Positions 1 through 55,794 of a stretch of 55,794 bases of DNA are shown in pieces. The position numbers and the translations under genes were made by a program. The first letter of the stretch is position 1; every line of letters starts with the position of its first letter. This DNA comes from a virus, in the IMG/VR virus record IMGVR_UViG_3300045988_029329, positions 1 through 55,794 of that record. One strand, given 5' to 3'. The notes under the pieces are model-generated. The model was not told where the DNA came from. It did no database searches and worked only from the letters and a program-made list of their open reading frames with translations.

Positions 1-77
1 GATGAACTTTACAACGGAATCAGTAAAATCGAGCCTGTCAAGAGGCCTTTTTGATTAAAAACACAATATATTGTGTT
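1..77. repeat. 77-bp terminal direct repeat identical to 55718..55794 (circular-assembly overlap)
   Basis: GATGAACTTTACAACGG...CAATATATTGTGTT occurs exactly at both window ends. Positions 1..54 re-read the last 17 codons plus TGA of the terminase ORF. Confidence 0.95.
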
Positions 78-93
78 CGCTGGGTCTATTTAT

Positions 94-123
94 TTGATTT
101 CATCACTTGACAAGGCTTATAAT
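94..123 (+). promoter_or_regulatory. candidate promoter TTGATT-18 nt-TATAAT ahead of the tRNA/structured-RNA region
   Basis: TTGATT at 94-99 and TATAAT at 118-123. No credible ORF follows for about 580 nt. Confidence 0.3.
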
Positions 124-164
124 GTACGCAGGAAGTTTTGCAACTTCCCTTAAAGGAATAGCTT

Positions 165-196
165 GCACGCGAGGTTTTGTCATTTTACTCGCGTGC
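165..196 (+). other. RNA hairpin A: 9-bp stem GCACGCGAG/CTCGCGTGC, loop GTTTTGTCATTTTA
   Basis: Perfect complementarity 165-173/188-196. The loop is nearly identical to the loop of hairpin B. Confidence 0.5.
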
Positions 197-268
197 GTGT
201 CAACAAGCATATTCCTCCTTTCACCGGTGGAGGTTTTCTCACTCTTTCGCCTTCACCGGGCTTTATAT

Positions 269-349
269 GTTGCGTTTCCAATTGTTTGGGGAATGCCAGT
301 CTGTCTCCCCCACTGCTGGCAAGCAACGGTTCGATTCCGTTACGCAGCA
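269..349 (+). ncRNA. tRNA-like element (canonical T-arm and acceptor stem, 16-nt anticodon loop); non-canonical tRNA or tRNA pseudogene
   Basis: Acceptor GTTGCGT/ACGCAGC. D-arm TTCC-AATTGTTTGG-GGAA. Stem GCCAG/CTGGC encloses TCTGTCTCCCCCACTG. T-arm AACGG-TTCGATT-CCGTT. Confidence 0.4.
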
Positions 350-419
350 CAACGATTCACTTCTGTTTTCATGGAAATTTTCCTTTTACAACCTCCAATC
401 GTTATTCCCGGCTCTCGAT

Positions 420-449
420 GAAATGGGTTTTGTGACATTTTACCATTTC
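420..449 (+). other. RNA hairpin B: 7-bp stem GAAATGG/CCATTTC, loop GTTTTGTGACATTTTA
   Basis: The stem sequence is unrelated to hairpin A. The loop is the same apart from a 2-nt insertion. Confidence 0.5.
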
Positions 450-482
450 AAAGAGCAACGATGAATCAAGCCGGGTACATGA

Positions 483-559
483 CACAGAGTGGAGCAGTTT
501 TGTAGCTCGTCGGGTTCATAGCCCGAAGGTCGGTGGTTCAAATCCATCTTCTGTGTCCA
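483..559 (+). tRNA. tRNA-Met (anticodon CAT), CCA encoded
   Basis: Hand-folded cloverleaf: acceptor CACAGAG/TTCTGTG, D GAGC/GCTC, anticodon stem TCGGG/CCCGA with loop TTCATAG, T-arm GGTGG-TTCAAAT-CCATC, then T-CCA. The D-loop lacks GG. Confidence 0.75.
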
Positions 560-710
560 TCAGCGATTTGCTCCAGTCGGGGCAATCGTGGCTTTTGACA
601 CCCGACAAGTCAGAGCCTAGCATGACTGGTAGTGCGAACAGTTTCCCAGTAGCTTCTGACAGGTCTGTGCTAAACAGCCTGTTTCCAGAAATTCAACGAA
701 AGGAGTGCTC

Positions 711-893
711 ATGCTAGTTAGAATCTGTTGCCCTTGTATCAGGCAGAATCCAATCTATAAGAACGTCCGCTGCAACCGCTATCTTGGCGAAGTAGACGGA
801 CGATACCATTTCAAGTGCGACAGATGCAAGGGCATTATCGAAGGAGATACAAGGGAAGGATGGGTGAAAATCATCCATCCACCGGAAAAGTAA
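711..893 (+). CDS. small zinc-ribbon protein (Mu Com-like pattern)
   Basis: AAGGAG RBS 5 nt upstream of the ATG. Contains CCPC ... RC ... CDRC cysteine pairs. 60 aa. Confidence 0.45.
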   Translation: MLVRICCPCIRQNPIYKNVRCNRYLGEVDGRYHFKCDRCKGIIEGDTREGWVKIIHPPEK

Positions 894-984
894 ATAGCTT
901 TTGAAGCGCAGTTTTGGCGCAGTGAGATAGACCTTAACAGGTTTGTCTTGCTGCGCTTTTTATTTTGCCGGAAAGGAGGAACAC

Positions 985-2424
985 ATGGCTGAGTATCAGA
1001 TGGTTGTTGACGGATTCTTGAATAAGCCGCTGACCGGACGTAGACCGATTGAAACGCCGGAGACGGAAATCAATCGGGAGAACGTGCTGAAAGTGGTCAT
1101 GGGCAAGGCGGAGCCTATTCATCTGCTAAATAAGAACGAGATTCGCTTTCTGCACAACTACTACTTGGGTAGCCAGCCTGTTCTCCACCGTACGAAGGAA
1201 TACCACGCTGAAATCACCAACCGCATTGTAGAGAACCACGCCAATGAATGCGTGGGCTTTTACACAGGTTACATGAGCGGCACGCCTTGCTCTTATGTGC
1301 GGTCTGAAACGGCAACAGGTGACGGTGAGGAAATCGCCCGGCTGTCTAACGCCTTGCAGTATGAGGGCAAGGACGCGCTTGATCGGCGGCTCTGGCAGTG
1401 GATGTTGGAGTGTGGACAGGGATACCGCATCGTTCTTCCTGACAAGGGGTATGGCGGCAACTACCCGGACGAAACACCCCTGCTGGTGGACGTTCCAGAC
1501 CCTGACATGGCGTATGTGATTTACAACTCCGGCATCGGTCACAAGCCGATTGCCAACGTGCTGCATATCCCGCGCAATTATCAGAATGACCTGAACGACC
1601 TGATTTGCGTGTACACGCCAAACCAGTACTTTGAAATCGACAACGGCAAGATCACAAAATCTGAAAGCCATTCTCTGGGGATGCTTCCGATGGTCGAATA
1701 CAAGCTCAACCCGGAGCGCATGGGTCTGTTTGAACCGGCTATCCCTGTGCTGGATGCCATCAACGACCTTGAAAGCAACCGTCTGGACGGCGTGGCACAG
1801 TTCATTCAGTCCATCATGGTGTTTACCAACTGCCTTGTGGACGAAGAAGCCTTAAAAGCTGTTAAGGCTATGGGCGCAATGTGCCTGAAGTCATCTTCCG
1901 GTCAGCCAGCTTCGGTCGCACAGCTTGCAAACGAGCTTGACCAGCAGCAGAGCCAGACCTTGCTTGATTCCATGTTGAACGTGTACCGCAGCCTGACTGC
2001 TATGCCTAGTGCCACTGGCAGTGAAAACGCAACGTCTGACAACGTGGGCGCAGTTATCGTTCGTAACGGTTGGAATCACACCGAAGCAAGGGCGCAGCAG
2101 TATGAGAATATGTTCAAGTTCTCGGAACGCCAAAGCTTGTCTGTAATGCTGAAAATCCTGCGTGATACGGCTGGCTCTAAGCTGATGGCAAGTGACATCA
2201 ACATCAAACTGCCCCGCCGTCAGTACGATAACCAGCAGAGCAAGGTTCAGATTTTCGCACAGATGCTTAGCCAGAGCATTGACCCGCAGTTGGCGTTCAC
2301 AACGCCCGGTCTGTTCCCTGACCCGCAGGCTGCTTACGAAATGAGCAAACCGTTCTTGATTGCCGCTGGCAAGCTGGGCGAGGATGGGAAAGCACCGAAG
2401 CCGAGACAAGCAGTCTACCGATAG
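985..2424 (+). CDS. portal protein
   Basis: 479 aa. GGAGG RBS. First large ORF after the terminase across the circular junction, followed by scaffold and capsid genes. Confidence 0.75.
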   Translation: MAEYQMVVDGFLNKPLTGRRPIETPETEINRENVLKVVMGKAEPIHLLNKNEIRFLHNYYLGSQPVLHRTKEYHAEITNRIVENHANECVGFYTGYMSGTPCSYVRSETATGDGEEIARLSNALQYEGKDALDRRLWQWMLECGQGYRIVLPDKGYGGNYPDETPLLVDVPDPDMAYVIYNSGIGHKPIANVLHIPRNYQNDLNDLICVYTPNQYFEIDNGKITKSESHSLGMLPMVEYKLNPERMGLFEPAIPVLDAINDLESNRLDGVAQFIQSIMVFTNCLVDEEALKAVKAMGAMCLKSSSGQPASVAQLANELDQQQSQTLLDSMLNVYRSLTAMPSATGSENATSDNVGAVIVRNGWNHTEARAQQYENMFKFSERQSLSVMLKILRDTAGSKLMASDINIKLPRRQYDNQQSKVQIFAQMLSQSIDPQLAFTTPGLFPDPQAAYEMSKPFLIAAGKLGEDGKAPKPRQAVYR

Positions 2425-2541
2425 CAATAAAGAAACAGAGGGCGAATAACCCTTTGCATATTCCGGCAGGGAAGCCGGGATACAAATTTCGCAGCGTTGC
2501 AGGGAAGCAACGGTAAAAAAACGCAGGAGGAAATTAACAAT

Positions 2542-3123
2542 ATGAACTACAAAGCGTTACTTGGTGATGCCTACAAAGAGGGCATGACCGCCGATGAAAT
2601 CATTTCTGCGCTTGAAAAGGTTGCAGACCCTAGCGCAGAGGTCGAGAAGCTGCGCAACGCCGTAACGAAAGCCAACGGTGAAGCAGCCGAGTACAAGAAG
2701 CAGCTCAAGGCAAAGCGCACCGATGACGAGAACGCCGCACAGGAACAGGCTGACAAGCTGGCAGAAATGCAGAAACAGATTGAAGCCCTGACTGCTGACA
2801 AGGAAAACCTCGTCAAGGAAAAAACCCTTGCATCTTACCGTGAAAAGTTCGTTGCACAGGGTTATGACGCTGAACTGGCTGGCAAGGCTGCATCTGCGCT
2901 GGCTGACGGCGACATGGACAAGGTGTTTAAGTTCCAATCGGAATTTATGACCGCCCATGACACCGCATACAAGGCTTCTTTGCTGAAGGATATGCCCACG
3001 CCTCCGGGTGCGGATGGCAAGGGCGGCTCTGACAGCGAAGGCGTGGCGTTTGCTAAGAGCCTTGCACAGCAGAACGTAAATACTTCTAAGGCATCGAGTG
3101 ACGCAATGAGTGCTTTCCATTAA
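2542..3123 (+). CDS. scaffolding protein (GP20-like, coiled-coil)
   Basis: AGGAGG RBS. N-terminus MNYKALLGDAYKEGMTADEI. The body is rich in K/E/A heptads. Sits between portal and capsid genes. Confidence 0.65.
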   Translation: MNYKALLGDAYKEGMTADEIISALEKVADPSAEVEKLRNAVTKANGEAAEYKKQLKAKRTDDENAAQEQADKLAEMQKQIEALTADKENLVKEKTLASYREKFVAQGYDAELAGKAASALADGDMDKVFKFQSEFMTAHDTAYKASLLKDMPTPPGADGKGGSDSEGVAFAKSLAQQNVNTSKASSDAMSAFH

Positions 3124-3136
3124 CAAGGAGGAAAAC

Positions 3137-3505
3137 ATGAAGTTTACCCGAAACACGGTCAACGGAATCAACGATACCATCCTTGCTTCCAATGACTACA
3201 CCGCCATTCCCTTTACCGTGACCGAAACTGCTGCGGTTAAGGCTGGCTATCCCATGACGTTGGCTGGCAAGAAAGCTGTTGCTGCTGGCGAGACTGGTTC
3301 TAAGACGATCAACGCTGACGGCATCCTACTGTATGACGTTGACCCGGAAGAGAACCCCAACGCCGCCCTGCTGATTCGTGGTGTTATCGACACCAAGAAG
3401 GCAGCGGCAAGTTCCAGCTTCACCTTTGACGCTGACGCAATCAAGGCACTCAAGACTGCCGTTCCTGGCATCTTCTGCCGTGACAACATCAGCGTGAACG
3501 CTTAA
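3137..3505 (+). CDS. head decoration protein (lambda gpD-like)
   Basis: 122 aa, directly upstream of an E-type capsid gene. The pattern PMTLAG..ADGILLYDV..IRGVID resembles gpD PLMLDT..AVGILAV. Confidence 0.5.
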   Translation: MKFTRNTVNGINDTILASNDYTAIPFTVTETAAVKAGYPMTLAGKKAVAAGETGSKTINADGILLYDVDPEENPNAALLIRGVIDTKKAAASSSFTFDADAIKALKTAVPGIFCRDNISVNA

Positions 3506-3521
3506 TAGGAGGTAAAACAAC

Positions 3522-4598
3522 ATGGCACTGAATCTTAAGGAAGTCTTTGCCCCGGCTGCGATTGCCGCCTATTGGACGAATGACCCTACTAATGCGATGC
3601 CCTTTGCATCTGACGCACTGTTCCCCGCTCAGAAAAAGGCTGGTCTTGACCTGAAGTGGATTCGCGGCCACAAGGGTGTTGGCGTGTCTCTGATGCCCAG
3701 CGCATTTGACGCAAAGGCTACGTTCCGCACCCGTGAGGGCTTCAAGTTCGATGAGACCGAGATGCCGTTCTTCCGTGAGGGCTACCATCTGGGTGAGAAA
3801 GACCGTCAGGAAATCTTGCGTGTTCTCGACAGCAACGACCCCTATGCCCGTGACGTTGTGAAGCGCATTTATGATGATGTAAGCGATCTCGTCACCGGCG
3901 CACGCATCGTGCCTGAACGTATGATTTGGCAGTTGCTGGCTCCTGCAAATGGCACTCCCGGCATCACCATCAAGGCAAACGGTGTGAACTACACTTACAA
4001 TTACGACCCTGATGGAACGTGGAAAAAAAGCAATTACAAGGCACTGACAACTTCCGCAAAGTGGGACACTCCCGCTTCTGCTACGCCTATTTCTGACCTG
4101 ATTGCTGCGGCCGATGCTGTCAATGATGCAACTGGTGAAGAAGTCACTCGCGTCTTTATGAACAAGGCTACGCTCGCGAAGATGATTGCTGCTGATGAAG
4201 TAAAGAACCGATTCCTTACCATCAACAATCGAACCACTTCCGTTCTCACCGCGAATGAAGCAAAGGAAGTTGTTCGTCAGGCAACTGGCCTTGAGATTTT
4301 CACCTACAACAAGAAGTATCGTCCTGAAGGCGGTGGTGACACCGCAAAATATCTTCCTGACGGTTATGTTGTTCTGGCTCCTGATGGCAAACTCGGTACG
4401 ACTTGGTATGGCACTACCCCTGAGGAAGCCGATCTGATGTCCGGCCAGTCCGGCGCATCCGTGTCCATTGTGAACACCGGCGTTGCCATTACCACCGAGT
4501 TGACCGTGCATCCTGTCAACACTAACATCTATGCTTCTGAAATCGTCCTGCCGTCCTTTGAGCGCATGGACGCTGTGTACTGCATCAAGGCTTACTAA
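3522..4598 (+). CDS. major capsid protein (lambda gpE / Phage_cap_E type)
   Basis: 358 aa. N-terminus MALNLKEVFAPAAIAAYW...DALFPAQKKAGLDLKWIRG is typical of the E-family. The position also fits. Confidence 0.8.
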   Translation: MALNLKEVFAPAAIAAYWTNDPTNAMPFASDALFPAQKKAGLDLKWIRGHKGVGVSLMPSAFDAKATFRTREGFKFDETEMPFFREGYHLGEKDRQEILRVLDSNDPYARDVVKRIYDDVSDLVTGARIVPERMIWQLLAPANGTPGITIKANGVNYTYNYDPDGTWKKSNYKALTTSAKWDTPASATPISDLIAAADAVNDATGEEVTRVFMNKATLAKMIAADEVKNRFLTINNRTTSVLTANEAKEVVRQATGLEIFTYNKKYRPEGGGDTAKYLPDGYVVLAPDGKLGTTWYGTTPEEADLMSGQSGASVSIVNTGVAITTELTVHPVNTNIYASEIVLPSFERMDAVYCIKAY

Positions 4599-4618
4599 GG
4601 CGAAAGGAGGAAAGCAGC

Positions 4619-4963
4619 ATGGGAGACCAGTATTCCGAAGCGGCAGTCAAGCTGGGGCAGTACATTGCTCCTGCACTTGACCGTGAAGTCACGGACGAGG
4701 ACTACTCACTCTTCGACCTGCTGCTTGATTTCGCCAAAGACAAGATATTTGCACAGGGCTACCCTTTCGGCAACAGGCCGGACGAGTTGCCCTTGCAGTA
4801 TCAGTCGTTGCAGATACGCATCGCAGCGGAACTGTACAACCACATCGGAGCAAACGGACAAACGAGCTATACCAACAACGGCATTACTCGTGTGTGGGAA
4901 AGCTCTGATGTGGCGCAGTCCCTGCTGAATGAAGTGGTTCCGAGAGTAGGTGTTATCGGCTGA
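4619..4963 (+). CDS. head-tail connector (gp6-like)
   Basis: 114 aa. Position is immediately after the capsid gene, with an ATGA overlap to the next ORF. Confidence 0.5.
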   Translation: MGDQYSEAAVKLGQYIAPALDREVTDEDYSLFDLLLDFAKDKIFAQGYPFGNRPDELPLQYQSLQIRIAAELYNHIGANGQTSYTNNGITRVWESSDVAQSLLNEVVPRVGVIG

Positions 4964-5340
4964 TGTTCAATGGTAGCCCGCTGGATAAACGCCCACTGTG
5001 GTACTCAAACCCGGTCGGCGAGAAAAAGCCTGTTGTGGACGAATGGGGAAACGAAACTGGCGAATCGGCATACGAATCGTGGAGTGAACCCGCAAAGCTG
5101 ATGTTGAACGTCAGCCCTCCTACTGGTTCTGCTGAGGCAAGCCCTTTTGGAGCGTTCACGGATTACAGCTATGTGGTCAGTTCGTCCAGCAAAAAGCATA
5201 ACACTCCACTTTATGAGGGTACGCACGTTTGGTTTCAGACGGACGTTTCAAAGCCCTTCAACTACATTGTGGTCAAGGTCGCAGAGCATATCACGGACAC
5301 GTTGTATGCGCTGAAGGAGGTGGCCGCAAGTGAAAATTAA
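4963..5340 (+). CDS. head closure / head-tail adaptor protein
   Basis: 125 aa. Call rests on synteny only. Confidence 0.4.
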   Translation: MFNGSPLDKRPLWYSNPVGEKKPVVDEWGNETGESAYESWSEPAKLMLNVSPPTGSAEASPFGAFTDYSYVVSSSSKKHNTPLYEGTHVWFQTDVSKPFNYIVVKVAEHITDTLYALKEVAASEN

Positions 5341-5857
5341 AGTGAGGTTGAGCGATGCCGGACTTCGTGATGCGGAACGTCAGATACAGGAGTACAAGAC
5401 CACCCTGAATCAAAAAGCACAGGAGTTTGCGATGGCGTTGGCTCAAAAAGGCATTGACGTTGCAACAGTGAAGTTTGCTAACGCACAGTACGCTGGAGAC
5501 AACGATGTTACGGTTGAGCGCGACCCTGTACAGACACCTAATGGCTTTGCGATTGTAGCTCACGGAAAGGCAGTTGCCTTTATCGAGTTTGGCACTGGCG
5601 CACATCATAACGGATATGGCGGACAACTTCCGCCCGGTGTCGGTGCGCATGGCTCCTATGGTAAAGGACATGGCGCACAACGCCGCTGGTATTACTACGG
5701 CGAATCCGGAAACGCCGGAACGCCTGTTAAGCAGGTCGATGGCAAGGGCCAGTTGAACTACACCAGCGGTAACGAACCGGCTATGGCTATGTGGGGGGCT
5801 GTTGAGGAAATGGCTTCTCAGGTAGAAGCAACGTGGAGGGAGGTCTGGAATAGTTGA
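5330..5857 (+). CDS. HK97 gp10-like neck/tail-completion protein
   Basis: 175 aa. The motif AFIEFGTGAHH resembles the gp10-family vEfGt motif. Confidence 0.5.
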   Translation: MKIKVRLSDAGLRDAERQIQEYKTTLNQKAQEFAMALAQKGIDVATVKFANAQYAGDNDVTVERDPVQTPNGFAIVAHGKAVAFIEFGTGAHHNGYGGQLPPGVGAHGSYGKGHGAQRRWYYYGESGNAGTPVKQVDGKGQLNYTSGNEPAMAMWGAVEEMASQVEATWREVWNS

Positions 5858-6255
5858 TTGATTATTTCAATTCCATCTTCACGGCTGTTGCGACCGAACT
5901 TCGGAAACAGGTTCCCGGCATCTTCGTCACTGGTGAAATCAACGACAGCAACGTCAAGAAGTTTCCGTGTGTGCAGATAGAGGAAAACAGCAACCTCCCG
6001 GTTCATCGGGATTCTGCCAGCAGAAGCAAGTATGCTGCCGTTTCTCTGCGTGTGCGTGTCTATTCCAACAAAACAAGCGGACGCATTGCGGAAGCCCGCT
6101 CTATTGTGGGCATCGTGGATTCTGTATTGGAACCGCTCAATTTTTATCGAAAATCGTTTGCCCCGTTGAATGGGCTGTACAACAATTCCGTCTATCGGAT
6201 TGATTGCAGCTATGGGGCAACAATCGGAGAGGACGGAATGATTTACCGAAACTAA
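5854..6255 (+). CDS. tail terminator / tail completion protein
   Basis: 133 aa. Call rests on synteny, upstream of the major tail protein. Confidence 0.4.
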   Translation: MIDYFNSIFTAVATELRKQVPGIFVTGEINDSNVKKFPCVQIEENSNLPVHRDSASRSKYAAVSLRVRVYSNKTSGRIAEARSIVGIVDSVLEPLNFYRKSFAPLNGLYNNSVYRIDCSYGATIGEDGMIYRN

Positions 6256-6270
6256 GGAGGTAAACATTCT

Positions 6271-6708
6271 ATGAGTACTGCTATCTCCGGTCTGAATACC
6301 ACCCTGTATTGTGGTGCTACCGAGTCTGCATTGACGAAGTTGTGTGACATCAAGGATGTCCCGGATATGATTTCCGATCCGAACCTTCTGGATGCCACCA
6401 CCCTGTCCGATCCGATGCAGAAGCAGATTTTTGGTATTAACCAGTCCGATATTAAGGCGTTTACCGCAAACTACAACAAGGAAGATTACGAATCGGTTCA
6501 GAAAGCTGGCTACGATGAATCTGCCGAAGAGAACCCCGACAAGTACTATGCAATTAAGATGCAGGACGGCTCCGGCTTCACTTGGCAGGGTATGCATCAG
6601 GTTGGTCTGTCCGGCTTTGGCGTGGATGAGGTTGTGGAAATGACCATCAACTGCATTTTCCACACCAAGCCGAAGTTCGTTAAGGCGCTGACCATCAACG
6701 GCGGCTAA
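6271..6708 (+). CDS. major tail protein
   Basis: 145 aa. AGGAGG RBS. Last gene before the chaperone pair and tape measure. Confidence 0.6.
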   Translation: MSTAISGLNTTLYCGATESALTKLCDIKDVPDMISDPNLLDATTLSDPMQKQIFGINQSDIKAFTANYNKEDYESVQKAGYDESAEENPDKYYAIKMQDGSGFTWQGMHQVGLSGFGVDEVVEMTINCIFHTKPKFVKALTINGG

Positions 6709-6792
6709 ACCGCAAAAATCGAATCAATCAAACCGGGCAGAACTGAACATTGGATTTGGTTCTGCCCCTATTTATAAAGGAGAGCATTTATT

Positions 6793-7140
6793 ATGGCTGC
6801 AAAGGTTATCAATTTTCATTCCCCCGATGGCAAGAATACTTATGAGCTGACTTTCACCCGTGACAGCGTGGAAGCTACCGAACGTGCAGGCTTTCAGATT
6901 GGCCAGTACACCCAGATGACCAACCTGCTGTCCAACTCCCGCGCCCTGTTCTACGGCGCGTTTATCGCCCGGAATCGTGGCATCAAGCGTAAAGTCGTGG
7001 ACGAAATGTTTGCCCATATCGATGAGAAGGAAGAGCTGATGGCTGCGCTGCTTGAGATGTTCATGGACGCTTCCAAGTCCCTGCTGGCAACTGATACTGA
7101 GGACAAGACCGCAAAAAACGCAACGTGGGAGATTGTGTAA
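6793..7140 (+). CDS. tail assembly chaperone (gpG analogue)
   Basis: 115 aa. Immediately upstream of the tape measure. Ends just after an A_AAA_AAC slippery heptamer. Confidence 0.6.
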   Translation: MAAKVINFHSPDGKNTYELTFTRDSVEATERAGFQIGQYTQMTNLLSNSRALFYGAFIARNRGIKRKVVDEMFAHIDEKEELMAALLEMFMDASKSLLATDTEDKTAKNATWEIV

Positions 7141-7547
7141 CCGCACAATCTCAAGAAACAGACGGAGAGGAAGAGCCATTCTCCTTCTCCAAGCTGTTCC
7201 ACGATGTAGAAGCCTATTACATCTCCATCGGCATGACCTACGAGCAGTTCTGGCACGGCGATGTCTGGCTGGCAAAGGTCTACCGTGACGCAGAGGAACT
7301 GCGGGAACGCAGAGCCAACACGGAAGCGTGGAGAAACGGATTTTACATGGCATCTGCGCTTTCCTCTACGGTTGGCAATATGTTCCGAAAGAAAGGGTCT
7401 AGCCCCATCAAGTACATGGATAGGCCGATTCCCCTTACCCAAAAGGAGAAAGACGAGTATGAATACCAACGCGCAGTTGAGGCGCAGGAGCGAATCAAGA
7501 GAATGATGTTCTCTATGATGGAAAGTGATGGTGGTAGCGATGGCTGA
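6793..7547 (+). CDS. tail assembly chaperone G-T fusion via -1 programmed frameshift
   Basis: The zero frame reads GCA AAA AAC. The -1 frame is open from 7119 to 7547 and overlaps the tape measure start. Confidence 0.55.
7113..7119 (+). promoter_or_regulatory. -1 ribosomal frameshift slippery site A_AAA_AAC
   Basis: An X_XXY_YYZ heptamer in the correct phase, 7 codons before the gpG-like stop. Confidence 0.55.
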
Positions 7548-10500
7548 TGTTGATATTACGAGCTTATCCGTAGAAATCTCTGCGGAATCCAGCGGTGCGG
7601 AGCTTAATATCGACAAGCTCGCTACCGCCATTTCTAATTTGCGGACAAAGGGCAACGTGTCGAAGGTGATTGATGGGTTGGATAAGCTCACCAATTCCCT
7701 CACTGCGTTAAAGTCCGCGCAGGGAGATTTTAGCGGTCTTGAAAGCGTTACTCGGTTCATTGATGGCATCAGCAAGGTCAATACAAGTGAAAGCGCAAAG
7801 GGCATCAGTACACTGGCAAAGAGCATCGCTAAACTTCCGGAATCCCTTACCGGCATGGGCGCTCTTTCTGATAGCGTTGATACCCTGCTCGATGTTACGG
7901 ATGCTTTTGACCTTATGGCTACCGTTCAAGACCCAAAAGGCTTGAAAAGTGCCATCAACGCCATCAAAAAAATCCCGGAAGCGGTCAGCGGTGTGCAGGG
8001 CATCAGTTCTGACATTGGCGATGTGAAGCCCGTCTTGAACGGATTCAATAATCTTCCTTCCGTCACTGCGCCGGAAGGATTGAGCAGCTTTGTAAGCCTT
8101 TTGCGCCGAATCCCGAAAGCAGTGTCTGAAGCAAACAAAGCTGATTACACACAGCTTGCCGAAAGTTCCCGACAGTTGATGAATGGTCTTGCTCCGTTGT
8201 CTGTTCTGGATTTTAGCAATCTGAAAAATCTCGGAAGCGTCTTGAATCAGCTCAACAAGATTCCTGACCTTGCGCAAAAGCTGGATAGCAAGACGGTGGG
8301 TGACTTTTCTACTGCTTGCCAAAAACTGTCTGCCGCCCTTACTCCCCTTGCATCTCAGCTTGACAAGGTGGGCAATGCTTTTGCAAAGCTCCCTCCGCAG
8401 TTGAGCAAAGTGGTCACACAGGCAAACCGCGTGACCGCAGCCAACGAAAAGCAGCGTAAGAGCTATCTCAGTCTGTCCAATCAGATAAACGGCTTTATGC
8501 GAAACATGGCAAAGCTGGTTTCGCTGAAAGCCATTGCTGAATATCTTGGCAATGCCGTTGCAAAGTTCAACGACTTCTATGAAGCAACAGACCTGTTTCA
8601 TAATGCTATGGGCAATTTGAGCGGTGAAGCCGATGCGCTCATTAGCAAGATGCAAGGTCTGCTTGGAGTTGACCCAACCAAAGCGATGACCTACATGGCT
8701 ACCATCCAGAGCTTGGGTACTTCGTTTGGTCTGGCCAGCGACAAGGCATACGTTCTGTCCAAGAACCTGACTCAGCTTGCCTATGACGAAGGTTCCTATT
8801 GGAACAAGGACGTTGCGCAGACCTTTACTGCAATGTCCTCCGCAATCTCTGGCGAGATTGAGCCTATTCGCCGTCTGGGTGTCGACCTGTCTCAGGCACG
8901 GTTACAGCAGGAGCTTCTAGCTTTAGGCTTTAACAAACAGGTTTCTAGTCTGTCTCAGGCAGATAAGGCAGTTCTGCGTTATATTGCCATTATGAAGCAG
9001 ACTGCCAACGTGCAGGGCAACCTTGCACAGACCATCCAGAGTCCTGCGAACCAGATCAAGATTCTGAAAGCACAGCTTGATATGTTGGCAAAATCTGTCG
9101 GCTCTCTGCTCTACCCCGCCCTGAAATCCATTCTTCCCCCGCTGATTGCCGCTGTTCAGCTCATTCGAGAGTTTGTCGAGTGGGTGGCAAAGCTGATGGG
9201 TGTGAAGGTCGTGTTTACTGATTTCACCAAGAGCGCTGATAGCGTTGGCGGCATCGGTGACGCAATGGATGACACGGCAGACTCCACCAAGAAAGCCGCC
9301 AAAGCCCTCAAGGACTACACGATGGGTTTTGATGAGTTGAACATAATTGACCCCACACAGGGGAGTTCCGGTTCTGGCAGCGGCGCATCTGCTGGCAATA
9401 TCTTGGGTGATGTAGACCTGTCCGGCTACGATATGTTCAAGAACTATGTTGGCACATCTATTGATGAGATGAAGCAGAAAATCAAAAGTATGCTTCCTCT
9501 TATAGCGACTGTAGCAACCGCCCTTGCCGCGTGGAAACTCACAAATCTTATTACGGATATTGTGGACGCTATCTCCAAAATGAACGCACTGAAATCCATT
9601 GTTTTGGGCCTTGGCGTTTTTACGGTGGGCGTTGTTCTTGAGATTACAGGCATTAAAGACGCGATTGAAAATGGCGTAAATGGAAAGAATTTCGCTGAAA
9701 TTGTTCTTGGCGCTTTGATTGGAACTACAGGCGCAGCCATTCTTGGCAAAGGAATTGCTCAGTTTATCGTGACCGGCTTTGGTAATACTGCTGTTGGCAC
9801 GGCCATTAAAGCGGCTGGCGGCTCTACTGCTGGCGCGATTATTGGAGCAGCAGTTGGCGGAGTAGTAACCGGCATACCTATGTTTGTAACGGGCGTTTAC
9901 GATGCTGTCGAAAATGGCTTAAACACGTTAAACGGAATTTTGATTCCGCTTGGCTCGACAATGGCTGGCACAGGCATTGGTGCAATCATCGGCTCTCTTG
10001 GCGGCCCAATCGGTACGGGTATCGGCGCTTTAATCGGCCTGATTGTTGGTGCAATGACTGACGTTGGAATTGCCATCTATCAAAATTGGGATAAAATCAC
10101 TTCTCAACTTGATAAAGTGAGTGCCGAATTTAAGCAATGGTTCGTTGGCGTCGGCGAATGGTGGAATGAAAAGTGGGAAGGCTTCAAGACCAATTTTCAG
10201 ACCGCGTGGGAAAGCCTTCCCGGGTTTGTGCAGCATCCCATTCAAGCACTCGACCAAGCCAGCGCAGGGCTGAAGCAGTGGTTTGTAGGTGTTGGCGAGT
10301 GGTGGAATCAGAAATGGTCTGGATTCAAGACTAACTGGGATAAATCCTGGAACAGCCTTGTTGATACCATAAAAAATCTGCCACAAAAATTTCTTGACTA
10401 TGGCAAGAATATCGTAGAAGGACTTATCAATGGTATCAATAACGGAGTCGAGACTGCCAAGAAAACTGTCGGCGGCCTTGCAAAAGCTATCATTGACAAG

Positions 10501-11634
10501 TTCACGACCGATACTGAAATTCACTCTCCGTCTAAGGTCTTTGAGCAGTTTGGCATTTACATCGACCAAGGCCTTGCAAATGGTATCACTGGCTCTCTCG
10601 GTTACGTCAACGATGCTATGAATAAACTTGTAGACGCCACCAAGCTCAAGGGCGAAGAGATGGCGAACTATGGCATTGACTGCGGCACAAGTTACGTCAA
10701 CGGCATCATTTCCGGGCTAGACTCTAAGTGGGGCGAACTCGATAACAACCTCAAGACCGACTTCTTCGGCACAGTGCAGACCTTCATTCAGGCCGCGCAG
10801 AGTGGCGACTGGAAAACGGTCGGCACTACCATTGCCGCTGGCATTTGGGGCGCTATAGGCGATGAGCAGCGTAAACGCGTCAAGTCCGTTGCAAGCGATT
10901 TGCTTGGCAGACTGAGCAAAGAATTGAAAAACCAAGCTTCTTCTCTGCTGAATACAGCCGCTACCATTGGCAAAAATCTGGTGAGCGCACTGACTCAGAA
11001 TTTCGGAAAGGTTTCCTCTGAAACTCAGACGATGCTTTCTGGTATTACGCAGGCTTTCGGAAACGTGAAGTCTCCTCTCGCAACGGCTGCTAAAGCAATC
11101 AGCGCTGCGCTGTCTGGCGGCTTGCTCAGTTCTTTCCCGACAATTTTCGCTGGGTTTGCCGGGCTGGTAAGCACCATCGGAACCGCAGTGGCGGGAATGC
11201 TTTCTGCTGTGGGCGCCGCCCTCAGCGCTACGGTTTTTGGCATTCCCGCTGGAATCGTAGCCCTTGCTGCTGCCGCCGCCCTTGGTGTTGCAATCGCTGG
11301 AATCGTATCAAAACTTGGTGGTAGCCATTCTACCAGTAGTTACAGCGATACATCTCAGTATGTTGGAAGCTCTAGCTACAATTCCTCGACATCCAGCTCT
11401 TCCTATAGTGGCACTTATTCTGCCGCAAGTGGAAACTCCGAAGAGATGAGAGATGCTGTGTACAACGGCTGCTACAATGCATTTCTCGACATCTGGCAGC
11501 GGTATGGAGAGGAAATCTCTGATGGAAGAGATGTAAGAGTGTACCTTGATAGCAAGCAGCTCACCGCTTCTGTTGAAAAGACCCAGAAAGAACGTGGCGT
11601 GTCTATTATGGGTACCGAAGTTTATTCCTATTAA
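7540..11634 (+). CDS. tail tape measure protein
   Basis: About 1364 aa. Helical N-terminal half, a Gly/Ala/Ile-rich membrane-like centre, a duplicated KQWFVGVGEWWN motif and a Ser-rich C-terminus. Confidence 0.85.
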   Translation: MADVDITSLSVEISAESSGAELNIDKLATAISNLRTKGNVSKVIDGLDKLTNSLTALKSAQGDFSGLESVTRFIDGISKVNTSESAKGISTLAKSIAKLPESLTGMGALSDSVDTLLDVTDAFDLMATVQDPKGLKSAINAIKKIPEAVSGVQGISSDIGDVKPVLNGFNNLPSVTAPEGLSSFVSLLRRIPKAVSEANKADYTQLAESSRQLMNGLAPLSVLDFSNLKNLGSVLNQLNKIPDLAQKLDSKTVGDFSTACQKLSAALTPLASQLDKVGNAFAKLPPQLSKVVTQANRVTAANEKQRKSYLSLSNQINGFMRNMAKLVSLKAIAEYLGNAVAKFNDFYEATDLFHNAMGNLSGEADALISKMQGLLGVDPTKAMTYMATIQSLGTSFGLASDKAYVLSKNLTQLAYDEGSYWNKDVAQTFTAMSSAISGEIEPIRRLGVDLSQARLQQELLALGFNKQVSSLSQADKAVLRYIAIMKQTANVQGNLAQTIQSPANQIKILKAQLDMLAKSVGSLLYPALKSILPPLIAAVQLIREFVEWVAKLMGVKVVFTDFTKSADSVGGIGDAMDDTADSTKKAAKALKDYTMGFDELNIIDPTQGSSGSGSGASAGNILGDVDLSGYDMFKNYVGTSIDEMKQKIKSMLPLIATVATALAAWKLTNLITDIVDAISKMNALKSIVLGLGVFTVGVVLEITGIKDAIENGVNGKNFAEIVLGALIGTTGAAILGKGIAQFIVTGFGNTAVGTAIKAAGGSTAGAIIGAAVGGVVTGIPMFVTGVYDAVENGLNTLNGILIPLGSTMAGTGIGAIIGSLGGPIGTGIGALIGLIVGAMTDVGIAIYQNWDKITSQLDKVSAEFKQWFVGVGEWWNEKWEGFKTNFQTAWESLPGFVQHPIQALDQASAGLKQWFVGVGEWWNQKWSGFKTNWDKSWNSLVDTIKNLPQKFLDYGKNIVEGLINGINNGVETAKKTVGGLAKAIIDKFTTDTEIHSPSKVFEQFGIYIDQGLANGITGSLGYVNDAMNKLVDATKLKGEEMANYGIDCGTSYVNGIISGLDSKWGELDNNLKTDFFGTVQTFIQAAQSGDWKTVGTTIAAGIWGAIGDEQRKRVKSVASDLLGRLSKELKNQASSLLNTAATIGKNLVSALTQNFGKVSSETQTMLSGITQAFGNVKSPLATAAKAISAALSGGLLSSFPTIFAGFAGLVSTIGTAVAGMLSAVGAALSATVFGIPAGIVALAAAAALGVAIAGIVSKLGGSHSTSSYSDTSQYVGSSSYNSSTSSSSYSGTYSAASGNSEEMRDAVYNGCYNAFLDIWQRYGEEISDGRDVRVYLDSKQLTASVEKTQKERGVSIMGTEVYSY

Positions 11635-11640
11635 GAAAGG

Positions 11641-12027
11641 ATGGTTCAGATGGCCAATATTCCTGCCCTGGTTACGGTGAATGGCGTAGAGCTGCCGGAA
11701 CCATCCTCTTATGAGGGAACGACTAGTACTATCGTAGACTCTGGCCGAAATGTTCAGGGAAAGGTTGTTGGTTCTGTCGTGCGGCATGATGTGGCAAAGG
11801 TCTCCATGTCTTGGAACTACCTCACCGCACGGCAGTGGGCCGACATCTTGAGCCTTTTTACCACGAATTTTTACTGCACTGTTAAATTCTATAACCAAGC
11901 CACAGCTGGTTATACCACCCGTCAGATGTATGTCTCCGACCGCACCGGCGGAATGTGGCGTAGAGGGCCGAAAACCGGTGGCGTTATGGGATGGACAGGG
12001 TGCAAACTTTCTCTTGTGGAGGTATGA
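11641..12027 (+). CDS. putative distal tail protein (small Dit-like)
   Basis: 128 aa. First gene after the tape measure. Confidence 0.4.
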   Translation: MVQMANIPALVTVNGVELPEPSSYEGTTSTIVDSGRNVQGKVVGSVVRHDVAKVSMSWNYLTARQWADILSLFTTNFYCTVKFYNQATAGYTTRQMYVSDRTGGMWRRGPKTGGVMGWTGCKLSLVEV

Positions 12028-12030
12028 CAC

Positions 12031-14646
12031 ATGGTTGAAGTCTCCGATAAGTGGAAAGAAAAATTTAACGAAACCCTTGTCCCGGAATCTTTTGTAGAGA
12101 TTACCTGTGGAATTACTGAACCGGGTATCAACAAAAAGGCTACCATCGTCACGTCATCGGCAGCCCCGTTCTCCACCTTTCACAGTATTGCGCTTTCCAA
12201 TAACGCTTCCATTTCGAGGTATTCCACAGGAGAGCTTAATCTCACTGTTCTTGACGGAAGTTGCGCCATTGTTCCTTCTTCCCCTCCGTATGGAACTACT
12301 GGTTTTTTGAGCGCCAAGATTTTTGACGATTCAAACCATCCTGTTATCCGGCTTGAGCTTCCGAGTGAGAGCAAGTCCTCGATTCCCGGAGTTTCAATTT
12401 GCTGGTCTACGGTATTTGAAGAATACGCTACAGATTTTTCGGTCAGCGCATATCTTGGGACTAACAGGTTAAAAACTGTGACCGTAAACGGAAACAAATC
12501 CGTCCGTTCTGATGTTGATGTAGAGCTTTCCGGGTTTGATGCCGTAGAGATTGAGGTGCTGAAGTGGTGTCTCCCTAACCGCCGAGTAAGGGTCGAACAA
12601 GTGAAAATCGGAAGGTATCTGGTGTTCGACAAGACCAAAATCTTGTCCTACAGCCATTCTTCTGCAAGAGACCCTATCTCCGGGCAGCTTTCTCAGGAGT
12701 CGATTTCCTTTAGCCTTGATAACAGCGACCGCACATGGGACTCCGTAAACCCTCAAGGGATTTACAAGTACATCTATGAGCGCCAGCCTGTCACTGTTCG
12801 TTATGGAATGGATGTTGACGGGAAGACCGAATGGGTGAGCGGAGGAATGTTCTTCCTGTCGGAGTGGAGCGTCCCCGCCAACAGCATTGAGGCGTCCTTT
12901 CAGGCGCGAGACGCTTTCCTGTATCTATCCAGCACGAAGTACACCGGAAGAAAATACGGCACACTATACAAGATGTGCTACGATGCGTTAGAACAGCTTG
13001 AGGCAGACGGAATCACAGCAGAAATCTCTGATGAACTGAAAGACTACTCTACGGACATCACGAGCGATGGGTCTGCTTATCACAATTCCGATATTTTGCA
13101 GCTTGCCGCCAATGCGGCCGGAATGGCTCTGTACCAGACTCGTGATGGCGTAATAAAGATTAACCGTGTGTACGGTTCTGTCGCCTCTGACTCGGTATTG
13201 GATATTCCTGTGCTGAACAATTATTCTTGGCCGGAAATCACCTTTGCTCAAAATATGCTCAACGTGGTGACCACCGTAGGTGGCGCTACCTACGCTTATC
13301 CCGAAAGCCCTTCTGGCAAAGGTGTGAGCCAGACTCTGAGCAATGTTATGCTCACAAAGGACATCCTTGCAAAATCCAGAAATGCCCTTACGGAGTCTTA
13401 TGGAGTCCTTTCCAATCGTCGCAAAGCTTCTCTTACTTATCGGGCAAGCCCTATCGTTGACGCTCTTGATATGGTAAAGATTCACCATCAGTTTAATTAC
13501 GATGCCGTCTTGCTGGTGACCAATGCAAAATACACCTTTAATGGGTGCTTCAAAGGTACTGTAGAAGGGTACATGATGGTAGATGCTCAGGCTTTGTCTC
13601 TTGACCATGCCAGCGAACAGCTTGACTGGGGTGATTCCGTTGTTCTTTCCGCTACCCTGTCCCCTGCTACCATTGATTCTCCCAAAATCAACTGGGCAGC
13701 TTCTCCCGAAGGAATCGTCTCCCTTCACGTTCTGACAAACGCAGAGGGAAAATCCACTTGTCAAGTCAAGTGGAATTCTCCGGGCAAGGCTGTTGTCACT
13801 GCCTTTGTGGGCAACGTCTCCGCGAAATGCTCTTTCATTACAACATCGTACAACCTGTTTGATGTTGCAGAGGGCAACACCGTTCTTATGGACGAGGGCG
13901 GCAACGTGGCTGAGTTCATCGTTGCGAAGCACAACTACGAAAGCGAGCTGAACGGGGCAGGACGTACGCTTTTGGTTCGAAAACACTACGCGGCTATCAT
14001 GGCTTGGAATTCTACATGGTCTACTTATGCCAGCAGCGACGTGAGCAGTTGGCTTAACGGCGACTACTTCAACTCGTTCAGTTATGCTCAAAAGCAAGCT
14101 ATCAACAAGACAACCATCTACTACACCCCGGGCTTCTCCGATTCTTACTGTAACTCTGGCAGCAGCAGGGTATCCACGATGGCCGAAAGTGTTTTCCTTC
14201 TTTCCAAACATGAGTTTGGATACGACACGGAAGGTTCTGATGCCCCGAATTGGACAACTAGCAGCCCGAGCTATAAGCACAACGAAGGCACTCCATTGCA
14301 GAATGCATCCAAAATCCTGAAAACAATGCTCGCCTCCGACATGGAAGGTTCTGAGAGAGGGCGTTCCATTTGGACAAGAACTCCTTATCTGTACTCGCTT
14401 CAGATGCTCTATGATATTGCTGGCACAAGCTCAAGCGCCAACAAGTACTGGCGACCTCTGCTGGTCAGCAAACTTGTAAACGCATACGTCGCGTATGATT
14501 CTACGTTACAAGTGAATGGCAACGCAGAGACGATTTCTTATGCTACGAATGACGAGGGTCCTCGTAAATATGACAATGTCGTTCACCCTGCATTTACCGT
14601 CCCAAAGTCTCTTTCCATTGACGCTAAAGGCAAACTGATTTTTTAA
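12031..14646 (+). CDS. tail tip / baseplate protein with Ig-like (Big_2-type) segment and C-terminal putative receptor-binding domain
   Basis: 871 aa. Second gene after the tape measure. The segment LSATLSPATIDSPKINWAASPEG..VTAFVGNVSAKC looks Big_2-like. Confidence 0.55.
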   Translation: MVEVSDKWKEKFNETLVPESFVEITCGITEPGINKKATIVTSSAAPFSTFHSIALSNNASISRYSTGELNLTVLDGSCAIVPSSPPYGTTGFLSAKIFDDSNHPVIRLELPSESKSSIPGVSICWSTVFEEYATDFSVSAYLGTNRLKTVTVNGNKSVRSDVDVELSGFDAVEIEVLKWCLPNRRVRVEQVKIGRYLVFDKTKILSYSHSSARDPISGQLSQESISFSLDNSDRTWDSVNPQGIYKYIYERQPVTVRYGMDVDGKTEWVSGGMFFLSEWSVPANSIEASFQARDAFLYLSSTKYTGRKYGTLYKMCYDALEQLEADGITAEISDELKDYSTDITSDGSAYHNSDILQLAANAAGMALYQTRDGVIKINRVYGSVASDSVLDIPVLNNYSWPEITFAQNMLNVVTTVGGATYAYPESPSGKGVSQTLSNVMLTKDILAKSRNALTESYGVLSNRRKASLTYRASPIVDALDMVKIHHQFNYDAVLLVTNAKYTFNGCFKGTVEGYMMVDAQALSLDHASEQLDWGDSVVLSATLSPATIDSPKINWAASPEGIVSLHVLTNAEGKSTCQVKWNSPGKAVVTAFVGNVSAKCSFITTSYNLFDVAEGNTVLMDEGGNVAEFIVAKHNYESELNGAGRTLLVRKHYAAIMAWNSTWSTYASSDVSSWLNGDYFNSFSYAQKQAINKTTIYYTPGFSDSYCNSGSSRVSTMAESVFLLSKHEFGYDTEGSDAPNWTTSSPSYKHNEGTPLQNASKILKTMLASDMEGSERGRSIWTRTPYLYSLQMLYDIAGTSSSANKYWRPLLVSKLVNAYVAYDSTLQVNGNAETISYATNDEGPRKYDNVVHPAFTVPKSLSIDAKGKLIF

Positions 14647-14657
14647 GAGGTGATTGT

Positions 14658-15569
14658 ATGGCAAAGTGGATTACAGACCGAACGCAGGCAGATGTAGACC
14701 GGGTCAAAGAGCTGACCGCAAAGGCAAGAACCGGTACATGGACAACGGCTGAACAGCAGGAGTGGGCCTCCGGTATGAAAGGAGCGCTCAGTTACACTGA
14801 CTATGCACGAATCGAACAGGGCATGAAAGAGCTTGCTGACATTGTCGGAGTGAAACTTCCTATCGACCCGATTTCGGTCGTGACGGCGCTTAATACTTCC
14901 GGCAACATCCCTGCGTGGGACACTTATCCCTCCAAGTCCGAGTTCTTCATGCCGCTGACTGCTAAGAAAGCGGGCCTGCCGCTCCGCTCGCTGGGATTCC
15001 GCGTCAAGGGCTACATGCCAGGCAAAATGCGCACCGTCCTGCGCAAGTACGGCACCGAGACCGCCCTAGTAGACAAGTCCATCGACCTTGTCAAAGGCTA
15101 TAATGATGTAGTGCTGGACATGGGCAGTATCGTGCTGGAAAAGGGCGTCGAATATCAGCTCTATTTCGCCGCCGCCAACAACTTCTATCCGCCCTCTGTC
15201 GAGCCATCTTGGGTCGTAGCAAACGACTACATCGACATTGCACACGGCAGCGCCTACTATGGCGATGACGCCAAAATGATTTTTTCTGGAACAATCACTT
15301 TCACCGGAACGTCTACCCCCGAATGGGGGCCGAACAGCTATCTTACCACAGAGGACGCCAATCGTTGGATAGCCAGCGTGAAAGCCATCCGTTCAAAATG
15401 CAGCGGAACAAGCTCTACTCCGGATGTACCGGAATCTCTTTCTATGAAATTTGGTGTGATAAATCAGGTCGAAAAGATACTTTCTGACATCGAAAGTATA
15501 GCCAAAGATTACACGCTTTACTGCTCCGAGCCAATTTGTGGAGGTGAACCATACTATGCGGTTTATTGA
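14658..15569 (+). CDS. tail fibre/baseplate-associated protein
   Basis: 303 aa. Sits in the tail module. The N-terminus MAKWITDRTQADVDRVKEL is common in Clostridia prophage fibre genes (from memory). Confidence 0.4.
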   Translation: MAKWITDRTQADVDRVKELTAKARTGTWTTAEQQEWASGMKGALSYTDYARIEQGMKELADIVGVKLPIDPISVVTALNTSGNIPAWDTYPSKSEFFMPLTAKKAGLPLRSLGFRVKGYMPGKMRTVLRKYGTETALVDKSIDLVKGYNDVVLDMGSIVLEKGVEYQLYFAAANNFYPPSVEPSWVVANDYIDIAHGSAYYGDDAKMIFSGTITFTGTSTPEWGPNSYLTTEDANRWIASVKAIRSKCSGTSSTPDVPESLSMKFGVINQVEKILSDIESIAKDYTLYCSEPICGGEPYYAVY

Positions 15570-16221
15570 CCGAAAAGCAAAATACCCGGGCCGTTGGACT
15601 ATGAAAAAGTCGGACGGTTCTTCGGAAATTATTACGTTGATTCGGAACGATGAGCCCATTGTGGAAGGCACCCCCATGAACGCCAACACACTGAACACTC
15701 TTTCGGATGTTGCTGGCGCAGATGTGGCCAGAGCCGCCGCAGAACGAAGTGCCGCTTTGGCTTCTTCTTCGGAAAAGAACGCAAAAGCCAGCGAGGCTGC
15801 GGCCGGAAAAAGCGCATCTGCTGCATCTTCCAGCGCAAGCTCTGCATCGAACGATGCAAAGGCAGCAGGTGCGAGCGCAAGCAAGGCTTTGGCTAGCGAA
15901 AAAGCGGCTTCGTCCAGCGAAAAGGTTGCAAAAGCCAGCGAGGAAGCAGCGGAAAGAGTTCTGGCCTCCATTCCCGATGAATATACGGAAATGCAGACAA
16001 AGCTCCAGGATTCCTTCGTGGTTATCCGTTCCCTACAATTTGAGCTGGATGCCCTGCGTAAGCAGCATGAAGCGGATACGTTTTTACTGTCGGCGCTGGT
16101 CAACAGCTGCCTGAAGGAACGCACCGTGAGCCTGAGCACCGAAAGTGGGGTCGTCCTGACCACGGAATCGGGGGCGGCGCTTGAGTGCGTAGCTTTGGTA
16201 TCTGGTTGTGCCAGCGCATGA
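15556..16221 (+). CDS. tail fibre protein with Ala/Ser-rich coiled shaft
   Basis: GGAGGTG RBS. The N-terminus has IVEGTPMNANTLNTL. It is followed by ASEK/ASSS low-complexity repeats. Confidence 0.5.
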   Translation: MRFIDRKAKYPGRWTMKKSDGSSEIITLIRNDEPIVEGTPMNANTLNTLSDVAGADVARAAAERSAALASSSEKNAKASEAAAGKSASAASSSASSASNDAKAAGASASKALASEKAASSSEKVAKASEEAAERVLASIPDEYTEMQTKLQDSFVVIRSLQFELDALRKQHEADTFLLSALVNSCLKERTVSLSTESGVVLTTESGAALECVALVSGCASA

Positions 16222-16249
16222 CCTGTAATAAAAGAAAGGAAGCGAACCT

Positions 16250-17116
16250 ATGGCAAAAATCACGGAACTGCCGAGCCTTTCGGCAAAAAATGTGAACCCG
16301 GCCAGCAATCTCCTCCCTGTGGTGGCAGGAAACCAGACAGACCGGGCGACTTTGAACGACCTGCTAGAGGGCTACTTTAATCGAGGGGCTCTGACGAGCG
16401 GAAGCGCCGCAGCGCTAAAAAACTGCCTTCCCCGGTTCAAATACCTCGGCACCAGCGTCACGAGCGAGCAGTGGGCCGCTATTCAAAATGGCACCTTCGA
16501 TGGGCTGTTTCTTGGCGACTACTGGACTATCAACGGCGTAGACTACATCATCGCAGCCTTTGACTACTGGTATAAGTGCGGCGACACGGCCTGCAATACC
16601 CATCACGCCGTAGTCATTCCCCGCAGCCAGCTGTACACCTACAAGTTCAACCCTACCAACACGACCGAGGGCGGCTACGTCGGTTCCGACCTGTACAAGA
16701 ACGGTCTGACGCAGGCAAAGACCACGTTCAACACTGCTTTTGGCTCTGCTCACATCCTGAACCACCGCGAATATCTGGTCAACGCTGTCACAAACGGTAA
16801 GCCCACTGGCTCCGATTGGTACGACAGTACCGTTGACCTGATGAATGAGAACATGGTTTATGGCGGGCGGCAATTCTCGCCCATGCCGGACGGCACCGAC
16901 CCGTGGAACACCTGCCGCAACTACACGATCGACAAATCCCAGTTGCCCCTTTTCCGGCTGGCTCCGTGGATGAGCTTCGTTCGTGACCAGTGGCGCTGGC
17001 TGCGAGACGTCGTCTCGGCATCCAATTTTGCGAATTGCGGCGGCAACGGCACTGCGTACTGCAACGGTGCCAGCTACGCCCATGGCGTCTGGCCTGCTGT
17101 CGGGCTGATCGGCTGA
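16250..17116 (+). CDS. putative receptor-binding tail fibre protein
   Basis: 288 aa. N-terminus MAKITELPSLS...LLPVVAG..TDRATLNDL. Last large gene of the tail module. Confidence 0.45.
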   Translation: MAKITELPSLSAKNVNPASNLLPVVAGNQTDRATLNDLLEGYFNRGALTSGSAAALKNCLPRFKYLGTSVTSEQWAAIQNGTFDGLFLGDYWTINGVDYIIAAFDYWYKCGDTACNTHHAVVIPRSQLYTYKFNPTNTTEGGYVGSDLYKNGLTQAKTTFNTAFGSAHILNHREYLVNAVTNGKPTGSDWYDSTVDLMNENMVYGGRQFSPMPDGTDPWNTCRNYTIDKSQLPLFRLAPWMSFVRDQWRWLRDVVSASNFANCGGNGTAYCNGASYAHGVWPAVGLIG

Positions 17117-17170
17117 TCGAACATCCTGCGGGCCTGTACCGCAGGATTGAAAGAAAGGAGTCTTATAGTC

Positions 17171-17539
17171 ATGAAAACTTATACAGTCACCCTTGCAAAT
17201 GGGAAATTGATTGAGGGCTTGACCCTGAACCCCGGCGCCAACACGTTCCACAGTGCAACCGAGATCACCGAAGAGATGTTCAACTGCAAGCTGTCGGAAG
17301 TCCACATCGCCGCCAGCGACGGTGATATGACCGGGTGCGCTTACCCAGACACCCTGCACGATGCAGAGCTTGTGCAAATCATGCAGCCAACGGATACCCC
17401 GGACGGAACGTGGCAGTTTATCTTGAGAGAAATTCCAGAGGACGAAGCTGCTAAAGCCAAGTCTGAAAAACGGCTCACCTCTCTTGAAGCTGCAAACGAT
17501 GACCTCGTACTCATGATGGCCGATTTGATTGGAGGCTAA
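17171..17539 (+). CDS. hypothetical protein (tail/lysis junction)
   Basis: AAGGAG RBS. 122 aa. Confidence 0.4.
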   Translation: MKTYTVTLANGKLIEGLTLNPGANTFHSATEITEEMFNCKLSEVHIAASDGDMTGCAYPDTLHDAELVQIMQPTDTPDGTWQFILREIPEDEAAKAKSEKRLTSLEAANDDLVLMMADLIGG

Positions 17540-17543
17540 AATT

Positions 17544-17696
17544 ATGAAGACGCTAAACAACCTGAAGCTCCGCATCATGGTGCGGGCATTCCGCATCCGG
17601 CTGAACAACGGCGAAACCTTTGAGGACATCGCGGCAGATTACCCCGCCTTGACCGCTGACGACCTGAAAGCAATCGAAGAAGCCCTTGGGCAGTAA
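17544..17696 (+). CDS. small XkdX-like protein
   Basis: 50 aa, below the ORF-track cutoff. GGAGG RBS at 17531. Sits between fibre and lysis genes. Confidence 0.35.
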   Translation: MKTLNNLKLRIMVRAFRIRLNNGETFEDIAADYPALTADDLKAIEEALGQ

Positions 17697-17698
17697 GG

Positions 17699-18508
17699 AT
17701 GCGTGGAATGAAAACACTTTTTGATTTTATCTCCAAGCTTCTGGCAGCCCTCTCTCACGCTGCCGGAGACAAGGCAGAGGAGCCGGACGCCTCCGCTCTT
17801 GAAAAAGTGTCCACAGTGGACACTGTGGCCGGCTGGGAGGGCGCACCACCCTACCGCTACATCGACGTGAGCCGGTATCAGGGCAAAATCACCCTCGACG
17901 GCTGGCGCAAGGTCAAAGCGGCTGGCTACAAGGGGGCGATGCTCAAGACGGTCTCCACCAACCGCAAGCTCAGCAAGCGGGCAGACGGACTGTACATCGA
18001 CCCGACCTTTGAGCGTAACTACCGCAACGCCCGGGCCGCTGGGCTGGACGTGGGCGTCTACTACTACACCTACGCCACCAGCGAGGCTATAGCAGATGCA
18101 GAGCTGGCCCTTGTGCGGGAAGCGGTACGCGGCAAAGAGCTCACCATGCCCGTGTGCGTGGACGTGGAGGAAAACAAGCTCAAGCAGCTGTCCACGCTTG
18201 ACCTGTCCAATCTTACCGCTTACGCGCTGGAACAGGTGGAGCGGATGGGCTTTTACGCCCAGCTGTACACCTACACGGGTTACAGCTATGAGATGGACAT
18301 GCAGCGCTTGGCAGGCCGCTGGGACGTCTGGCTGGCCGACTACACCGGCAAGACGCCCAACGTGACGTTTAACTACAACGCCCACCAGCACACCAGCAAA
18401 GGCAGCGTGCCGGGCATCTCCGGCAACGTAGACCTCAACGTCACCACTATCAACTACCCCAAAATCATCCGTAAGAAGGGCCTGACCCGTCTCCGGGAGG
18501 GTGCATGA
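17699..18508 (+). CDS. endolysin, GH25 muramidase
   Basis: Motifs IDVSRYQG, DPTFERNY..AGLDVGVYYYTYA and PVCVDVEE. Has a weakly hydrophobic N-terminal 20 aa. Confidence 0.8.
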   Translation: MRGMKTLFDFISKLLAALSHAAGDKAEEPDASALEKVSTVDTVAGWEGAPPYRYIDVSRYQGKITLDGWRKVKAAGYKGAMLKTVSTNRKLSKRADGLYIDPTFERNYRNARAAGLDVGVYYYTYATSEAIADAELALVREAVRGKELTMPVCVDVEENKLKQLSTLDLSNLTAYALEQVERMGFYAQLYTYTGYSYEMDMQRLAGRWDVWLADYTGKTPNVTFNYNAHQHTSKGSVPGISGNVDLNVTTINYPKIIRKKGLTRLREGA

Positions 18509-18897
18509 CCGAAAAAGAAGCTTTGCTGTGGGTGCTTGGCATCCTTGGCAGCCTGTGTGCTGCGGCCATCACCATTGACAAGGTGCTGGAAATCATCCAC
18601 AAGTACATCAAAAAGGCTCAGGAGCCGGACAACGTGCAGAACAAGCGGCTGGATGAGATGGACAAGCGCATCGGCACCTTAGAGCAGGGCCAGCTCCAGC
18701 ACACACAAGCCCTTGCCCGTGACCTGCGCCGCTTTGAAGAAATCGACGAGGTGAGCCGTCTGACCCTCGACGGGGTGCGCAATCTGCTGGACGCCCAGCT
18801 CTCCGGCAACAACCGCGAGGGAATGCAAAAGAGCCGCACCGACATCGACAATTATTTGTTAAAAGGAGTGACCAATCATGGTAGCACTGGCAACTAA
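18505..18897 (+). CDS. N-terminally membrane-anchored coiled-coil protein (lysis accessory?)
   Basis: One TM segment (LLWVLGILGSLCAAAITI) followed by a helical Q/E/R-rich region. ATGA-coupled to the endolysin. Confidence 0.4.
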   Translation: MTEKEALLWVLGILGSLCAAAITIDKVLEIIHKYIKKAQEPDNVQNKRLDEMDKRIGTLEQGQLQHTQALARDLRRFEEIDEVSRLTLDGVRNLLDAQLSGNNREGMQKSRTDIDNYLLKGVTNHGSTGN

Positions 18898-19219
18898 GCT
18901 TTTTGACCTTATCCCCGCCCCTGTGGCCCTTGTGCTGATGCTGGGCGGTTTTATCTTTTACGCCCTGGGCTGCGTCCGGCTAGGCTATGGCGCAGCGGTA
19001 AAGCCGCTGGTGCTGGACCTCATCGAGCGGGCCGAGCAGGAGATTCAGGGGACGAAGCGCGGCGCAGAGCGCAAGGCGTGGGTCGTCAAGATGCTTCGCG
19101 CCGCCCTGAGTGCCAGCAAATACGGTAGGCTCATCAGCTGGGCCATCACCGATGAGACCATCGGCAAAGTTATCCAGTTTTTCTTCGACCGCATGAAGGC
19201 GGCCTTGCAAAATCAGTGA
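18878..19219 (+). CDS. holin (LL-H family-like)
   Basis: 113 aa. N-terminal TM segment, then ERAEQEIQGTKRGAERKAWVV, resembling the LL-H aEq..G..K motif. Confidence 0.55.
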   Translation: MVALATKLFDLIPAPVALVLMLGGFIFYALGCVRLGYGAAVKPLVLDLIERAEQEIQGTKRGAERKAWVVKMLRAALSASKYGRLISWAITDETIGKVIQFFFDRMKAALQNQ

Positions 19220-19229
19220 GGTTTTGACT

Positions 19230-19632
19230 ATGAGTAGCACTACGTACACACGACATTGGTTAAAACAGGCCATTTTTACGAATGAAGCCGGCACTTTTGC
19301 CGTTAAAGGCCAGATTTGCCACCATCTCGGTAACGTCACCGCAATGGTGCGTAACGCCGGACAGCTGCCGCAGCCCTTCTGGCTCGGTATTGTCTGTGGC
19401 GGCGGCTCGCGTGGTGCTGCCACTGTGCCTGCAAGGACTTGACCGGCAGCAGATGACCGCCGCAATCAAAAACGCACCGCTTGGGAGGGTAGACCGTAAG
19501 ATAGCCTTACTGCGGTACGTTGAGCGGCTTCCGCTGCCGGACATTGCGGCACAGACACATTACAGCCGGACGGCGATAGGCTACCGGCTGAAAGGCATTG
19601 AAAAAATGCTAGACGAAAGGAGCTTACCGTGA
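19230..19632 (+). pseudogene. sigma-70 region-4-like HTH regulator, apparently frameshifted (C-terminal HTH part 19453..19632 intact)
   Basis: The N-terminal MSSTTYTRHWLKQAIF is in one frame. The plausible continuation ...LKARFATISVTSP...RKIALLRYVERLPLPDIAAQTHYSRTAIGYRLKGIEKML is in the next frame. The switch is near the T5 run at 19273-19277. Confidence 0.35.
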
Positions 19633-19772
19633 GCATCGAAAATGTTCCGACCGCAAATCTTATTACAGAGCTTCGCAAACGCGAGGGCGTGGAAACGACC
19701 GTTGTCGAGCCCTATCAGGACGTAGCGGTCAGCGTCAACGGCCCTGCGCTGGTTCTTGTCGTGACGGATTGA
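19629..19772 (+). CDS. small conserved phage protein (BC1881-like)
   Basis: GTG start overlaps the preceding TGA. 47 aa: VSIENVPTANLITELRKREGVETTVVEPYQDVAVSVNGPALVLVVTD. Confidence 0.4.
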   Translation: MSIENVPTANLITELRKREGVETTVVEPYQDVAVSVNGPALVLVVTD

Positions 19773-19930
19773 TTGTGGTATAATAACATCAACAAATCCA
19801 CCCGGCCTCTCGAAGAAGCGCATTAGGGTGGATATTTGATACAGTCTCCTGCTCGCCTACTTGCAGTGCGTACCATGCGGGAGACGCAATTTTGCCGCTT
19901 CGGTGGCAGGGCGATTACTCGCTCACTTAT

Positions 19931-19969
19931 AATCCATCAGCTTTTAGGCTGGTGGATTTTGTTTTATTC
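19931..19969 (+). terminator. rho-independent terminator of the late operon
   Basis: 11-bp stem AATCCATCAGC/GCTGGTGGATT, loop TTTTAG, then TTTGTTTTATT. Confidence 0.7.
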
Positions 19970-20092
19970 TTACTAGTTTTGTCGAAATCATTGCCATATA
20001 TTGGATGATGTGGTATCTTAGCATTGCACTCCAATGTGTGCATCCTTACAGTTAAGCGCTCATGCGGATTTTTCCGTGTGGGCGCTTTTCTT

Positions 20093-20590
20093 TTACCCTT
20101 GCAACTCTTCTACTGATACGTTGCAGGCCGCAGCAATTTTCTTGAGCGTGGTCATCCGGATAGGTTTCCTGGCTTCTGCGTGTTGGATGGTCGCGGTAGA
20201 CAACCCGGTCTTCTCCGACAGCGCACGAATGGTCAGCCCGGCGTTTTCCCGAGCGGCTTTGATTTTTACGGCAGACACGCCGAGCGTTTTATAATCGGGT
20301 GACATATACCCGATTTGGAACATGCCCTGCTGCTGCAACGGCAATGCTTTGAGCGCAAAGCTGTTATCCACGTCCTCAAGGTCTACATCCTTCAGGACGT
20401 AAGCGCAGGCGTTGTCAAGCTCCGGGGTCATCTTGTGGAGCTTATGTGCCAGCGTAATTTTCATCATCACGCCACGCACGGGAAACCTCGTAGCGTTGTC
20501 AAGGTCTGCCTGATTCACGCGGTCGGAGTTGCAGGCTTCATCCAGCAAGCGGTAGAGCTTTCCGAGATTTTTGATAGTGGTGTTTTCCAT
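20093..20590 (-). CDS. XRE-family regulator (C-terminal HTH), divergent from the 20794 operon
   Basis: 165 aa. The C-terminus AARENAGLTIRALSEKTGLSTATIQHAEARK..TTLKKIAAACNVSVEEL is a classic HTH_XRE. Confidence 0.6.
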   Translation of the reverse strand: MENTTIKNLGKLYRLLDEACNSDRVNQADLDNATRFPVRGVMMKITLAHKLHKMTPELDNACAYVLKDVDLEDVDNSFALKALPLQQQGMFQIGYMSPDYKTLGVSAVKIKAARENAGLTIRALSEKTGLSTATIQHAEARKPIRMTTLKKIAAACNVSVEELQG

Positions 20591-20635
20591 ATTCGTTGCC
20601 TCCGTTTTCTTTTACTATACTAATTATACCACAAA

Positions 20636-20700
20636 ACTGCTACAAGTGATACAGGCATAGTCGCCAGACTTTGCCTTATTTTTTTGTTCGTTTTGTAGCA
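20636..20700. promoter_or_regulatory. inverted repeat CTGCTACAA ... TTGTAGCAG in the divergent intergenic region (candidate operator)
   Basis: The 9-mer at 20636-20644 and its reverse complement at 20692-20700. Each is adjacent to TGATACA or TGTATCA. Confidence 0.35.
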
Positions 20701-20793
20701 GTTGTATCAGTTTATATTTGTCCTTCGTTTGACGTTCGTTGTCTTTCGCTTTTTGCTGATGCGATACACTAGGAGCACAAGGAGGGATGTTTT

Positions 20794-21312
20794 ATGAGCT
20801 ATTATCCGACACCCGGAGCGCCCTACGTTCCGCAGCAGCCTGTCAATCCTTATGGTGGCATGGGTACAGTTGGGCTTGCCACTCCCCTACCCAACACGCA
20901 GATGCAACAGGCACAACCGCAGCGTCCGCAGCCAATGAATGGGCAGCAGCCTGTTCAGCAGTCGGTACAGGACGGCGGTTGGTTACTGGGCAGACCTGTT
21001 TCCAGCAGGGAGGAATTTCTGGCAATACCGTCTGACCTGTACGGCAGACCGACCTACTGCCCAGACTTGCGGAGCGGTGTGATCTACTGCAAGCGGCTCA
21101 ACCCGGATACCTGTGAATCTTATGTGCAGGAGTTTTACAGCCCAGAAGCATGGCGGCAGATACAGGCGCAACAGGCACAGCAGACCGCTGCACCTACACA
21201 GCAGTACGTGCCTGTTGAAGAGTATAACGCCCTCGTACACAGGCTGGATGAACTGGAAAAGTGGCAGAAGAGCTTTTCTAAGCCCACTGCCACAGCAAAG
21301 AAAGGAGAATAA
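20794..21312 (+). CDS. hypothetical P/Q-rich protein
   Basis: GGAGGG RBS. 172 aa. Pro/Gln-rich N-terminal half and a Cys-containing C-terminal half. Confidence 0.5.
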   Translation: MSYYPTPGAPYVPQQPVNPYGGMGTVGLATPLPNTQMQQAQPQRPQPMNGQQPVQQSVQDGGWLLGRPVSSREEFLAIPSDLYGRPTYCPDLRSGVIYCKRLNPDTCESYVQEFYSPEAWRQIQAQQAQQTAAPTQQYVPVEEYNALVHRLDELEKWQKSFSKPTATAKKGE

Positions 21313-21314
21313 CA

Positions 21315-21566
21315 ATGTCCTCTCCGTTTGATATGATTACGCACAGCCCTATTATGCAGCTTGCGAATCTGGCTCGTGCCGGGCAGAACCCGATGGGGCT
21401 TATCCAGCAGTTGAGCGGGCAAAATGCTCCCATCATGCAGGGCTTGAACCTGATTCAGGGCAAAAACGAAACGCAGCTCAGGACGATGGCGCAGAACCTC
21501 GCCAAAGAGCGGGGCATCGACCTGAACCAACTGGCAAGCGTCCTGAACCTGACGCTGCCCCGGTAA
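21315..21566 (+). CDS. hypothetical protein
   Basis: 83 aa. Starts 2 nt after the previous stop. Gln/Leu/Asn-rich. Confidence 0.45.
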   Translation: MSSPFDMITHSPIMQLANLARAGQNPMGLIQQLSGQNAPIMQGLNLIQGKNETQLRTMAQNLAKERGIDLNQLASVLNLTLPR

Positions 21567-21687
21567 AGCATCCCTCTAAGCGAAACGCTTCTCAGTTTTG
21601 CGGACTTGATAAAAACCGCTTTTATCTGGCTTCGCCCATCGCACACGGCGATGGGATAGCATACGCAAAACTGAAAGGAGTTTTGTT

Positions 21688-22560
21688 ATGGACGATTTTG
21701 CAACTGGCTATCTGGCTGGGCAGGACGGCGGCAATAACAACGGCGGATTCTTCGGCAACGAAGGTCTGTGGGCGGTTATCATCCTTGCCATCATTTTCGG
21801 CTGGGGCAACTACGGCAACGGACGCAACGGCGGCGACAACGGCATGAACAGCTACATTCCCTATCTGGTCGGCACTGGCGCAACCGGTCAGGGCGGCGCA
21901 GATACTCGTGCGGCTTTGTCTGAGGGCTTCTACCAGCAGGACACTTCCCGTTCTCTGGCTGGCATCCAGAGCGGTATCTGTTCTCTGGGCTATGACCAGC
22001 TCGCACAGATGAACACCCTCAACGCTGCCGTTGCGGGCGGCTTTGCTGGTACTAATCAGGCGATTTGTCAGCTCGGCTACCAGAACGCACAGCTCGTGAA
22101 CGGTCTGGAACGTAGCGTATCCAACGGCGACAATGCCATCAGCCTTGCCATCATGCAGGAGGGCAACGCACGGCAGGCGGGTCAGACCGCTATCCAGACG
22201 CAACTGGCATCTTGCTGCTGCGAGAACAAGCAGCTCATCGGCGACCTGAAGTACACCATTGCACAGCAGGATTGCGCTACCCGTCAGGCTATCGCAGACA
22301 ACGCCCGTGCCATCGTGGACAACTGCAACGCCAACTTCCGCAGCATGATGGACTACTTCACACAGGATAAGATTGCCACTCTGACCGCTGAGAACCAGAG
22401 CCTGAAGTTCGCGGCTTCTCAGGATCGGCAGAATGCGCTTCTGACCACCGTGATGTCCCAGCAGACCGATACCATCCTGAACCGGGTCAATCCTCGTCCG
22501 ATTCCCGCTTATCAGGTGGCAAACCCCAACGTGGGCGTGAACTGCTGCGGCTGCTGCTAA
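21688..22560 (+). CDS. hypothetical membrane-anchored Gly/Asn-rich, Cys-rich protein ending in CCGCC
   Basis: AAGGAG RBS. 290 aa. GGNNNGGFFGNEG, then TM LWAVIILAIIFGW, then a Q/N/A helical body with a CCC cluster. C-terminus is NCCGCC. Confidence 0.55.
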   Translation: MDDFATGYLAGQDGGNNNGGFFGNEGLWAVIILAIIFGWGNYGNGRNGGDNGMNSYIPYLVGTGATGQGGADTRAALSEGFYQQDTSRSLAGIQSGICSLGYDQLAQMNTLNAAVAGGFAGTNQAICQLGYQNAQLVNGLERSVSNGDNAISLAIMQEGNARQAGQTAIQTQLASCCCENKQLIGDLKYTIAQQDCATRQAIADNARAIVDNCNANFRSMMDYFTQDKIATLTAENQSLKFAASQDRQNALLTTVMSQQTDTILNRVNPRPIPAYQVANPNVGVNCCGCC

Positions 22561-22645
22561 CCTACACACTCCCCGATAACACCGGGTGAACCATCGGGGC
22601 AGGGGTAAGACACCTCTGCCCCTGATTTTTTAGGAGGAAACTATT

Positions 22646-23017
22646 ATGGCTTGCAAAACAAGCTGCAAACTCTGCCCGCACTTGGTCATCAGTCAGGCGG
22701 TCACGTTTGCCAACGACACGCTGACCATCAATATCCCTGCTGGCGCATACCAGAACGGAGAGAAGTATTGTATCGTGGTTGCTCAGAGCTTGCCGGACAC
22801 GACCACCATCAACGCCCCTGTGGTCATTACCATAGGTGCAGGCACGACCGCATACCCTCTGACCGACTGCAACTGCGCTCAGGCGACCGCCGAGAGCATC
22901 CACACCCGCACCCGTTACGCTACCCGTGTGGCAACGTCTGCGACCGGCACAGGCACGTTCAAGTATCTTGGCTGCTTCTGCCGCTCCCACGCCGGCGCGC
23001 CTGCGTCCATTTCCTGA
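22646..23017 (+). CDS. hypothetical beta-rich protein with Cys clusters at both termini
   Basis: AGGAGG RBS. 123 aa. N-terminus MACKTSCKLCP. C-terminus YLGCFC. Confidence 0.5.
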   Translation: MACKTSCKLCPHLVISQAVTFANDTLTINIPAGAYQNGEKYCIVVAQSLPDTTTINAPVVITIGAGTTAYPLTDCNCAQATAESIHTRTRYATRVATSATGTGTFKYLGCFCRSHAGAPASIS

Positions 23018-23030
23018 GGAGGTATAGATT

Positions 23031-23669
23031 ATGGGCAAGACTAATTTTCGCCGCATGATGATGCTCCGTGACCACGATAAAGACCGTGAGCCGGAACGTG
23101 ACCGCCTTGAGGAAGAGCGTGACCGCAGGGAGCGTGAGCTGGAACGCCGTCTGCGCAAGCTGGAATATGGCAACGACCGCTATCCTTACTATCCGCAGGA
23201 GGAGAACCGCTACATCGACCCCTACCCTATCCCCCGCTACCCTGACGTAGAGTATGGGCGCAGAATGCCGCAAATTGGCTTTTCGCAGAACGGAGACTGG
23301 GACAAGCGGGCTGGGCAGTATGAGCATGGCGGTGCTGACAGCCGTTCCATCAAGATGCCACGCAAGCACCTCACCCACGATGAAGCAGAGGAATGGTGCG
23401 ACAGCATGGTGAATGCTGACGGCACGAAGGGCTGTCACTGGACGCTGGAACAGACACAGGACGTTGCCAAGCAGCGCAACATCACCTGTGACCCGAACGA
23501 TTTCTGGGCTGTCATGAACATGATGTACTCGGATTATTGTCAGGTCGCAAAACGCCAGTCCGTTGACACTCCGGGCTTCTACGCTGACATGGCAAAGGCG
23601 TTCCTTGAGGACACGGACGCTGTGGACGGCAAGGCGTATGCCTACTGGGACTGCGTGACAGATAAATAA
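23031..23669 (+). CDS. hypothetical protein (charged R/E/D N-terminus, Tyr/Pro region, conserved-looking C-terminal domain)
   Basis: GGAGG RBS. 212 aa. Confidence 0.5.
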   Translation: MGKTNFRRMMMLRDHDKDREPERDRLEEERDRRERELERRLRKLEYGNDRYPYYPQEENRYIDPYPIPRYPDVEYGRRMPQIGFSQNGDWDKRAGQYEHGGADSRSIKMPRKHLTHDEAEEWCDSMVNADGTKGCHWTLEQTQDVAKQRNITCDPNDFWAVMNMMYSDYCQVAKRQSVDTPGFYADMAKAFLEDTDAVDGKAYAYWDCVTDK

Positions 23670-23670
23670 A

Positions 23671-23720
23671 GTAATCCCCTGCATAGTTTAATCGGCTGTG
23701 CAGGGGATTACTTTCTATTA
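23671..23720. terminator. bidirectional rho-independent terminator
   Basis: 13-bp stem GTAATCCCCTGCA/TGCAGGGGATTAC, flanked by T-runs on both strands, between convergent genes. Confidence 0.7.
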
Positions 23721-23732
23721 TAATGATTAGTT

Positions 23733-23981
23733 TTACTCAAGCCAATTGATGAAATATCCGTTGTACTTAAACTCTTTTGCCTCATTCGCGGCCTTAATCA
23801 GATTCTTCGCAAAAGCAATCGCCTCATCCGGCGACAATGTTCGTCCAGGAAAACATACTTTGCTACCGATTGAAGTGTCAATTCCATCTCCACTTCTGCA
23901 AATTTCAATGCCGCTTCCGTAAGATTTCCTTCTCTGCTTCAAGTCTTCTATATTGTAATCAGAATATTTCACTTTGTCCAT
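23733..23981 (-). CDS. hypothetical small protein (low-GC cassette)
   Basis: AAGGAGGAG RBS. 82 aa. AT-rich codon usage. Confidence 0.5.
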   Translation of the reverse strand: MDKVKYSDYNIEDLKQRRKSYGSGIEICRSGDGIDTSIGSKVCFPGRTLSPDEAIAFAKNLIKAANEAKEFKYNGYFINWLE

Positions 23982-24078
23982 GTGAACTCTCCTCCTTAAA
24001 TTTCAGCTTTTAGCTTGTTCCTCTTTTCTCCTGCATCTGTGTGTCTTGTATGTGCGCATTTTTCTCCCCTCACATAAA

Positions 24079-24348
24079 TTATTTTTCTTTGGTGTAGTAC
24101 AATTCCATATCTGCCTTGTACATATCAAGTTGTCTTTTGCTATCCATAAGTGTGTTAAAACTAATTCCCGCCGCAAAAGATACGGCGATGGACAAAATCA
24201 AGTGTGCTGCAACCCATTTACCAGCAAAGATAAAAGGAATCTGAATTGCTATGGCAAAAGCATCGAACAAAAGAACGTAAATGCCACGTTTAACCATTTT
24301 CTGTAATCGGATAATACTTCCTTCGTAAAATTCCTTCGACCTCATCAT
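24079..24348 (-). CDS. small 2-TM membrane protein (low-GC cassette)
   Basis: 89 aa. Two hydrophobic segments, GIYVLLFDAFAIAIQIPFIFA and AAHLILSIAVSFAAGISF. Starts 3 nt after the AAA+ stop. Confidence 0.55.
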   Translation of the reverse strand: MMRSKEFYEGSIIRLQKMVKRGIYVLLFDAFAIAIQIPFIFAGKWVAAHLILSIAVSFAAGISFNTLMDSKRQLDMYKADMELYYTKEK

Positions 24349-24351
24349 ACG

Positions 24352-25233
24352 TCAATCCTCCAAGAAATCCTCTTGATTCAGAACTTGATTTACAATTCGT
24401 TCTGTACATTCTTTGATAACAGTAGATGCGGGGACGCAATCTTCATAAGCTATGTTTTCATATTGTGCTCCTGCATATTCAAAGAACCTTTTGGAAAGTA
24501 TTTCTGCATCCGCACGGCACAACGTCTTTAATTCGTATTGCAACGGAAATCTTCTTGCAAGTGCAGGGTCAAGCCTATCAAATCGGTTTGTCGTTCCAAT
24601 AATAATGACATTGTTCGGTAATCTATCCATTTCCTGCATAATCGCAATAACCACACGGTTCATTTCCCCAACGTCATCTTTTTGCCCACGAGCCATTCCG
24701 ACCGCATCTATTTCATCAAAACAAAGAACGCAAGGAGCAGTCCTCACATAATCAAAAATTCTTGCAAGGTTAGATTGTGTTTGTCCTAAGTGCGAATCAA
24801 CTAGACTTGAAAATTGAATCCTCAAAAACGGAAGTTTTGCTTTATGTGCGATATACCTAGCCAGCATGGTTTTTCCGCATCCGCTTTGCCCATAAAGCAT
24901 CAATGCTGGCAAATAAGGAATTCCCATTTCATTTAATTTTTCAGATGCTCGATAAATAGCAACGATTTTCTGCGTTATACTTTTTTCTTCGTTCCTAAGA
25001 AGAAATCTTGCTTCTGGAAATTCTTCTGTATCCTCTGCGATCAAAAGATGCTGTAAGTTATATGGCACTTCAATAAATTCTCTTTTGCTTTCCAACTTGC
25101 GAAACATATTTTCTTTGAACTGTTCATCTTTTTTGGATGATATGGAATTCAAAATGATTTTAACAGCTTTTTGCGCGTTTCGCATATCACCATCGCAAAC
25201 AAATCGAATAAGGTGTCGTTCACTATCATTCAT
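24352..25233 (-). CDS. classic-clade AAA+ ATPase
   Basis: Walker A GQSGCGKT, Walker B VLCFDEID, sensor-1 IIIGTTN, and Arg-finger region DRLDPALARRF. 293 aa. Confidence 0.85.
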   Translation of the reverse strand: MNDSERHLIRFVCDGDMRNAQKAVKIILNSISSKKDEQFKENMFRKLESKREFIEVPYNLQHLLIAEDTEEFPEARFLLRNEEKSITQKIVAIYRASEKLNEMGIPYLPALMLYGQSGCGKTMLARYIAHKAKLPFLRIQFSSLVDSHLGQTQSNLARIFDYVRTAPCVLCFDEIDAVGMARGQKDDVGEMNRVVIAIMQEMDRLPNNVIIIGTTNRFDRLDPALARRFPLQYELKTLCRADAEILSKRFFEYAGAQYENIAYEDCVPASTVIKECTERIVNQVLNQEDFLED

Positions 25234-25798
25234 CTAAGAAATCCTCCAACTCAATCTTCCCCTCTGCCGCAGCAGCAGCCAGAGCGTACACATACTGCCC
25301 GATGGTCATTCCGTGCCGCCTTGCTTCACGGTTGATGTACTTGCGTTCTTCCCCACTCATAAGGATGGTAATGCGCTTAGAACGCTTTCCGTCACCGCTT
25401 GCAACGCCCTGATGCGATTCCGGCATCGGAATTTTTTTCTTTGTCAAGCCAGCTTCAGCAAGTGCGCCGGGAACATTGCCCTGTTCGATAAGACGTTGAA
25501 CTTCCTTTGCCTGTTTCAGCTTCTTCAGCTTACCTTCGCATAACACGGCATCATTCGGCTGGCTTTCGCTGCCTTTGGCTTGCTTCGGCTTAATATCGCT
25601 TAATTCTGCTTCACTCGGCCGTGCATGGCTGTCTGTGGCTTCACTGGGCTTAACTTGCTCCTGTTCGGCATTATTCGGCTTTGTTTGGCTTACTTCTTCT
25701 TCCTTTGGCTCACTTCGGCTTAATGTCTGTTCCGAAAAAACAGGCTGGAAGTCAAACCCACCCAACAAGCCGGATGTTTTTTTGCTGGTTGACTTCAT
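25226..25798 (-). CDS. ribbon-helix-helix protein with disordered repeat-rich N-terminus (candidate ParG-like centromere-binding protein or antitoxin-like regulator)
   Basis: The C-terminus KRSKRITILMSGEERKYINREARRHGMTIGQYVYALAA fits the RHH pattern. ATGA-coupled in the parA operon. Confidence 0.5.
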   Translation of the reverse strand: MKSTSKKTSGLLGGFDFQPVFSEQTLSRSEPKEEEVSQTKPNNAEQEQVKPSEATDSHARPSEAELSDIKPKQAKGSESQPNDAVLCEGKLKKLKQAKEVQRLIEQGNVPGALAEAGLTKKKIPMPESHQGVASGDGKRSKRITILMSGEERKYINREARRHGMTIGQYVYALAAAAAEGKIELEDFLDE

Positions 25799-26322
25799 TC
25801 TACATCAGCCTCCTCATAATCCGAATCTTCAAAGGATGGAGCTTCTGGCAACGGCATCCAATGCGTCGCTCCGAGATTATTACACCAATCTGTTTTCCAA
25901 ATAGGTTTTCCACCGTCTTCTGGATAGAAGTAACACTGTGCGATATCTGTTCCTGTCAACGGCGATGCAACGAGGACGGGGTTGCTTTCAAGTTCTCCAT
26001 TTACATCCACCATTTCGGGGTAGTGGTCGCTCACTCTAATCCATTCCTTGCTCCATAACCATTTTTCCTTGAAATACTGTACATCTTTCTTGTACTGCTC
26101 TTTATCAATGTCGCCACTTCTGTACCAATCACAGCTATGCAAAACACAGAGCAAATCGTACAGAAGCATACTCAAATCTTTGTCTCCAAGCGGATTTTCT
26201 TTTCGTGCAATAATCGAAAGCTCTTTTACCCGTTCATCTGCAAGGTCATAATCTGGGTAACAGTTCTGATAAATAGTATTTGCAAGGCTGTCATTTTGAC
26301 AATCCCAATATCCACCACTCAT
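25795..26322 (-). CDS. hypothetical protein with C-terminal DUF551-like domain
   Basis: 175 aa. WIRVSDHYPE ... ATHWMPLPEAP matches the motif of four other paralogues in this genome. Confidence 0.5.
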   Translation of the reverse strand: MSGGYWDCQNDSLANTIYQNCYPDYDLADERVKELSIIARKENPLGDKDLSMLLYDLLCVLHSCDWYRSGDIDKEQYKKDVQYFKEKWLWSKEWIRVSDHYPEMVDVNGELESNPVLVASPLTGTDIAQCYFYPEDGGKPIWKTDWCNNLGATHWMPLPEAPSFEDSDYEEADVE

Positions 26323-27089
26323 TTTTCTTTTCCTCCAACAATCATCTGTGCCAACGCCTTGAAATCCTCTGCACTGGTACTCTTTGCCGTATCACCGCTA
26401 AACAGGCTGTGCCGCTCTGCCTGCGCCTTACGAACGCCCATAGACGGTCTAATCTTCACGTCCAAAAGCCTTGTTCCCATGCTTTGTGCAATCACAGGGA
26501 GCTGCTCAACAACCTCTTTGGACAGGTTCTCACGGCTCTTGTACTGGTTCAGAAGCAGACCTTCAATCTTCAAAGTCGGGTTGAAGTATCTGCGAACATC
26601 ACCAATGGTCTGCGAAAGCTGGCTCAATCCAGCAAGTGCATAGCGGTCTGCTGTGATGGGCACGATGATGCTGTTGGCGGCGATCAGTGCGTTCACAAGT
26701 GCAAGACCAAGCTGCGGGGGAGTGTCCAGCACAATGTAATCGTACTGTTCGGACACGGATTCCAGTGCTTCTCGCAGCCGGAAGTTCTTGCCAATGTCCC
26801 GGACAAGTTGCTCGTCAATGTCCTTCAATGCGTTGTCTGACGGCAGAATGTCACCGGCTTCACAGTGCTGGATTCCCTCTTCTACCGTACCCTGCCGGGT
26901 CATTACATCGAACAGGGTACACACGTCCTCTGTCTGTGCGCCGTAGGTGTCCGTTGCGTTGCACTGGGCATCGCAGTCCACCAGCAACACTTTCTTCCCA
27001 AGCAGCTGCAACGCACCAGCCAGACAGGTACTTGTGGTAGTCTTTCCTGTGCCGCCCTTCTGGTTGGCGACAGCTATAATTTTTGCCAT
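26319..27089 (-). CDS. parA: ParA/Soj-family partition ATPase
   Basis: Deviant Walker A in MAKIIAVANQKGGTGKTTT, then LLVDCDAQCN. 256 aa. Confidence 0.85.
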   Translation of the reverse strand: MAKIIAVANQKGGTGKTTTSTCLAGALQLLGKKVLLVDCDAQCNATDTYGAQTEDVCTLFDVMTRQGTVEEGIQHCEAGDILPSDNALKDIDEQLVRDIGKNFRLREALESVSEQYDYIVLDTPPQLGLALVNALIAANSIIVPITADRYALAGLSQLSQTIGDVRRYFNPTLKIEGLLLNQYKSRENLSKEVVEQLPVIAQSMGTRLLDVKIRPSMGVRKAQAERHSLFSGDTAKSTSAEDFKALAQMIVGGKEK

Positions 27090-27104
27090 TTTATCACTCT
27101 TTCT

Positions 27105-27344
27105 TTATTCTTCGGGTTCATCAGGGAGCGGCATCCAATGGGTTACATGATATAACACATTATCATCAATCAGTTGCGTTTCACTATTGTTTCCATAGAA
27201 CGCATCCGTCAACACATCATCTGTATACCATTTTTCGCCTTTGAAGTCACCATAATAACCGAAAGTAACGCCCATCACTTTATCATAAATGATAATCTGA
27301 ATGTACTTGTCTGGCATCTTATCTTTTACGCTAATCCAACCCAT
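27105..27344 (-). CDS. DUF551-like protein
   Basis: AGGAG RBS. MGWISVKDKMPDK ... VTHWMPLPDEPEE. Confidence 0.5.
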   Translation of the reverse strand: MGWISVKDKMPDKYIQIIIYDKVMGVTFGYYGDFKGEKWYTDDVLTDAFYGNNSETQLIDDNVLYHVTHWMPLPDEPEE

Positions 27345-27387
27345 TCTCGCTCCTTTCTGCATCATCTGCTTAATGCGCTACATCCGA

Positions 27388-28482
27388 TTACTTTAAGAGG
27401 CTATCGTCAAACGTAGCGTAATCATCAAGGTCTGCATCTTTCAAAATTGAGTACATATAAGCGCCGGGGTCTTTTTCAATCCTATCAAGTCGCTCACTGA
27501 CAAGAATCTTGTATGCATTCTCAATGATGTTCACAACAGCTTCTTTTTTCTTGTTAGGCTTGATGTTCGGATACTTCTCCGGCAATCTCTTTGCCACCAG
27601 CTTTGCGGTCAAGATACACTGGCTTTTAGACATCTCCGGCGCAATAGATGCCCAATCCACATTCTCGTATGCGCCACTGCGGGGCTTTCTGGCAGGTCGT
27701 TGGCTCTTTGGAACATCTTTTAACTCTACGCTTTCGACCTCGTTAGCTTCCACGTCTATGACTGGCTCATTAGACTTGAAAGCTATATTGAACTTCACAG
27801 CAACCGCATTGCGACCTCTCATGACCTTGTCGTATTCAACGCACAGGTCTGATACTTCGTTTATTTCAGCTACCGCAATATCAATGACACGCCGCCTAAG
27901 ATGCTTGAACTCTTGATAGCTAGGTTCTCTTGCGCCAAGTTGTTCCCTTAATCTATCCAACGTAATTTCGGGCTGGCTCACGCCACGTCCGATGAACTCT
28001 CGGAGAATTGAATACAGCAAAATGCTATACTGTGATTTCATATTCGCTGTGTAGCGCAAGCGATACTTGACATATCCACGCTCTGCAATGTCGAAGAAAA
28101 CAGGTTGTAGAAGTGGGTTACAGCACAATGACACAGTAATATTCATCAAACTAGGTTCAAAATTTACAGTTGCTCTGCTGAACAGGGGATACAGGTCAAA
28201 CGAGCCTGAACCGTCACCTCTAGGAACTTCAACAGAGTTGTCGATGAAATGCTTAACCTGTGCTTTCAAATTCCTAGAGTTGATTTTTAACCCTAAAAAT
28301 TCGCAATATTCTTGTAACGTAAACTGAACCGTTGAAGTTTCGGGGTCTCTCGGATTGATACGGCTAAGATACACTTCAAGCAGCCGAAGCTCTCCTGCTG
28401 TATAGTCAGTGAACTTTGCCCAAACAAGCTGTCTGCTTTTTTCAACCAAGTTCCCGCCTTTAATATCAGACAATCTTATCAC
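27388..28482 (-). CDS. plasmid-type replication initiator (Rep_3/RepB-like)
   Basis: 364 aa. The N-terminus LVEKSRQLVWAKFTDYTAGELRLLEVYLSRI...FTLQEYCEFLGLK fits the Rep_3 pattern. Iterons lie directly upstream. Confidence 0.7.
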   Translation of the reverse strand: MIRLSDIKGGNLVEKSRQLVWAKFTDYTAGELRLLEVYLSRINPRDPETSTVQFTLQEYCEFLGLKINSRNLKAQVKHFIDNSVEVPRGDGSGSFDLYPLFSRATVNFEPSLMNITVSLCCNPLLQPVFFDIAERGYVKYRLRYTANMKSQYSILLYSILREFIGRGVSQPEITLDRLREQLGAREPSYQEFKHLRRRVIDIAVAEINEVSDLCVEYDKVMRGRNAVAVKFNIAFKSNEPVIDVEANEVESVELKDVPKSQRPARKPRSGAYENVDWASIAPEMSKSQCILTAKLVAKRLPEKYPNIKPNKKKEAVVNIIENAYKILVSERLDRIEKDPGAYMYSILKDADLDDYATFDDSLLK

Positions 28483-28513
28483 GCCTCCTCTCGTATAATA
28501 GTATATCGCAAAC

Positions 28514-28629
28514 AGGTGTACAAGTCAATAGTTGACGTACACCTGTTTCCACTTTTTGTACACCTAACCGTCCACATTTCGTACACCCATTTCCACAATT
28601 TGTACACCTATATCCATTTTTTGTACACC
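28514..28629. repeat. iteron array: inverted pair AGGTGTAC/GTACACCT plus five direct GTACACC repeats at 21-23-bp spacing
   Basis: GTACACC at 28537, 28558, 28581, 28602 and 28623. An AT-rich stretch follows at 28630-28760. Confidence 0.75.
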
Positions 28630-28821
28630 TCTTTACATTATATAAAACAAGACTATTAACAAGATTATAAAATAACTTCTACTAATAGCAGAAGAAGAAA
28701 ATTTTCCACAAAATCTTTTCTTTCTCTCTTAAAAAGTGGAAAACACAAAGCGAATATCGCTAAATAAACAGATGTTCAACATCCGAAAGGTTAAAACGCT
28801 TAACGGTTAGGTTTACCTAAC

Positions 28822-29007
28822 GTGTACAAAAAGTGGATGAAAAAATTTTAAGTCAATGTTATGGGGGACGGATTGACGAACCACTCAATCGCAAACAATA
28901 AATTAACGCTAGCTCGTTGTTTATCCCGCACGAATGCTGTCGATTTACAGCCTATGGTGGACGGAATGACAAGGCAAATTTGCCCGATAGGTGTACAAAA
29001 AGTGGAT
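28822..29007. repeat. two inverted copies of the long iteron (GTGTACAAAAAGTGGATGAA)
   Basis: Copies at 28822-28838 and 28990-29007 are the reverse complement of TCCACTTTTTGTACACC at 28549-28565. Confidence 0.7.
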
Positions 29008-29051
29008 GAACGTGGACAAAATGTTCCTTAAAAACTTCGATAATTCGACAA

Positions 29052-29645
29052 TCAGCGCAAAATGTTTTCTTCGTTGATGGTATAAGAATCGTTTCGCTTC
29101 ATCGCCGCAGCTTCCCCACAGTCCTGTGCCTGATACAAAATCTGCATATTGGGTTGTGTTCCGTCTGGGTCTGGGTCGGTTTTGGTGGCCTGTGCCATTT
29201 CATAATGACCTGTGACGGTGCGGCAGACGGATACACGATCACGCAAAGTCGTATGAAGGTTGGCTACCATTTCGCACAGAACGGCAAGGTAATCTGAGCC
29301 GTGATTGCCATAGATCAGATAGCACAGTAGGTCAATTTCTTGCGGATGGGCTTCTTTGATATGCTCTATCAGCGCATCCCTCTTTCTTTCGGTGCTGGCA
29401 TCGCCAGCCAGGCTTTCCAACAAGCCAGGATGCAAACAGGTGTCTATGTATGGCTTGGCCGCAACACCGCAGCACACGAACCACTTTATGACAGTAGAAG
29501 CATCTGGGGTCATTGTCCCTTGCTCATAACGAAAAATGGATGTCCGGCCTACACCCATTTTGTCCGCAAGCTTCTGCTGGCTAAGCCCGGATTCTGCTCT
29601 TGCCATCTCTAACGCTTTTGCCACTCGTATCCTATAATCATCCAT
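29052..29645 (-). CDS. XRE-family HTH regulator
   Basis: AGAGGGG RBS. The N-terminus ARAESGLSQQKLADKMGVGRTSIFRYEQG is HTH_XRE. 197 aa. Confidence 0.6.
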   Translation of the reverse strand: MDDYRIRVAKALEMARAESGLSQQKLADKMGVGRTSIFRYEQGTMTPDASTVIKWFVCCGVAAKPYIDTCLHPGLLESLAGDASTERKRDALIEHIKEAHPQEIDLLCYLIYGNHGSDYLAVLCEMVANLHTTLRDRVSVCRTVTGHYEMAQATKTDPDPDGTQPNMQILYQAQDCGEAAAMKRNDSYTINEENILR

Positions 29646-29733
29646 AAATACCCCTCTTTCGACAAAATGATACAAAAACAAAAGAATTTAACTGATATAT
29701 TGTTCAAAATGTGAAACAATAATTGAAAAAAGT

Positions 29734-29754
29734 CGCTGTTTCAATGAAACAGCG
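29734..29754. promoter_or_regulatory. perfect 21-bp palindrome CGCTGTTTC-AAT-GAAACAGCG between divergent genes (operator, or leftward terminator)
   Basis: 9-bp arms. On the minus strand it is followed by ACTTTTTTC. Confidence 0.45.
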
Positions 29755-29806
29755 AGATGTGATATAACTGTATTGTCAAAAAATTCCAAAGAGGAAGGGA
29801 ACAAAA

Positions 29807-29917
29807 ATGAGAGAAGCTGTAATCTGGAACCATGAACGTATGCCGATCATCGACGGAATGCCCGCCAGCGTTACCGATGGGCAGCCACACACACCTGAAC
29901 CATGGGAGGAAAGCTAA
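29807..29917 (+). CDS. possible small ORF (36 aa)
   Basis: GAGGAAGGGA upstream. Its stop overlaps the next ATG (TAATG). Confidence 0.25.
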   Translation: MREAVIWNHERMPIIDGMPASVTDGQPHTPEPWEES

Positions 29918-30123
29918 TGAACCGAACTGTAGATGCTCTGATTGTCCCATACGCCCGCAGACGGACGCTGGAGCTTGTCCTGAGCCTTTCTGGGTACGAA
30001 GCTGATAAAGATGCTTACCTCGAAGCAAAAGGCATCCTGGAACGTGCCGTAGCCGCCTTAGACGATGGGCGCGACCCGGCAGATAACATCGAACGCATTG
30101 ACGGACAGCTTGTGGAACTGTGA
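29917..30123 (+). CDS. hypothetical protein
   Basis: GGGAGG RBS. 68 aa. Confidence 0.4.
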   Translation: MNRTVDALIVPYARRRTLELVLSLSGYEADKDAYLEAKGILERAVAALDDGRDPADNIERIDGQLVEL

Positions 30124-30135
30124 AAGGAGAAGAAG

Positions 30136-30381
30136 ATGGACTTTACGAATGGATTCTATAAAGCCGAGAACCCTGTCGTTCTTGAAGAAGTGAAAACTTT
30201 CCTCCAGTCAATGGAACGGCGTGGAGCAACCGTGAAGGACTTAGACGATGCCATTGTGCAGTTAAACAATGTTTCGCACAGCATCAGCACAAACGCTCTC
30301 GTCAAAGCAGATGTACTGGACGATTTACCGGATAACCCTTTTCGTTCCATGCTCAACGGAATGTTACAAAGCAAAGGGTAA
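30136..30381 (+). CDS. hypothetical protein
   Basis: AAGGAG RBS. 81 aa. Confidence 0.45.
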   Translation: MDFTNGFYKAENPVVLEEVKTFLQSMERRGATVKDLDDAIVQLNNVSHSISTNALVKADVLDDLPDNPFRSMLNGMLQSKG

Positions 30382-30492
30382 CTTAAACTTAATGTGGCTC
30401 TTAATCATTGTCATTGCGATTTTTGGCTTCCCTGATACAAAGTAATGGATGCGAAGAAAACATTCGATTTTTACGAAGTTGTTAAAAATACA

Positions 30493-30520
30493 TTGACTTT
30501 ACAACTATAAGATGTATAAT
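30493..30520 (+). promoter_or_regulatory. promoter TTGACT-16 nt-TATAAT
   Basis: TTGACT at 30493-30498 and TATAAT at 30515-30520. Confidence 0.5.
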
Positions 30521-30567
30521 CGTATCAAATGAACATTCATTTTTACTGATCGGGAGGATATGCCACA

Positions 30568-30669
30568 ATGAGTGAACAGGAAAGAGCCAAGATTGACCGA
30601 TTTATTGCATGGCTACTGGAACATCCTGAAAAGATTCCGGCAGCGGAGCAAGCCCTAGACCTGGAATAA
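30568..30669 (+). CDS. small ORF (33 aa)
   Basis: GGGAGG RBS. MSEQERAKIDRFIAWLLEHPEKIPAAEQALDLE. A terminator follows directly. Confidence 0.35.
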   Translation: MSEQERAKIDRFIAWLLEHPEKIPAAEQALDLE

Positions 30670-30672
30670 TAG

Positions 30673-30722
30673 AAAACCCCTTGCGCAGAGCTATACCAGC
30701 CCGGCACAAGGGGTTTTTATTT
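30673..30722. terminator. bidirectional rho-independent terminator
   Basis: Stem AAAACCCCTTG/CAAGGGGTTTT, with T-runs on both strands, between convergent genes. Confidence 0.65.
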
Positions 30723-30729
30723 TACCGGG

Positions 30730-30864
30730 TCAGAACCATTTCTTTTTTCTGTTTCTACGGTAACGATATTTTCTGCTGTTGCCATATAGCACACGGTCAT
30801 TGCCTTTTAACAAGGCCTGCATGAACCAAAAGCAAAAGGCACAGCCACACAACAAATAATACAT
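30730..30864 (-). CDS. small hydrophobic/basic peptide downstream of the repressor gene
   Basis: GAGGT RBS. 44 aa: MYYLLCGCAFCFWFMQALLKGNDRVLYGNSRKYRYRRNRKKKWF. Confidence 0.35.
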   Translation of the reverse strand: MYYLLCGCAFCFWFMQALLKGNDRVLYGNSRKYRYRRNRKKKWF

Positions 30865-30873
30865 GGGCTTACC

Positions 30874-31203
30874 TCACATCTTCTCGATCAGGTTCATCAG
30901 AGCTTCACGCTGTTCTTTCGGCATAGATTCAAGCTTTTTTCTAATCCGCTCCACTGCTGCATCGACTTCACTTTGCGGCTGCTGGGGCGGATTTTCTTTT
31001 TGTTCGCCAGTGAGAAGGTAGTCTACCGATACGTTGAAGTAGGATGCAATTTTAGAAAGAACCTCTGCGGACAGGCTCTTGGTTCTCCCGGCTTTCAGCT
31101 CGGAAAGAAAACTACGGCGAATCCCGATGTTGGCACAAAGGGTTCCGTCTTTGATGCCCTCTTTTTCGCAGAGTGCGTGGATGTTGCTGTACAAGTCCGA
31201 CAT
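30874..31203 (-). CDS. CI-like repressor (XRE HTH)
   Basis: 109 aa. HALCEKEGIKDGTLCANIGIRRSFLSELKAGRTKS..VLSKIASYFNVSVDYLL. Divergent from the cro-like gene. Confidence 0.7.
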   Translation of the reverse strand: MSDLYSNIHALCEKEGIKDGTLCANIGIRRSFLSELKAGRTKSLSAEVLSKIASYFNVSVDYLLTGEQKENPPQQPQSEVDAAVERIRKKLESMPKEQREALMNLIEKM

Positions 31204-31396
31204 AAGAACACTCCCATATTTGTGCAAGTATACAAATGCACAGAATTTTGTACAAAAGAGTTGACTTGTACAGAAGTCTGTACTATAATACAGACATGGG
31301 CGGTACAGAACACTGTACAATATGAACTCTCTACACCATTATATTAGTACAGTTTTCCGTACTTGTCAATAGATTTTAGCAAATGGAGGTGGAATT
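31204..31396. promoter_or_regulatory. genetic switch: divergent promoters with GTACAG-N4-CTGTAC operators
   Basis: Rightward promoter TTGACT (31261)-17-TATAAT (31284). Leftward promoter TTGTAC-17-TATACT. Operators GTACAGAAGTCTGTAC, GTACAGAACACTGTAC and a partial GTACAGTTTTCCGTAC. Confidence 0.65.
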
Positions 31397-31615
31397 TTGA
31401 AAGAAAACTTCTGGTCTGATTTTGGGCTTGAAGTAAAGATGAAGCTGCTTCAGCGAGGTATGAAGCAAACGGAACTGATTCAGGCTGTCAGGGATGACAC
31501 AGGACTGTTCTTTGACGATTCGTACCTCTACAAGATTCTTCGCGGAGAGCGGAAACCGGACAAAATCGTCCAAAGCATCTGCCGGATTCTGAATATTCAA
31601 GGTTCGGAAGAGTAA
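31397..31615 (+). CDS. Cro-like HTH regulator
   Basis: GGAGGTGG RBS, with a TTG start (or ATG at 31439). Contains LLQRGMKQTELIQAV. Confidence 0.5.
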   Translation: MKENFWSDFGLEVKMKLLQRGMKQTELIQAVRDDTGLFFDDSYLYKILRGERKPDKIVQSICRILNIQGSEE

Positions 31616-31628
31616 GAAAGGAGAAAAA

Positions 31629-32381
31629 ATGACCGACATTATCTTATCGACCCAGAACGGCGAACCGGTAGCATCCAGTCGTCAGATTGCAGAGAACTTT
31701 GGCAAGGAACACAAGGATACTTTGGAGAGCATCCGACAGATTTTGGCGGCGGAAAATTCCGCCACCAAATCCATGTTCTACGAAACCACGTTTGAAAATC
31801 GTGGTAAACAGTACCCGATGTATTTAATGAACCGTGACGGTTTCACCCTGCTGGCTATGGGTTTTACCGGCAAGGCTGCTCTTGAATGGAAACTCAAGTA
31901 CATTGCAGCGTTCAACGAAATGGAGAAGAAGCTGGCTGAACAGCCACAGCTCACACGCTCACAGCTCCTTGCAACCGCACTGATCGCAGCACACGAAGAG
32001 CTGGAAGAGAAGGACAAGCAGATTGAAACCATGAAGCCGAAAGCGCTTTTCGCTGACGCTGTGAGCGCAAGCGGCCAGAGCATTCTCGTTGGTGAGATGG
32101 CAAAGCTGCTGTCGCAGAACGGCATCCAGATGGGGCAGAACCGTCTGTTCCAGTGGATGCGTGAGAACGGATACTTGATTAAAGACAAGAAGCGGACGGA
32201 CTACAATATGCCAACGCAGAAGTCTATGGAACTTCGCTTGTTTGAAATCAAGGAAACGTCCATTGCACATTCCGATGGGCACACCTCCATCAACAAGACC
32301 CCGAAGGTGACCGGCATCGGTCAGGTCTATTTCGTTAATCTCTTCTTAAAGACGGAAAAGAGCAAGAAAGCGGAGGGCTGA
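31629..32381 (+). CDS. antirepressor (Rha-type N-terminal domain + ANT/KilAC-type C-terminal domain)
   Basis: PVASSRQIAENFGKEHKDTLESIR..YLMNRDGFTLLAMGFTGKAALEWKLKYI, and in the C-terminal part KALFADAV..SILVGEMAKLL. Confidence 0.7.
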   Translation: MTDIILSTQNGEPVASSRQIAENFGKEHKDTLESIRQILAAENSATKSMFYETTFENRGKQYPMYLMNRDGFTLLAMGFTGKAALEWKLKYIAAFNEMEKKLAEQPQLTRSQLLATALIAAHEELEEKDKQIETMKPKALFADAVSASGQSILVGEMAKLLSQNGIQMGQNRLFQWMRENGYLIKDKKRTDYNMPTQKSMELRLFEIKETSIAHSDGHTSINKTPKVTGIGQVYFVNLFLKTEKSKKAEG

Positions 32382-32383
32382 AC

Positions 32384-32758
32384 ATGGAACAGATTTTGAC
32401 ATTGAAAGTAGACCTTGAGCACCCGGACGATGCTCATTACGCCATTGACAAGGCTGTGGAAGCCTACGAAGAAAGCAAAAAACACTGGGACGCTTTTGAA
32501 CTTAACGAAGCCAAAAGCAAAGCACGAGATATTTTGTACGGCCTGTGCAACGATGGTTGCAGCATAATCTGGACGGTCACTGATGGCGCGGTTGGGCTGA
32601 CGATTTGGGCGGATTTTAAGGAGCCTAGCGTTGGTCAGTGTTATATGACTGAAGAAGGGCTGCGTGACATCTGGGTCGAAAGGCTCGTTGCTCTGTGCAT
32701 TGCCACAGGCAAAGAAGTCCCGAAGTTCATCACAGACAAGGCTGGTGAGTGCTGGTGA
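32384..32758 (+). CDS. hypothetical protein
   Basis: 124 aa, tightly packed in the early operon. Confidence 0.4.
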   Translation: MEQILTLKVDLEHPDDAHYAIDKAVEAYEESKKHWDAFELNEAKSKARDILYGLCNDGCSIIWTVTDGAVGLTIWADFKEPSVGQCYMTEEGLRDIWVERLVALCIATGKEVPKFITDKAGECW

Positions 32759-32940
32759 CGAATTTTCGCAGGGCGCAAAGCCGAAAGCGCAGAATGAAGC
32801 TGGCAATGGCAGCTGGCGTATCCAGAAACGATGCCAACAAGGTGCTTTGGATGGAGAAGGCCATCAATCAGTGCTTTGAACGCCACAATCGAGAAGCAAG
32901 ACTGAAAGAGGAGACGCAGCGTGGAAGAAAAGTACTGTGA
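32749..32940 (+). CDS. hypothetical small basic protein
   Basis: 63 aa. Non-ATG start is likely. Confidence 0.3.
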   Translation: MLVTNFRRAQSRKRRMKLAMAAGVSRNDANKVLWMEKAINQCFERHNREARLKEETQRGRKVL

Positions 32941-33391
32941 GCGCTGCGGTGCTTTTCTTGGCCTTGTGAATCCGTGCAAGAAATACTGTGAAGAATGTAA
33001 AATCATTGTTCGCAGAGAACGGCAGGCTCTTATAAAGAAAGGAATCAAGGCTAAGCCGGAACCGGCTTTATGCGCTTGGTGCAAGAAGCCAATGGTTCGG
33101 AAGGTCTGGTCTCAGAAGTATCACCCTGAATGCGCAGCAGATGCAAACAAGGCTTTGACCAAAAAGTACAAAGCCAAAAAGCAAAAAGAGCTGAATGAGC
33201 TAAAAGCATCTGGTGAGTTCAAAATTACTTGGGATGTGCAGGAGCCAGAACGTGCGAGACCTCAAAAGCACGAGCCTCCAAAGTATACTGTGCGACAGAT
33301 GAACGATGCCGCAAAACGATATGGCATGAGCTACGGCCATTACAGTACTTTACTTGCACAGGGAAAGGTGAAGGCCCCTGATGAACGGTAA
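32921..33391 (+). CDS. zinc-ribbon protein
   Basis: CERCG..CKKYCEEC and CAWCKK..HPEC. 156 aa. Confidence 0.4.
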   Translation: MEEKYCERCGAFLGLVNPCKKYCEECKIIVRRERQALIKKGIKAKPEPALCAWCKKPMVRKVWSQKYHPECAADANKALTKKYKAKKQKELNELKASGEFKITWDVQEPERARPQKHEPPKYTVRQMNDAAKRYGMSYGHYSTLLAQGKVKAPDER

Positions 33392-33474
33392 ATACTACGG
33401 CAAGCGAGAAATTCGCTGGCACAGCCGGGAGAAAAACCGGCTAGAACGCATCAAGAAAGAAAGAGTGAGCAAAA

Positions 33475-34098
33475 ATGAAAAAAATCAAAGTCAGAATCAC
33501 ATTCACCGAAGCAGTTCTCGGCACATGGCCTAGCAATCAGAACATTGCACGCGAGTTCATCGCCAGCAAGTCCCCGGATGCAAATACCATCGAGGACGAG
33601 GTTGCTGCTCTGGGCGCTGATGCTGTGGCAGATAAGGGCATGACCGTGTTCCCTCGCAACGAGAACGGCGAGCCTATCTTGTATGACTACCAAATTAAGG
33701 GCTTCTTCAAGGATTCCTGTGGTATGCTTGGTCGTATCGGCGGCAAGACCGAGACTGGCAAAAAGAAAGCCGTGAATGAATCCGGAAAGCTCACCGCATA
33801 CAAGAAGGTCATTGACGGTCTTATTTTCGTGTCTCCCCGGATGATTCCCATTCATGTGAACGGCGAGATTACCGAGTGCCAGCGTCCGCTGCGTGCGCAG
33901 ACGGCACAGGGCGAACGTGTCAGCCTTGCCAACAGCGAGCAGATTCCCGCTGGTTCGACCTGCGAGTTTGAAATCGTTCTTCTGGACGATTCTCACGAGA
34001 AGGTCGTGCGTGAGTGGCTGGATTACGGTGCTCTGCGTGGCATCGGACAGTGGCGCAACAGTGGGCGCGGGAAGTTTTCGTATGAAATCCTGAACTGA
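33475..34098 (+). CDS. hypothetical protein ending in a RAMP-like glycine-rich loop (GIGQWRNSGRG)
   Basis: 207 aa. The C-terminus LRGIGQWRNSGRGKFSYEIL fits GhGxxxxxGhG. No other family is recognised. Confidence 0.55.
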   Translation: MKKIKVRITFTEAVLGTWPSNQNIAREFIASKSPDANTIEDEVAALGADAVADKGMTVFPRNENGEPILYDYQIKGFFKDSCGMLGRIGGKTETGKKKAVNESGKLTAYKKVIDGLIFVSPRMIPIHVNGEITECQRPLRAQTAQGERVSLANSEQIPAGSTCEFEIVLLDDSHEKVVREWLDYGALRGIGQWRNSGRGKFSYEILN

Positions 34099-34545
34099 TC
34101 GCAATGGCACAGCTTTTCAATGAAAGGCGAAGCAATGGCAAGCTGTGGATTTGAACCGCGCATCAAAGGCAATGCAAAGGATTGAACAGATACGCAATGG
34201 AATTGCATAGACACGATATGATTCGCTCCGCAACGGCACAGCTCGGAATTGCTGATAATAGCATGGCTATGGCACGGCCTTGAGACGTGGCGCAAAGGCA
34301 AGGCATGGAGCAGAAGCGAGTCGCAACGGCAAGGCAGGGAATTGACAGGCGATGCAATGGCACAGCGAAGAAACGCAACGTAAAACAAAGGCGTTGAGAA
34401 GTAGCGCATCGCGAAGGCTATGGATGCAAGGCGTAGCTTTGATAAGCAAAGGCATCGAACGGCGGCGACGTGCGATGCAATGGCAAAGAATAGAACCAAT
34501 AGGCTAAGGCATTGAGTAGCTAGGAGCAGAACAGCAACGGCAAAA
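34097..34545. repeat. degenerate tandem array of about 14-16 units headed by GCAAYGGCA, commonly 31-nt period, non-coding
   Basis: Exact GCAA[TC]GGCA at 34101, 34132, 34230, 34323, 34354, 34477 and 34534, plus degenerate copies. Many units also carry GGAATTGA or TTGAG. Confidence 0.75.
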
Positions 34546-34560
34546 ATGAAAGGAGACAAG

Positions 34561-34770
34561 ATGAAAGCATTTATTGAAGTTGCCCTGATGTGGGGCATAG
34601 CGCTGGCGGTGGTTTTTGCGGTATTTCTGCTGAACTTCTGGATGGTGCATCACATCGGAATTCTGGTAGGAGCATCAGCTGCCCGTGGAATCATCACGGT
34701 ATCTGTGGCGATGGCTACGGCATGGATACTGAGTTTTGGAGGTAATAAGAGTGAAAAGCCTGAAAGCTAA
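34561..34770 (+). CDS. small multi-TM membrane protein
   Basis: AAGGAG RBS. 69 aa, hydrophobic. Confidence 0.45.
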   Translation: MKAFIEVALMWGIALAVVFAVFLLNFWMVHHIGILVGASAARGIITVSVAMATAWILSFGGNKSEKPES

Positions 34771-35041
34771 TGTCCTTTGCACGCTTGGAATCGCGTTAGC
34801 AATCTTTTCGGTAGGATGCGGCGACGCAATCCAGAAAAGCCAAAGCGTGGTAGCAATGTTTGGATACGTTTTCCTTTCGTGTAGCTTCCTCGCCGCAGCA
34901 CTCGTCTTGTGTGCCATTGGGGTCAGCTCTGAAAATGAACGTATTGAACAGAAAAATCGCAAAGTAAAACGCATTCCTCACCACACCAACGAGTGGAACA
35001 CAAACGAGTGGAACACAAACGAGTGGAGAGATGCACGATGA
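34751..35041 (+). CDS. membrane/lipoprotein-like protein with TNEWN x3 repeat
   Basis: GGAGG RBS with a GTG start. LAIFSVGCG is lipobox-like. Has a second TM segment and the C-terminus HHTNEWNTNEWNTNEW. Confidence 0.4.
   Translation: MKSLKANVLCTLGIALAIFSVGCGDAIQKSQSVVAMFGYVFLSCSFLAAALVLCAIGVSSENERIEQKNRKVKRIPHHTNEWNTNEWNTNEWRDAR
34985..35029 (+). repeat. 15-bp x3 tandem repeat (ACAAACGAGTGGAAC)
   Basis: Three consecutive near-identical 15-mers inside the CDS. Confidence 0.85.
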
Positions 35042-35232
35042 AATGCCCGATGTGCGGTAGTGATAACATTGCAACGGTTGACAGCCGGTCTAACAACGAC
35101 AGCATCGTTCGCAGAAAAAAGTGCCTTGTCTGTAACCATCGCTGGACGACCATCGAAATCGACAAAGACCAGTGGTATAGCGCACTGCAAATCAAAGAGG
35201 AACGTAAGAAGGGGAGACCAAAAGATGATTAA
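35038..35232 (+). CDS. NrdR-like zinc-ribbon protein (no ATP-cone)
   Basis: MKCPMCGSDNIATVDSR...RRKKCLVCNHRWTTIE resembles the NrdR N-terminus. Confidence 0.45.
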   Translation: MKCPMCGSDNIATVDSRSNNDSIVRRKKCLVCNHRWTTIEIDKDQWYSALQIKEERKKGRPKDD

Positions 35233-35419
35233 CCTTGACAGATTCGGTGGTGTGACCGAACCGGAGGACGGCGTGTATTTCCTAACCCGTGAGCAGGAAG
35301 CAGAAGCCAAAGAAGCTGACCGGCTGGCAGCGATTGAGGACTTGCAGTCTGAGATTGAGGACAGGGAAGCAGAGCTGAAAGACCTCCGTGCGCAGTTGGC
35401 AGAACTGATGGCTGGTTGA
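35225..35419 (+). CDS. hypothetical coiled-coil protein
   Basis: 64 aa, acidic and helical. Confidence 0.35.
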   Translation: MINLDRFGGVTEPEDGVYFLTREQEAEAKEADRLAAIEDLQSEIEDREAELKDLRAQLAELMAG

Positions 35420-35453
35420 TTTTATACAGCCAAGTTAAGCCGAAGTAAGAATA

Positions 35454-36095
35454 ATGAAGCCTAATGAAGCCGAAGAAAGGAAACGTATGGATAACAGCAA
35501 AATCCATGAAGCTCTGATGGCTGTTCAATCAGAGTTGAAAGCCCCGAAGGGGCAGATGAACACATTTGGTGGTTACAAGTATCGCTCTTGTGAGGACATT
35601 TTGGAAGCAGTCAAGCCAATTTTGAAAGAACACGGTTTGCTTCTTACCCTTTCTGATGAACCTAAAGTGTTAGAGGGGTGGCATTACATCGAAGCGACCG
35701 CAAAGGTGGAAACTCTGGATGGTGGATGCGTAACTGTTACTGCTTACGCAAGAGAACCGGAGCAAAAAACCAAGATGGATGCAGCGCAGGTGACTGGAAC
35801 GTCTAGCAGCTACGCTAGAAAGTACGCTCTGAATGGTCTGTTCTGCATTGACGATACGAAGGACGCTGACACGGACGAGTACCAGAAGCAGACCACAAGC
35901 AGGGCAAACAAGCCTGTCCAAAAGCAAGCGGGAGCAGAAAATATTCCTCCGTGCGCTTGTTGTGGAAAACAGTTGCAGCCTGTCCAGTACAACAATCGAA
36001 CTGTATCACCGCTGGAAACTGCAAGAAGCACAAAGAAACGCTTTGGGCGTGTCCTGTGTTGGGACTGTGCTCAGAAACAGCCGAAGGAGGGCTAA
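35454..36095 (+). CDS. erf: ERF-family single-strand annealing protein
   Basis: GGYKYRSCEDILEAVKPILKEHGL ... GTSSSYARKYALNGLFCIDDTKDAD. Has a C-terminal CxxC..CxxC. Confidence 0.7.
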   Translation: MKPNEAEERKRMDNSKIHEALMAVQSELKAPKGQMNTFGGYKYRSCEDILEAVKPILKEHGLLLTLSDEPKVLEGWHYIEATAKVETLDGGCVTVTAYAREPEQKTKMDAAQVTGTSSSYARKYALNGLFCIDDTKDADTDEYQKQTTSRANKPVQKQAGAENIPPCACCGKQLQPVQYNNRTVSPLETARSTKKRFGRVLCWDCAQKQPKEG

Positions 36096-36098
36096 ACA

Positions 36099-36515
36099 AT
36101 GCTTAACTCTATCGCAATTCAGGGGCGTCTGGTTCACACGCCTGAAGCTAAGGTCACGAAGTCTGGCAAGGATGTTTGCACGTTTAGCATTGCCTGCGAC
36201 CGTCAGAGTGGCGGTCAGAAGGAAACCGACTTCTTCAACTGCACCGCATTTGGTAATACGGCACTGTTCGTTTCCAAGTGGTTCCAGAAGGGCAGTCTGA
36301 TTCTGGTGACTGGCAGCATCCAGACCCGGAAGTATACCGACAAGCAGGGGAACAACCGCACCGCAACGGAAATCATGGCGAACAAGGTTGACTTTTGCGG
36401 TGGCAAGTCTGACAGCAAGCCAGCCGATCGGGCGCAGGGTGCCCCGCAAAATTACTCTCAGGGCAACACGGATGACTTCTCTGTGATTGACGATGATGGT
36501 TCGTTGCCCTTCTGA
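36099..36515 (+). CDS. ssb: single-stranded DNA-binding protein
   Basis: OB-fold pattern MLNSIAIQGRLVHTPE...TDFFNCTAFG..LILVTGSIQTRKY. Acidic tail DDDGSLPF. Confidence 0.85.
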   Translation: MLNSIAIQGRLVHTPEAKVTKSGKDVCTFSIACDRQSGGQKETDFFNCTAFGNTALFVSKWFQKGSLILVTGSIQTRKYTDKQGNNRTATEIMANKVDFCGGKSDSKPADRAQGAPQNYSQGNTDDFSVIDDDGSLPF

Positions 36516-37121
36516 TTGGAGATGCGCATGAATCGGGAAGAAAAAACGCATTGGACGCAAGATAAAATCTTGCTGTATGTGAAAGCCTGTATGTCTGCCA
36601 CTGGTTTAACCAGAATGCCATCAAGAAGTGAATTGAGCGAGTATTACGGAAACGACAAGTTGACAAATGCAATTTGCCGTTTTCCGGGTGGCTATTACAA
36701 AATAGCTGAAATCCTTAATATCGAAATGAAAGAAAGCGAAACGCAATTCGGAAAGTATGGCGAAGACCTTGCTACAAAACTGCTGGAAGAACATGGATTT
36801 GCGGTTGAGCGAATGTCAACTAGATACGCCTATGACCTTTATGTTAATGGCAGCGTTAAGGTTGATGTGAAAACGGCAAGGCCGAGCAGAGCAAATAAGA
36901 GTTTTTGCTATTCGTTTAATCTTGAAAAACGATTCCCTACTTGCGATGTTTATTTTCTGATTGCAAAAAACGAAGAGAAGGAAAGCATTTATATAGTTCC
37001 TGCTTCCATCAACCAGACGCAGATTGGTCTTGGAACTGGAACGACTGTGTACAGCAAATATCAAGACCGATATGACATTATCACTGATATGAGCAAGGCT
37101 TTCGCTTCGGCAAAGTCCTGA
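36516..37121 (+). CDS. PD-(D/E)xK-type nuclease-like protein
   Basis: YAYDLYVNGSVKVDVKTAR fits D...(D/E)xK. An N-terminal helical domain is present. The start is uncertain (TTG 36516, ATG 36522 or ATG 36528). Confidence 0.4.
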   Translation: MEMRMNREEKTHWTQDKILLYVKACMSATGLTRMPSRSELSEYYGNDKLTNAICRFPGGYYKIAEILNIEMKESETQFGKYGEDLATKLLEEHGFAVERMSTRYAYDLYVNGSVKVDVKTARPSRANKSFCYSFNLEKRFPTCDVYFLIAKNEEKESIYIVPASINQTQIGLGTGTTVYSKYQDRYDIITDMSKAFASAKS

Positions 37122-37174
37122 CCGCCTACCTTATATAAGAGCTGCGCTATCTGGCTGTACGGGCGTTTGGAAAG

Positions 37175-38452
37175 ATGAAGCACTTGGGCGACATTACAAA
37201 GATTCACGGCGACCAGATAGAACCTGTGGATTGTATCACGTTTGGCAGTCCTTGTCAGGGCTTGTCTATGGCGGGGAAAAGGCTTGGATTTGACGACGAC
37301 CGTTCCGTGTTGTTTTTGGATGCCGCAAGAATTATTAAGGAAATGAGGACAGCCACCAATGGAATGTATCCAACTTTCGCTGTTTGGGAAAACGTGCCAG
37401 GAGCATTCAGTTCCAACGGAGGAGAAGATTTCAGAGCCGTGCTGGAAGAACTTGCCCGCGTGGAGCAACCAAACGCTGTTATTCCTGGACCTCCGAGGGG
37501 GGGCAGATGGAGCAAAGCTGGAGCAATCGCTGGAAACGGATGGTCTTTGGCGTGGAGACAGCTGGACAGTCAATATTGGGGAGTCCCCCAACGCCGTAAA
37601 AGAATCGCTCTTGTCGCAGATTTTGGAGGACAACGTGCCTCAGAAATTCTATTTGAGCGCACGAGCATGTCAGGGAATTCTTGTGAGAGCATCACGGCGT
37701 GGGAAGCCACTCCCGGACATTCTCAGGCAAGCTCTTATGGACGTGATAGGGGGGGCAATTCCTACACCCTGAAAATCCGTAGTGGATGCGCCGGTGGTGG
37801 TAAAGGTGCGCTGGTACAAACCGAAAAAAGCGCAACGCTTTCAACACTCCAAGACCAGACATTGTTTCAGCCTGTTGTTTATGATGCTCGTGGAAACGGC
37901 GATGGCAGAACTTGTCCAACCATAACAGGAGACCACGAAAACAGAATCACAGACTACACGGCTATTGCTATCGAACGCAAGACCTTTAACGAACAGTCTT
38001 TCAGTCACTACAAGGAAAGCGAAAAATGCTCAACTTTGAAAGCGAAAGCAGGGAACATTGGCAACGGTAGCGAGTGTCTGGTTGCAGAGAAAACCATCCG
38101 TTGGATTGTTCGCCGCCTGACCCCTGTTGAATGCGAACGTCTGCAAGGCTACCCGGACGGGTGGACAGACATCGGCGAGTGGATAGACACAAAAGGCAAG
38201 AAACACAAGTACGCTGACAGCCCACGATACAAGGCTCTGGGCAACTCCATAGCCTTGCCGCAGTGGTTTTGGTTGGTGCAGAAGATGCGCCCTTGCCTGA
38301 AAGAAAAGCCCACTTTGGGCAGCCTGTTCGATGGTCTAGGCGGTTTCCCTCTGGTCTGGCAAAGAGCATACGGAGAGGGTACTGCACGCTGGGCAAGTGA
38401 AATCGAAGAGTTCCCGATGGCTGTAACAAAAAGGAGATTTGGTGAAGAATGA
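37175..38452 (+). CDS. DNA cytosine-5 methyltransferase, circularly permuted (motif I at the C-terminus)
   Basis: Motif order is IV FGSPCQGLS, VI WENVPG, VIII QRRKRIALV, IX RRLTPVECERLQGYPDGWT, X ALGNSIALP, then I SLFDGLGGF + ASEIEE at the C-terminal end. Confidence 0.75.
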   Translation: MKHLGDITKIHGDQIEPVDCITFGSPCQGLSMAGKRLGFDDDRSVLFLDAARIIKEMRTATNGMYPTFAVWENVPGAFSSNGGEDFRAVLEELARVEQPNAVIPGPPRGGRWSKAGAIAGNGWSLAWRQLDSQYWGVPQRRKRIALVADFGGQRASEILFERTSMSGNSCESITAWEATPGHSQASSYGRDRGGNSYTLKIRSGCAGGGKGALVQTEKSATLSTLQDQTLFQPVVYDARGNGDGRTCPTITGDHENRITDYTAIAIERKTFNEQSFSHYKESEKCSTLKAKAGNIGNGSECLVAEKTIRWIVRRLTPVECERLQGYPDGWTDIGEWIDTKGKKHKYADSPRYKALGNSIALPQWFWLVQKMRPCLKEKPTLGSLFDGLGGFPLVWQRAYGEGTARWASEIEEFPMAVTKRRFGEE

Positions 38453-38667
38453 TTACCTGTTGTCTCAACTGCACATCACGCTGCACAGCCTGCCACGACA
38501 CTTGCGAGAAGTACGAGGCAGAGAAGAAAGACTTCGAGGAGCGCAAGGCGTTCGTGCATGAGCTGAACCACAGCCAGAGCGTGTACCACCGTGATTATGA
38601 GGACAAGCACCGGGAGCGTGGCAAGAAACGGTTTCTCGGAAGTGAATTTAGAGGTGAAAGAGGATGA
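38449..38667 (+). CDS. Cys-rich small protein
   Basis: 72 aa. CCLNCTSRCTACHDTC. Confidence 0.4.
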   Translation: MITCCLNCTSRCTACHDTCEKYEAEKKDFEERKAFVHELNHSQSVYHRDYEDKHRERGKKRFLGSEFRGERG

Positions 38668-39032
38668 GACTTGTTGACGTAGAACCGTTTATTGAAGCGT
38701 GGAAGAAAAGCGGGAACGATAAAAAAGACAAAGCTAAGACGCTTATGAACAGCGGAATTTACTCTGAATACGATAAAGGCGTTGCCCTTGACTGCGCCGC
38801 TGACCTTGTTTTGGCACTTGCCGAACAGCTTGAAAACGCTCCATCAACTGCATGGACAAGTGTAAAGGACAAACAACCGGAAGAAGATGGAATTTATCTT
38901 GCCGTTTACGATTTTTGGAACTGGGAAAATATGATTGCAACAAGGGAGTTTGTAAACGGAAAGTGGGTTGACAATAAAAACCCAGTCAAGTTCTGGATGC
39001 TGATTCCTAAAATTCCGGGAGACAACGTATGA
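38664..39032 (+). CDS. DUF551-like protein
   Basis: WTSVKDKQPEEDGIYLAV ... FWMLIPKIP. Confidence 0.45.
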   Translation: MRLVDVEPFIEAWKKSGNDKKDKAKTLMNSGIYSEYDKGVALDCAADLVLALAEQLENAPSTAWTSVKDKQPEEDGIYLAVYDFWNWENMIATREFVNGKWVDNKNPVKFWMLIPKIPGDNV

Positions 39033-39559
39033 ACACCGGCAAGCAGTTCGAAGCAGACTTCAAGGCATCTGTTCCACCCGATGCGTGGTGCTACCGGCTG
39101 AAGGACAGCGCTGCTACCTATTACGGCGGCAACGAGAACCTGTCCTTCTCCATCGACAACATCTGCGACTTCCTTGTGTACCGTTACCCGATGAACCACC
39201 TATTTGAGCTGAAAACCATTGAAACGCCCTCTATCCCTCTGGAAAAGGTGTTCGGAAAGTACGACAAGGCAAAGTGCAAATACCGCAAGGAAAAGCACAT
39301 CACAGACATGGTGGATGCAATGGGGTACAGCGGTCAGACCGCCCATGTGATAGTCAATTACCGGGCGGTCAACCGCACCTTTGCAATCCCTGCCAGCAAA
39401 GTTCTGGCGTTCCGTTACAACGAGAGCCGCAAAAGCATCCCTTGGCAGTGGGCAGAGCGAGAGGGGATAGAGGTCAAAGCAAAAAGGTTGCGTGTCCATT
39501 GGCGGTATGACGTGGATGGGCTGCTAAAGAGATTGGAGAAAGAAAATGCAACTGCCTGA
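39029..39559 (+). CDS. RecU-like Holliday junction resolvase
   Basis: GKQFEADFKAS ... DFLVY ... LFELKT pattern. 176 aa. Confidence 0.5.
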   Translation: MNTGKQFEADFKASVPPDAWCYRLKDSAATYYGGNENLSFSIDNICDFLVYRYPMNHLFELKTIETPSIPLEKVFGKYDKAKCKYRKEKHITDMVDAMGYSGQTAHVIVNYRAVNRTFAIPASKVLAFRYNESRKSIPWQWAEREGIEVKAKRLRVHWRYDVDGLLKRLEKENATA

Positions 39560-39782
39560 AAAACAAGAATTGGTAAGGCTTCTGGGGCTGTACCAAAGCG
39601 AACTTCTTATGGAGAACGAAGAAAACCTTAGAAAGAAAATGAGAAGCAATGAAAGCCCGAAGAAGGTTGTCACAGATTATTCATACGGCGTAAAAGCTCA
39701 GTATGAACACGCAAGAATCATCATCAAAAAACTTTCGGTTGAAATCGGAAAAGAACTCAAGGCTAGTTGGGAGTTGTGGTGA
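39546..39782 (+). CDS. hypothetical protein
   Basis: 78 aa. Confidence 0.35.
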   Translation: MQLPEKQELVRLLGLYQSELLMENEENLRKKMRSNESPKKVVTDYSYGVKAQYEHARIIIKKLSVEIGKELKASWELW

Positions 39783-39784
39783 AA

Positions 39785-40000
39785 ATGACAATGGTTTGCG
39801 ATAGGTGCGGCGATTGCTTCTATTGGTACGAGGAAATAGATTCCAAAGAAAATGAACCACTGTACGGAAATTCGGTTCAACGAACAATCATTGATGAGCG
39901 ATATGTTCCTCTTAATTGGATTCCTGATGTAACTCCAATTGTCCTTTGCCCCTCTTGCATGGCAAAGCTGAACGACTGGCTGAAAGGAGAACAGAAGTGA
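39785..40000 (+). CDS. zinc-ribbon protein
   Basis: CDRCGDC ... CPSC. Confidence 0.35.
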   Translation: MTMVCDRCGDCFYWYEEIDSKENEPLYGNSVQRTIIDERYVPLNWIPDVTPIVLCPSCMAKLNDWLKGEQK

Positions 40001-40305
40001 GTAAGAAAATTTCAGACATTCTGCCCAAGACCGAAATCTTGGCGCAGTTGGCAGAAGAAGCATCCGAACTGGCACAGGCTGCGTTGAAGCTGCGCCGTGC
40101 GCTGGATGGGACGAACCCGACACCGAAGAGCGTAGAGGAATGCCGAAAGGCGTTTGAAGAGGAATACGCAGATGTTATGGTGTGCATGGTTGCGCTTGGT
40201 GCTTCGGGTGACGGAAAAGCGCATGAGCGAATTGGAATTATTGCAAGCGAAAAATACTACCGTTGGCTCCATCGCCTTCAAGACAAGGAGCAGTCAGATG
40301 AATAA
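39997..40305 (+). CDS. MazG-like nucleotide pyrophosphohydrolase
   Basis: GTGA overlap start. LAEEASELAQAAL ... EEEYADVMVCM is an EExxE...ExxD-type helix pair. Confidence 0.4.
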   Translation: MSKKISDILPKTEILAQLAEEASELAQAALKLRRALDGTNPTPKSVEECRKAFEEEYADVMVCMVALGASGDGKAHERIGIIASEKYYRWLHRLQDKEQSDE

Positions 40306-40621
40306 GCGCAGAAACCGTCCCTCGTCTAGCAAACAGGCAATGTCAGCCAACCTCCGCAAAATCGCACGGCAGAACCAGTTGTACGGATTCCGCATGGCTT
40401 TGGATGGCATCGCCGCCACATGGGGCGCACTGATTCAGAACCTTCGGTGCGATGCAGACCTGACCGATGAACAGGTGCAGAAAATCATCCGCATCGGTGA
40501 CAGGTACTGGGAGATGGTTGGGCAGTTCAAGAACGAGGATATGACACCTGACGAGTTTGCGGATTACATCACCGCAAAGTCAGAACAGGTCGAAAAAGAA
40601 CTGAGGGAAAGGTGGAGCTGA
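40298..40621 (+). CDS. hypothetical protein
   Basis: 107 aa. Confidence 0.4.
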   Translation: MNKRRNRPSSSKQAMSANLRKIARQNQLYGFRMALDGIAATWGALIQNLRCDADLTDEQVQKIIRIGDRYWEMVGQFKNEDMTPDEFADYITAKSEQVEKELRERWS

Positions 40622-40845
40622 TGGCACTGTTGAATAGCGAAGAAGTTGACGATACGTTATCCATGAGGATAAGCGATGATATTCGGAGGAGCATAAAATT
40701 CTCTTGCGATTTGTGTGGAACGGATATAGATGTCCTCGACACTCGATTTGCAACGATGATAGCAAATAAAGTATGGAACAAAATTGTTCCTGAATGCCCG
40801 ATTTGCGGGAAGAAAATGATTATTAACAGTTGGGAGGCATTCTGA
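40621..40845 (+). CDS. zinc-ribbon protein
   Basis: CDLCG ... CPICG. Confidence 0.35.
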   Translation: MALLNSEEVDDTLSMRISDDIRRSIKFSCDLCGTDIDVLDTRFATMIANKVWNKIVPECPICGKKMIINSWEAF

Positions 40846-40846
40846 A

Positions 40847-41029
40847 ATGTTTGAATTTGTAACCCGCTGGCTGGTCTGCCTAGTCCTGCTGGCGGTAGTA
40901 GTTCAGTCTGAACGGACAATCAAAGATATGACGAACAGCCTGTTTGAGGAACGTCAGGCAATGCTCGTCTGGCTGTTCGTCAACGTGTGTCTGGTCGTTT
41001 GTACGGCTGTTGCGATAGGGTGGAAGTAA
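40847..41029 (+). CDS. small membrane protein
   Basis: 60 aa with two hydrophobic segments. Confidence 0.35.
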   Translation: MFEFVTRWLVCLVLLAVVVQSERTIKDMTNSLFEERQAMLVWLFVNVCLVVCTAVAIGWK

Positions 41030-41031
41030 AT

Positions 41032-41268
41032 ATGGAAATTAAATCAATAAATGATATTCTAATGCCGTTTAGCGACATTGATGTTGCGGAAGCGTTTTAT
41101 CATCATTCGGAACTTTACATGAAAACAGAGAACGTTTCAACTACGATAACAAGCGGAAATTTTGCTACGCTGGTTTATAACGCTGTAAATTTAAAAAACG
41201 GTTCGTTCAAAAGTTTTGCCGATTTAGAAAACGTTCAAAGAGCTAAAGTGCATATTGAGAGAGAGTAA
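41032..41268 (+). CDS. hypothetical protein
   Basis: 78 aa. AT-richer than its neighbours. Confidence 0.35.
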   Translation: MEIKSINDILMPFSDIDVAEAFYHHSELYMKTENVSTTITSGNFATLVYNAVNLKNGSFKSFADLENVQRAKVHIERE

Positions 41269-41271
41269 CCA

Positions 41272-41436
41272 ATGGAAAACGAACTTTACTGCCCGATGAA
41301 GATGACCAGCAATCCGCTTGGTCGGTGCGTATGCGAGAAAGAAAAGTGCGCTTGGTGGCGGCAGTGGGACAACTGCTGCTCCATCTTGTGGATTGCACGG
41401 GAACTGAGAAACATCGAAACGAAAATGAAGAGGTGA
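41272..41436 (+). CDS. Cys-rich small protein (54 aa)
   Basis: MENELYCPMKM..CVCEKEKCAWW..CC. Below the ORF-track cutoff. Confidence 0.3.
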   Translation: MENELYCPMKMTSNPLGRCVCEKEKCAWWRQWDNCCSILWIARELRNIETKMKR

Positions 41437-41440
41437 GAGC

Positions 41441-41764
41441 GTGAAAAAGCGAATTTACCTTATTCTCGAAACCGAAGCGGACGAGGATGACAAGAGCATC
41501 CGAAGCGATATTGAGCAAGAACTTGGAATGGCTACGCACTATTTTGAAACGGTTTCTTATAGCGAGAACGGTTTTCCTGACAAATGGATTAGCGTCAAGG
41601 ATAGGCAACCAAAACACCATACTCCAGTTCTTGCATTTTGCGACAACGGCGATATGATTTTTGGCTTCATGGACTTTTACGAAAATTGGGCAGAAGTCGG
41701 AAGTGAAATTCCATACGCCGTCACCCATTGGATGCCACTTCCTGAACCACCAAAGGAGGTCTGA
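41441..41764 (+). CDS. DUF551-like protein
   Basis: WISVKDRQPKHHTPVLAF ... AVTHWMPLPEPPKE. Confidence 0.5.
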   Translation: MKKRIYLILETEADEDDKSIRSDIEQELGMATHYFETVSYSENGFPDKWISVKDRQPKHHTPVLAFCDNGDMIFGFMDFYENWAEVGSEIPYAVTHWMPLPEPPKEV

Positions 41765-41767
41765 CAC

Positions 41768-42523
41768 ATGGCAACACCCCCGAAGCGTGGTCGTGGCAGA
41801 CCGCCGCTGACCGAAGCTGAAAAGAAAAAGCGTGAGAAGCGAGCGCAAAAGGCGAAAGAAGAAGCCGCTGCGAAGCGTGAGAAAGAGCGAGAGAAGAAAA
41901 AGCAACAGATGCTTAACAAGCGGAAGTCTATCCGCTCACAGGTGAGCAAAAAGGTGAAAGAACAGCAGGAGTTAGCAATCACGAGGTCTAAGATGATGAA
42001 CACAGGCGATTTGCAGTCAAGAATCGGCGATGAAGAGGACAAGAAAGTTGTCGGCATGATTGCGGCAAAGTATTTTGGCGACCTTCCGAGCGTGGATATG
42101 AACAACCCGATTGAAGTGCAGCAACGCCTTGACTTCTTCTTTGACGCTTGCATCGAAGCCAGAATATCCCCTGTGGTGGAATGGATTGCGCTGGTGCTGG
42201 GCATCGAATGGCCTAGCTTGAGACAGATTATGACAGGCAAGCGCCGTGACGACAGCTTGCAGCAGAAGTACATTCTGAAACTTATTCTGCAAATGCAGTC
42301 CATGTGGGCGTACAACGGTATGTACGGTCAGGAGAACCCGGCAGAGTGGATTTTTCGAGCCAAGAACTACTTTGGTATGCGTGACAACGTGGAAGTCACC
42401 GTTGCACCGCCTGAACAACCGTTGGGCGATTCCCAGAGTGCAGAACAGTTGGCTCAGAAGTATCAGACGGCTTTGCCGAAGGAGATTGAAGTGGAGTACA
42501 GAGAGGTGGAAGAACATGACTAA
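41768..42523 (+). CDS. terminase small subunit-like HTH DNA-packaging protein (or other DNA-binding protein)
   Basis: N-terminal AT-hook-like KRGRGRPP plus a basic coil. The core FFFDACIEARISPVVEWIALVLGIEWPSLRQI ... IFRAKNYFGMRD resembles gp3-type TerS. Confidence 0.4.
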   Translation: MATPPKRGRGRPPLTEAEKKKREKRAQKAKEEAAAKREKEREKKKQQMLNKRKSIRSQVSKKVKEQQELAITRSKMMNTGDLQSRIGDEEDKKVVGMIAAKYFGDLPSVDMNNPIEVQQRLDFFFDACIEARISPVVEWIALVLGIEWPSLRQIMTGKRRDDSLQQKYILKLILQMQSMWAYNGMYGQENPAEWIFRAKNYFGMRDNVEVTVAPPEQPLGDSQSAEQLAQKYQTALPKEIEVEYREVEEHD

Positions 42524-42617
42524 CGGCGACCTATGCCCGAAGTGCTACGAGGAGTATAAGCGAGTGATCGGGCGATTCAATGCCAACAGAAGGAGAAAGA
42601 GAGGGAAGAGAGGATGA
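42516..42617 (+). CDS. possible small zinc-binding basic peptide (33 aa)
   Basis: MTNGDLCPKCYEEYKR...RRRKRGKRG. Overlaps its neighbours at both ends. Confidence 0.25.
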   Translation: MTNGDLCPKCYEEYKRVIGRFNANRRRKRGKRG

Positions 42618-42856
42618 GTTTCTATTGCACCGCTGGACAATGCCTTCGCAGGGGCGTTGTCAAATTCGGAAATAACAAAGTCGTTCGATGCACGGTACAC
42701 AACTGCGAGGATAGGACAGAGCCGTCCTGCGGCTCTTGCAAATGGTACGCAGAGCCGGAGAGTGTGTGCGTGAACGACCAGTCAGAACACGTTGCAGACT
42801 TCGTGTGGGATGAACGTGGATGCAAGGAATGGGAGAAGAAAGATGAGCGGAAGTAA
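42614..42856 (+). CDS. Cys-rich protein, paralogue of 42843..43082
   Basis: CGSCKWYAEP..C.N..SE....CKEWEKKD. Confidence 0.4.
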   Translation: MSFYCTAGQCLRRGVVKFGNNKVVRCTVHNCEDRTEPSCGSCKWYAEPESVCVNDQSEHVADFVWDERGCKEWEKKDERK

Positions 42857-43082
42857 TGTAATCAGGCTGAGCAATGGCATTCTACTGGACAGCAAAGGGA
42901 AACTTTTATGCCAAACTGTGGACAAGTCCTGCTCAAACTGTAAATGGTATGACAGCTTTTCGTGGGTCTGCTGCAATGGTATGTCTGAGTGCAAGACTTA
43001 TTTTGCAGAACCAGACTATGTGTGCAAAGACTGGGAGAAGAAAGATGACAACAGGGGAGAAAATCAAGAAGCGCAGGATTGA
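42843..43082 (+). CDS. Cys-rich protein, paralogue of 42614..42856
   Basis: CSNCKWYDSF..CCNGMSEC...CKDWEKKD. Confidence 0.4.
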   Translation: MSGSNVIRLSNGILLDSKGKLLCQTVDKSCSNCKWYDSFSWVCCNGMSECKTYFAEPDYVCKDWEKKDDNRGENQEAQD

Positions 43083-43533
43083 ACTTGGCATCACGCAGAA
43101 AGATGTTGCGAGGATGATTGGAACAACCAGTGCGTACGTCAGTGCCGTTGAAAAGCAAAAGCGTGGCGTAAAGAAGGAAACGCGGCTGGCAAAATTCGCA
43201 GAAGCCCTTCAATGCAGCGTGAACGATTTGAAGTCGGATGTGCCAAAAGGCATGGTAGACCCAACCAATGACGACTTCGGAGCGGTCTGCAACTGCGCTG
43301 TCCGCTATTGCTTGGGCAGACGGTCATATATGCCTAGTCTTGTTTGCAGATACATCATCTCGCTTCTGCCGGAGCTGACCGACAAGACGTTGGATTGCTT
43401 TGAACGTGACATTGCAGAGCGCAAGCGGACAGGATTTGACTTTGGCGATTCCTGCGACTATGAGACGTGGGATGCGTTCTACAAGGCGGTTTGCACGGAG
43501 ATTGAAAGGAGAAAGAAAAATGTCTTTGCTTGA
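43045..43533 (+). CDS. XRE-family HTH protein with C-terminal Cys-containing domain
   Basis: GEKIKKRRIELGITQKDVARMIGTTSAYVSAVEKQKR. Confidence 0.55.
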   Translation: MTTGEKIKKRRIELGITQKDVARMIGTTSAYVSAVEKQKRGVKKETRLAKFAEALQCSVNDLKSDVPKGMVDPTNDDFGAVCNCAVRYCLGRRSYMPSLVCRYIISLLPELTDKTLDCFERDIAERKRTGFDFGDSCDYETWDAFYKAVCTEIERRKKNVFA

Positions 43534-43732
43534 AATTGTACTCGGTTTTGTTTTGACGACAATGATTGGTTTTGTGTTCGTTTTTCCGATTTATTTGCTC
43601 GAAAAATATATAGTTCTTAGAACTTTGGAAAAATACATAGACAACATAACCTTGAAAGCCATTGCGGTTGTAGCAGTCAATGTTCTTTTCTTTCTTGTTG
43701 GGTTTGCAATCATATTTAGCGTTTACGGTTAA
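43520..43732 (+). CDS. small 2-TM membrane protein
   Basis: 70 aa, hydrophobic. Confidence 0.4.
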   Translation: MSLLEIVLGFVLTTMIGFVFVFPIYLLEKYIVLRTLEKYIDNITLKAIAVVAVNVLFFLVGFAIIFSVYG

Positions 43733-43766
43733 GTTTGAATAACACGATTTGAAGAAAGGACGAGCA

Positions 43767-43937
43767 ATGAGAGCCAGACCGATTGATGCCAATGCACTAC
43801 GGAAACGCATTGAAGAATGGATGCAGGAATTAGAGCAAGAGTTTACTGTTGAGTACGCCTACATGGGATATGCGCTAGATGATGTGCTTGATTACATCGA
43901 CACTGCACCAACAATCGAGGTAAAAGACAATGGCTAA
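43767..43937 (+). CDS. hypothetical protein, paralogue of 44461..44637
   Basis: MRARPIDANALRKRIEE ... DTAPTIE. Confidence 0.35.
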   Translation: MRARPIDANALRKRIEEWMQELEQEFTVEYAYMGYALDDVLDYIDTAPTIEVKDNG

Positions 43938-44223
43938 TTATCCAGAATATCTTGAACGAAACGCACTTATTGAAAGAATCCAGAAAGCATATTGCGATGG
44001 CTGCGAGAACTACAATGGAGTTAGATGCCGTGCTTGCGGCATTGGCGATGCCATTGACATTGTGGAAGATGCTCCGACAGCCTTAGAGCGTACCGCTGAA
44101 TGGATTGTACAGGACGATACGTTCACAAGGTTCGAGTGTAGCAGATGCCACACAAAAAATCATCACACACGTTGGAACTACTACCCGAACTGTGGAGCGA
44201 AAATGGAGAACGCGCATGGCTAA
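43930..44223 (+). CDS. zinc-ribbon protein
   Basis: CDGCENYNGVRCRACG ... CSRCH ... PNCG. Confidence 0.4.
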   Translation: MANYPEYLERNALIERIQKAYCDGCENYNGVRCRACGIGDAIDIVEDAPTALERTAEWIVQDDTFTRFECSRCHTKNHHTRWNYYPNCGAKMENAHG

Positions 44224-44455
44224 CACACTTTGGCATCCAGCAAGCGAACCGTCACGAGAGCGGACGTAGCCTTTGTTGCTTGCGGCTAAGACAACGTGGC
44301 GTGATAAAGATGGAAAAATGTTGCAAGGCTTCTCGCCGACAGCGTATTTTCTTGGCTGTTACGCAGACGGTCAGTTTTGGGACGAAATAGGCGAGAGACT
44401 GCCGGATAACGTGACGGTCACACATTGGATGCGCATTTATGCGCCGGAGGGTTGA
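44216..44455 (+). pseudogene. DUF551-like gene interrupted by an in-frame TAG (44267-44269)
   Basis: ATG 44216 gives MANTLWHPASEPSRERT-TAG-PLLLAAKTTWRDKDG...VTVTHWMRIYAPEG, all in one frame. Confidence 0.45.
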
Positions 44456-44460
44456 CAGAT

Positions 44461-44637
44461 ATGAGGCCGATTGATGCAGATGCGCTGCGCCAGAAGATTG
44501 AAAAATGCGCTTTGGACGCAGACAGAGCTAGTTCGTTTTCGAATCCCGATGGAGGAGCTTTCTACGATAAGGTGCTGGATGCTATTGATACAACACCGAC
44601 TATTGACCCGAACATTCAGCGTCCTGTGACGCATTGA
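44461..44637 (+). CDS. hypothetical protein, paralogue of 43767..43937
   Basis: MRPIDADALRQKIEK ... DTTPTID. Confidence 0.35.
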   Translation: MRPIDADALRQKIEKCALDADRASSFSNPDGGAFYDKVLDAIDTTPTIDPNIQRPVTH

Positions 44638-44666
44638 ATGACGTTTCCGATGGTATAGGAGGGCTT

Positions 44667-44864
44667 ATGGAAAACAATATCGTTGTTACACAAGATATGA
44701 TTGACTCGTTTACGGCTGCCATGCGAGAGGCGTACAGAGCATATGGAGATGATGAGGAGCGGGTGCATGGCGCGATGGATGGCATTATGTGAGAAACCTT
44801 AGATAGGCTTGGCTTTACAGAAGGCGTGGAAATCTTTAACGAAGCACCGAAATGGTATGCGTAA
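44667..44864 (+). CDS. small ORF with an in-frame TGA at 44790-44792 (41-aa product, or 65 aa if read through)
   Basis: GGAGGG RBS. ...HGAMDGIM-TGA-ETLDRLGFTEGVEIFNEAPKWYA-TAA. The next gene's RBS follows the TAA, not the TGA. Confidence 0.4.
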
Positions 44865-44876
44865 GGAGCAGTAAGC

Positions 44877-45053
44877 ATGACGAACAAGAAGTTTGGCATC
44901 ATCATTATGGACTTGAGCCTTTTCGACTTTGGGCCGAAGCCGCCTTGCGGGTACATCAAGGCAAAACATATTCGCCCAGCGTACGGCAAAGGCGCAAGGC
45001 CTGTCAAGGCGCATAAGCGAATCACAAGAACAAGAGAGGGATTTAGAAAATGA
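44877..45053 (+). CDS. hypothetical basic protein (58 aa)
   Basis: GGAG RBS. ATGA overlap with the next gene. Confidence 0.35.
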   Translation: MTNKKFGIIIMDLSLFDFGPKPPCGYIKAKHIRPAYGKGARPVKAHKRITRTREGFRK

Positions 45054-45232
45054 CAGAACTCAAGAGATGCCCGTTCTGCGGTGCGGAACCGCCGACTGTA
45101 AAAGTGCTTCATCCACTTGACATTAACATGGCTAATTGGGTAGTCTGCGGAAAATGCGGGGTGAGCACTTCTGTAACATTTGGCAAGGAAAAAGCCATCG
45201 AAGTATGGAACAAACGCTACAAAGAGGATTAA
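45050..45232 (+). CDS. lar: Lar-family restriction alleviation protein
   Basis: LKRCPFCGAEP...VVCGKCGVST...KEKAIEVWNKR matches the Lar pattern. Confidence 0.55.
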   Translation: MTELKRCPFCGAEPPTVKVLHPLDINMANWVVCGKCGVSTSVTFGKEKAIEVWNKRYKED

Positions 45233-45234
45233 GC

Positions 45235-45873
45235 ATGGACAAAAAACGAGACAGCTTTACATTCCAACGATACTACTTTGAAGCCATCTCCACACTGAAA
45301 AGTAAAGAGAAATTAGAACTCTACGATGCAATCTGTGCATACGTTTTTGAAGGAAAAGACGCAACTTTGAACTCAAAAAAGGCAGAATCTTGTTTCATTT
45401 TGATTAAACATCTGCTCGATGAAGAGTTGAAAAGAAGCGATATTGCGTCAAAAGGATGGTCTACACGAAAGTCAGCTCATCCTCATGTCATAAATGAGAT
45501 GAAGGTCAGCTCATCTATGAGCTCACAGTCAGATGACAATGAGCCCATTGTATCAACTGACAGTCAGATGAATATCAAGACCTTGCCGGAGAGTGCGGTC
45601 AAAAAGAAACCTGACATCTTCTCCGACTTTGCTCATGGCGATAAAGCCCTGCTGGAATCCCTGCGAGAGTTCGCACAGATGCGTACAAGAATCAAAAAGC
45701 CTATGACAGACCGGGCAAAACAGATGCTCTGCAACAAGCTGGAAAAGTTTGATCGGCACGACTGGAAAGCCATTCTTGACCAGAGCATCTATGCCGGGTG
45801 GCAGGACATTTACGCATTAAAACAGGATGACCAGTACGAGCAAAGTACGGAGATGGAGTTTCCTAGACTATGA
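45235..45873 (+). CDS. phage replisome organizer (N-terminal Phage_rep_org-like, C-terminal DnaD-like)
   Basis: FTFQRYYFEAISTLKSKEKLELYDAICAYVFEG, and in the C-terminal part ILDQSIYAGWQDIYALK. Directly upstream of the helicase. Confidence 0.6.
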   Translation: MDKKRDSFTFQRYYFEAISTLKSKEKLELYDAICAYVFEGKDATLNSKKAESCFILIKHLLDEELKRSDIASKGWSTRKSAHPHVINEMKVSSSMSSQSDDNEPIVSTDSQMNIKTLPESAVKKKPDIFSDFAHGDKALLESLREFAQMRTRIKKPMTDRAKQMLCNKLEKFDRHDWKAILDQSIYAGWQDIYALKQDDQYEQSTEMEFPRL

Positions 45874-47075
45874 CAATGGACGTTCAAACGGTATTTATCG
45901 GTGCGCTGATGCTCTGCAAGCCGGGCGTTGTGGATGAAATCATACCAGACCTTGAACTTGACTTGTTCAGACCTGAGCTGAGAGACGCTTTTGCGGCTGT
46001 TCAGGGCTATTGGACGGCTAGGGGTAAGATAGATATAGTCGAGATAAACACGCAGCATCCGGACGTAGCGCAGACGCTCTTGGCGTGTGTACAAACCTGT
46101 GAATCAGAGTGTGTACGAATTGACAGGGAGCAGATGCAGCGTTGGGCACAGCTTATCAGAGAACAAGCTGCACTCACTCGTGTGCAAGGTCTGGCATTTC
46201 AGATGACCAGCGAGCTTACCGACTATTCTGATCTATCAGACATTTACCAGCAGATGGGCGAAGCAATGAGCCTGAAAGCTGAGGAAGAAGATGCGTGGAC
46301 ATACGAGGATGTGCTGAACGACTATGTGCTTCACATGGACGAAAAGCCTGTGTATATCAAGACAGGCCTAGAGCGTCTGGATGAAGCACTGCACATCTCA
46401 CCGGGTGATTTCATCATCATCGGCGGCAGACCGTCTGCGGGCAAGACAGCCCTGTCTCTGCAAATAGCAGCAAGCATGGCAAAACAGGACTACACCGTGT
46501 ACTATTTCAGCTTGGAAACCAGCAAACGCAAGCTGGGCGCTCGTCTGATGGCCAATCAAATATACTGCCCTCTGGACACGGTGAAAAATAAGGCGGTCAG
46601 CTTGAATGAGATTGACGGACAGGCAAAGAACATGAAGATGCCCTTATATATACGCTCCGCTGCCGGAAAGAACGTGGCGTGGATGAAGGCGCAGGCTCTC
46701 CGTAAAAAGGCTCAGGTTATCTTCGTAGACTATCTTCAACTCATCCACGAAACAGGCGCAAAGGACAGATATGCCGCCATTACAGCCATATCTATTGCCT
46801 TACACGAGCTGGCGCAGACCACAGGTATTGTCGTGGTGGCACTGGCACAGCTTAATCGAAACCCATCCAAGCCCGGAGCAACGCCTACCAACTCCGACTT
46901 GCGAGAGAGCGGACAGATTGAACAGGACGCAGATGCAATCATCCTTCTGTCCGGCGACAACCCCGACAAGTACCTGTTCCGGCTAAGCAAGAACAAGGAA
47001 GGCGAGATAGGCGACCTTCCCATCACGTTTAACAAGCAGATTCAACGGTTCCAAGAGTATACTTGGATGGATTGA
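45870..47075 (+). CDS. dnaB: DnaB-type replicative helicase
   Basis: Walker A IIIGGRPSAGKTALSLQIA, Walker B VIFVDYLQLI, and LAQLNR..DLRESGQIEQDAD. Confidence 0.85.
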   Translation: MTMDVQTVFIGALMLCKPGVVDEIIPDLELDLFRPELRDAFAAVQGYWTARGKIDIVEINTQHPDVAQTLLACVQTCESECVRIDREQMQRWAQLIREQAALTRVQGLAFQMTSELTDYSDLSDIYQQMGEAMSLKAEEEDAWTYEDVLNDYVLHMDEKPVYIKTGLERLDEALHISPGDFIIIGGRPSAGKTALSLQIAASMAKQDYTVYYFSLETSKRKLGARLMANQIYCPLDTVKNKAVSLNEIDGQAKNMKMPLYIRSAAGKNVAWMKAQALRKKAQVIFVDYLQLIHETGAKDRYAAITAISIALHELAQTTGIVVVALAQLNRNPSKPGATPTNSDLRESGQIEQDADAIILLSGDNPDKYLFRLSKNKEGEIGDLPITFNKQIQRFQEYTWMD

Positions 47076-47132
47076 TACCGTCTGAACCTCATAAATATTT
47101 TTCACTACACAAAATACAGGAGGAAAACAACT

Positions 47133-47444
47133 ATGGCACTTACCAACATCGAACGTGAGACTATCATCAACTTCAACGCAGCGGAAGATACCGCAGAAAT
47201 CTACACGGCTGACCCGGTTTACATTCGCAAGCTGGACAAGCTCTGTGAGCAGTTTCCTGATACGTACAAGTTCATGGAGGAACTGTCTGCCAAGCGGTGC
47301 AAGGAATCTAAGACCTATTCGATGCCGAAACGTCTTGTGAAGTTCCGGCCTCCTGTCACTCGTGAGATCAACGAAGAGCAGCGTGAAGCATTGGCAGAGA
47401 GCTTGCGTAAGGCAAGAGAAGCCAAGAAAGCCAAGAATATCTAA
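47133..47444 (+). CDS. hypothetical protein
   Basis: AGGAGG RBS. 103 aa. Confidence 0.45.
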   Translation: MALTNIERETIINFNAAEDTAEIYTADPVYIRKLDKLCEQFPDTYKFMEELSAKRCKESKTYSMPKRLVKFRPPVTREINEEQREALAESLRKAREAKKAKNI

Positions 47445-47654
47445 TCTTAGCTCGCGCGGCTACAAAACTACTGTATCAGAAAGCATGGAATGGTGTCAGG
47501 TAGTAAAACTACCCTCTGCGACTATTCCGTGCTTTTTTCTCTTGTTATTTATCAGGGCGAAACGGCGAGGTCTGAATTTGAGAAAGAATCGTCTAATCGC
47601 AGGACTGATTAAGACGAAAAAACGCTTTGACTATCACTTTCGCAAATGGCTTTC

Positions 47655-47790
47655 AAATTTTTGTCCCCTTTCCCCCTTGTTTCCTCTTTCCCCCTTTTGT
47701 CCCCCTCTTTCCCCTACAACCCCTATTACCCCCTATAATCCCCCTAACATCTTCCGTGCTCCCCCTTTCCCTCCCCGTGTGTTTAGCGCG
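47655..47790. repeat. polypyrimidine tract with ten C4-C5 runs (G-runs on the minus strand)
   Basis: C-runs at 47665, 47672, 47690, 47701, 47711, 47720, 47729, 47740, 47761 and 47773. A related TTTCCCCCTACAACCC motif recurs at 47893-47910. Confidence 0.85.
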
Positions 47791-47993
47791 TCCGCGGGCG
47801 TTATATGCGCCAGCGCGCGCGTTGACGGAGCCGGGTGTGCTACGATAGTTCAAAAGTGAATAAATAACAGTTATGCGAAATTGCAAACTGGTTCTTTCCC
47901 CCTACAACCCTCTATCTCCAAACCTACACCGTTAGCCAGCAGAGCAGACCGTAGGCGAGAACTAGCGTGAGGTTCGGACTGGTGGATAGTATA

Positions 47994-48629
47994 CGACTAT
48001 TTCACATGGAGAATTGACTTCATTTTGTAGTCGGTTGAATATGTAGAAATGTTGCATTACTGTATGAGTGGTTGATTACAGATTGGAAGCAATTGACTAG
48101 TGGATAGTCTTATTAGATAGTTAAAAGTATTGAGGTATTTGTCAAATGGATAATCCTAGTTGGTTGATATGATATGATTGTAGTTGTCGGTAATTAAATT
48201 GAAGGAGAACGAGCCGAATCGGATGATACGACTATTATGGCAGAATAATAGTTAAAAAGATTGAGCAATTATCTGCGACTATTATAATAAGTACGATGGC
48301 TAAAGATTTTGAGGTAATGCAATGGGGATTAAAATTGACGGGTGTCTTGACATATATTGATTTTGGGAGATGTCGGAGGACTTAGCGACTATTGCATCTC
48401 TCTTTTCATAAAAGGCGAACGACTATTTCACACAAAAAACACACGACTATTTGACGATGGCTCGCAAGAAAACGCTACGACTATCGCTCTGCGACTATCA
48501 GCGGACAGCTCGTTACTATACTATATATAGGACTTTCAAAAGCTGGTCATCTGACGACTTTGCGACTATTTTATTGGAGAAACTACGGCTATTGGCTACG
48601 ACTATTCCAGCCGGAACGCTGCGACTATT
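47994..48629. repeat. iteron cluster (A/G)CGACTAT(T/C), at least 12 copies; candidate lytic origin
   Basis: Copies at 47994, 48229, 48276, 48386, 48420, 48444, 48478, 48492, 48563, 48598 and 48622, a CGGCTATT variant at 48586, and an outlier at 47519. AT-rich DNA lies at 48000-48400. Confidence 0.75.
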
Positions 48630-49208
48630 GCTGACCTCTATTGGCTATCGGGCGAAAGCCCGAAAAGAGATACGGCGGTAGCCGTCAATAGTTCCGCGCC
48701 GCCCGCCGCGCCGTGCTCCTACTGCTGGACTGTCCCGCCGGGTGGAGGGTGCCGGGCTGACCCGGTGCGCCCTAACTGCTGACCGGTGCCAGATTGCAAG
48801 CCGCCGGGTTGGCATGGTCTGCGCTATGCTGCACCGCCGGGCATGGATCCATAACAGGGCGCACCGCTGTACCCTTATATACCTTATTATAATAGGCGGC
48901 TGTTTTGAGCTGTACAGCGTCCAGCGTGGCGGTGGTATCTGGTATCTGCGGAGGTGTAGCGCTTGACAGTATGCCCTCCAGCGTGTCGCAGACGGTGCAT
49001 AGAAAGCTTGTGTATCTGCTGTATTGTGTGCGCTGGAATGTGGCAAATCAACGGAAAAGCCCCTGTAAAGCCCTGTAAACGGTTTTGGCGTTGTGGTGGT
49101 ATAATTGCATTGACGGCAGAAAGACAGCCGTAAACGATTGTGAGAAGCTGATACACCGCCGGGCAAAAAGAAAAGCCCTGCACCGTGTCGATGCAAGGCA
49201 AAAGAAAA

Positions 49209-49231
49209 GCCCCGCCAGCGTGGGCGGGGTA
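49209..49231 (-). terminator. rho-independent terminator for the 49247..49405 gene
   Basis: The minus strand reads CCCCGCCC-ACGCT-GGCGGGG followed by CTTTTCTTTT. Confidence 0.6.
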
Positions 49232-49246
49232 AAATCTGAAATTGTG

Positions 49247-49405
49247 TCAGCGTTGATTTAACCAAACGTTATAATCTGCTGCCGTCATGATGGTATAGCC
49301 GCCACAGACCTTAACAACAACATCTGCGCCGGTTGCGGCCTTGCGTGCATAGTAACGGGACGTATACAGCCCAGTCATTGCGTTATACCCCTTATTAGTA
49401 GTCAT
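49247..49405 (-). CDS. small hypothetical protein (52 aa)
   Basis: AAGGAGGG RBS. MTTNKGYNAMTGLYTSRYYARKAATGADVVVKVCGGYTIMTAADYNVWLNQR. Confidence 0.45.
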   Translation of the reverse strand: MTTNKGYNAMTGLYTSRYYARKAATGADVVVKVCGGYTIMTAADYNVWLNQR

Positions 49406-49565
49406 AATATATAGCCCTCCTTACTTACTCGACTTGAACAGCGCGCTGAAAAACCAAAAAAAGAACAAAATACAAGATAATATCATTTTGAAAAAATCTC
49501 CTCTCTGATACTAAACGCCAACGTACCAGAGGGCTGCCCACTGGGTTGCATCGAGTACTAGCATA

Positions 49566-49994
49566 TTACTGCACCCCCTTGCAATACAGACCGTTGGTGC
49601 GGCAGATGGTGCGGATACGGTTGCAAGCCTGATACAGTGCGCGGGCTTGCACGTCAAGCCACGTTTCGCGGCTGTTGGGCTCATACGTCCCGCTGTGCTT
49701 GCGCTTGAGTTCGGACGGGGTGCAGACACGGGCGGCAATGTCTGCGTTATAGCAGAGGGAGCAGCCGCCGTTGCTGTACTGCTCCCAGCAGCTTGCACCG
49801 TTGAGCGCCCACCGCTCAAGCTCTTCACCGCCAATTGGGAGCCGCTCCATATTGTCCGCGCCCTCCTGCACATCGTCCAACAGGTCGAGAGCGTACAGCG
49901 TGACGGCCTTATCCCATGCGCTGCGGTCATGCCGGGCGTTGAGTTCGGCGCGGATGGTATCAGCAAGTGCGGTATAATCGATGGTCTTTTTCAT
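49566..49994 (-). CDS. hypothetical protein
   Basis: 142 aa. AGGAGG RBS. Coding-like composition between two GC-rich non-coding islands. Confidence 0.55.
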   Translation of the reverse strand: MKKTIDYTALADTIRAELNARHDRSAWDKAVTLYALDLLDDVQEGADNMERLPIGGEELERWALNGASCWEQYSNGGCSLCYNADIAARVCTPSELKRKHSGTYEPNSRETWLDVQARALYQACNRIRTICRTNGLYCKGVQ

Positions 49995-50601
49995 GGCTTT
50001 TGTCCTCCTGTTTTGATGTTTCGTGATGTGGTTTATCAGATATGTCTTATCTTGATTCTATTATATCAGATATATCTTATATGTCAATACCTTTTGGACA
50101 AAAATATAAGATTTTTCTGATTTATTTTTCTGGCACAAAATGGCAAAATTGTGCTGTCCATATCTGCACAGTTTTGGACACACTCCACGCCCTCCAGCGT
50201 CCTGCACAGTCCCGATCTGTCCGGCGTGGGCGGTCTGGTATCGAGTGCAGACCGGTGCAGCGTGTCCAGCGCCCGGGCGTTGGTCGGTGTGCCGTGTCTT
50301 GCATGGTATGCCCTGGTACTTGCCAGCCCTGGTATATCTGGCATGGTTTGCTTTGCTGCCGACGCTGTGCAGTCTGTCCGGGTGCGCTGGGGCTGTGGTC
50401 TCCACCGGCGGGGTATATAGCCGCCGCCCAGCCCCGCCCGGTCAGTCTCGTCGCCACCGAAAAAATAAAAAAGGCTCAAAAAAATCACCCCACCCCCATT
50501 GTCAATCTCAAAAATTTCCCGCAAAAACAAAAAGACCCCTACAAAGGGTCTGGCTTCTGTGTTATACTTGCCTTACAAGCCTTGAAAGGGAGGAATCTGT
50601 A

Positions 50602-50745
50602 ATGGACCAAAAGAATGACAAGAACAAAGAAAAGAGAGAAAAGAACGAAAAGATTGCCGCTTCAATATGGGGCGTTATTATCGGCGCCGCTTTTTTGGTT
50701 TTTGGTGTGTATCTTATGGCACATGGTATTTCAAGCGTTATATAA
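50602..50745 (+). CDS. small membrane protein (47 aa)
   Basis: GGGAGG RBS. A Lys/Glu-rich N-terminus followed by one TM segment, IWGVIIGAAFLVFGVYLMA. Confidence 0.4.
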   Translation: MDQKNDKNKEKREKNEKIAASIWGVIIGAAFLVFGVYLMAHGISSVI

Positions 50746-50775
50746 AATTTTAGCCAAAGAAAGGAAGAATCAAAA

Positions 50776-51531
50776 ATGAGAAAGAGAATCATTGCGGCGG
50801 CTCTAGCAGCGGCTATGATGCTTGCCATGCCTATTAGCGCAATGGCAACAACGAAACCCGATGAATGGTCTGCTCCTATTGAGCTGGAAGAGACCAATGC
50901 AACACAGGTGCAACCCATAACGATCAAAGAATCCCATAGCCATCTTGAAACCAAGTACGAATACGGCAAAACGAGATACTATGTGTTTTACGCAGTTCTG
51001 GTTGAAAATCCCAACACCGATTGGGCAGTTGATTTTGTTTCGCTGAATGTCACGGTATACGGCGAAGATGGCTCCGTCTTAAAGACCGATTCTGAAACGC
51101 TGGACTGGGTTGGCGAGGGTGATTCTTATTGGTATGGCGATTATATCGCTTTTGATTCCGATGGTGTTAAGCCGACAAGAATTGAGTATACGACAAGCGC
51201 AGAGAATTGGAACGTTCACGAAGCAAGCCCTGCCAATCAGATTGTTCGTGCTGGCGAACTTGCTGTTACAAATGTTTCCAAACGTGGTTCCGGCTATGAT
51301 TTGCGATTCACTGGACAGGTTACAAACAATAGCCAGTTTACAAGCAATGCAGTCAAGGTCATTGTTCTTTACAAAATGAAAGACACCGAAGGCAATGAAG
51401 TTCCTGTTGGCGGTGAGTATACTTACATCATGGACAGCCTTGCTTCGGGCCAAACAGCATCGTTTGAGCTTTATCCATTGAGTGGATTTACTGGTTATAG
51501 CTCTTATGAAGTGGTTGCTATTCAAGATTAA
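50776..51531 (+). CDS. secreted protein with signal peptide
   Basis: MRKRIIAAALAAAMMLAMPISAMA|TTK. 251 aa. A terminator follows. Confidence 0.6.
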   Translation: MRKRIIAAALAAAMMLAMPISAMATTKPDEWSAPIELEETNATQVQPITIKESHSHLETKYEYGKTRYYVFYAVLVENPNTDWAVDFVSLNVTVYGEDGSVLKTDSETLDWVGEGDSYWYGDYIAFDSDGVKPTRIEYTTSAENWNVHEASPANQIVRAGELAVTNVSKRGSGYDLRFTGQVTNNSQFTSNAVKVIVLYKMKDTEGNEVPVGGEYTYIMDSLASGQTASFELYPLSGFTGYSSYEVVAIQD

Positions 51532-51542
51532 CGCATAACACA

Positions 51543-51590
51543 AAAAGCCAGCGGCTAGATGTTCTCTAACCACTGGCTTTTCTTATTTGT
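51543..51590 (+). terminator. rho-independent terminator
   Basis: Stem AAAAGCCAG...CTGGCTTTT followed by CTTATTTGTTATTT. Confidence 0.6.
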
Positions 51591-51615
51591 TATTTGTGGA
51601 AATATCAGAAATGTC

Positions 51616-51644
51616 TTGACTTTATAGGGTTCATCTGATATAAT
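51616..51644 (+). promoter_or_regulatory. promoter TTGACT-17 nt-TATAAT
   Basis: TTGACT at 51616-51621 and TATAAT at 51639-51644. Confidence 0.55.
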
Positions 51645-51670
51645 AGCATCAAGAAAGAGAGGGTGCAAAA

Positions 51671-51898
51671 ATGAAAGCAGGAGAAGCGGTAAAAGAAGTT
51701 ATGAGAAAAGAGGACATAAAGCAAGCAGAGCTTTGCAGCAGGCTTAAAATTAAACAGCCAACTTTAAGCGAACGTCTTTCTCAAAAAAATATTAGCGTTA
51801 ATAAGCTAAACGAAATGCTGAATATGATGGGCTATAAAATTGTAGTTGTTCCTCGTGACGCACAGTTCAAAAATTGCGAAGGTATAGACATAGAGTAA
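51671..51898 (+). CDS. XRE-family HTH protein
   Basis: 75 aa. IKQAELCSRLKIKQPTLSERLSQKNISVNKL. Confidence 0.55.
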   Translation: MKAGEAVKEVMRKEDIKQAELCSRLKIKQPTLSERLSQKNISVNKLNEMLNMMGYKIVVVPRDAQFKNCEGIDIE

Positions 51899-51914
51899 AG
51901 GACGGTGATTCTGA

Positions 51915-52496
51915 ATGATCTACGGTTACGCTCGTGTCAGTTCCGCTGGACAGGCGATTGACGGCAACAGCCTTGAAGCCCAGTCTGAACTTTTGAAAGC
52001 CAACGGCGCACAGAAAATCTTTTCGGATGTTTACACCGGAACGAAGCTGCATCGACCTGAACTTGACAAGCTGATGGCTGAAATCCAGCCGGGAGACACG
52101 CTGATCGTGGCGAAACTTGACCGTATTGCTCGTTCTGCCAAGAATGGCCTTGAACTGATAGACCAATTCATTGATAAGGGCGTTTCGGTGAACATTCTGA
52201 ATATGGGGGTTATGAATAACTCCCCTACTGGAAAAGTCATTCGGACTGTTATGCTTGCCTTTGCAGAGTTTGAGCGTGACATGATTGTTGAGCGCACTAG
52301 AGAGGGCAAAAAGATTGCCAGCCAGCGACCTGATTACAGGGAAGGCCGCAAGCCTACCGAGTACGACCACAACCTCTTTGATGTTCTGCATGAACAGGTG
52401 GAAAAGCGTCTACTGACCGTCACCGATGCCGCAAAACAGCTTGGTGTGACACGCCAGACATGGTATCGGATTGCTGAACAGAGAAAGGCTGGATAA
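51915..52496 (+). CDS. small serine recombinase (resolvase/invertase family)
   Basis: [13 protein letters not shown] (catalytic Ser), [30 protein letters not shown], and a C-terminal HTH. 193 aa. Confidence 0.85.
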
Positions 52497-52497
52497 T

Positions 52498-52803
52498 ATG
52501 CAGGGAGAAGAACTGATTGTTAAGAATGGTAGCATCACACTGCGGTCTATGCTTGACTTTGGTGGATTCCTCGAAATCAAGCGGTTCTTGGAAGCTTGCC
52601 ATTCGGAAAACTGCACCGTGACTTTTGCAAACGAGGAAATTATCATTTTTCCGAATGAATACGATGCTGCTAAAGATGCTCTCGTCTTTATTTATGGTAC
52701 ACTGGCAGAAAGACACAGTATTATCGAAAAGTATCTCCGCTATAAGCTGATGCTAGGAGACGAACAACCAAAACCTACTTTACATAGTCATAGAAAGGAA
52801 TAA
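52498..52803 (+). CDS. hypothetical protein
   Basis: 101 aa. Confidence 0.4.
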   Translation: MQGEELIVKNGSITLRSMLDFGGFLEIKRFLEACHSENCTVTFANEEIIIFPNEYDAAKDALVFIYGTLAERHSIIEKYLRYKLMLGDEQPKPTLHSHRKE

Positions 52804-52806
52804 AGC

Positions 52807-52968
52807 ATGAAACCCGCAAAATTGTCAGATCAGAGCTTGAAGCTCATTGAAACGTTGTGTGATTACACCGACAAGCCGGATATTCTCAATGCCATCGCAG
52901 ACGCTTTGTACTACGATGCGGACGAGCTGAAACGCAGGCTCAGCCAGCTTGCAAAAGAAGTCAAATAA
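52807..52968 (+). CDS. hypothetical small protein (53 aa)
   Basis: MKPAKLSDQSLKLIETLCDYTDKPDILNAIADALYYDADELKRRLSQLAKEVK. Confidence 0.35.
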   Translation: MKPAKLSDQSLKLIETLCDYTDKPDILNAIADALYYDADELKRRLSQLAKEVK

Positions 52969-53058
52969 ACTGAGCAACCCGTTTATTAAGATGGATTTTA
53001 GTAAATAATTTTTCCGAAACAGCATTATAAAACCGAATATTTGATTTTTGTGCAGTTG

Positions 53059-53101
53059 TAGGCACTCTTTACATTTTCAGGTAGGGGGTGCCTATTTTTT
53101 T
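53059..53101 (+). terminator. terminator-like hairpin + T7 ending 1 nt before the terminase ATG
   Basis: Stem TAGGCAC/GTGCCTA (53059-65/53088-94), a 22-nt loop holding the G-rich RBS, then TTTTTTT. Confidence 0.35.
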
Positions 53102-55771
53102 ATGCAGCCAAAACAGTGCATTGCCATCATCGACAGCATCAAAGCGTATGCAAAACAGAATCCGACCGAAGCACAGGTCTATGAGGACTGGTTTCAGGCG
53201 GTCGTGAACCTGAAAGACGCTCTGCCGCAGGACAAACGGTTCGATGCCTACAAATACTCTGGTGAGCTGCGCTCCGTCTGTGCAACCATGATGGGCAAGA
53301 TGAAAACAGGCGAGGACGTGGCGAAGGTCTATGATATTATCAGCCGGACGTACCTGTTTGAAGCAAAGGACGTGTTTGACAGTTATTGCATCTACCTTGA
53401 ATGGAATCGTGCGCCGGAGAAGAAGTTCTATCAGCCCAGACGCAGAGTGCTAAAAGTGCTGGCAGACGACCTAGAGGACTTGTTCTATAAGCGGATAGAT
53501 TTCTTGGGGGTCAGTCTTCCGGCTCGCGTAGGTAAGGCTTTGAGTGATGATACACCAATTCTTACGCGAAACGGCTGGAAGAATCACGGCGATTTGCAGG
53601 TTGGTGATGAAGTTATCAGTCCAAAAGGCAAGTTTGTAAAGGTGCTGGCTGTATCTCCTAAGTGCCAGCTTGATGTGCGATGCCATTTCTCTGACGGCAC
53701 ATACATTGACTGCCACGAAAACCACGAGTGGCCGGTCTTTAACCGGCATAAGAACGGATTTGATGTAATCGAAACCAAGCGGATGATGGAAGATTATGTT
53801 GCCGACACGAAGGACGGTATAAGATTCTGCTATCAGGTTCCGTTCAAAAATTTTGTCGAAGGAGAATATAAGAAACTGCCTGTTGAGCCGTACACATTGG
53901 GTGCATGGCTTGGCGATGGTCGCAATCAGCACCCGGATATTTGCGAACCTCCTTGTGATCGAGTGATTGTTGAGCGTGTTATTAACGATGGATACCCTGT
54001 TAGCTGGCACACTGTCCATAAGGATACTGGCGTTGAGTACTACGGATTCTCTGGCTTGCGACAGGCACTCCAAAAAGGCGATATGTGCCATAGTCACCGC
54101 CGCTGCGTGAAGCACATCCCAGAAGAATACTTTACAGCCAGCATTGCACAGCGCATGGAATTGCTTGCTGGGCTGCTCGATACAGACGGTACGTTACGGG
54201 CAAAAGAGCATCGGTACGCTTTTTCTACCACAGAGCTGCAAATGAGAGATGATTTTGTCACGCTGGTTTCTACCTTTGGATGGAGATGTAGCGTGGTTGA
54301 ATATCCACCTCGTGTATCATCTAGTGGCATTAAAGGAAATCTGACGGTTTATTCCATCTCTTTTAATCCTACCTGCCCTATTCCCTGCGTTGTTCCTCGC
54401 AAGCAGTTAAAGGAGTTCTCCAAACCTCGCCGTGTGGCATTTTGCGGGTTTGAGCGCATCGAGCCGAAGCAGGGCAACTGCATTCAGGTTGAGGGCGGCG
54501 TATATTGCGCTGGCAAACGGCTGATTTCTACCCATAACAGTACGCTGTGCATCTTTTTCATCACATGGCTGATGGGCAACCGCCCGGACGTTGCATCGGT
54601 CATGAGCGGACATTCTGACAAGCTGACTAACGGCTTCTATGGCGAAGTGCTGTCCATCATCACTGACCCTGTGACCTACAACTGGGGCAAAATCTTCCCT
54701 GACGTTCAGCTTGTGGACAAGAGCGCAAAGGACGAAAGCGTTGATCTGAACCGAAAGAAGCGTTTCCCCACCCTGACTTGCCGCTCAATCGGCGGTACGC
54801 TGACCGGCGCAGTTGAAATTGGCGAGGGCGGCGTGCTGTACAGCGATGACTTGATTGAGGACTTGGAAGAAAGCCTGAACGTTGAGCGTCTGAACAACAA
54901 GTATGATGCCTACTTGAACCAGCTGAAAGACCGTAAAAAGCAGGGCGCATTGGAGCTGATGGTTGGTACACGCTGGAACGTGCTTGACCCTTTGGGGCGC
55001 ATCCAGAACCAGTACGCAGACAATCCAAAGTACAGATTCCGGGTGATTCCTGCTGTGGATGAGAATGGACACAGCAACTTCAACTATGACTACGGTGTTG
55101 GATTTGACGATGCCTATTATGCCGATATGAAAGCCAGCATTGACGATGCAACATGGTGGGCAAAGTACATGGGCAAGCCCTATGTGCGTGAAGGTCTGCT
55201 ATTCCCTGCCGATGAACTGCGATACTTTAACGGTGTTCTGCCGGATGGTGAGCCCGATCGCAAGCTCATGGTCATGGATATTGCATGGGGTGGCGGCGAC
55301 TTCACCGCCTGCCCTATTGCTTATGTGTACGGTGATGCTGTGTTCATCCAAGACCTTGTGTTCAACAATGGCGATAAGACCGTGACTAGGCCGGAAGTCG
55401 TGGGCAAAATCATCCAGCACAAAATCAATGTGGTGCGTGGCGAAGCCAACAACGGTGGTGATGAATATTGTGACGTGGTAGACAGCCAGCTTCGGCAACA
55501 GGGCTATCACTGTTCTGTCCGTAGCCAGCGCGCACCCAGCGGCCAAAGCAAGCTGTCCAGAATCATCCAGTATGCGCCGGACATCAAACGGTTCTATTTC
55601 CTTGACGAGAAGCATCAGTCGAAAGAGTACAAAGCGTTCATGGAGCAAGTGACGATGTTCACGCAGCTTGGCAAAGTTCCGCACGATGATGCACCGGACA
55701 GTCTGGCACAGCTTGCTGATGAACTTTACAACGGAATCAGTAAAATCGAGCCTGTCAAGAGGCCTTTTTGA
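53102..55771 (+). CDS. terL: terminase large subunit, intein-containing (555-aa extein + 334-aa intein)
   Basis: Split Walker A ...SLPARVGK|intein|STLCIFF. The C-terminal nuclease region is typical of TerL. The gene wraps to the portal across the circular junction. Confidence 0.85.
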   Translation: MQPKQCIAIIDSIKAYAKQNPTEAQVYEDWFQAVVNLKDALPQDKRFDAYKYSGELRSVCATMMGKMKTGEDVAKVYDIISRTYLFEAKDVFDSYCIYLEWNRAPEKKFYQPRRRVLKVLADDLEDLFYKRIDFLGVSLPARVGKALSDDTPILTRNGWKNHGDLQVGDEVISPKGKFVKVLAVSPKCQLDVRCHFSDGTYIDCHENHEWPVFNRHKNGFDVIETKRMMEDYVADTKDGIRFCYQVPFKNFVEGEYKKLPVEPYTLGAWLGDGRNQHPDICEPPCDRVIVERVINDGYPVSWHTVHKDTGVEYYGFSGLRQALQKGDMCHSHRRCVKHIPEEYFTASIAQRMELLAGLLDTDGTLRAKEHRYAFSTTELQMRDDFVTLVSTFGWRCSVVEYPPRVSSSGIKGNLTVYSISFNPTCPIPCVVPRKQLKEFSKPRRVAFCGFERIEPKQGNCIQVEGGVYCAGKRLISTHNSTLCIFFITWLMGNRPDVASVMSGHSDKLTNGFYGEVLSIITDPVTYNWGKIFPDVQLVDKSAKDESVDLNRKKRFPTLTCRSIGGTLTGAVEIGEGGVLYSDDLIEDLEESLNVERLNNKYDAYLNQLKDRKKQGALELMVGTRWNVLDPLGRIQNQYADNPKYRFRVIPAVDENGHSNFNYDYGVGFDDAYYADMKASIDDATWWAKYMGKPYVREGLLFPADELRYFNGVLPDGEPDRKLMVMDIAWGGGDFTACPIAYVYGDAVFIQDLVFNNGDKTVTRPEVVGKIIQHKINVVRGEANNGGDEYCDVVDSQLRQQGYHCSVRSQRAPSGQSKLSRIIQYAPDIKRFYFLDEKHQSKEYKAFMEQVTMFTQLGKVPHDDAPDSLAQLADELYNGISKIEPVKRPF
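53537..54538 (+). mobile_element. intein with LAGLIDADG homing-endonuclease domain (Ala1, ...THN / +1 Ser)
   Basis: Blocks ALSDDTPIL..GDLQVGDEV, DGTYIDCHENHEW, LGAWLGDG, LAGLLDTDG, NCIQVEGG and LISTHN|S. Confidence 0.8.
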
Positions 55772-55794
55772 TTAAAAACACAATATATTGTGTT
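55718..55794. repeat. 77-bp terminal direct repeat identical to 1..77
   Basis: Exact match to the window start. Confidence 0.95.

Follow-up and report, generated by a model that had tools for sequence, protein, structure and literature searches.

The window, i.e., the whole 55,794-nucleotide stretch of DNA that was analysed, corresponds to a siphovirus-like phage-plasmid in which a cassette of five plus-strand genes (A to E) is flanked by the lysis genes on one side and by ParA/Rep3 genes on the other. The ORF coordinates and sequence features described in the initial annotation were all present exactly as given, and the compositions it reported for the five proteins (A P/Q-rich, B Q/N-rich, C ending in CCGCC, D beta-rich, E with a charged N-terminus) agreed with those obtained here. 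The locus comprises the following features:

19282-19632, plus strand: small HTH protein, sigma-70 region 4-like (weak Sigma70_r4_2 match, 0.0015), probable start at 19453
19931-19958, plus strand: terminator-like hairpin of the intrinsic type, closing the tail/lysis transcription unit (terminator scan)
20054-20087, plus strand: second terminator-like hairpin (terminator scan)
20093-20590, minus strand: XRE-type regulator, 165 aa, with HTH_3 in its C-terminal third
20634-20713, no strand: operator-like inverted repeat with four CTG(C/A)TACA(A/G) half-sites, two direct and two inverted
20794-21312, plus strand: gene A, 172 aa; P/Q/Y-rich disordered N-terminus, conserved core RPVsSxEEA...IYxK, C-terminal amphipathic helix and K-rich tail
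21315-21566, plus strand: gene B, 83 aa; small M/Q/N-rich helical protein
21587-21680, plus strand: structured leader of C, in which an anti-SD strand (21587-21602) pairs with 21664-21680, including the SD AAAGGAG
21600-21619 and 21635-21655, plus strand: inner hairpins of the leader, the former with the conserved loop CUUGAUAAAAA
21688-22560, plus strand: gene C, 290 aa, ending in NCCGCC; N-terminal part with a short tail and a Trp-flanked hydrophobic anchor (residues 26-40) between Gly/Asn-rich linkers; C-terminal part with a Q/N/A-rich helical region, an invariant CCC (176-178) and a Cys-rich C-terminus
22572-22622, plus strand: C-D two-hairpin element, composed of H1 (22572-22586), UGA (22587-22589) and H2 (22596-22622)
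22646-23017, plus strand: gene D, 123 aa; stand-alone eight-stranded beta protein with an N-terminal CX3CX2C and further invariant Cys
23031-23669, plus strand: gene E, 212 aa; charged helix, Tyr/Pro/Arg-rich disordered region and helical DUF7841 domain
23669-23713, plus strand: strong terminator-like hairpin of 20 pairs, closing the cassette (terminator scan)

The genes are separated by 2 nt (A-B), 121 nt (B-C), 85 nt (C-D) and 13 nt (D-E), so that the "tightly packed" arrangement stated earlier does not extend to the whole operon; conserved RNA structures occupy the two larger gaps. The claim that terminators bracket the operon stood, with hairpins found in the window at 19931-19958 and 23669-23713. 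Two others had been overlooked, a strong internal one with terminator-like features at 22596-22622 and the second plus-strand one at 20054-20087. The latter has a counterpart in the closest relative (locus L007), directly 5' of the A promoter region.

Regulator and promoters

The XRE-type regulator matches HTH_3 over residues 110-163 (6e-12, profile search) and is separated from gene A by a spacer of 203 bp. The inverted 9-mers noted earlier in this spacer (20637-20645 and 20693-20701) are indeed present; they form part of a perfect inverted repeat of 11 bp, and of a longer one of 20 nt and 85% (20634-20653/20694-20713). The window contains 10 copies of the half-site CTG(C/A)TACA(A/G), where 1.4 would be expected, and the operator-like repeat and the -35 region of the TATAAT promoter of the regulator overlap, as read by eye. 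An HTH_3 protein facing inverted repeats in a divergent spacer is the arrangement of a repressor and its operator, and the repeat is most likely the regulator's own putative operator. The regulator is not, however, conserved with the genes it was supposed to control, since among 91 sources (90 loci plus the window) its gene was found in one, the window itself; in L007 the same position is occupied by other small genes. Because it is present in the window only, the XRE gene has been inserted locally and stands outside the conserved cassette, and the description of the latter as divergently regulated had to be abandoned.

About 20 loci have a related small HTH gene of the sigma-r4-like or GerE/LuxR type on the 5' side of the cassette (HMM matches in 11), the sister cluster of the window's small HTH protein matching GerE (PF00196, 28.3 bits); in some loci the GerE/LuxR-type HTH is accompanied by phased TGATAG boxes. 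A scan of the window found no consensus promoter 5' of A, the sole -10 candidate being TACACT. In many relatives, TGnTATAAT-like elements follow straight after a terminator, and these related-locus promoters resemble sigma-A extended -10 elements rather than sigma-E/K ones (both read by eye). The window's GATACACT is, judged by eye, one base off the sigma-E -10 consensus.

Conservation and genomic setting of the cassette

In the same 91 sources, the families were represented in 73 (A), 59 (B), 82 (C), 84 (D) and 45 (E), with order and strand of A to E constant in all sources searched and B always located between A and C. A further 54 complete cassettes were found in IMG/VR contigs. A check of the five families for co-occurrence found them together, with the gene order unchanged, in some 140 loci (about 80 from genomes, about 60 on viral contigs). 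A to E are a genuine conserved functional unit. That the five ORFs are just unrelated neighbouring cargo with no common function is scarcely credible: the lack of annotation, and nothing further, speaks for it, while order and orientation are kept at 25-70% protein identity across several bacterial families and the spacers carry conserved RNA elements.

The cassette is borne by thousands of phages of gut Clostridia. Its carriers are temperate phages, prophages and phage-plasmids, mainly of Oscillospiraceae and spread over several bacterial families; many of the hosts are spore formers, and cultured hosts, such as Anaerotruncus colihominis DSM 17241, are among the carriers. Being common and strictly ordered in phages of dominant gut Clostridia, it is very likely important for phage or lysogen biology.

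Usually the cassette lies 3' of holin/lysin genes and often just 5' of an integrase gene: a lysin or holin precedes it in at least 37 of 52 loci and an integrase follows in at least 17 of 64. The tail proteins encoded on the 5' side fall in many different, unrelated PHROG families. In about 25 loci gene A is translationally coupled to 5' late-strand genes. In Bajarodcaudo virus 2, for which no integrase is annotated, the cassette separates the portal gene from that for the major capsid protein. One copy (L021) adjoins host genes and a SIR2-STAND gene. Among the loci examined, none lay clearly outside a phage context, the cassette being almost exclusively phage-borne.

Morons are autonomous promoter-gene-terminator inserts, typically found after the lysis genes of lambdoid and Firmicutes temperate phages. 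The cassette shares with them its position between lysis and lysogeny/maintenance genes, flanking terminators (in the window, the hairpins at 19931, 20054 and 23669), in many loci a regulator and an apparent promoter of its own, and mosaic exchange, as the window and L007 are 91-98% identical in the cassette and 44% in the lysin. It differs in comprising five genes whose order has not changed despite deep divergence, in occurring almost only in phages, in its frequent transcriptional fusion to late genes and in its internal RNA control. A fairly unlikely reading, close to the initial one, is that the cassette is a lysogenic-conversion moron, expressed under regulators of its own while resident as a prophage or phage-plasmid, whose Cys-cross-linked products would coat the host membrane, envelope or spore, or form an appendage there, to the benefit of the lysogen. 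The apparent terminator-promoter-genes-terminator layout of the window and many loci, the adjoining integrase or plasmid-maintenance genes, the dedicated small regulators (including the GerE/LuxR-type HTH with TGATAG boxes), the sporulation of many hosts and the L021 setting would suit such a role, as would the coat- or matrix-like composition of P/Q/Y/G/N-rich low-complexity and Cys-rich products. These points must be weighed against a location invariably on the late strand, frequent coupling to late genes, the head-module position in Bajarodcaudo virus 2, promoters that look sigma-A-like by eye, the confinement to phage contexts and the lack of a signal peptide in four of the five products.

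The latter result, together with C having an N-terminal anchor only, also weakens the earlier proposal of an extracellular assembly: by sequence inspection, A, B, D and E lack both a signal peptide and a lipobox. A spore-surface location found no backing either, as the promoters of related loci are sigma-A-like by eye, 36 family members gave no match to CotZ or DUF3992 at E up to 10, and Foldseek comparison of Ena structures with the predicted fold was negative. The Bacillus cotVWXYZ crust genes and the Ena endospore appendages, which are under GerE control, are clusters encoding small Cys-rich, low-complexity proteins. The cassette likewise groups such proteins, D has a Cys-bearing N-terminal tail preceding an eight-strand beta body, some loci carry a small GerE-type regulator, and a terminator between two cistrons may be read through in both cases. 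In contrast, the cassette lacks any CotZ, Coat_X, DUF3992 or Ena-like match, its promoters look sigma-A-like and its genes are phage-borne.

The five products and the RNA elements between their genes

Profile and structure searches revealed no homology of A to E to known virion, lysis or housekeeping proteins, and no domain of enzymatic or otherwise known function; hits against the PADLOC defence models at E up to 1 were noise only. At the level of homology, the view that the products are unrecognised and belong neither to the virion nor to the lysis module holds. The sole known family matched by any of the five is PF25223 (DUF7841), a domain of unknown function found in E at 2.5e-26. No PDB match was obtained for the folds predicted for D and E.

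Protein A (Q23, P21, 3 Cys) belongs to phrog_21718, a PHROG of unknown function, and has no Pfam or PDB match; B (Q10, N8) is devoid of Cys. The "shared Cys-richness" attributed to the products is consequently not common to all five. Protein C (G35, N29, 11 Cys) matches phrog_16490, also of unknown function, at 5e-38, and its sole strongly hydrophobic stretch is GLWAVIILAIIFGWG (residues 26-40). Its relatives form more than 7000 protein clusters, nearly all gut-metagenomic and none functionally named. The same is true for the 367 representatives of D, at 50% identity, in a library of 1.8 billion proteins. D carries 8 Cys (positions 3, 7, 10, 42, 75, 77, 110 and 112), folds into eight beta strands in its AlphaFold2 model and is the best-conserved product, with 60-70% identity against 25-45% for A, B, C and E. 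Its best PDB hit by Foldseek, a phage baseplate complex, had an E of 0.14 and is no fold match, and in BFVD it bears a weak likeness to the C-terminal regions of phage fibre proteins (E 1e-4 to 1e-5, TM ~0.5). E is rich in charged residues and Tyr (D25, R23, E18, Y14), and in 27 loci its place is taken by a different R/D/G/S/Y-rich protein. Since alignments show the Cys positions to be invariant in C and in D, the disulfide-linked assembly envisaged initially is still plausible.

Sister phages encode the C-terminal half of C behind a tail-fibre-like A/Q-rich and collagen segment (P0064, P0054, P0069), the foreign N-terminus matching phrog_366, phrog_10972 and others. These chimeras come from metagenome assemblies, yet from three samples with three different junctions. 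In the sister phage-plasmids, which lack the regulator, A and B, the chimeric gene is 4 nt away from the preceding holin gene, and D and E come next. Production during lysogeny, as previously supposed, may occur, but the case for it is weakened by this direct extension of the holin operon as well as by the coupling of A to late-strand genes in about 25 loci. The occurrence of a membrane anchor or a collagen-fibre N-terminus on the same C-terminal module constitutes a natural experiment on the role of that module.

Tail-fibre PHROGs match only the foreign N-terminus of the chimeric P0064, and C itself matches only phrog_16490, leaving no membership of a known fibre family. A spanin of the Rz/Rz1 type was suggested by the neighbouring endolysin/holin genes and by an i-spanin-like layout (N-terminal anchor, coiled coil and conserved Cys), but a lipoprotein partner is missing and the Clostridia hosts are monoderm. 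The same two objections make it decidedly unlikely that C is a membrane-active effector (lysis accessory, superinfection exclusion or toxin-like) whose synthesis is restrained by the leader and whose activity is modulated by D and E. Although the constant holin/endolysin adjacency, the i-spanin layout and an unusually tight translational control, predicted from the leader, would fit, there is no PADLOC match, five conserved genes with disordered Q-rich partners exceed the needs of known accessory functions, and the anchor is replaceable by a collagen-fibre N-terminus.

The leader of C has a minimum free energy of -46.7 kcal/mol (z -6.83; equalled by none of 200 shuffles). Compensatory changes are seen across 29 distinct sequences, the SD being paired in 22 of them, and positions -8 to -4 exhibit several Watson-Crick pair types; a 17-mer from the loop was located in the B-C spacer in 64 of 71 viral contigs. 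A conserved, covarying structure combined with an expression platform, as in riboswitches, is present here as the anti-SD helix and inner hairpins, and the leader segments X, Y and Z form mutually exclusive pairings. The C-D element (z -3.58) is composed of H1, a conserved UGA, a short A/U spacer ending in UC, the GC-rich H2 and then a U run; it was recognised in 60 of 81 unique sequences (shuffle mean 5.2), with compensatory changes in 8 of the 9 pairs of H2. As in intrinsic terminators, the GC-rich hairpin at 22596-22622 is followed by a U run (TGATTTTTT). About 10 relatives have H2 without it (UGAGAAAGGAG), and termination may therefore not be its sole role; between C and D, the element may serve to terminate, attenuate or process the transcript. 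Rfam covariance models run over 19000-24500 at E up to 10 gave no relevant match, neither element being represented, and both are previously unreported candidates for new regulatory RNA families.

Processing and stabilisation of RNA are known from operons such as E. coli papBA and Clostridium cellulolyticum cip-cel, and leaders that sequester the SD are also known. The C-D hairpins similarly flank an A/U-rich single strand, a helix of the C leader pairs with the SD, and the apparent purpose, setting subunit ratios, would be shared; unlike those systems, the cassette RNAs match no Rfam family and the leader pairings are mutually exclusive. With parts, boundaries, cultured hosts and two cis-acting RNA elements now defined, the question of function is directly testable.

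Possible role as a structural module

The interpretation tentatively favoured, at somewhat less than even probability, is that the cassette is an accessory structural module of the phage, built on an anchored fibrous C and with subunit ratios set by RNA. This widespread, self-contained unit closes the late block of tail and lysis genes, and its products A to E would build a non-enzymatic, self-assembling complex. Speaking for this are the conserved synteny, the holin and lysin neighbours, the late-strand coupling of A, the head-module copy of Bajarodcaudo virus 2, the invariant Cys, the two RNA elements and the weak fibre likeness of D. C would be the backbone, its Q/N/A-rich helical C-terminal half acting as a fibre module, as suggested by the grafting of this half onto a collagen-bearing, tail-fibre-like N-terminus in sister phages, and its common form being held by the hydrophobic N-terminal anchor. 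D and E (DUF7841 or the alternative charged protein) would be partners of C, the C-D-E links being probably metal or disulfide via the invariant Cys clusters, and the Q-rich, partly disordered A and B would be helpers for the anchored form only. Since everything is predicted to be made in the cytoplasm, the complex would lie at the inner membrane face or become exposed only upon holin/endolysin lysis. Transcription would start at activator-dependent sigma-A-type promoters or result from late-operon read-through; the leader would conceal the ribosome-binding site of C until opened or cut, and the C-D element would terminate or process the transcript, making the level of D and E differ from that of C.

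A bolder version, rather unlikely in our judgement, is a new type of phage assembly consisting of a trimeric fibre, membrane-anchored or, in variants, virion-anchored, with a metal- or disulfide-linked Cys-cluster cap and Q-rich helpers. Its leader would be a new RNA switch that releases translation of the anchor protein in response to a signal, be it a ligand, one of the cassette proteins or an enzyme of RNA processing.

Several observations go against the accessory structural module. The window's own proteins have no homology to virion or fibre families, neither predicted fold matches the PDB, a membrane anchor is unusual in a virion protein, and the chimeric sister proteins are metagenome-assembled, albeit from three samples with three junctions. 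The lysis genes and two terminators part the cassette from the tail genes, and the own promoter and small regulator of many loci are moron architecture, suited to prophage expression. The variable distal tip expected of a tail fibre was sought and not found, as the most conserved product is D, the opposite of a receptor-binding tip, and the unrelated accompanying tail families argue against a docking site on the tail.

The closest parallels to such a module are the T4 gp37-gp38 and lambda stf-tfa pairs, where a long helical or fibrous protein is likewise followed by small partner genes. The cassette departs from them in lacking sequence homology, in its placement after the lysis genes, in the membrane-type anchor of the common C, in D being its least variable part and in its independence of tail type; the likeness extends to the C module found behind collagen/tail-fibre-like sequence in sister phages and to the weak resemblance of D to the C-terminal parts of phage fibres in BFVD.

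The cassette locus and its carrier

The window is a siphovirus-like phage-plasmid that encodes an SPP1-type portal, an E-type major capsid protein, a 1369-aa tape measure protein and a GH25 lysin followed by two holin-like genes. It is classed as a phage-plasmid, and not as an integrating prophage, because it carries ParA and a Rep3-type initiator, a module that the sister contigs L089 and L090 have in common with it. Its close relatives are human faecal phage contigs without annotation. The AAA ATPase encoded beside this module matches the PADLOC IetA models strongly (1.5e-55), lies in a low-GC stretch (39%) and may be a defence gene aboard the phage-plasmid.

Features of the window
483-559: tRNA-Met gene (anticodon CAT), upstream of the portal gene
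19282-19632: ORF resembling sigma-70 region 4
20093-20590, minus: XRE regulator, divergent from gene A
20794-23669, plus: cassette genes A, B, C, D and E (172, 83, 290, 123 and 212 aa)
21622-22569, minus: antisense ORF of 315 aa
22572-22586 and 22596-22622: hairpins H1 and H2 of the C-D spacer
24352-25233, minus: IetA-like AAA ATPase, on the strand opposite to the cassette, with ParA and the Rep3 initiator
26319-28482, minus: ParA and Rep3-type initiator

The six ORFs of the locus (the regulator and A to E) have exactly the coordinates assigned in the initial annotation, which had also described the operon as tightly packed, cysteine-rich and bracketed by strong terminators. Terminator-like hairpins were indeed found at 19931 and 23669, with two further ones, at 20054 and at 22596 within the operon, having been overlooked. 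The intergenic spacers measure 2, 121, 85 and 13 nt, so that tight packing is true of A-B and D-E only and not of B-C and C-D. The protein compositions are as described except for cysteine, of which B has none and A only three residues. The antisense ORF spans the whole of gene C and exceeds it in length, meaning that a length-based gene caller would choose the wrong strand at this position.

The XRE regulator carries an HTH_3 domain in its final third. The two inverted 9-mers previously reported are present in the 203-bp divergent spacer, within larger inverted repeats (a perfect one of 11 bp and one of 20 nt at 85%) that are made up of four half-sites CTG(C/A)TACA(A/G). Copies of this 9-mer number 10 in the window, where 1.4 would be expected; a function as a phage-wide late-promoter signal was discarded, the remaining copies being intragenic and having no extended context in common. 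The description of the cassette as divergently regulated did not withstand comparison, since among 90 related loci and the window the regulator was matched in the window only. In L007, the closest relative, two unrelated small genes occupy its position. Given this single occurrence and the replacement in L007, we conclude that the regulator and its putative operator are a local insertion outside the conserved system.

Conservation of the cassette and features of its products

The five genes form a phage-specific accessory cassette of fixed gene order and devoid of enzymatic domains, whose products are cytoplasmic apart from one anchored protein. Iterated HMM searches of the 90 loci (obtained from genomes, annotated phages and contig look-ups) plus the window matched A in 73 sources, B in 59, C in 82, D in 84 and E in 45, and the co-occurrence of the families was borne out, the order A-B-C-D-E being constant and confined to a single strand in the loci examined. 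In 27 loci lacking E, another fifth protein with a charged R/D/G/S/Y-rich centre comes after D. In L014, L022, L036, L041, L070 and L079 an extra small gene of about 75-95 aa is found between the two-hairpin element of the C-D spacer and D. With each species represented by a single genome, a scan located D at 80 loci, nearly all from Oscillospiraceae and other Clostridia, with cultured carriers including Anaerotruncus colihominis (DSM 17241, locus L016, at about 1.677-1.680 Mb of NZ_CP102255.1), Flintibacter muris (DSM 110149), Muriventricola aceti and Agathobaculum desmolans. Other cassette loci are binned as Alistipes, Akkermansia or Methanarcanum, and P0324, a 169-aa DUF7841 protein with 86% identity to the E domain, bears the NCBI label Segatella hominis; these four labels probably arose from misbinning of phage contigs.

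Lysins (GH25, amidase, CHAP/NlpC) and holin-like genes precede the cassette in at least 37 of the 52 loci with enough flank, and at least 17 of 64 loci have a downstream integrase in opposite orientation (a serine recombinase follows in L023). In Bajarodcaudo virus 5 the cassette genes A-D come after the holin and lysin genes; in Bajarodcaudo virus 2, a 30.7-kb phage with no annotated integrase, they have the portal gene on one side and the major capsid gene on the other. The tail proteins encoded upstream belong to many unrelated families, a diversity that speaks against a tail-docking fibre.

Profile searches linked none of the five proteins to a characterised family. Against Pfam, PHROGs, NCBIfam, PADLOC and PDB sequences and profiles, the only matches were DUF7841 in E, for which no paper was found in the literature, and two PHROGs of unknown function, matched by A and C; B and D had no match in the family and profile searches, and the PADLOC and both PDB searches returned nothing. 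No functional name was found among the more than 7000 relatives of C and 1613 of D. Sequence inspection found no signal peptide in A, B, D or E. The N-terminus of A is P/Q/Y-rich and disordered; it is followed by a small conserved core, a helix of coiled-coil type and a tail rich in Lys. B is a small helical, M/Q/N-rich protein. In C, a short conserved N-terminus is followed by a Trp-bounded hydrophobic stretch between Gly/Asn-rich linkers, and then by Q/N/A-rich helical repeats, an invariant CCC, a PxPxPAY motif and a Cys-rich end. E has a charged helix, about 60 disordered residues and the helical DUF7841 domain, its model having no match in the PDB.

D is the best conserved product (60-70% identity versus 25-45% for the others), with invariant C7, C10, C42 and C77 and an N-terminal CX3CX2C spacing. 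Its model (pLDDT 74) shows eight beta strands after a disordered Cys-bearing N-terminus. Among solved structures nothing significant was retrieved (best E 0.14, a phage baseplate/fibre complex), and the viral model library returned its own family together with weaker matches to parts of long fibre-type proteins (E 1e-4 to 1e-5, TM about 0.5). An exhaustive profile search (367 representatives) showed D to be a stand-alone protein of about 100-180 aa throughout. Its interpretation as a domain of longer fibre proteins was rejected, the few longer matches being chimeric assemblies with integrase, amidase and kinase fragments. Mid-domain fusions of C or D parts to unrelated proteins (an integrase, a CHAP amidase, a ROK kinase or gene A) were noticed in P0416, P0417, P0469, P0483, P0491, P0066 and P0056; these have the look of assembly chimeras, deletions or frameshifts, and any fusion from this collection should therefore be checked. 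The Cys-bearing N-terminal tail and the eight strands also made D a candidate Ena (spore-appendage) protein, which was dismissed after DUF3992 matched 0 of 36 members and Foldseek gave no PDB match.

Transcriptional and RNA-level control

The cassette has its own controls, both on transcription and at the RNA level. An upstream late-strand gene overlaps A, or ends directly before it, in about 25 loci; this gene encodes either a helical protein of about 65 aa or a 125-aa protein with a Cys-His-Asp motif pattern. The latter (GDCVVRS / GSHVV / DTWDSG; no Pfam match) is encoded in L017, L020, L022, L030, L032-L034, L036, L038, L049, L053, L054, L057, L080 and L081; in about 15 loci its gene ends 4 nt before A and is translationally coupled to it. 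Purely as an idea, a protease or transglutaminase-like activity towards the Q-/K-rich A and B could be proposed for it.

Most other loci have a terminator followed immediately by a TGnTATAAT-like -10 element without a -35 element. Between the two, eight distinct loci present three or four TGATAG/TGATAA boxes in exact 11-bp phase (about -96 to -63 from the A start in L001, L039, L044, L047, L052, L056 and L074), four of the eight having a 79-aa GerE/LuxR-type gene upstream. More generally, in about 20 loci a small stand-alone HTH gene lies immediately upstream of the cassette, one group being of GerE/LuxR type (PF00196, 28.3 bits) and the other resembling sigma-70 region 4, like the window ORF 19282-19632. 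Judged by eye, the promoters of the related loci look sigma-A-type and activator-dependent rather than of sporulation type. In the window, a scan found no consensus promoter for A; two TTCGTT repeats and a candidate -10 element, TACACT, occur in a stretch conserved in L007 as well. The spore-surface assembly (spore coat or Ena) initially suggested finds no support in sequence or fold, nor in promoter type as judged by eye. The main text of a paper on sporulation genes in gut phages mentions neither coat, gerE nor cysteine. Lysogenic conversion, suggested by the moron layout and the private regulators, is regarded as rather unlikely.

Two RNA elements, absent from Rfam, were found in the long spacers. 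In the B-C spacer of 29 distinct sequences, the region AAAC(U/C)GAAAAGGAG, containing the Shine-Dalgarno (SD) sequence of C, is paired with a CU-rich strand that lies some 90 nt upstream (mean duplex energy -14.7 kcal/mol, mean z -4.3), with at least three of the four SD bases paired in 22 of them. Positions -8 to -4 of this helix show three or four distinct Watson-Crick pair types. Within the helix stands a hairpin with the conserved loop UCUUGAYAAAAA, and GGGGAGC, the middle of three segments, has alternative pairing partners in its neighbours GCUCCC and GCCCCGG, the three covarying as a set (e.g., in L073). Downstream follows a conserved UG(C/U)(A/G)AAUA box, which together with a variable hairpin constitutes a shorter leader form in about 35 loci. 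The window leader folds at -46.7 kcal/mol (z -6.83). These results come from per-sequence folding and duplex analysis, used in place of MAFFT plus RNAalifold, which returned no structure because the alignment was sequence-based and not structural. The loop 17-mer was found in 71 IMG/VR contigs: in 54, C lies at the expected distance downstream; 10 are cut by a contig or locus end (8 with A, usually also B, upstream and 2 with only the contig end); and 7 are unrelated, approximately the estimated chance level. We infer that the leader would act as a translational lock on C, and possibly also as a switch or processing site.

The C-D element comprises a short hairpin (H1), an invariant UGA, 5-9 A/U-rich bases ending in UC, a GC-rich hairpin (H2) and usually a U run. 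Of 81 unique sequences, 60 have this arrangement; shuffled versions gave a mean of 5.2 and a maximum of 13. Pairing is retained in both stems despite changes in their sequence, and RNAalifold recovered the second hairpin with compensatory changes in eight of nine pairs. Read-through of C with the UGA as in-frame stop was rejected, given that the frame differs among loci. The element is predicted to be a terminator/attenuator or a processing-and-stabilisation site, and would allow D and E to be made at a level independent of C.

The domain swap and a candidate assembly

An unrelated N-terminus precedes the C-terminal half of C in three database proteins, each from a different sample; it has an A/Q-rich segment and, in P0064, also collagen repeats matching tail-fibre PHROGs. 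The contigs of these proteins are sister phage-plasmids, with Rep3, ParA and NikA-like genes as in the window, and lack the small HTH gene and the regulator as well as A and B. It follows that D, E and the C-terminal half of C make up a working unit, mountable on a hydrophobic anchor or on a collagen fibre; because either support is accepted, the C unit probably forms trimers. Since the swap gene starts 4 nt behind the last holin-like gene, with D and E coming next, this unit must be transcribed with the late lysis genes in the sister phages.

Four features suggest a self-assembling structural complex with C as its base: the need for ratio control, the invariant cysteines, the Q-rich and disordered helpers, and the exchange of anchor for fibre. 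The complex could finally be located on virions, on the membrane of the cell (infected or lysogenic) or, once lysis has occurred, in the medium. Synthesis alongside or following the late genes is favoured by strand, position, late-gene coupling, the fused sister version and the head-module copy, and is held tentatively, at somewhat below an even chance. A membrane-active role in lysis or exclusion would suit the position of the cassette and the tight control of C; however, the five-gene make-up and the fibre swap fit it poorly, making it quite improbable. The protein families have so far been catalogued only as unknowns, and phage accessory operons, SD-sequestering leaders and intercistronic terminators are general kinds already known; that both the assembly and its leader RNA represent something new is given a low but real chance.

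A B-C-D-E copy, with A not detected, was also observed in an Oscillospiraceae isolate (L021, 9486-11909, minus), flanked by host genes (PEP-utilising enzyme) and a SIR2-STAND NTPase gene; it may be a prophage remnant or part of a defence island.

Follow-up and report, generated by a model that had tools for sequence, protein, structure and literature searches.

The closest described relative of the AAA+ motor analysed here is IetA, of the IetAS system. IetAS stabilises the plasmid pTiC58 and is also an anti-phage abortive-infection system; its second protein, IetS, is a large S8 subtilase. IetA is the antitoxin and IetS the toxin, and ietA mutants could not be cloned (PMC13069673; Yamamoto 2009, cited in PMC13069673 and PMC8562856). 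A homologous AAA-ATPase/subtilase pair works as a toxin-antitoxin pair in mycoplasmas (PMC8562856), and abortive infection by IetAS is triggered by a phage protein (bioRxiv 10.1101/2022.08.27.505566). The window (the whole stretch of DNA analysed, 55,794 nt of IMG/VR record IMGVR_UViG_3300045988_029329) carries, at the end of a plasmid-maintenance operon, a gene for an AAA+ ATPase, a gene for a membrane protein with two predicted transmembrane segments (2-TM gene), and a gene for an 82-aa soluble protein, which an initial annotation had proposed to form one defence or addiction cassette.

The three genes are real, that is, more than chance open reading frames, and are under purifying selection. 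All three lie on the minus strand with the sizes first assigned to them (293, 89, and 82 aa; Table 1), each is preceded by a Shine-Dalgarno sequence, that of the 82-aa gene being a good one, and pN/pS within the phage lineage is 0.09 for the ATPase gene, 0.23 for the 2-TM gene, and, in a small sample, 0.51 for the 82-aa gene. The 8-nt overlap of the ATPase gene, at its start, with the stop of the 190-aa gene that precedes it (ATGAATGA) and the 3-nt gap between the ATPase stop and the 2-TM ATG are as first described, and hydropathy shows two hydrophobic segments in the 2-TM protein, at about residues 22–43 and 46–66. The reported dip in GC content is real, although the computed values (0.379 for the ATPase gene, 0.370 for the 2-TM gene, and 0.402 for the 82-aa gene, vs. 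0.492 for the window, 0.529 for parA, and 0.567 for the convergent DUF7841 gene) are slightly above the 32–37% obtained by hand counts. The suggestion of separate acquisition, made on the basis of this dip, agrees also with patchy presence among otherwise near-identical phages, with flanking direct repeats, and with low synonymous diversity of the block, about half that of parA (pS 0.16 vs. 0.33). A plasmid database search with the region gave no match.

Table 1. Coordinates of features in the window
Feature	Position	Strand	Basis or assignment
Bidirectional terminator hairpin, 20-bp stem	23669-23713		Between convergent operon end and DUF7841 gene
82-aa soluble protein	23733-23981	minus	Independent, rare accessory module (very probable)
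2-TM membrane protein, 89 aa	24079-24348	minus	Independent accessory module (very probable)
AAA+ ATPase, 293 aa	24352-25233	minus	IetA-like classical-clade motor and family-specific N-domain
Junction copy 2 (AGAGGATTTCTTGGAGGATTGA)	24352-24373	minus	ATPase gene end and Shine-Dalgarno of 2-TM gene
Walker B, VLCFDE, residues 169-174	24712-24729	minus	Sequence; invariant in family alignment
Walker A, GQSGCGKT, residues 115-122	24868-24891	minus	Sequence; invariant in family alignment
N-terminal domain, residues 1-104	24922-25233	minus	Conserved across 20 family members
Junction copy 1 (GGAGGATTTCTTAGATGAATGA)	25226-25247	minus	RHH gene end and ATPase gene start
190-aa RHH-like core gene	25226-25798	minus	Pfam NikA-like E=6e-5, below cutoff
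parA, small Walker-type partition ATPase	26319-27089	minus	Pfam AAA_31 E=4e-54, PHROG ParA-like
rep, Rep3-family initiator, operon head	27388-28482	minus	Pfam Rep3_N, Rep3_C

The region is best explained as the variable accessory tail of a rep–parA–(RHH adaptor) operon, with iterons upstream of rep, in an abundant ~57-kb human-gut phage-plasmid. The ribbon-helix-helix (RHH) gene had been considered as a possible dedicated regulator of the cassette; it is instead a constant core gene beside parA, present in 79 of 80 loci selected on the ATPase and in 454 IMG/VR viral contigs. Its 190-aa product has a disordered N-terminal part, a C-terminal RHH-like fold, and a pN/pS of 0.17; the Pfam NikA-like match scores 23.6 bits against a 27-bit cutoff, so that the RHH assignment is a weak one, and a sequence search of the PDB with this protein returned nothing meaningful. 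Comparison with type Ib partition systems (ParG/omega) shows, on one side, a 256-aa ParA without an N-terminal HTH, followed by a constant protein that is RHH-like at its C-terminus and disordered in its N-terminal tail, and, on the other side, the sub-cutoff RHH match and the accessory genes that separate parA from the RHH gene (DUF551 in the window, and a gene of 68 aa in the related locus L009). We conclude that the RHH gene probably encodes a ParG/omega-type partition adaptor and lies outside the accessory block.

The proposal that the ATPase, 2-TM, and 82-aa genes form one abortive-infection, exclusion, or post-segregational-killing system would assign the role of effector or toxin to the membrane protein and that of sensor or antidote to the ATPase. 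The co-orientation and tight packing of the genes point in this direction, as do the precedent of IetA, an AAA+ protein that works as an antitoxin (PMC13069673), and the observation that, where both are present, the 2-TM gene usually directly follows the ATPase gene. However, the components of a multi-gene operon would be expected to co-occur and to be conserved together, and these components do neither. In an unbiased sample of 78 complete slots of related phages, selected on the RHH gene and not on the cassette genes, the frequencies are 41% for the ATPase gene, 40% for the 2-TM gene, and 5% for the 82-aa gene; all combinations are seen, with no significant association (Fisher p 0.16 and 0.64), and the presence or absence of the ATPase gene is statistically independent of that of the 2-TM gene. 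Among the 80 ATPase-selected viral loci, 27 have the ATPase gene alone, 26 have it with the 2-TM gene, 16 with the 82-aa gene, and 11 with both. Among 93 distinct 2-TM-selected loci, 39 have an intact ATPase gene (42%), which is the base rate. The evolutionary ranges of the genes also differ completely: the 2-TM gene, judged from database matches, appears confined to this phage lineage (432 homologues; among the 120 matches listed, all are 85–94% identical and many are on ~55–60 kb contigs), whereas the ATPase family is widespread on mobile elements of Clostridia. The family of the 82-aa gene is tiny, with only 11 representatives among 1.84 billion clusters, and the gene is found also elsewhere in the genome, for example between rep and parA. 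The idea of a three-gene defence or addiction cassette does not survive these results; we conclude that the three genes are very probably independent modules, and that a single system comprising all three is very unlikely. Recognising this keeps a spurious three-gene system out of the catalogues of defence systems.

The relation between the 2-TM gene and the ATPase gene was assessed also from the state of the two genes. Nonsense mutations occur in 10 of the 93 distinct 2-TM copies, an unusually high rate, as would be expected of a costly gene, and in a first sample nonsense alleles were enriched in genomes lacking the ATPase (6/16 ATPase-less vs. 2/38 with ATPase, p=0.006), both of which fit a toxin controlled by the ATPase. 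In a sample twice as large, however, the enrichment weakened (8/54 with ATPase absent or broken vs. 2/39 with ATPase, p=0.18), and a strict toxin/antidote dependency was rejected. In a type II-like toxin-antitoxin pair the toxin gene would not be expected to stay intact without its antidote; here, 46 distinct 2-TM copies are intact although the ATPase gene is absent (44) or partial (2), and intact 2-TM copies in ATPase-less loci have a pN/pS of 0.19. Conversely, the ATPase is constrained to the same degree with and without the 2-TM gene (pN/pS 0.089 and 0.096). What is left is a weak trend, compatible with some loose connection in function where a genome has both genes. Stop-codon recoding in the 2-TM gene was rejected, the stops being scattered along the gene, in place of codons for G, Q, Y, and W. 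Searches of Pfam, PHROGs, PADLOC, and NCBIfam with the 2-TM and 82-aa proteins gave nothing significant; a sub-cutoff match of the 2-TM protein to Pfam BTP (E=0.008) was put down to noise from hydrophobic sequence, and the JGI label ‘Wzz-like’ on some 2-TM homologues was judged spurious. The 2-TM and 82-aa genes are best explained as separate, lineage-specific, dispensable accessory genes.

The close spacing of the genes, one of the points in favour of a unit, is produced by a generic junction sequence common to many modules. The junction has a ~22-nt consensus, (GAGTT)GGAGGATTTCTTrGAkGAwTGA, of which one copy bridges the RHH and ATPase genes, forming the end of the former and the start of the latter, and a second copy, identical to the first at 18 of 22 positions, forms the end of the ATPase gene and carries the Shine-Dalgarno sequence of the 2-TM gene. 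Because the junction carries a Shine-Dalgarno sequence and stop/start codons, the 8-nt overlap and the 3-nt gap arise automatically. The motif occurs at five kinds of boundary; in 160 loci there are 325 copies on the gene strand vs. 23 on the opposite strand; at least four different genes are found downstream of the copy at the ATPase 3′ end; and the slot is populated by more than 15 interchangeable small modules. The C-terminal sequence EDFLED of the ATPase is present, in the family alignment, only in the two copies from this phage lineage (the window and P0003). In lambdoid and dairy phages, short conserved junctions at gene borders promote module exchange. The junction here resembles such boundary or linker sequences of temperate phages in being a ~22-nt sequence conserved at successive borders of a hypervariable array while the flanking genes differ; it differs from them in doubling as Shine-Dalgarno sequence and stop/start overlap and in encoding the C-terminal EDFLDE or EDFLED of two unrelated proteins. 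Modules would enter, leave, and swap by recombination at the repeated junction. In the accessory arrays of phages, tight spacing and gene overlap can thus result from recombination junctions as a side effect, and are no sure sign that the genes are coupled in function.

The ATPase itself has every feature of a classical-clade AAA+ protein: Walker A and Walker B motifs, sensor 1, arginine fingers, and an alpha/beta core with a helical lid. The AAA+ motifs first noted in the translation (GQSGCGKT, VLCFDEID, GTTN, and DPALARRF) are all present, and are invariant across 20 family members; the match to Pfam AAA (PF00004) has E=6.8e-32 and 111 bits, vs. a cutoff of 21.2. An AF2 model (pLDDT 83) has FtsH, p97, and Rpt as top Foldseek matches, with E ~1e-13. 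The protein shares with the classical-clade unfoldases FtsH, p97/Cdc48, Rpt/PAN, and Rix7 the fold, all catalytic motifs, among them the second region of homology, and an S-H/Y-L-G motif that resembles a pore loop; it differs from them in being a single AAA module without a protease or other fused domain, in having a unique small N-domain, and in being encoded by mobile elements. We conclude that the 293-aa protein is very probably an active stand-alone AAA+ remodeller.

The initial annotation had recognised no named relative. For the motor this is incorrect, since PADLOC and hhalign place it closest to IetA: the PADLOC IetA profile matches the ATPase with E=1.5e-55 and 187 bits, and hhalign against canonical IetA gives a probability of 99.9 over residues 41–250, with 35% identity over 201 columns. 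The homology comprises the AAA+ motor and the preceding linker. Both proteins are encoded on mobile elements, and the location of the ATPase gene in a plasmid-maintenance operon echoes the original plasmid-stability role of IetAS. The ATPase, however, is shorter than IetA (293 vs. 338–370 aa), and its C-terminal region does not align. The label ‘IetA-like’ refers to the motor only, because a Bacteroidota AAA protein of 249 aa, from a housekeeping, non-IetAS context, also scores 209 bits against the PADLOC IetA profile. A second-tier PADLOC match, to TRIP13/Cap6 of CBASS, is weak (E about 1e-11); the similarity is far lower than that to IetA, and HORMA and CD-NTase genes are absent nearby. TRIP13/Cap6 is an AAA+ remodeller that acts as a negative regulator in CBASS, switching off HORMA-activated signalling, and the concept is shared.

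The description of the N-terminal domain as unrecognised is borne out. The domain is predicted to be a three-helix bundle with an invariant C13-x-G15-D16 motif, followed by a linker with an E55-x-P57 motif and then by a long helix into the motor. The isolated domain (residues 1–100) gave no IetA match in PADLOC at E<=1, whereas canonical IetA N-domains, scanned as controls, matched at E 1e-6 to 3e-9; it gave no match in PHROGs, phrog_3757 included, whereas canonical IetA N-domains do match; and its AF2 model (pLDDT 72.6) had a best Foldseek PDB E-value of 1.8. With positive controls that worked, homology to the IetA N-domain was rejected. Recognition of an IetS-type toxin in particular is therefore not supported.

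The ATPase is not a member of IetAS: no IetS is nearby, its score against NCBIfam IteA (NF042959), 179.9 bits, is below the curated cutoff of 510, and its N-domain is without a match. In the window, tblastn with two IetS proteins gave a best E of 0.63 and a Pfam scan of 50 ORFs found no Peptidase_S8; in 19 other contexts, none was found by Pfam among 129 ORFs within 3.5 kb of the ATPase gene. In positive-control loci (L035 and L053) the same method readily picked up IetA+IetS pairs. The IetA-like motor and the absence of IetS from the window are what would be seen if the ATPase were a decaying orphan IetA, left after loss of IetS from a canonical IetAS. This interpretation is largely refuted, and is highly improbable: the gene is under strong purifying selection (pN/pS 0.09), family members keep a length of ~300 aa and were without a neighbouring IetS in all of 19 distinct contexts, canonical IetA (338–347 aa) has another N-domain and a longer C-terminus, and the same method detected true IetA+IetS pairs in the control loci. 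Profile-based defence annotation will call these ATPases ‘IetA’ without any surrounding system.

The ATPase is a member of a conserved family of ~300-aa proteins that phages and conjugative elements of gut Clostridia carry without a constant partner. We identified 651 homologues, with 57–97% identity over essentially the full length among the 120 matches listed. Homologues were never found in the housekeeping contexts that had been named as refuting a defence or addiction role. The 19 contexts are phage or ICE early or leading-type regions, with many orphan DNA methyltransferases, SSB, PAPS reductase, DUF3102, and PcfJ among the neighbours. Conservation of the cassette across these contexts was not found: clustering of ORFs within 3.5 kb yielded no neighbour family in common, and bulk Pfam scans of the neighbourhoods yielded no conserved partner. 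A search of the literature on solo IetA-like ATPases, leading-region AAA proteins, and this phage-plasmid lineage yielded nothing specific. What emerges is a family of stand-alone AAA+ remodellers, well conserved and as yet uncharacterised, on gut Clostridia mobile elements.

One candidate function of the ATPase is to assist maintenance or replication by remodelling a protein of the element itself, for example by turning Rep dimers into monomers or by recycling complexes of ParA and the RHH adaptor, much as P1 RepA is remodelled by host chaperones and ClpA. The ATPase gene is in the same operon as rep and parA, it directly follows, and overlaps, the RHH gene in 21 of 33 relatives that carry it, and SSB and replication genes are often near it in other elements. 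However, the ATPase gene is missing from 59% of the phages that share these Rep, ParA, and RHH genes, homologues in ICEs and prophages have no Rep3 or RHH190 homologue nearby, and in relatives a 131-aa gene is often inserted between the ATPase gene and the RHH gene. We consider a maintenance function decidedly unlikely.

A second candidate function is defence or superinfection exclusion by the ATPase alone, through unfolding or dismantling of a protein of an incoming phage or plasmid. The best defence-database matches are IetA profiles, the carriers are phages and ICEs only, presence is variable, as is typical of defence cargo, and the gene, at the 3′ end of the rep–parA operon, should be transcribed during carriage, a lysogeny-type position that fits defence or exclusion at least as well as anti-defence. 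In contrast, the ATPase has no effector domain, its neighbours in ICEs and prophages are genes of establishment or anti-restriction type (orphan methylases, SSB), and, to our knowledge, AAA+ remodellers in known systems are regulators, not effectors (IetA as antitoxin, TRIP13/Cap6 as negative regulator in CBASS). A solo defence gene is, in our estimate, rather unlikely.

Our best guess is that the ATPase is a trans-acting remodeller in conflicts between mobile elements. Because its Walker A/B motifs, sensor 1, arginine fingers, and S-H/Y-L-G pore loop are intact, the ATPase is presumably a hexameric unfoldase, using ATP to pull on or unfold a protein; its three-helix N-domain would presumably select a target different from that of IetA, whose gene would lie elsewhere in the host or on a rival element; and the outcome would be to neutralise or switch off a toxin or an immune effector while the element establishes or resides in the cell. 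By analogy, such a trans-acting neutraliser might be counter-defensive or orphan-antitoxin-like, an assignment that we make tentatively and regard as doubtful. Extended to the ~300-aa family as a whole, it would make these proteins an undescribed class of trans-acting counter-defence or orphan-antitoxin unfoldases of gut Clostridia phages, phage-plasmids, and conjugative elements, carried alongside orphan methyltransferases and holding off a host or rival toxin or immune effector during establishment, which seems to us a rather improbable generalisation as it stands. The explanation taken as a whole, three unrelated single-gene modules together with the proposal that the ATPase neutralises in trans, is one toward which we lean slightly. 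The phage lineage, with its RHH gene on 454 contigs, is very common in human gut viromes and therefore offers a natural presence/absence panel for testing the role of the ATPase.

The window is a complete siphovirus-type genome (SPP1-like portal, major capsid protein, GH25 lysin, DnaB helicase, ERF, SSB, C5 methylase) that also encodes an iteron-type Rep3 replicon and parA. Among GenBank entries, its closest relatives are unannotated contigs from human faeces labelled 'Bacteriophage sp.', and no plasmid-database match to it was found. This phage-plasmid lineage is abundant in the gut: the RHH gene is found on 454 IMG/VR contigs, the ATPase gene on 180 and the 2-TM gene on 137, and most carrier contigs among the matches listed are 55-60 kb in size. 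Three ORFs at the distal end of the maintenance operon, encoding a 293-aa AAA+ ATPase, an 89-aa 2-TM protein and an 82-aa protein, had been proposed in the initial annotation to constitute a novel defence or addiction cassette. Its structural observations proved accurate: the three ORFs lie where described, the quoted AAA+ motifs and the two hydrophobic segments of the 2-TM protein are present, the 8-nt RHH/ATPase overlap and the 3-nt ATPase/2-TM gap are exact, and GC is lower in the ATPase (0.379), 2-TM (0.370) and 82-aa (0.402) genes than in parA (0.529), the window (0.492) or the convergent DUF7841 gene (0.567). Among members of the phage lineage, the ATPase has a pN/pS of 0.09, the 2-TM gene 0.23 and the 82-aa gene 0.51; the ATPase and 2-TM ORFs are clearly real genes, and the 82-aa ORF probably is too.

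Features of the maintenance operon and copies of the module-boundary sequence
Feature	Position	Strand	Description
rep	27388-28482	minus	Rep3 family
DUF551 gene	27105-27365	minus	86 aa
parA	26319-27089	minus	
DUF551 gene	25795-26322	minus	175 aa
RHH gene	25226-25798	minus	190 aa, weak RHH (NikA-like) C-terminus
ATPase	24352-25233	minus	293 aa
2-TM gene	24079-24348	minus	89 aa, two hydrophobic segments
82-aa gene	23733-23981	minus	
Bidirectional terminator	23669-23713		20-bp stem, closing the operon
Boundary copy	25226-25247		RHH > ATPase border
Boundary copy	24352-24373		ATPase > 2-TM border
Boundary copy, L001 (related locus)	~7930-7960		
Boundary copies, L002 (related locus)	~3490-3520 and ~3905-3935		

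The cassette proposal itself is not supported. Gene order beyond the RHH gene differs among related loci: a 131-aa gene, a disrupted ATPase and an unrelated 92-aa gene follow in L001, the 131-aa gene and the 2-TM gene, with no ATPase, in L002, and the ATPase and four other genes in L009. In 80 contigs selected on the ATPase (96-100 % identical), the ATPase occurs alone in 27, with the 2-TM gene in 26, with the 82-aa gene in 16 and with both in 11. When 78 complete slots (the variable accessory tail of the operon) were selected by the RHH gene alone, 41 % carried the ATPase, 40 % the 2-TM gene and 5 % the 82-aa gene; 28 carried none of the three, and association between accessory genes was not significant (Fisher p=0.16 and p=0.64). 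An intact ATPase is found in 42 % of 93 distinct loci selected on the 2-TM gene, which is the base rate. Constraint on the ATPase is the same with or without the 2-TM gene (pN/pS 0.089 vs 0.096), and the 2-TM gene is under constraint without the ATPase (pN/pS 0.19). The slot draws on over 15 small, interchangeable genes in mosaic fashion, and some relatives have the 82-aa gene between rep and parA. The families differ in reach: 651 homologues of the ATPase were found, and Oscillospiraceae, Christensenella and other Clostridia encode full-length relatives that are 49-70 % identical to it; all 120 2-TM homologues among the matches listed are 85-94 % identical, many on phage-size contigs; and a search of 1.84 billion clusters yields 11 representatives of the 82-aa protein. 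We conclude that the ATPase, 2-TM and 82-aa genes are accessory modules that assort independently of one another in a slot prone to recombination.

Module borders share a sequence of ~22 nt, (GAGTT)GGAGGATTTCTTrGAkGAwTGA, whose two copies in the window are 18/22 identical. In relatives, copies lie between the RHH gene and the 131-aa gene, between the 131-aa gene and the 2-TM gene (where the copy is non-coding) and between the 131-aa gene and the ATPase. Across 160 related loci the motif occurs 1-4 times per locus, with 325 copies on the gene strand vs 23 on the other, and the gene found downstream of the ATPase 3'-end copy varies, with at least four different ones seen. A Shine-Dalgarno sequence and a stop codon are contained in the motif, which at the border between the RHH gene and the ATPase also contributes an overlapping ATG; it thus accounts for the apparent coupling of the accessory genes. 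Translated, it forms the C-termini of two unrelated proteins, EDFLDE in the RHH protein and EDFLED in the ATPase; in the family alignment the EDFLED tail is absent from ATPase family members of other elements. Because copies lie at both of its ends, the ATPase module is bounded by direct repeats, which explains its precise gain and loss. The motif is probably the recombination linker underlying slot mosaicism. Synonymous sites of the ATPase are half as diverse as those of parA (0.16 vs 0.33). This reduced diversity and the low GC support a recent spread of the module and agree with the separate acquisition proposed initially.

The 2-TM gene is interrupted far more often than its neighbours, with nonsense alleles in 10/93 distinct copies (L079, L101, L136, L158, L172, L176, L207, L224, L263, L308) and rates of 4/133 for parA, 1/94 for the ATPase, 0/122 for the RHH gene and 0/133 for the DUF7841 gene. 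The stops fall at no fewer than seven independent positions (codons 10, 16, 24, 36, 45, 61, 77), and W45* and G61* recur in different backgrounds. Clustering of stops in genomes without an intact ATPase would fit a 2-TM/ATPase toxin/antidote pair, and such clustering was seen in a first sample (6/16 without vs 2/38 with an intact ATPase, p=0.006); however, a sample twice as large, extended with loci selected on the 2-TM gene, showed a weak trend (8/54 vs 2/39, p=0.18). The lost enrichment and the existence of 46 distinct intact 2-TM copies without an intact ATPase exclude strict dependency. The results suggest that carriage of the 2-TM gene has a cost or that selection on it fluctuates, and that the gene is frequently knocked out. 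Among 94 distinct ATPase copies, five are partial and one carries a nonsense mutation. In L001 (MT836731, 7151-7928) the ATPase is split into ORFs of 90 aa and 171 aa with loss of approximately residues 85-114; this is either a pseudogene or an assembly error, the record being flagged UNVERIFIED.

The 293-aa protein is a classical-clade AAA+ protein (Pfam PF00004, E=6.8e-32; top PDB sequence matches, Rix7 and p97; AF2 model pLDDT 83, with Foldseek matches to FtsH, p97 and Rpt). Its closest named family is IetA (PADLOC, E=1.5e-55; NCBIfam IteA, 180 bits, the next-best family reaching 92 bits; hhalign alignment of residues 41-250 with six canonical IetA sequences, probability 99.9), so the initial statement that no named system was recognisable does not hold for the motor. 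IetAS was first described as a plasmid-stabilising toxin-antitoxin pair of a subtilase toxin and an AAA ATPase antitoxin (PMC13069673; PMC8562856), and later as an abortive-infection defence (bioRxiv 10.1101/2022.08.27.505566); in mycoplasmas, a homologous pair functions as a toxin-antitoxin system (PMC8562856). The ATPase nevertheless fails tests of IetAS membership. Its 180 bits lie below the NCBIfam IteA cutoff of 510; no IetS or other S8 protease is encoded in the window, and no IetS lies near 19 other family members, in a search that retrieved real IetA+IetS pairs in loci L035 and L053. Moreover, the isolated N-domain, noted earlier as unrecognised, matches neither IetA profiles nor phrog_3757, whereas canonical IetA N-domains do match, and no structural analogue was found for it; it is a conserved three-helix bundle with C13, D16, E55 and P57 invariant and G15 nearly so. 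The PADLOC IetA profiles give 209 bits to a 249-aa Bacteroidota AAA protein adjoining an ABC-F gene, indicating that these scores are driven by the motor. We conclude that the ATPase is a stand-alone AAA+ remodeller, intact and under strong constraint, that combines an IetA-type motor with a private N-domain. In loci L032-L070 (Marinifilum, Ancylomarina, Chitinophaga and others), Bacteroidota AAA proteins 236-255 aa long score ~209 bits on the PADLOC IetA profile. They occupy conserved, apparently chromosomal contexts (e.g. adjoining an ABC-F gene) with no IetS nearby, and give rise to false 'IetA' calls when defence systems are annotated.

ATPase homologues are located in serine-recombinase islands, sortase/pilin ICEs, prophage early regions and conjugative regions, the last holding a T4SS coupling protein, SSB, orphan methylases and a giant methylase-helicase. 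Among 129 ORFs within 3.5 kb of homologues in 19 contexts (L003-L030), orphan DNA methyltransferases were commonest (10: N6_N4 x4, C5 x3, D12 x3), followed by PAPS reductase (4) and SSB, DUF3102 and PcfJ (2 each); VapE, AAA_24, DUF927 and AntA were each seen once. The L011 neighbourhood also contains a methylase-helicase of 2426 aa. Such gene content resembles that of anti-restriction or establishment regions in ICEs and prophages. None of the 19 is a housekeeping context, a setting that the initial annotation had considered, and the conservation survey it proposed yields no neighbour family common to them; the pattern is thus that of a one-gene module belonging to the accessory, early or establishment regions of mobile elements.

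An ATPase hexamer would act on a protein encoded elsewhere. The AAA+ remodellers of prokaryotic immunity IetA and TRIP13/Cap6 are both negative regulators. On this basis, and on the basis of the anti-restriction and establishment genes alongside the family, we tentatively rank first a role as trans-acting neutraliser, which may be counter-defence or orphan-antitoxin-like. A solo defence or exclusion gene ranks second and seems rather unlikely, and a maintenance accessory, ranked after it, would be more doubtful still.

The RHH gene, present in essentially every genome of the phage lineage, had been regarded as a possible regulator of the cassette; it is a core gene and fits a ParG/omega-type partition adaptor better. 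The N-terminal part of its product is long, low-complexity, acidic and lysine-rich, with repeated KP..EA/SE motifs, and the protein is probably a partition adaptor whose disordered tail would stimulate ParA. Two DUF551 genes break up the rep-parA-RHH series; of these, the 86-aa type is a shuffled module too, lying downstream of the ATPase in many relatives. A resolvase N-terminal domain (E=2e-36) marks one ORF of the window as a small serine recombinase, and no tyrosine integrase was detected, consistent with multimer resolution in an extrachromosomal phage-plasmid. Iteron-like repeats of ~22 bp (GTACACCynTTTCCACwwTTT) occur in direct and inverted orientation at 28536-28631, 28822-28841 and 28988-29024, within a 36 %-GC stretch upstream of rep that is likely the origin of the Rep3 replicon.

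Follow-up and report, generated by a model that had tools for sequence, protein, structure and literature searches.

Class 3 inteins are defined by a non-nucleophilic residue 1, a Trp/Cys/Thr (WCT) triplet and Ser or Thr at position +1, and phage terminase large subunits (TerL) and P-loops were named as typical hosts when the class was described (PMC2807308). The prototype, the Bethlehem DnaB intein (Tori et al., PMC2807308), is 341 aa long with Pro1, W67, C320, T339 and N341, has an endonuclease domain, resides in a DnaB-like helicase and is followed by Thr at +1 (Ser or Thr being typical of the class). The M. smegmatis (Msm) DnaBi1 intein (PDB 6BS8) has been crystallised and is mutationally proven to belong to class 3; its Cys118, the proven nucleophile, is experimentally required and it splices by the class 3 route (PMC6195587). 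In mycobacteriophages, the TerL1-a/TerL1-b inteins (BAKA gp6, Minerva gp9; Kelley et al. 2016, PMC5050341) are located in the Walker A motif of TerL and carry a LAGLIDADG endonuclease. The TerL1-a insertion point falls precisely at the bond from the invariant Lys to the next Thr or Ser, and the BAKA gp6 TerL1-b intein splices in a reporter and cleaves the intein-less TerL allele (PMC5050341). Among deposited phage records, those closest to the locus described here are the Bacteroides phage B124-14 TerL intein and its Porphyromonas and Gordonia phage relatives, e.g. APunk, whose TerL intein is placed among canonical LAGLIDADG inteins in the class 3 phylogeny of a 2025 actinobacteriophage survey. 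Finally, PI-SceI, the yeast VMA1 intein, is the archetype of the combined Hint and LAGLIDADG architecture.

The DNA analysed here, referred to as the window, is the whole 55,794-nucleotide stretch of IMG/VR record IMGVR_UViG_3300045988_029329, a metagenomic assembly of a roughly 56-kb gut phage genome. Its TerL open reading frame was predicted to span positions 53048..55771 on the plus strand; since homologues start with MQPKQ, we take the ATG at 53102, and not the TTG at 53048, as the true start. The TerL precursor gene thus covers 53102..55771 (+) and encodes 889 aa plus stop. It matches the PHROG terminase large subunit family phrog_38 (E 3.7e-56), and with Pfam and NCBIfam the nuclease domain of T7-type terminases is weakly matched. 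Public records give the gene no more specific name than "predicted phage terminase large subunit-like protein" or "Terminase". TerL is essential for DNA packaging, and this is the sole terminase ATPase seen in the genome. An antisense ORF at 53471..54115 (214 aa) was considered and rejected as spurious, the homology and the purifying selection both lying in the plus-strand frame.

We report that positions 53537..54538 (+) constitute an in-frame insert of 1002 nt (334 aa) between the Lys and the Ser of the TerL Walker A motif, and we estimate a probability of about 0.88 that it is a mobile intein of class 3 and encodes a LAGLIDADG homing endonuclease. The evidence for the insertion comes from intein-free alleles of the same phage TerL: over 100 database clusters (96-99% identical, 555 aa) read …LPARVGKSTLCIFF…, with a seamless …ARVGKSTLC… across the site. 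At the DNA level the intein-free locus L007 reads …CGTAGGTAAG/AGTACGCTGTGC… (the slash marking the insertion point; in longer form …GGGGTCAGTCTTCCGGCTCGCGTAGGTAAGAGTACGCTGTGCATTTTCTTC…) and its junction differs solely by the 1002-bp insert; the boundary is unambiguous because no bases are shared at the junction. The coordinates, frame and length given for the insert in the initial annotation, which had been made from the sequence of the window by itself, were exact, as was its placement within Walker A.

The N-extein (53102..53536, +; 145 aa) ends with the first half of the motif, …LPARVGK, and has the same protein sequence as the intein-free allele P0001/L007. The C-extein (54539..55768, +; 410 aa), 99% identical to intein-free TerL, begins with the second half, STLCIFF…, and also holds the RNase-H-like nuclease domain along with what remains of the ATPase; its C-terminal part is matched by Pfam PF22530 and TIGR01630. 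Excision of the insert gives a 555-aa TerL with the junction …FLGVSLPARVGK/STLCIFFITW…. The initial annotation had predicted that excision would recreate a P-loop of the form G-x4-GKS in a protein of this size, with intein-free homologues as the check. The size, the restored Walker A and the match between homologues and the reconstituted junction all hold, but the literal G-x4-GKS does not: the restored loop is L-P-A-R-V-G-K-S-T, the closest upstream Gly is seven residues before GK, and the loop belongs to the deviant Walker A motifs of terminases, lacking the first Gly.

Searches with Pfam and NCBIfam Hint, Intein_splicing and PT-HINT profiles returned no match to the insert at E ≤ 1, an outcome that the initial annotation had named as evidence against an intein. 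It is overridden by the solved inteins, the structural model and the intein-free alleles. The absent Hint match is a sensitivity limit of the profiles, because the phmmer matches to solved inteins are significant and the homologue P0154 carries PF14890. Specifically, phmmer against PDB chains gave the class 3 Msm DnaBi1 intein as the best match (6BS8, E 2.4e-8) and also the PI-SceI endonuclease region (E 2e-6), and with tblastn homologues were found in 677 GenBank phage records. The AlphaFold model of the intein has a pLDDT of 93.3 and a pTM of 0.91; used as a Foldseek query it aligns along its entire length with PI-SceI (E 6.5e-18, TM 0.74), while the Hint half matches 6BS8 with 35% identity and an rmsd of 2.2 Å (target TM-score of 0.82 for chain 6bs8_B). 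Further Foldseek matches are the TliVMA and PhoVMA inteins, gp41-1 and Hedgehog HINT. Together, phmmer, the AlphaFold model and Foldseek establish that the insert has the Hint fold, and these data agree with the intein-free alleles that it is an intein. No further inteins were found when the window was searched.

The class 3 assignment is supported by signature and homology. The splicing motifs all map to the plus strand. Block A (ALSDDTPILTRNGW, 53537..53578) begins with the non-nucleophilic Ala1 (GCT, 53537-39), in place of a Cys, Ser or Thr nucleophile, and aligns with ALALDTPLPTPSGW of PDB 6BS8. Block B (GTYIDCHENHEWPV, 53696..53737) aligns with …DAQHQWP of Msm DnaBi1 (H65, W67) and contains His60 (B:7) followed by the HEW motif (53723-53731) with His63 (B:10, 53723-25) and Trp65 (B:12, 53729-31). 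Block F (QGNCIQVEGGVYCAG, 54470..54514) aligns with RCVEVDN…LYLAG of DnaBi1 and holds, within NCIQV, Cys315 (F:4, 54479-81), which is predicted to be the initiating nucleophile. Block G (RLISTHN/S, 54518..54541) aligns with MVPTHN of 6BS8 and comprises Thr332 (G:5), the penultimate His333 and the terminal Asn334 (ACC CAT AAC, 54530-38), followed by Ser+1, the first C-extein residue (AGT, 54539-41). Ala1, His63, Trp65, Cys315, Thr332-His333-Asn334 and Ser+1 thus align with A1, H65, W67, C118, T137-H138-N139 and Ser+1 of DnaBi1.

To assess conservation, the window intein was aligned with 27 homologues (28 sequences, 28-80% identity, all inserted after G-K). None of the 28 sequences departs from His at B:10, Trp at B:12, Cys at F:4 or Thr-His-Asn, and the +1 residue is S or T in every homologue. 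In 26 homologues the sequence extends to the N-terminal junction, and there a non-nucleophilic A, L, Q or E occupies residue 1. The triplet that had been proposed from HEW, NCIQV and THN hence occupies B:12, F:4 and G:5, and the codons bear out the Ala at residue 1 and the C-terminal HN with Ser at +1 of the initial annotation. At B:7 the window intein has His, where DnaBi1 has Asp and the Bethlehem DnaB intein has Ser, and local activation details may therefore differ; this position (Thr, Asp or Ser elsewhere) is variable and non-essential in class 3 inteins (PMC2807308, PMC6195587).

Between the splicing blocks lies a predicted LAGLIDADG homing endonuclease domain (about residues 100-290; 53834..54406, +), identified by phmmer, the model and Foldseek. 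Both motifs noticed initially are present, YTLGAWLGDG at 53891-53920 (LGAWLGDG, residues 121-128, with Asp127) and LLAGLLDTDG at 54161-54190 (LAGLLDTDG, residues 210-218, with Asp217), with the block D Lys192 at 54110-12, all on the plus strand. The two acidic residues and Lys192 are invariant over the 28 sequences. The Pfam models fall short of their cut-offs (LAGLIDADG_3, 21.3 bits vs 22.5; Hom_end, 13.4 vs 21.1), and many homologues carry PF14528 and PF05204. In the model the domain is pseudo-dimeric with two alpha-beta-beta-alpha-beta-beta repeats (H118-127/E/H139-150/E/E/H174-179 and H203-217/E/E/H234-245/E/E), and Foldseek matches to this part are the PI-SceI endonuclease domain, PI-PfuI, I-DmoI and I-Tsp061I.

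Compared with the known systems, the window intein shares with DnaBi1 the position after a P-loop G-K but differs in its host (a terminase instead of a DnaB helicase), in B:7 and in retaining the endonuclease, DnaBi1 being a 139-aa mini-intein from which it has been lost; full-length identity between the window intein and P0213, an endonuclease-bearing DnaB intein close in sequence to DnaBi1, is 34%. The layout is also like that of the Bethlehem DnaB intein as published, with an endonuclease domain, an ATPase host and closely corresponding numbering (334 aa, W65, C315, T332 and N334 in the window), whereas host and residue 1 differ; within the AY500153 region 30000-52250 we obtained no intein match for this prototype, and the DnaB-like gene in that record is 273 aa. 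BAKA gp6 is 31% identical to the window intein over the full length (tblastn), and the Minerva intein starts with a non-nucleophilic residue, reads R-C-I-Q-V within block F and ends in PTHN/S. Both differ from the window intein in being inserted one residue later (after GKG), in another TerL family and with an Actinobacteria host, at about 31% identity. The B124-14/APunk group is closer, with 36-39% identity over the whole intein, the same insertion site (PPQTGK/E…PTHN/S, SQVGK/L…PTHN/S) and an identical block F sequence, N-C-I-Q-V-E-G-G, but the TerL exteins are unrelated in sequence and residue 1 is Glu or Leu instead of Ala. PI-SceI, although the best full-length structural match, is a eukaryotic class 1 intein (Cys1, no WCT) with an extra DNA-recognition region and only about 15% identity.

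By analogy with these systems, we infer the following splicing chemistry and endonuclease activity. TerL would be translated as an 889-aa precursor with a split ATP-binding loop, which is presumably inactive. The thiol of Cys315 (F:4), aided by His63 and Trp65, would attack the Lys(-1)-Ala1 bond and generate a branched thioester on block F, from which the N-extein would be handed to the hydroxyl of Ser+1. Cyclisation of Asn334, with His333 assisting, would release the intein, and an O-to-N acyl shift would yield …LPARVGK-STLC… in a 555-aa TerL. The freed intein may then act as a site-specific endonuclease that cuts the intein-free TerL of co-infecting relatives around the point between …CGTAGGTAAG and AGTACGCTGTGC…, and repair of the cut allele would copy the intein in (homing).

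The Ala at residue 1 is also found in the KlbA inteins, and the intein might instead use a class 2 (KlbA-like) route, in which Ser+1 attacks the N-terminal bond directly with no block F Cys intermediate. We regard this as highly improbable: class 2 inteins have Cys+1, Asp at F:4 and no WCT triplet (PMC2807308), whereas here +1 is Ser, Cys is invariant at F:4 as are the Trp and the Thr, and the closest solved relative has been proven to belong to class 3. That splicing of the window intein is a prediction, made on a genome from a metagenomic assembly, leaves room for a decayed intein that no longer splices, so that TerL would be non-functional or yield cleavage products only. Such decay is extremely improbable given that every catalytic residue is intact and that dN/dS across the intein is 0.11-0.14 (three variants compared). 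Moreover, the same allele recurs over many independent contigs and samples, with the window's own TerL protein on 4 contigs, close variants on 43-46 contigs and 1735 member sequences in the intein-bearing 90%-identity cluster, and the genome's only visible terminase ATPase is needed for packaging.

Whether the class 3 intein is also mobile is a separate matter, since splicing could be intact while the LAGLIDADG domain no longer cuts DNA, with the intein passed on by vertical descent alone or spreading through ordinary recombination. In three intein-bearing versus three intein-free loci there was no signal of co-conversion or target-site immunity: the synonymous differences found up to 60 nt from the junction show no linkage to intein presence, which leaves no direct trace of recent homing or co-conversion at these loci. 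Loss of cutting would also fit the LAGLIDADG_3 score below the cut-off and the endonuclease region being the most divergent part between variants (74% aa identity, dS saturated). Nevertheless, we consider it rather unlikely, because D127, D217 and Lys192 are invariant, the endonuclease region is under purifying selection where this can be measured (dN/dS 0.07, L010 vs L011), intein-bearing and intein-free alleles coexist within one phage lineage, and the related BAKA TerL intein cuts its own intein-less allele (PMC5050341). An active homing endonuclease in a class 3 intein thus remains our preferred reading.

A further suggestion concerns regulation. The intein is cysteine-rich, and splicing might be conditional if Cys315 could be blocked in a reversible way, either through oxidation to a disulfide with C49 or C324 or through bound metal, as has been reported for DnaBi1; we think this quite improbable. 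If so, packaging would occur only under reducing, anaerobic conditions and the intein would be a post-translational switch, not a purely selfish element. We considered C49 as the counterpart of Cys48, the redox partner cysteine of DnaBi1, and do not claim it, the correspondence being ambiguous: phmmer pairs the two only via a 3-residue gap, and MAFFT places Val in the Cys48 column for DnaB-type and dCTP-deaminase inteins.

The lineage consists of widely sampled uncultured human-gut phages in which a single site carries at least four mosaic intein variants and, in other alleles, no intein. When GTDB genomes were scanned for the host, only two distant loci (62-67% identity) came up, one in a Bacillota MAG and one on a short contig binned as Bacteroidales.

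The initial annotation had described the element as mechanistically unusual. The rarity this implies is not supported, as the class-defining paper (PMC2807308) already lists phage TerL P-loops among the sites of class 3 inteins, and such inteins are common. At this position they have been described in phages since 2009 and are abundant; the window intein is an ordinary new example that adds nothing new in kind to the biology. For annotation, the mature TerL should be taken as 555 aa, and this intein will go undetected where pipelines depend on the Hint models of Pfam. This gut-phage lineage, with its intein-free alleles and mosaic variants, might be used as naturally occurring data on the dynamics of homing and loss, and class 3 inteins have some appeal as tools for protein engineering.

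The open reading frame at 53048..55771 (+) is the sole long frame at the TerL position in the ORF list, and because homologues begin MQPKQ the start of the TerL precursor was placed at ATG 53102, based on homologue N-termini, giving a product of 889 aa. The intein covers 53537..54538 (+; 1002 nt corresponding to 334 aa, in frame), from the Ala1 codon GCT (53537-39) to the terminal Thr-His-Asn codons ACC-CAT-AAC (54530-38), and is followed by the Ser+1 codon AGT (54539-41), the first C-extein residue. The extein parts match the terminase large subunit family phrog_38 (E 3.7e-56), with weak matches to the T7-type nuclease domain (Pfam, NCBIfam). A 214-aa antisense ORF within the intein (53471-54115, -) is probably spurious, since the plus frame carries the homology and is under purifying selection.

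The conceptually spliced 555-aa TerL was used as search query and gave 4771 relatives. Lengths were checked for the 120 best clusters: 117 are exactly 555 aa with 96-99% identity to the spliced window TerL, while two are 891 aa with a 336-aa insert at the insertion point of the window intein. The junction reads ...DFLGVSLPARVGKSTLCIFFITW... in the retrieved intein-free homologues P0001 and P0020, and ...CGTAGGTAAG|AGTACGCTGTGC... in the DNA of the intein-free allele at locus L007, and the same junction bases are separated by 1002 nt in the window. No bases are common to both sides of the junction (window vs L007), and the intein boundary is therefore unambiguous. Hence, the 555-aa homologues and the L007 DNA fit the rebuilt junction predicted in the initial annotation; its literal G-x4-GKS wording has to be amended, as the restored loop, L-P-A-R-V-G-K-S-T, lacks the first glycine and is a terminase-type Walker A (cf. 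PPQTGKS, SQVGKS and SRQLGKT in other phages). The polymorphisms at the junction of three intein-plus and three intein-minus loci showed no sign of co-conversion.

By definition, class 3 inteins lack a nucleophile at residue 1, which co-varies with Trp B:12, Cys F:4 and Thr G:5, and have Ser or Thr at +1 (PMC2807308). Membership has been proven for the Mycobacterium smegmatis DnaB intein Msm DnaBi1 (6BS8), which has A1, H65, W67, the catalytic C118, T137-H138-N139 and Ser+1 (PMC6195587). According to phmmer, A1, H63, W65, C315 and T332-H333-N334 of the window intein align exactly with these residues. We also compared 27 homologues (28-80% identity), hosted by TerL proteins of several types, by DnaB/AAA_25 helicases and by dCTP deaminases: the H, W, C and T-H-N residues are invariant and +1 is S or T in all 27, and in every homologue reaching the N-terminal junction residue 1 is A, L, Q or E and is preceded by G-K. 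The Trp/Cys/Thr triplet proposed from the sequence (W65, C315, T332) thus falls on W67, C118 and T137 of Msm DnaBi1. Because the signature residues align with those of Msm DnaBi1 and are invariant in the homologues, and the class 2 signature (Cys+1, Asp F:4, no Trp/Cys/Thr triplet) is absent, the window intein is, as judged by signature and homology, a class 3 intein.

The predicted Hint fold and LAGLIDADG endonuclease were borne out by comparison with solved structures rather than by profiles: no Hint or intein profile in Pfam or NCBIfam matched the insert at E<=1, and LAGLIDADG_3 scored 21.3 bits, below the cut-off of 22.5. With phmmer against PDB chains, residues 1-68 match the mini-inteins 6BS8, 6RIX and 6RIY (E 2.4e-8 to 1.8e-7) and residues 191-272 match PI-SceI (E 2e-6). 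An AlphaFold2 model based on 28 aligned sequences (mean pLDDT 93.3, pTM 0.91) matches PI-SceI over its full length in Foldseek (E 6.5e-18, TM 0.74), as well as the TliVMA and PhoVMA inteins and PI-PfuI. Foldseek matches for the Hint part of the model are 6BS8, a class 3 DnaB intein (35% identity, rmsd 2.2 Å; chain B target TM 0.82), gp41-1 and Hedgehog, and the domain inserted in it matches I-DmoI. The terminal Asp is retained in each LAGLIDADG motif (D127, D217), and the 28-sequence alignment shows no variation at these two positions or at the block D Lys (K192).

Comparison with the intein-bearing loci L010 and L011 revealed that residues 1-76 of the window intein are nearly identical to those of L010:3436-4443, followed by 74% identity in the endonuclease domain, while L010:3436-4443 and L011:3436-4443 are 97-100% identical in the endonuclease and C-terminal Hint part and 75% in the N-terminal Hint part. 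Variants at one site are thus mosaic, which suggests recombination between competing inteins. A fourth variant, P0121, has a different N-extein background (...QPPRTGK|). Outside TerL, full-length relatives (P0133, P0137, P0213, P0178-P0240; 28-48% identity in the 28-sequence intein alignment) follow G-K in DnaB/AAA_25 helicases and dCTP deaminases (...LEGK|A...THN|S), a distribution that fits movement between unrelated genes via similar G-K|S/T sites. No intein interrupts the DnaB helicase gene of the window itself (45870-47075).

The 77 nt at the start of the window (1-77) recur unchanged at its end (55718-55794), the usual overlap of circularly closed assemblies. The window is thus a complete genome of ~55.7 kb that was opened immediately after TerL. 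Its genes include those for an SPP1-type portal, an E-type capsid protein, a C5 methylase, a Rep3-type plasmid replication initiator (27388-28482, -), a small serine resolvase (51915-52496, +) and, between TerL and the portal gene, a single-copy tRNA-Met with CAT anticodon (483-559, +). No integrase was found among ten window ORFs scanned, and the gene content raises the possibility that the phage is maintained like a plasmid, as an episome. Related GenBank DNA comes from human faecal viromes. The region directly upstream of TerL is variable, since L011, a related intein-bearing genome, has a gene for the RNA ligase RtcB (404 aa; L011:1474-2688) between resolvase and TerL, and the ORFs in the window counterpart (~52500-53000) are all small and match no family.

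Most likely, the TerL intein works by class 3 splicing that restores the Walker A loop, followed by homing. In the precursor, where 334 residues split the P-loop, Cys315 would attack the Lys(-1)-Ala1 bond, the N-extein would be transferred to Ser+1, and cyclisation of Asn334 and an acyl shift would then rebuild the loop and give the 555-aa TerL; the freed intein would cut intein-free alleles and be copied in by repair. A functional intein is supported by its low dN/dS, 0.11-0.14 over the intein in comparisons between three variants (0.01-0.03 over the exteins), by its many public copies (the exact TerL sequence on four contigs, close variants on 43-46, and 1735 members in its 90%-identity cluster) and by an active homologue, the BAKA gp6 intein, which splices and cleaves an intein-less TerL allele (PMC5050341). 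The latter is 31% identical to the window intein over the full length (tblastn), but sits at a neighbouring P-loop position and not between Lys and Ser. The window intein is also cysteine-rich, with C43 and C49 (53663-53683) and, in block F, C324 (54506-54508), which is present in some homologues only; C49 is aligned with the redox-partner Cys48 of Msm DnaBi1 by phmmer and not by MAFFT. This cysteine content is a weak lead, hinting at redox-sensitive splicing.

Known hosts of class 3 inteins are DnaB, RecG, SNF2 and the large subunit of phage terminases, with most of the inteins lying in an ATPase P-loop (PMC2807308). The TerL1-a position, directly behind the invariant Lys, has been termed the 'classic' P-loop site (Kelley et al. 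2016, PMC5050341). For actinobacteriophages, a 2025 survey counts 287 inteins of class 3, whose main hosts are TerL and Cas4; the intein of APunk, also recovered here as a relative, is among them. Using tblastn, 677 GenBank phage records match the window intein, 411 of them covering at least 80% of it; these include Bacteroides phage B124-14 (39% identity) and phages of Porphyromonas, Gordonia, Mycobacterium, Salmonella and Klebsiella as well as T4-like E. coli phages, and all five records inspected have the insertion site and signature in common. Given these precedents and records, the window intein is a new, previously unannotated member of a well-populated known type.
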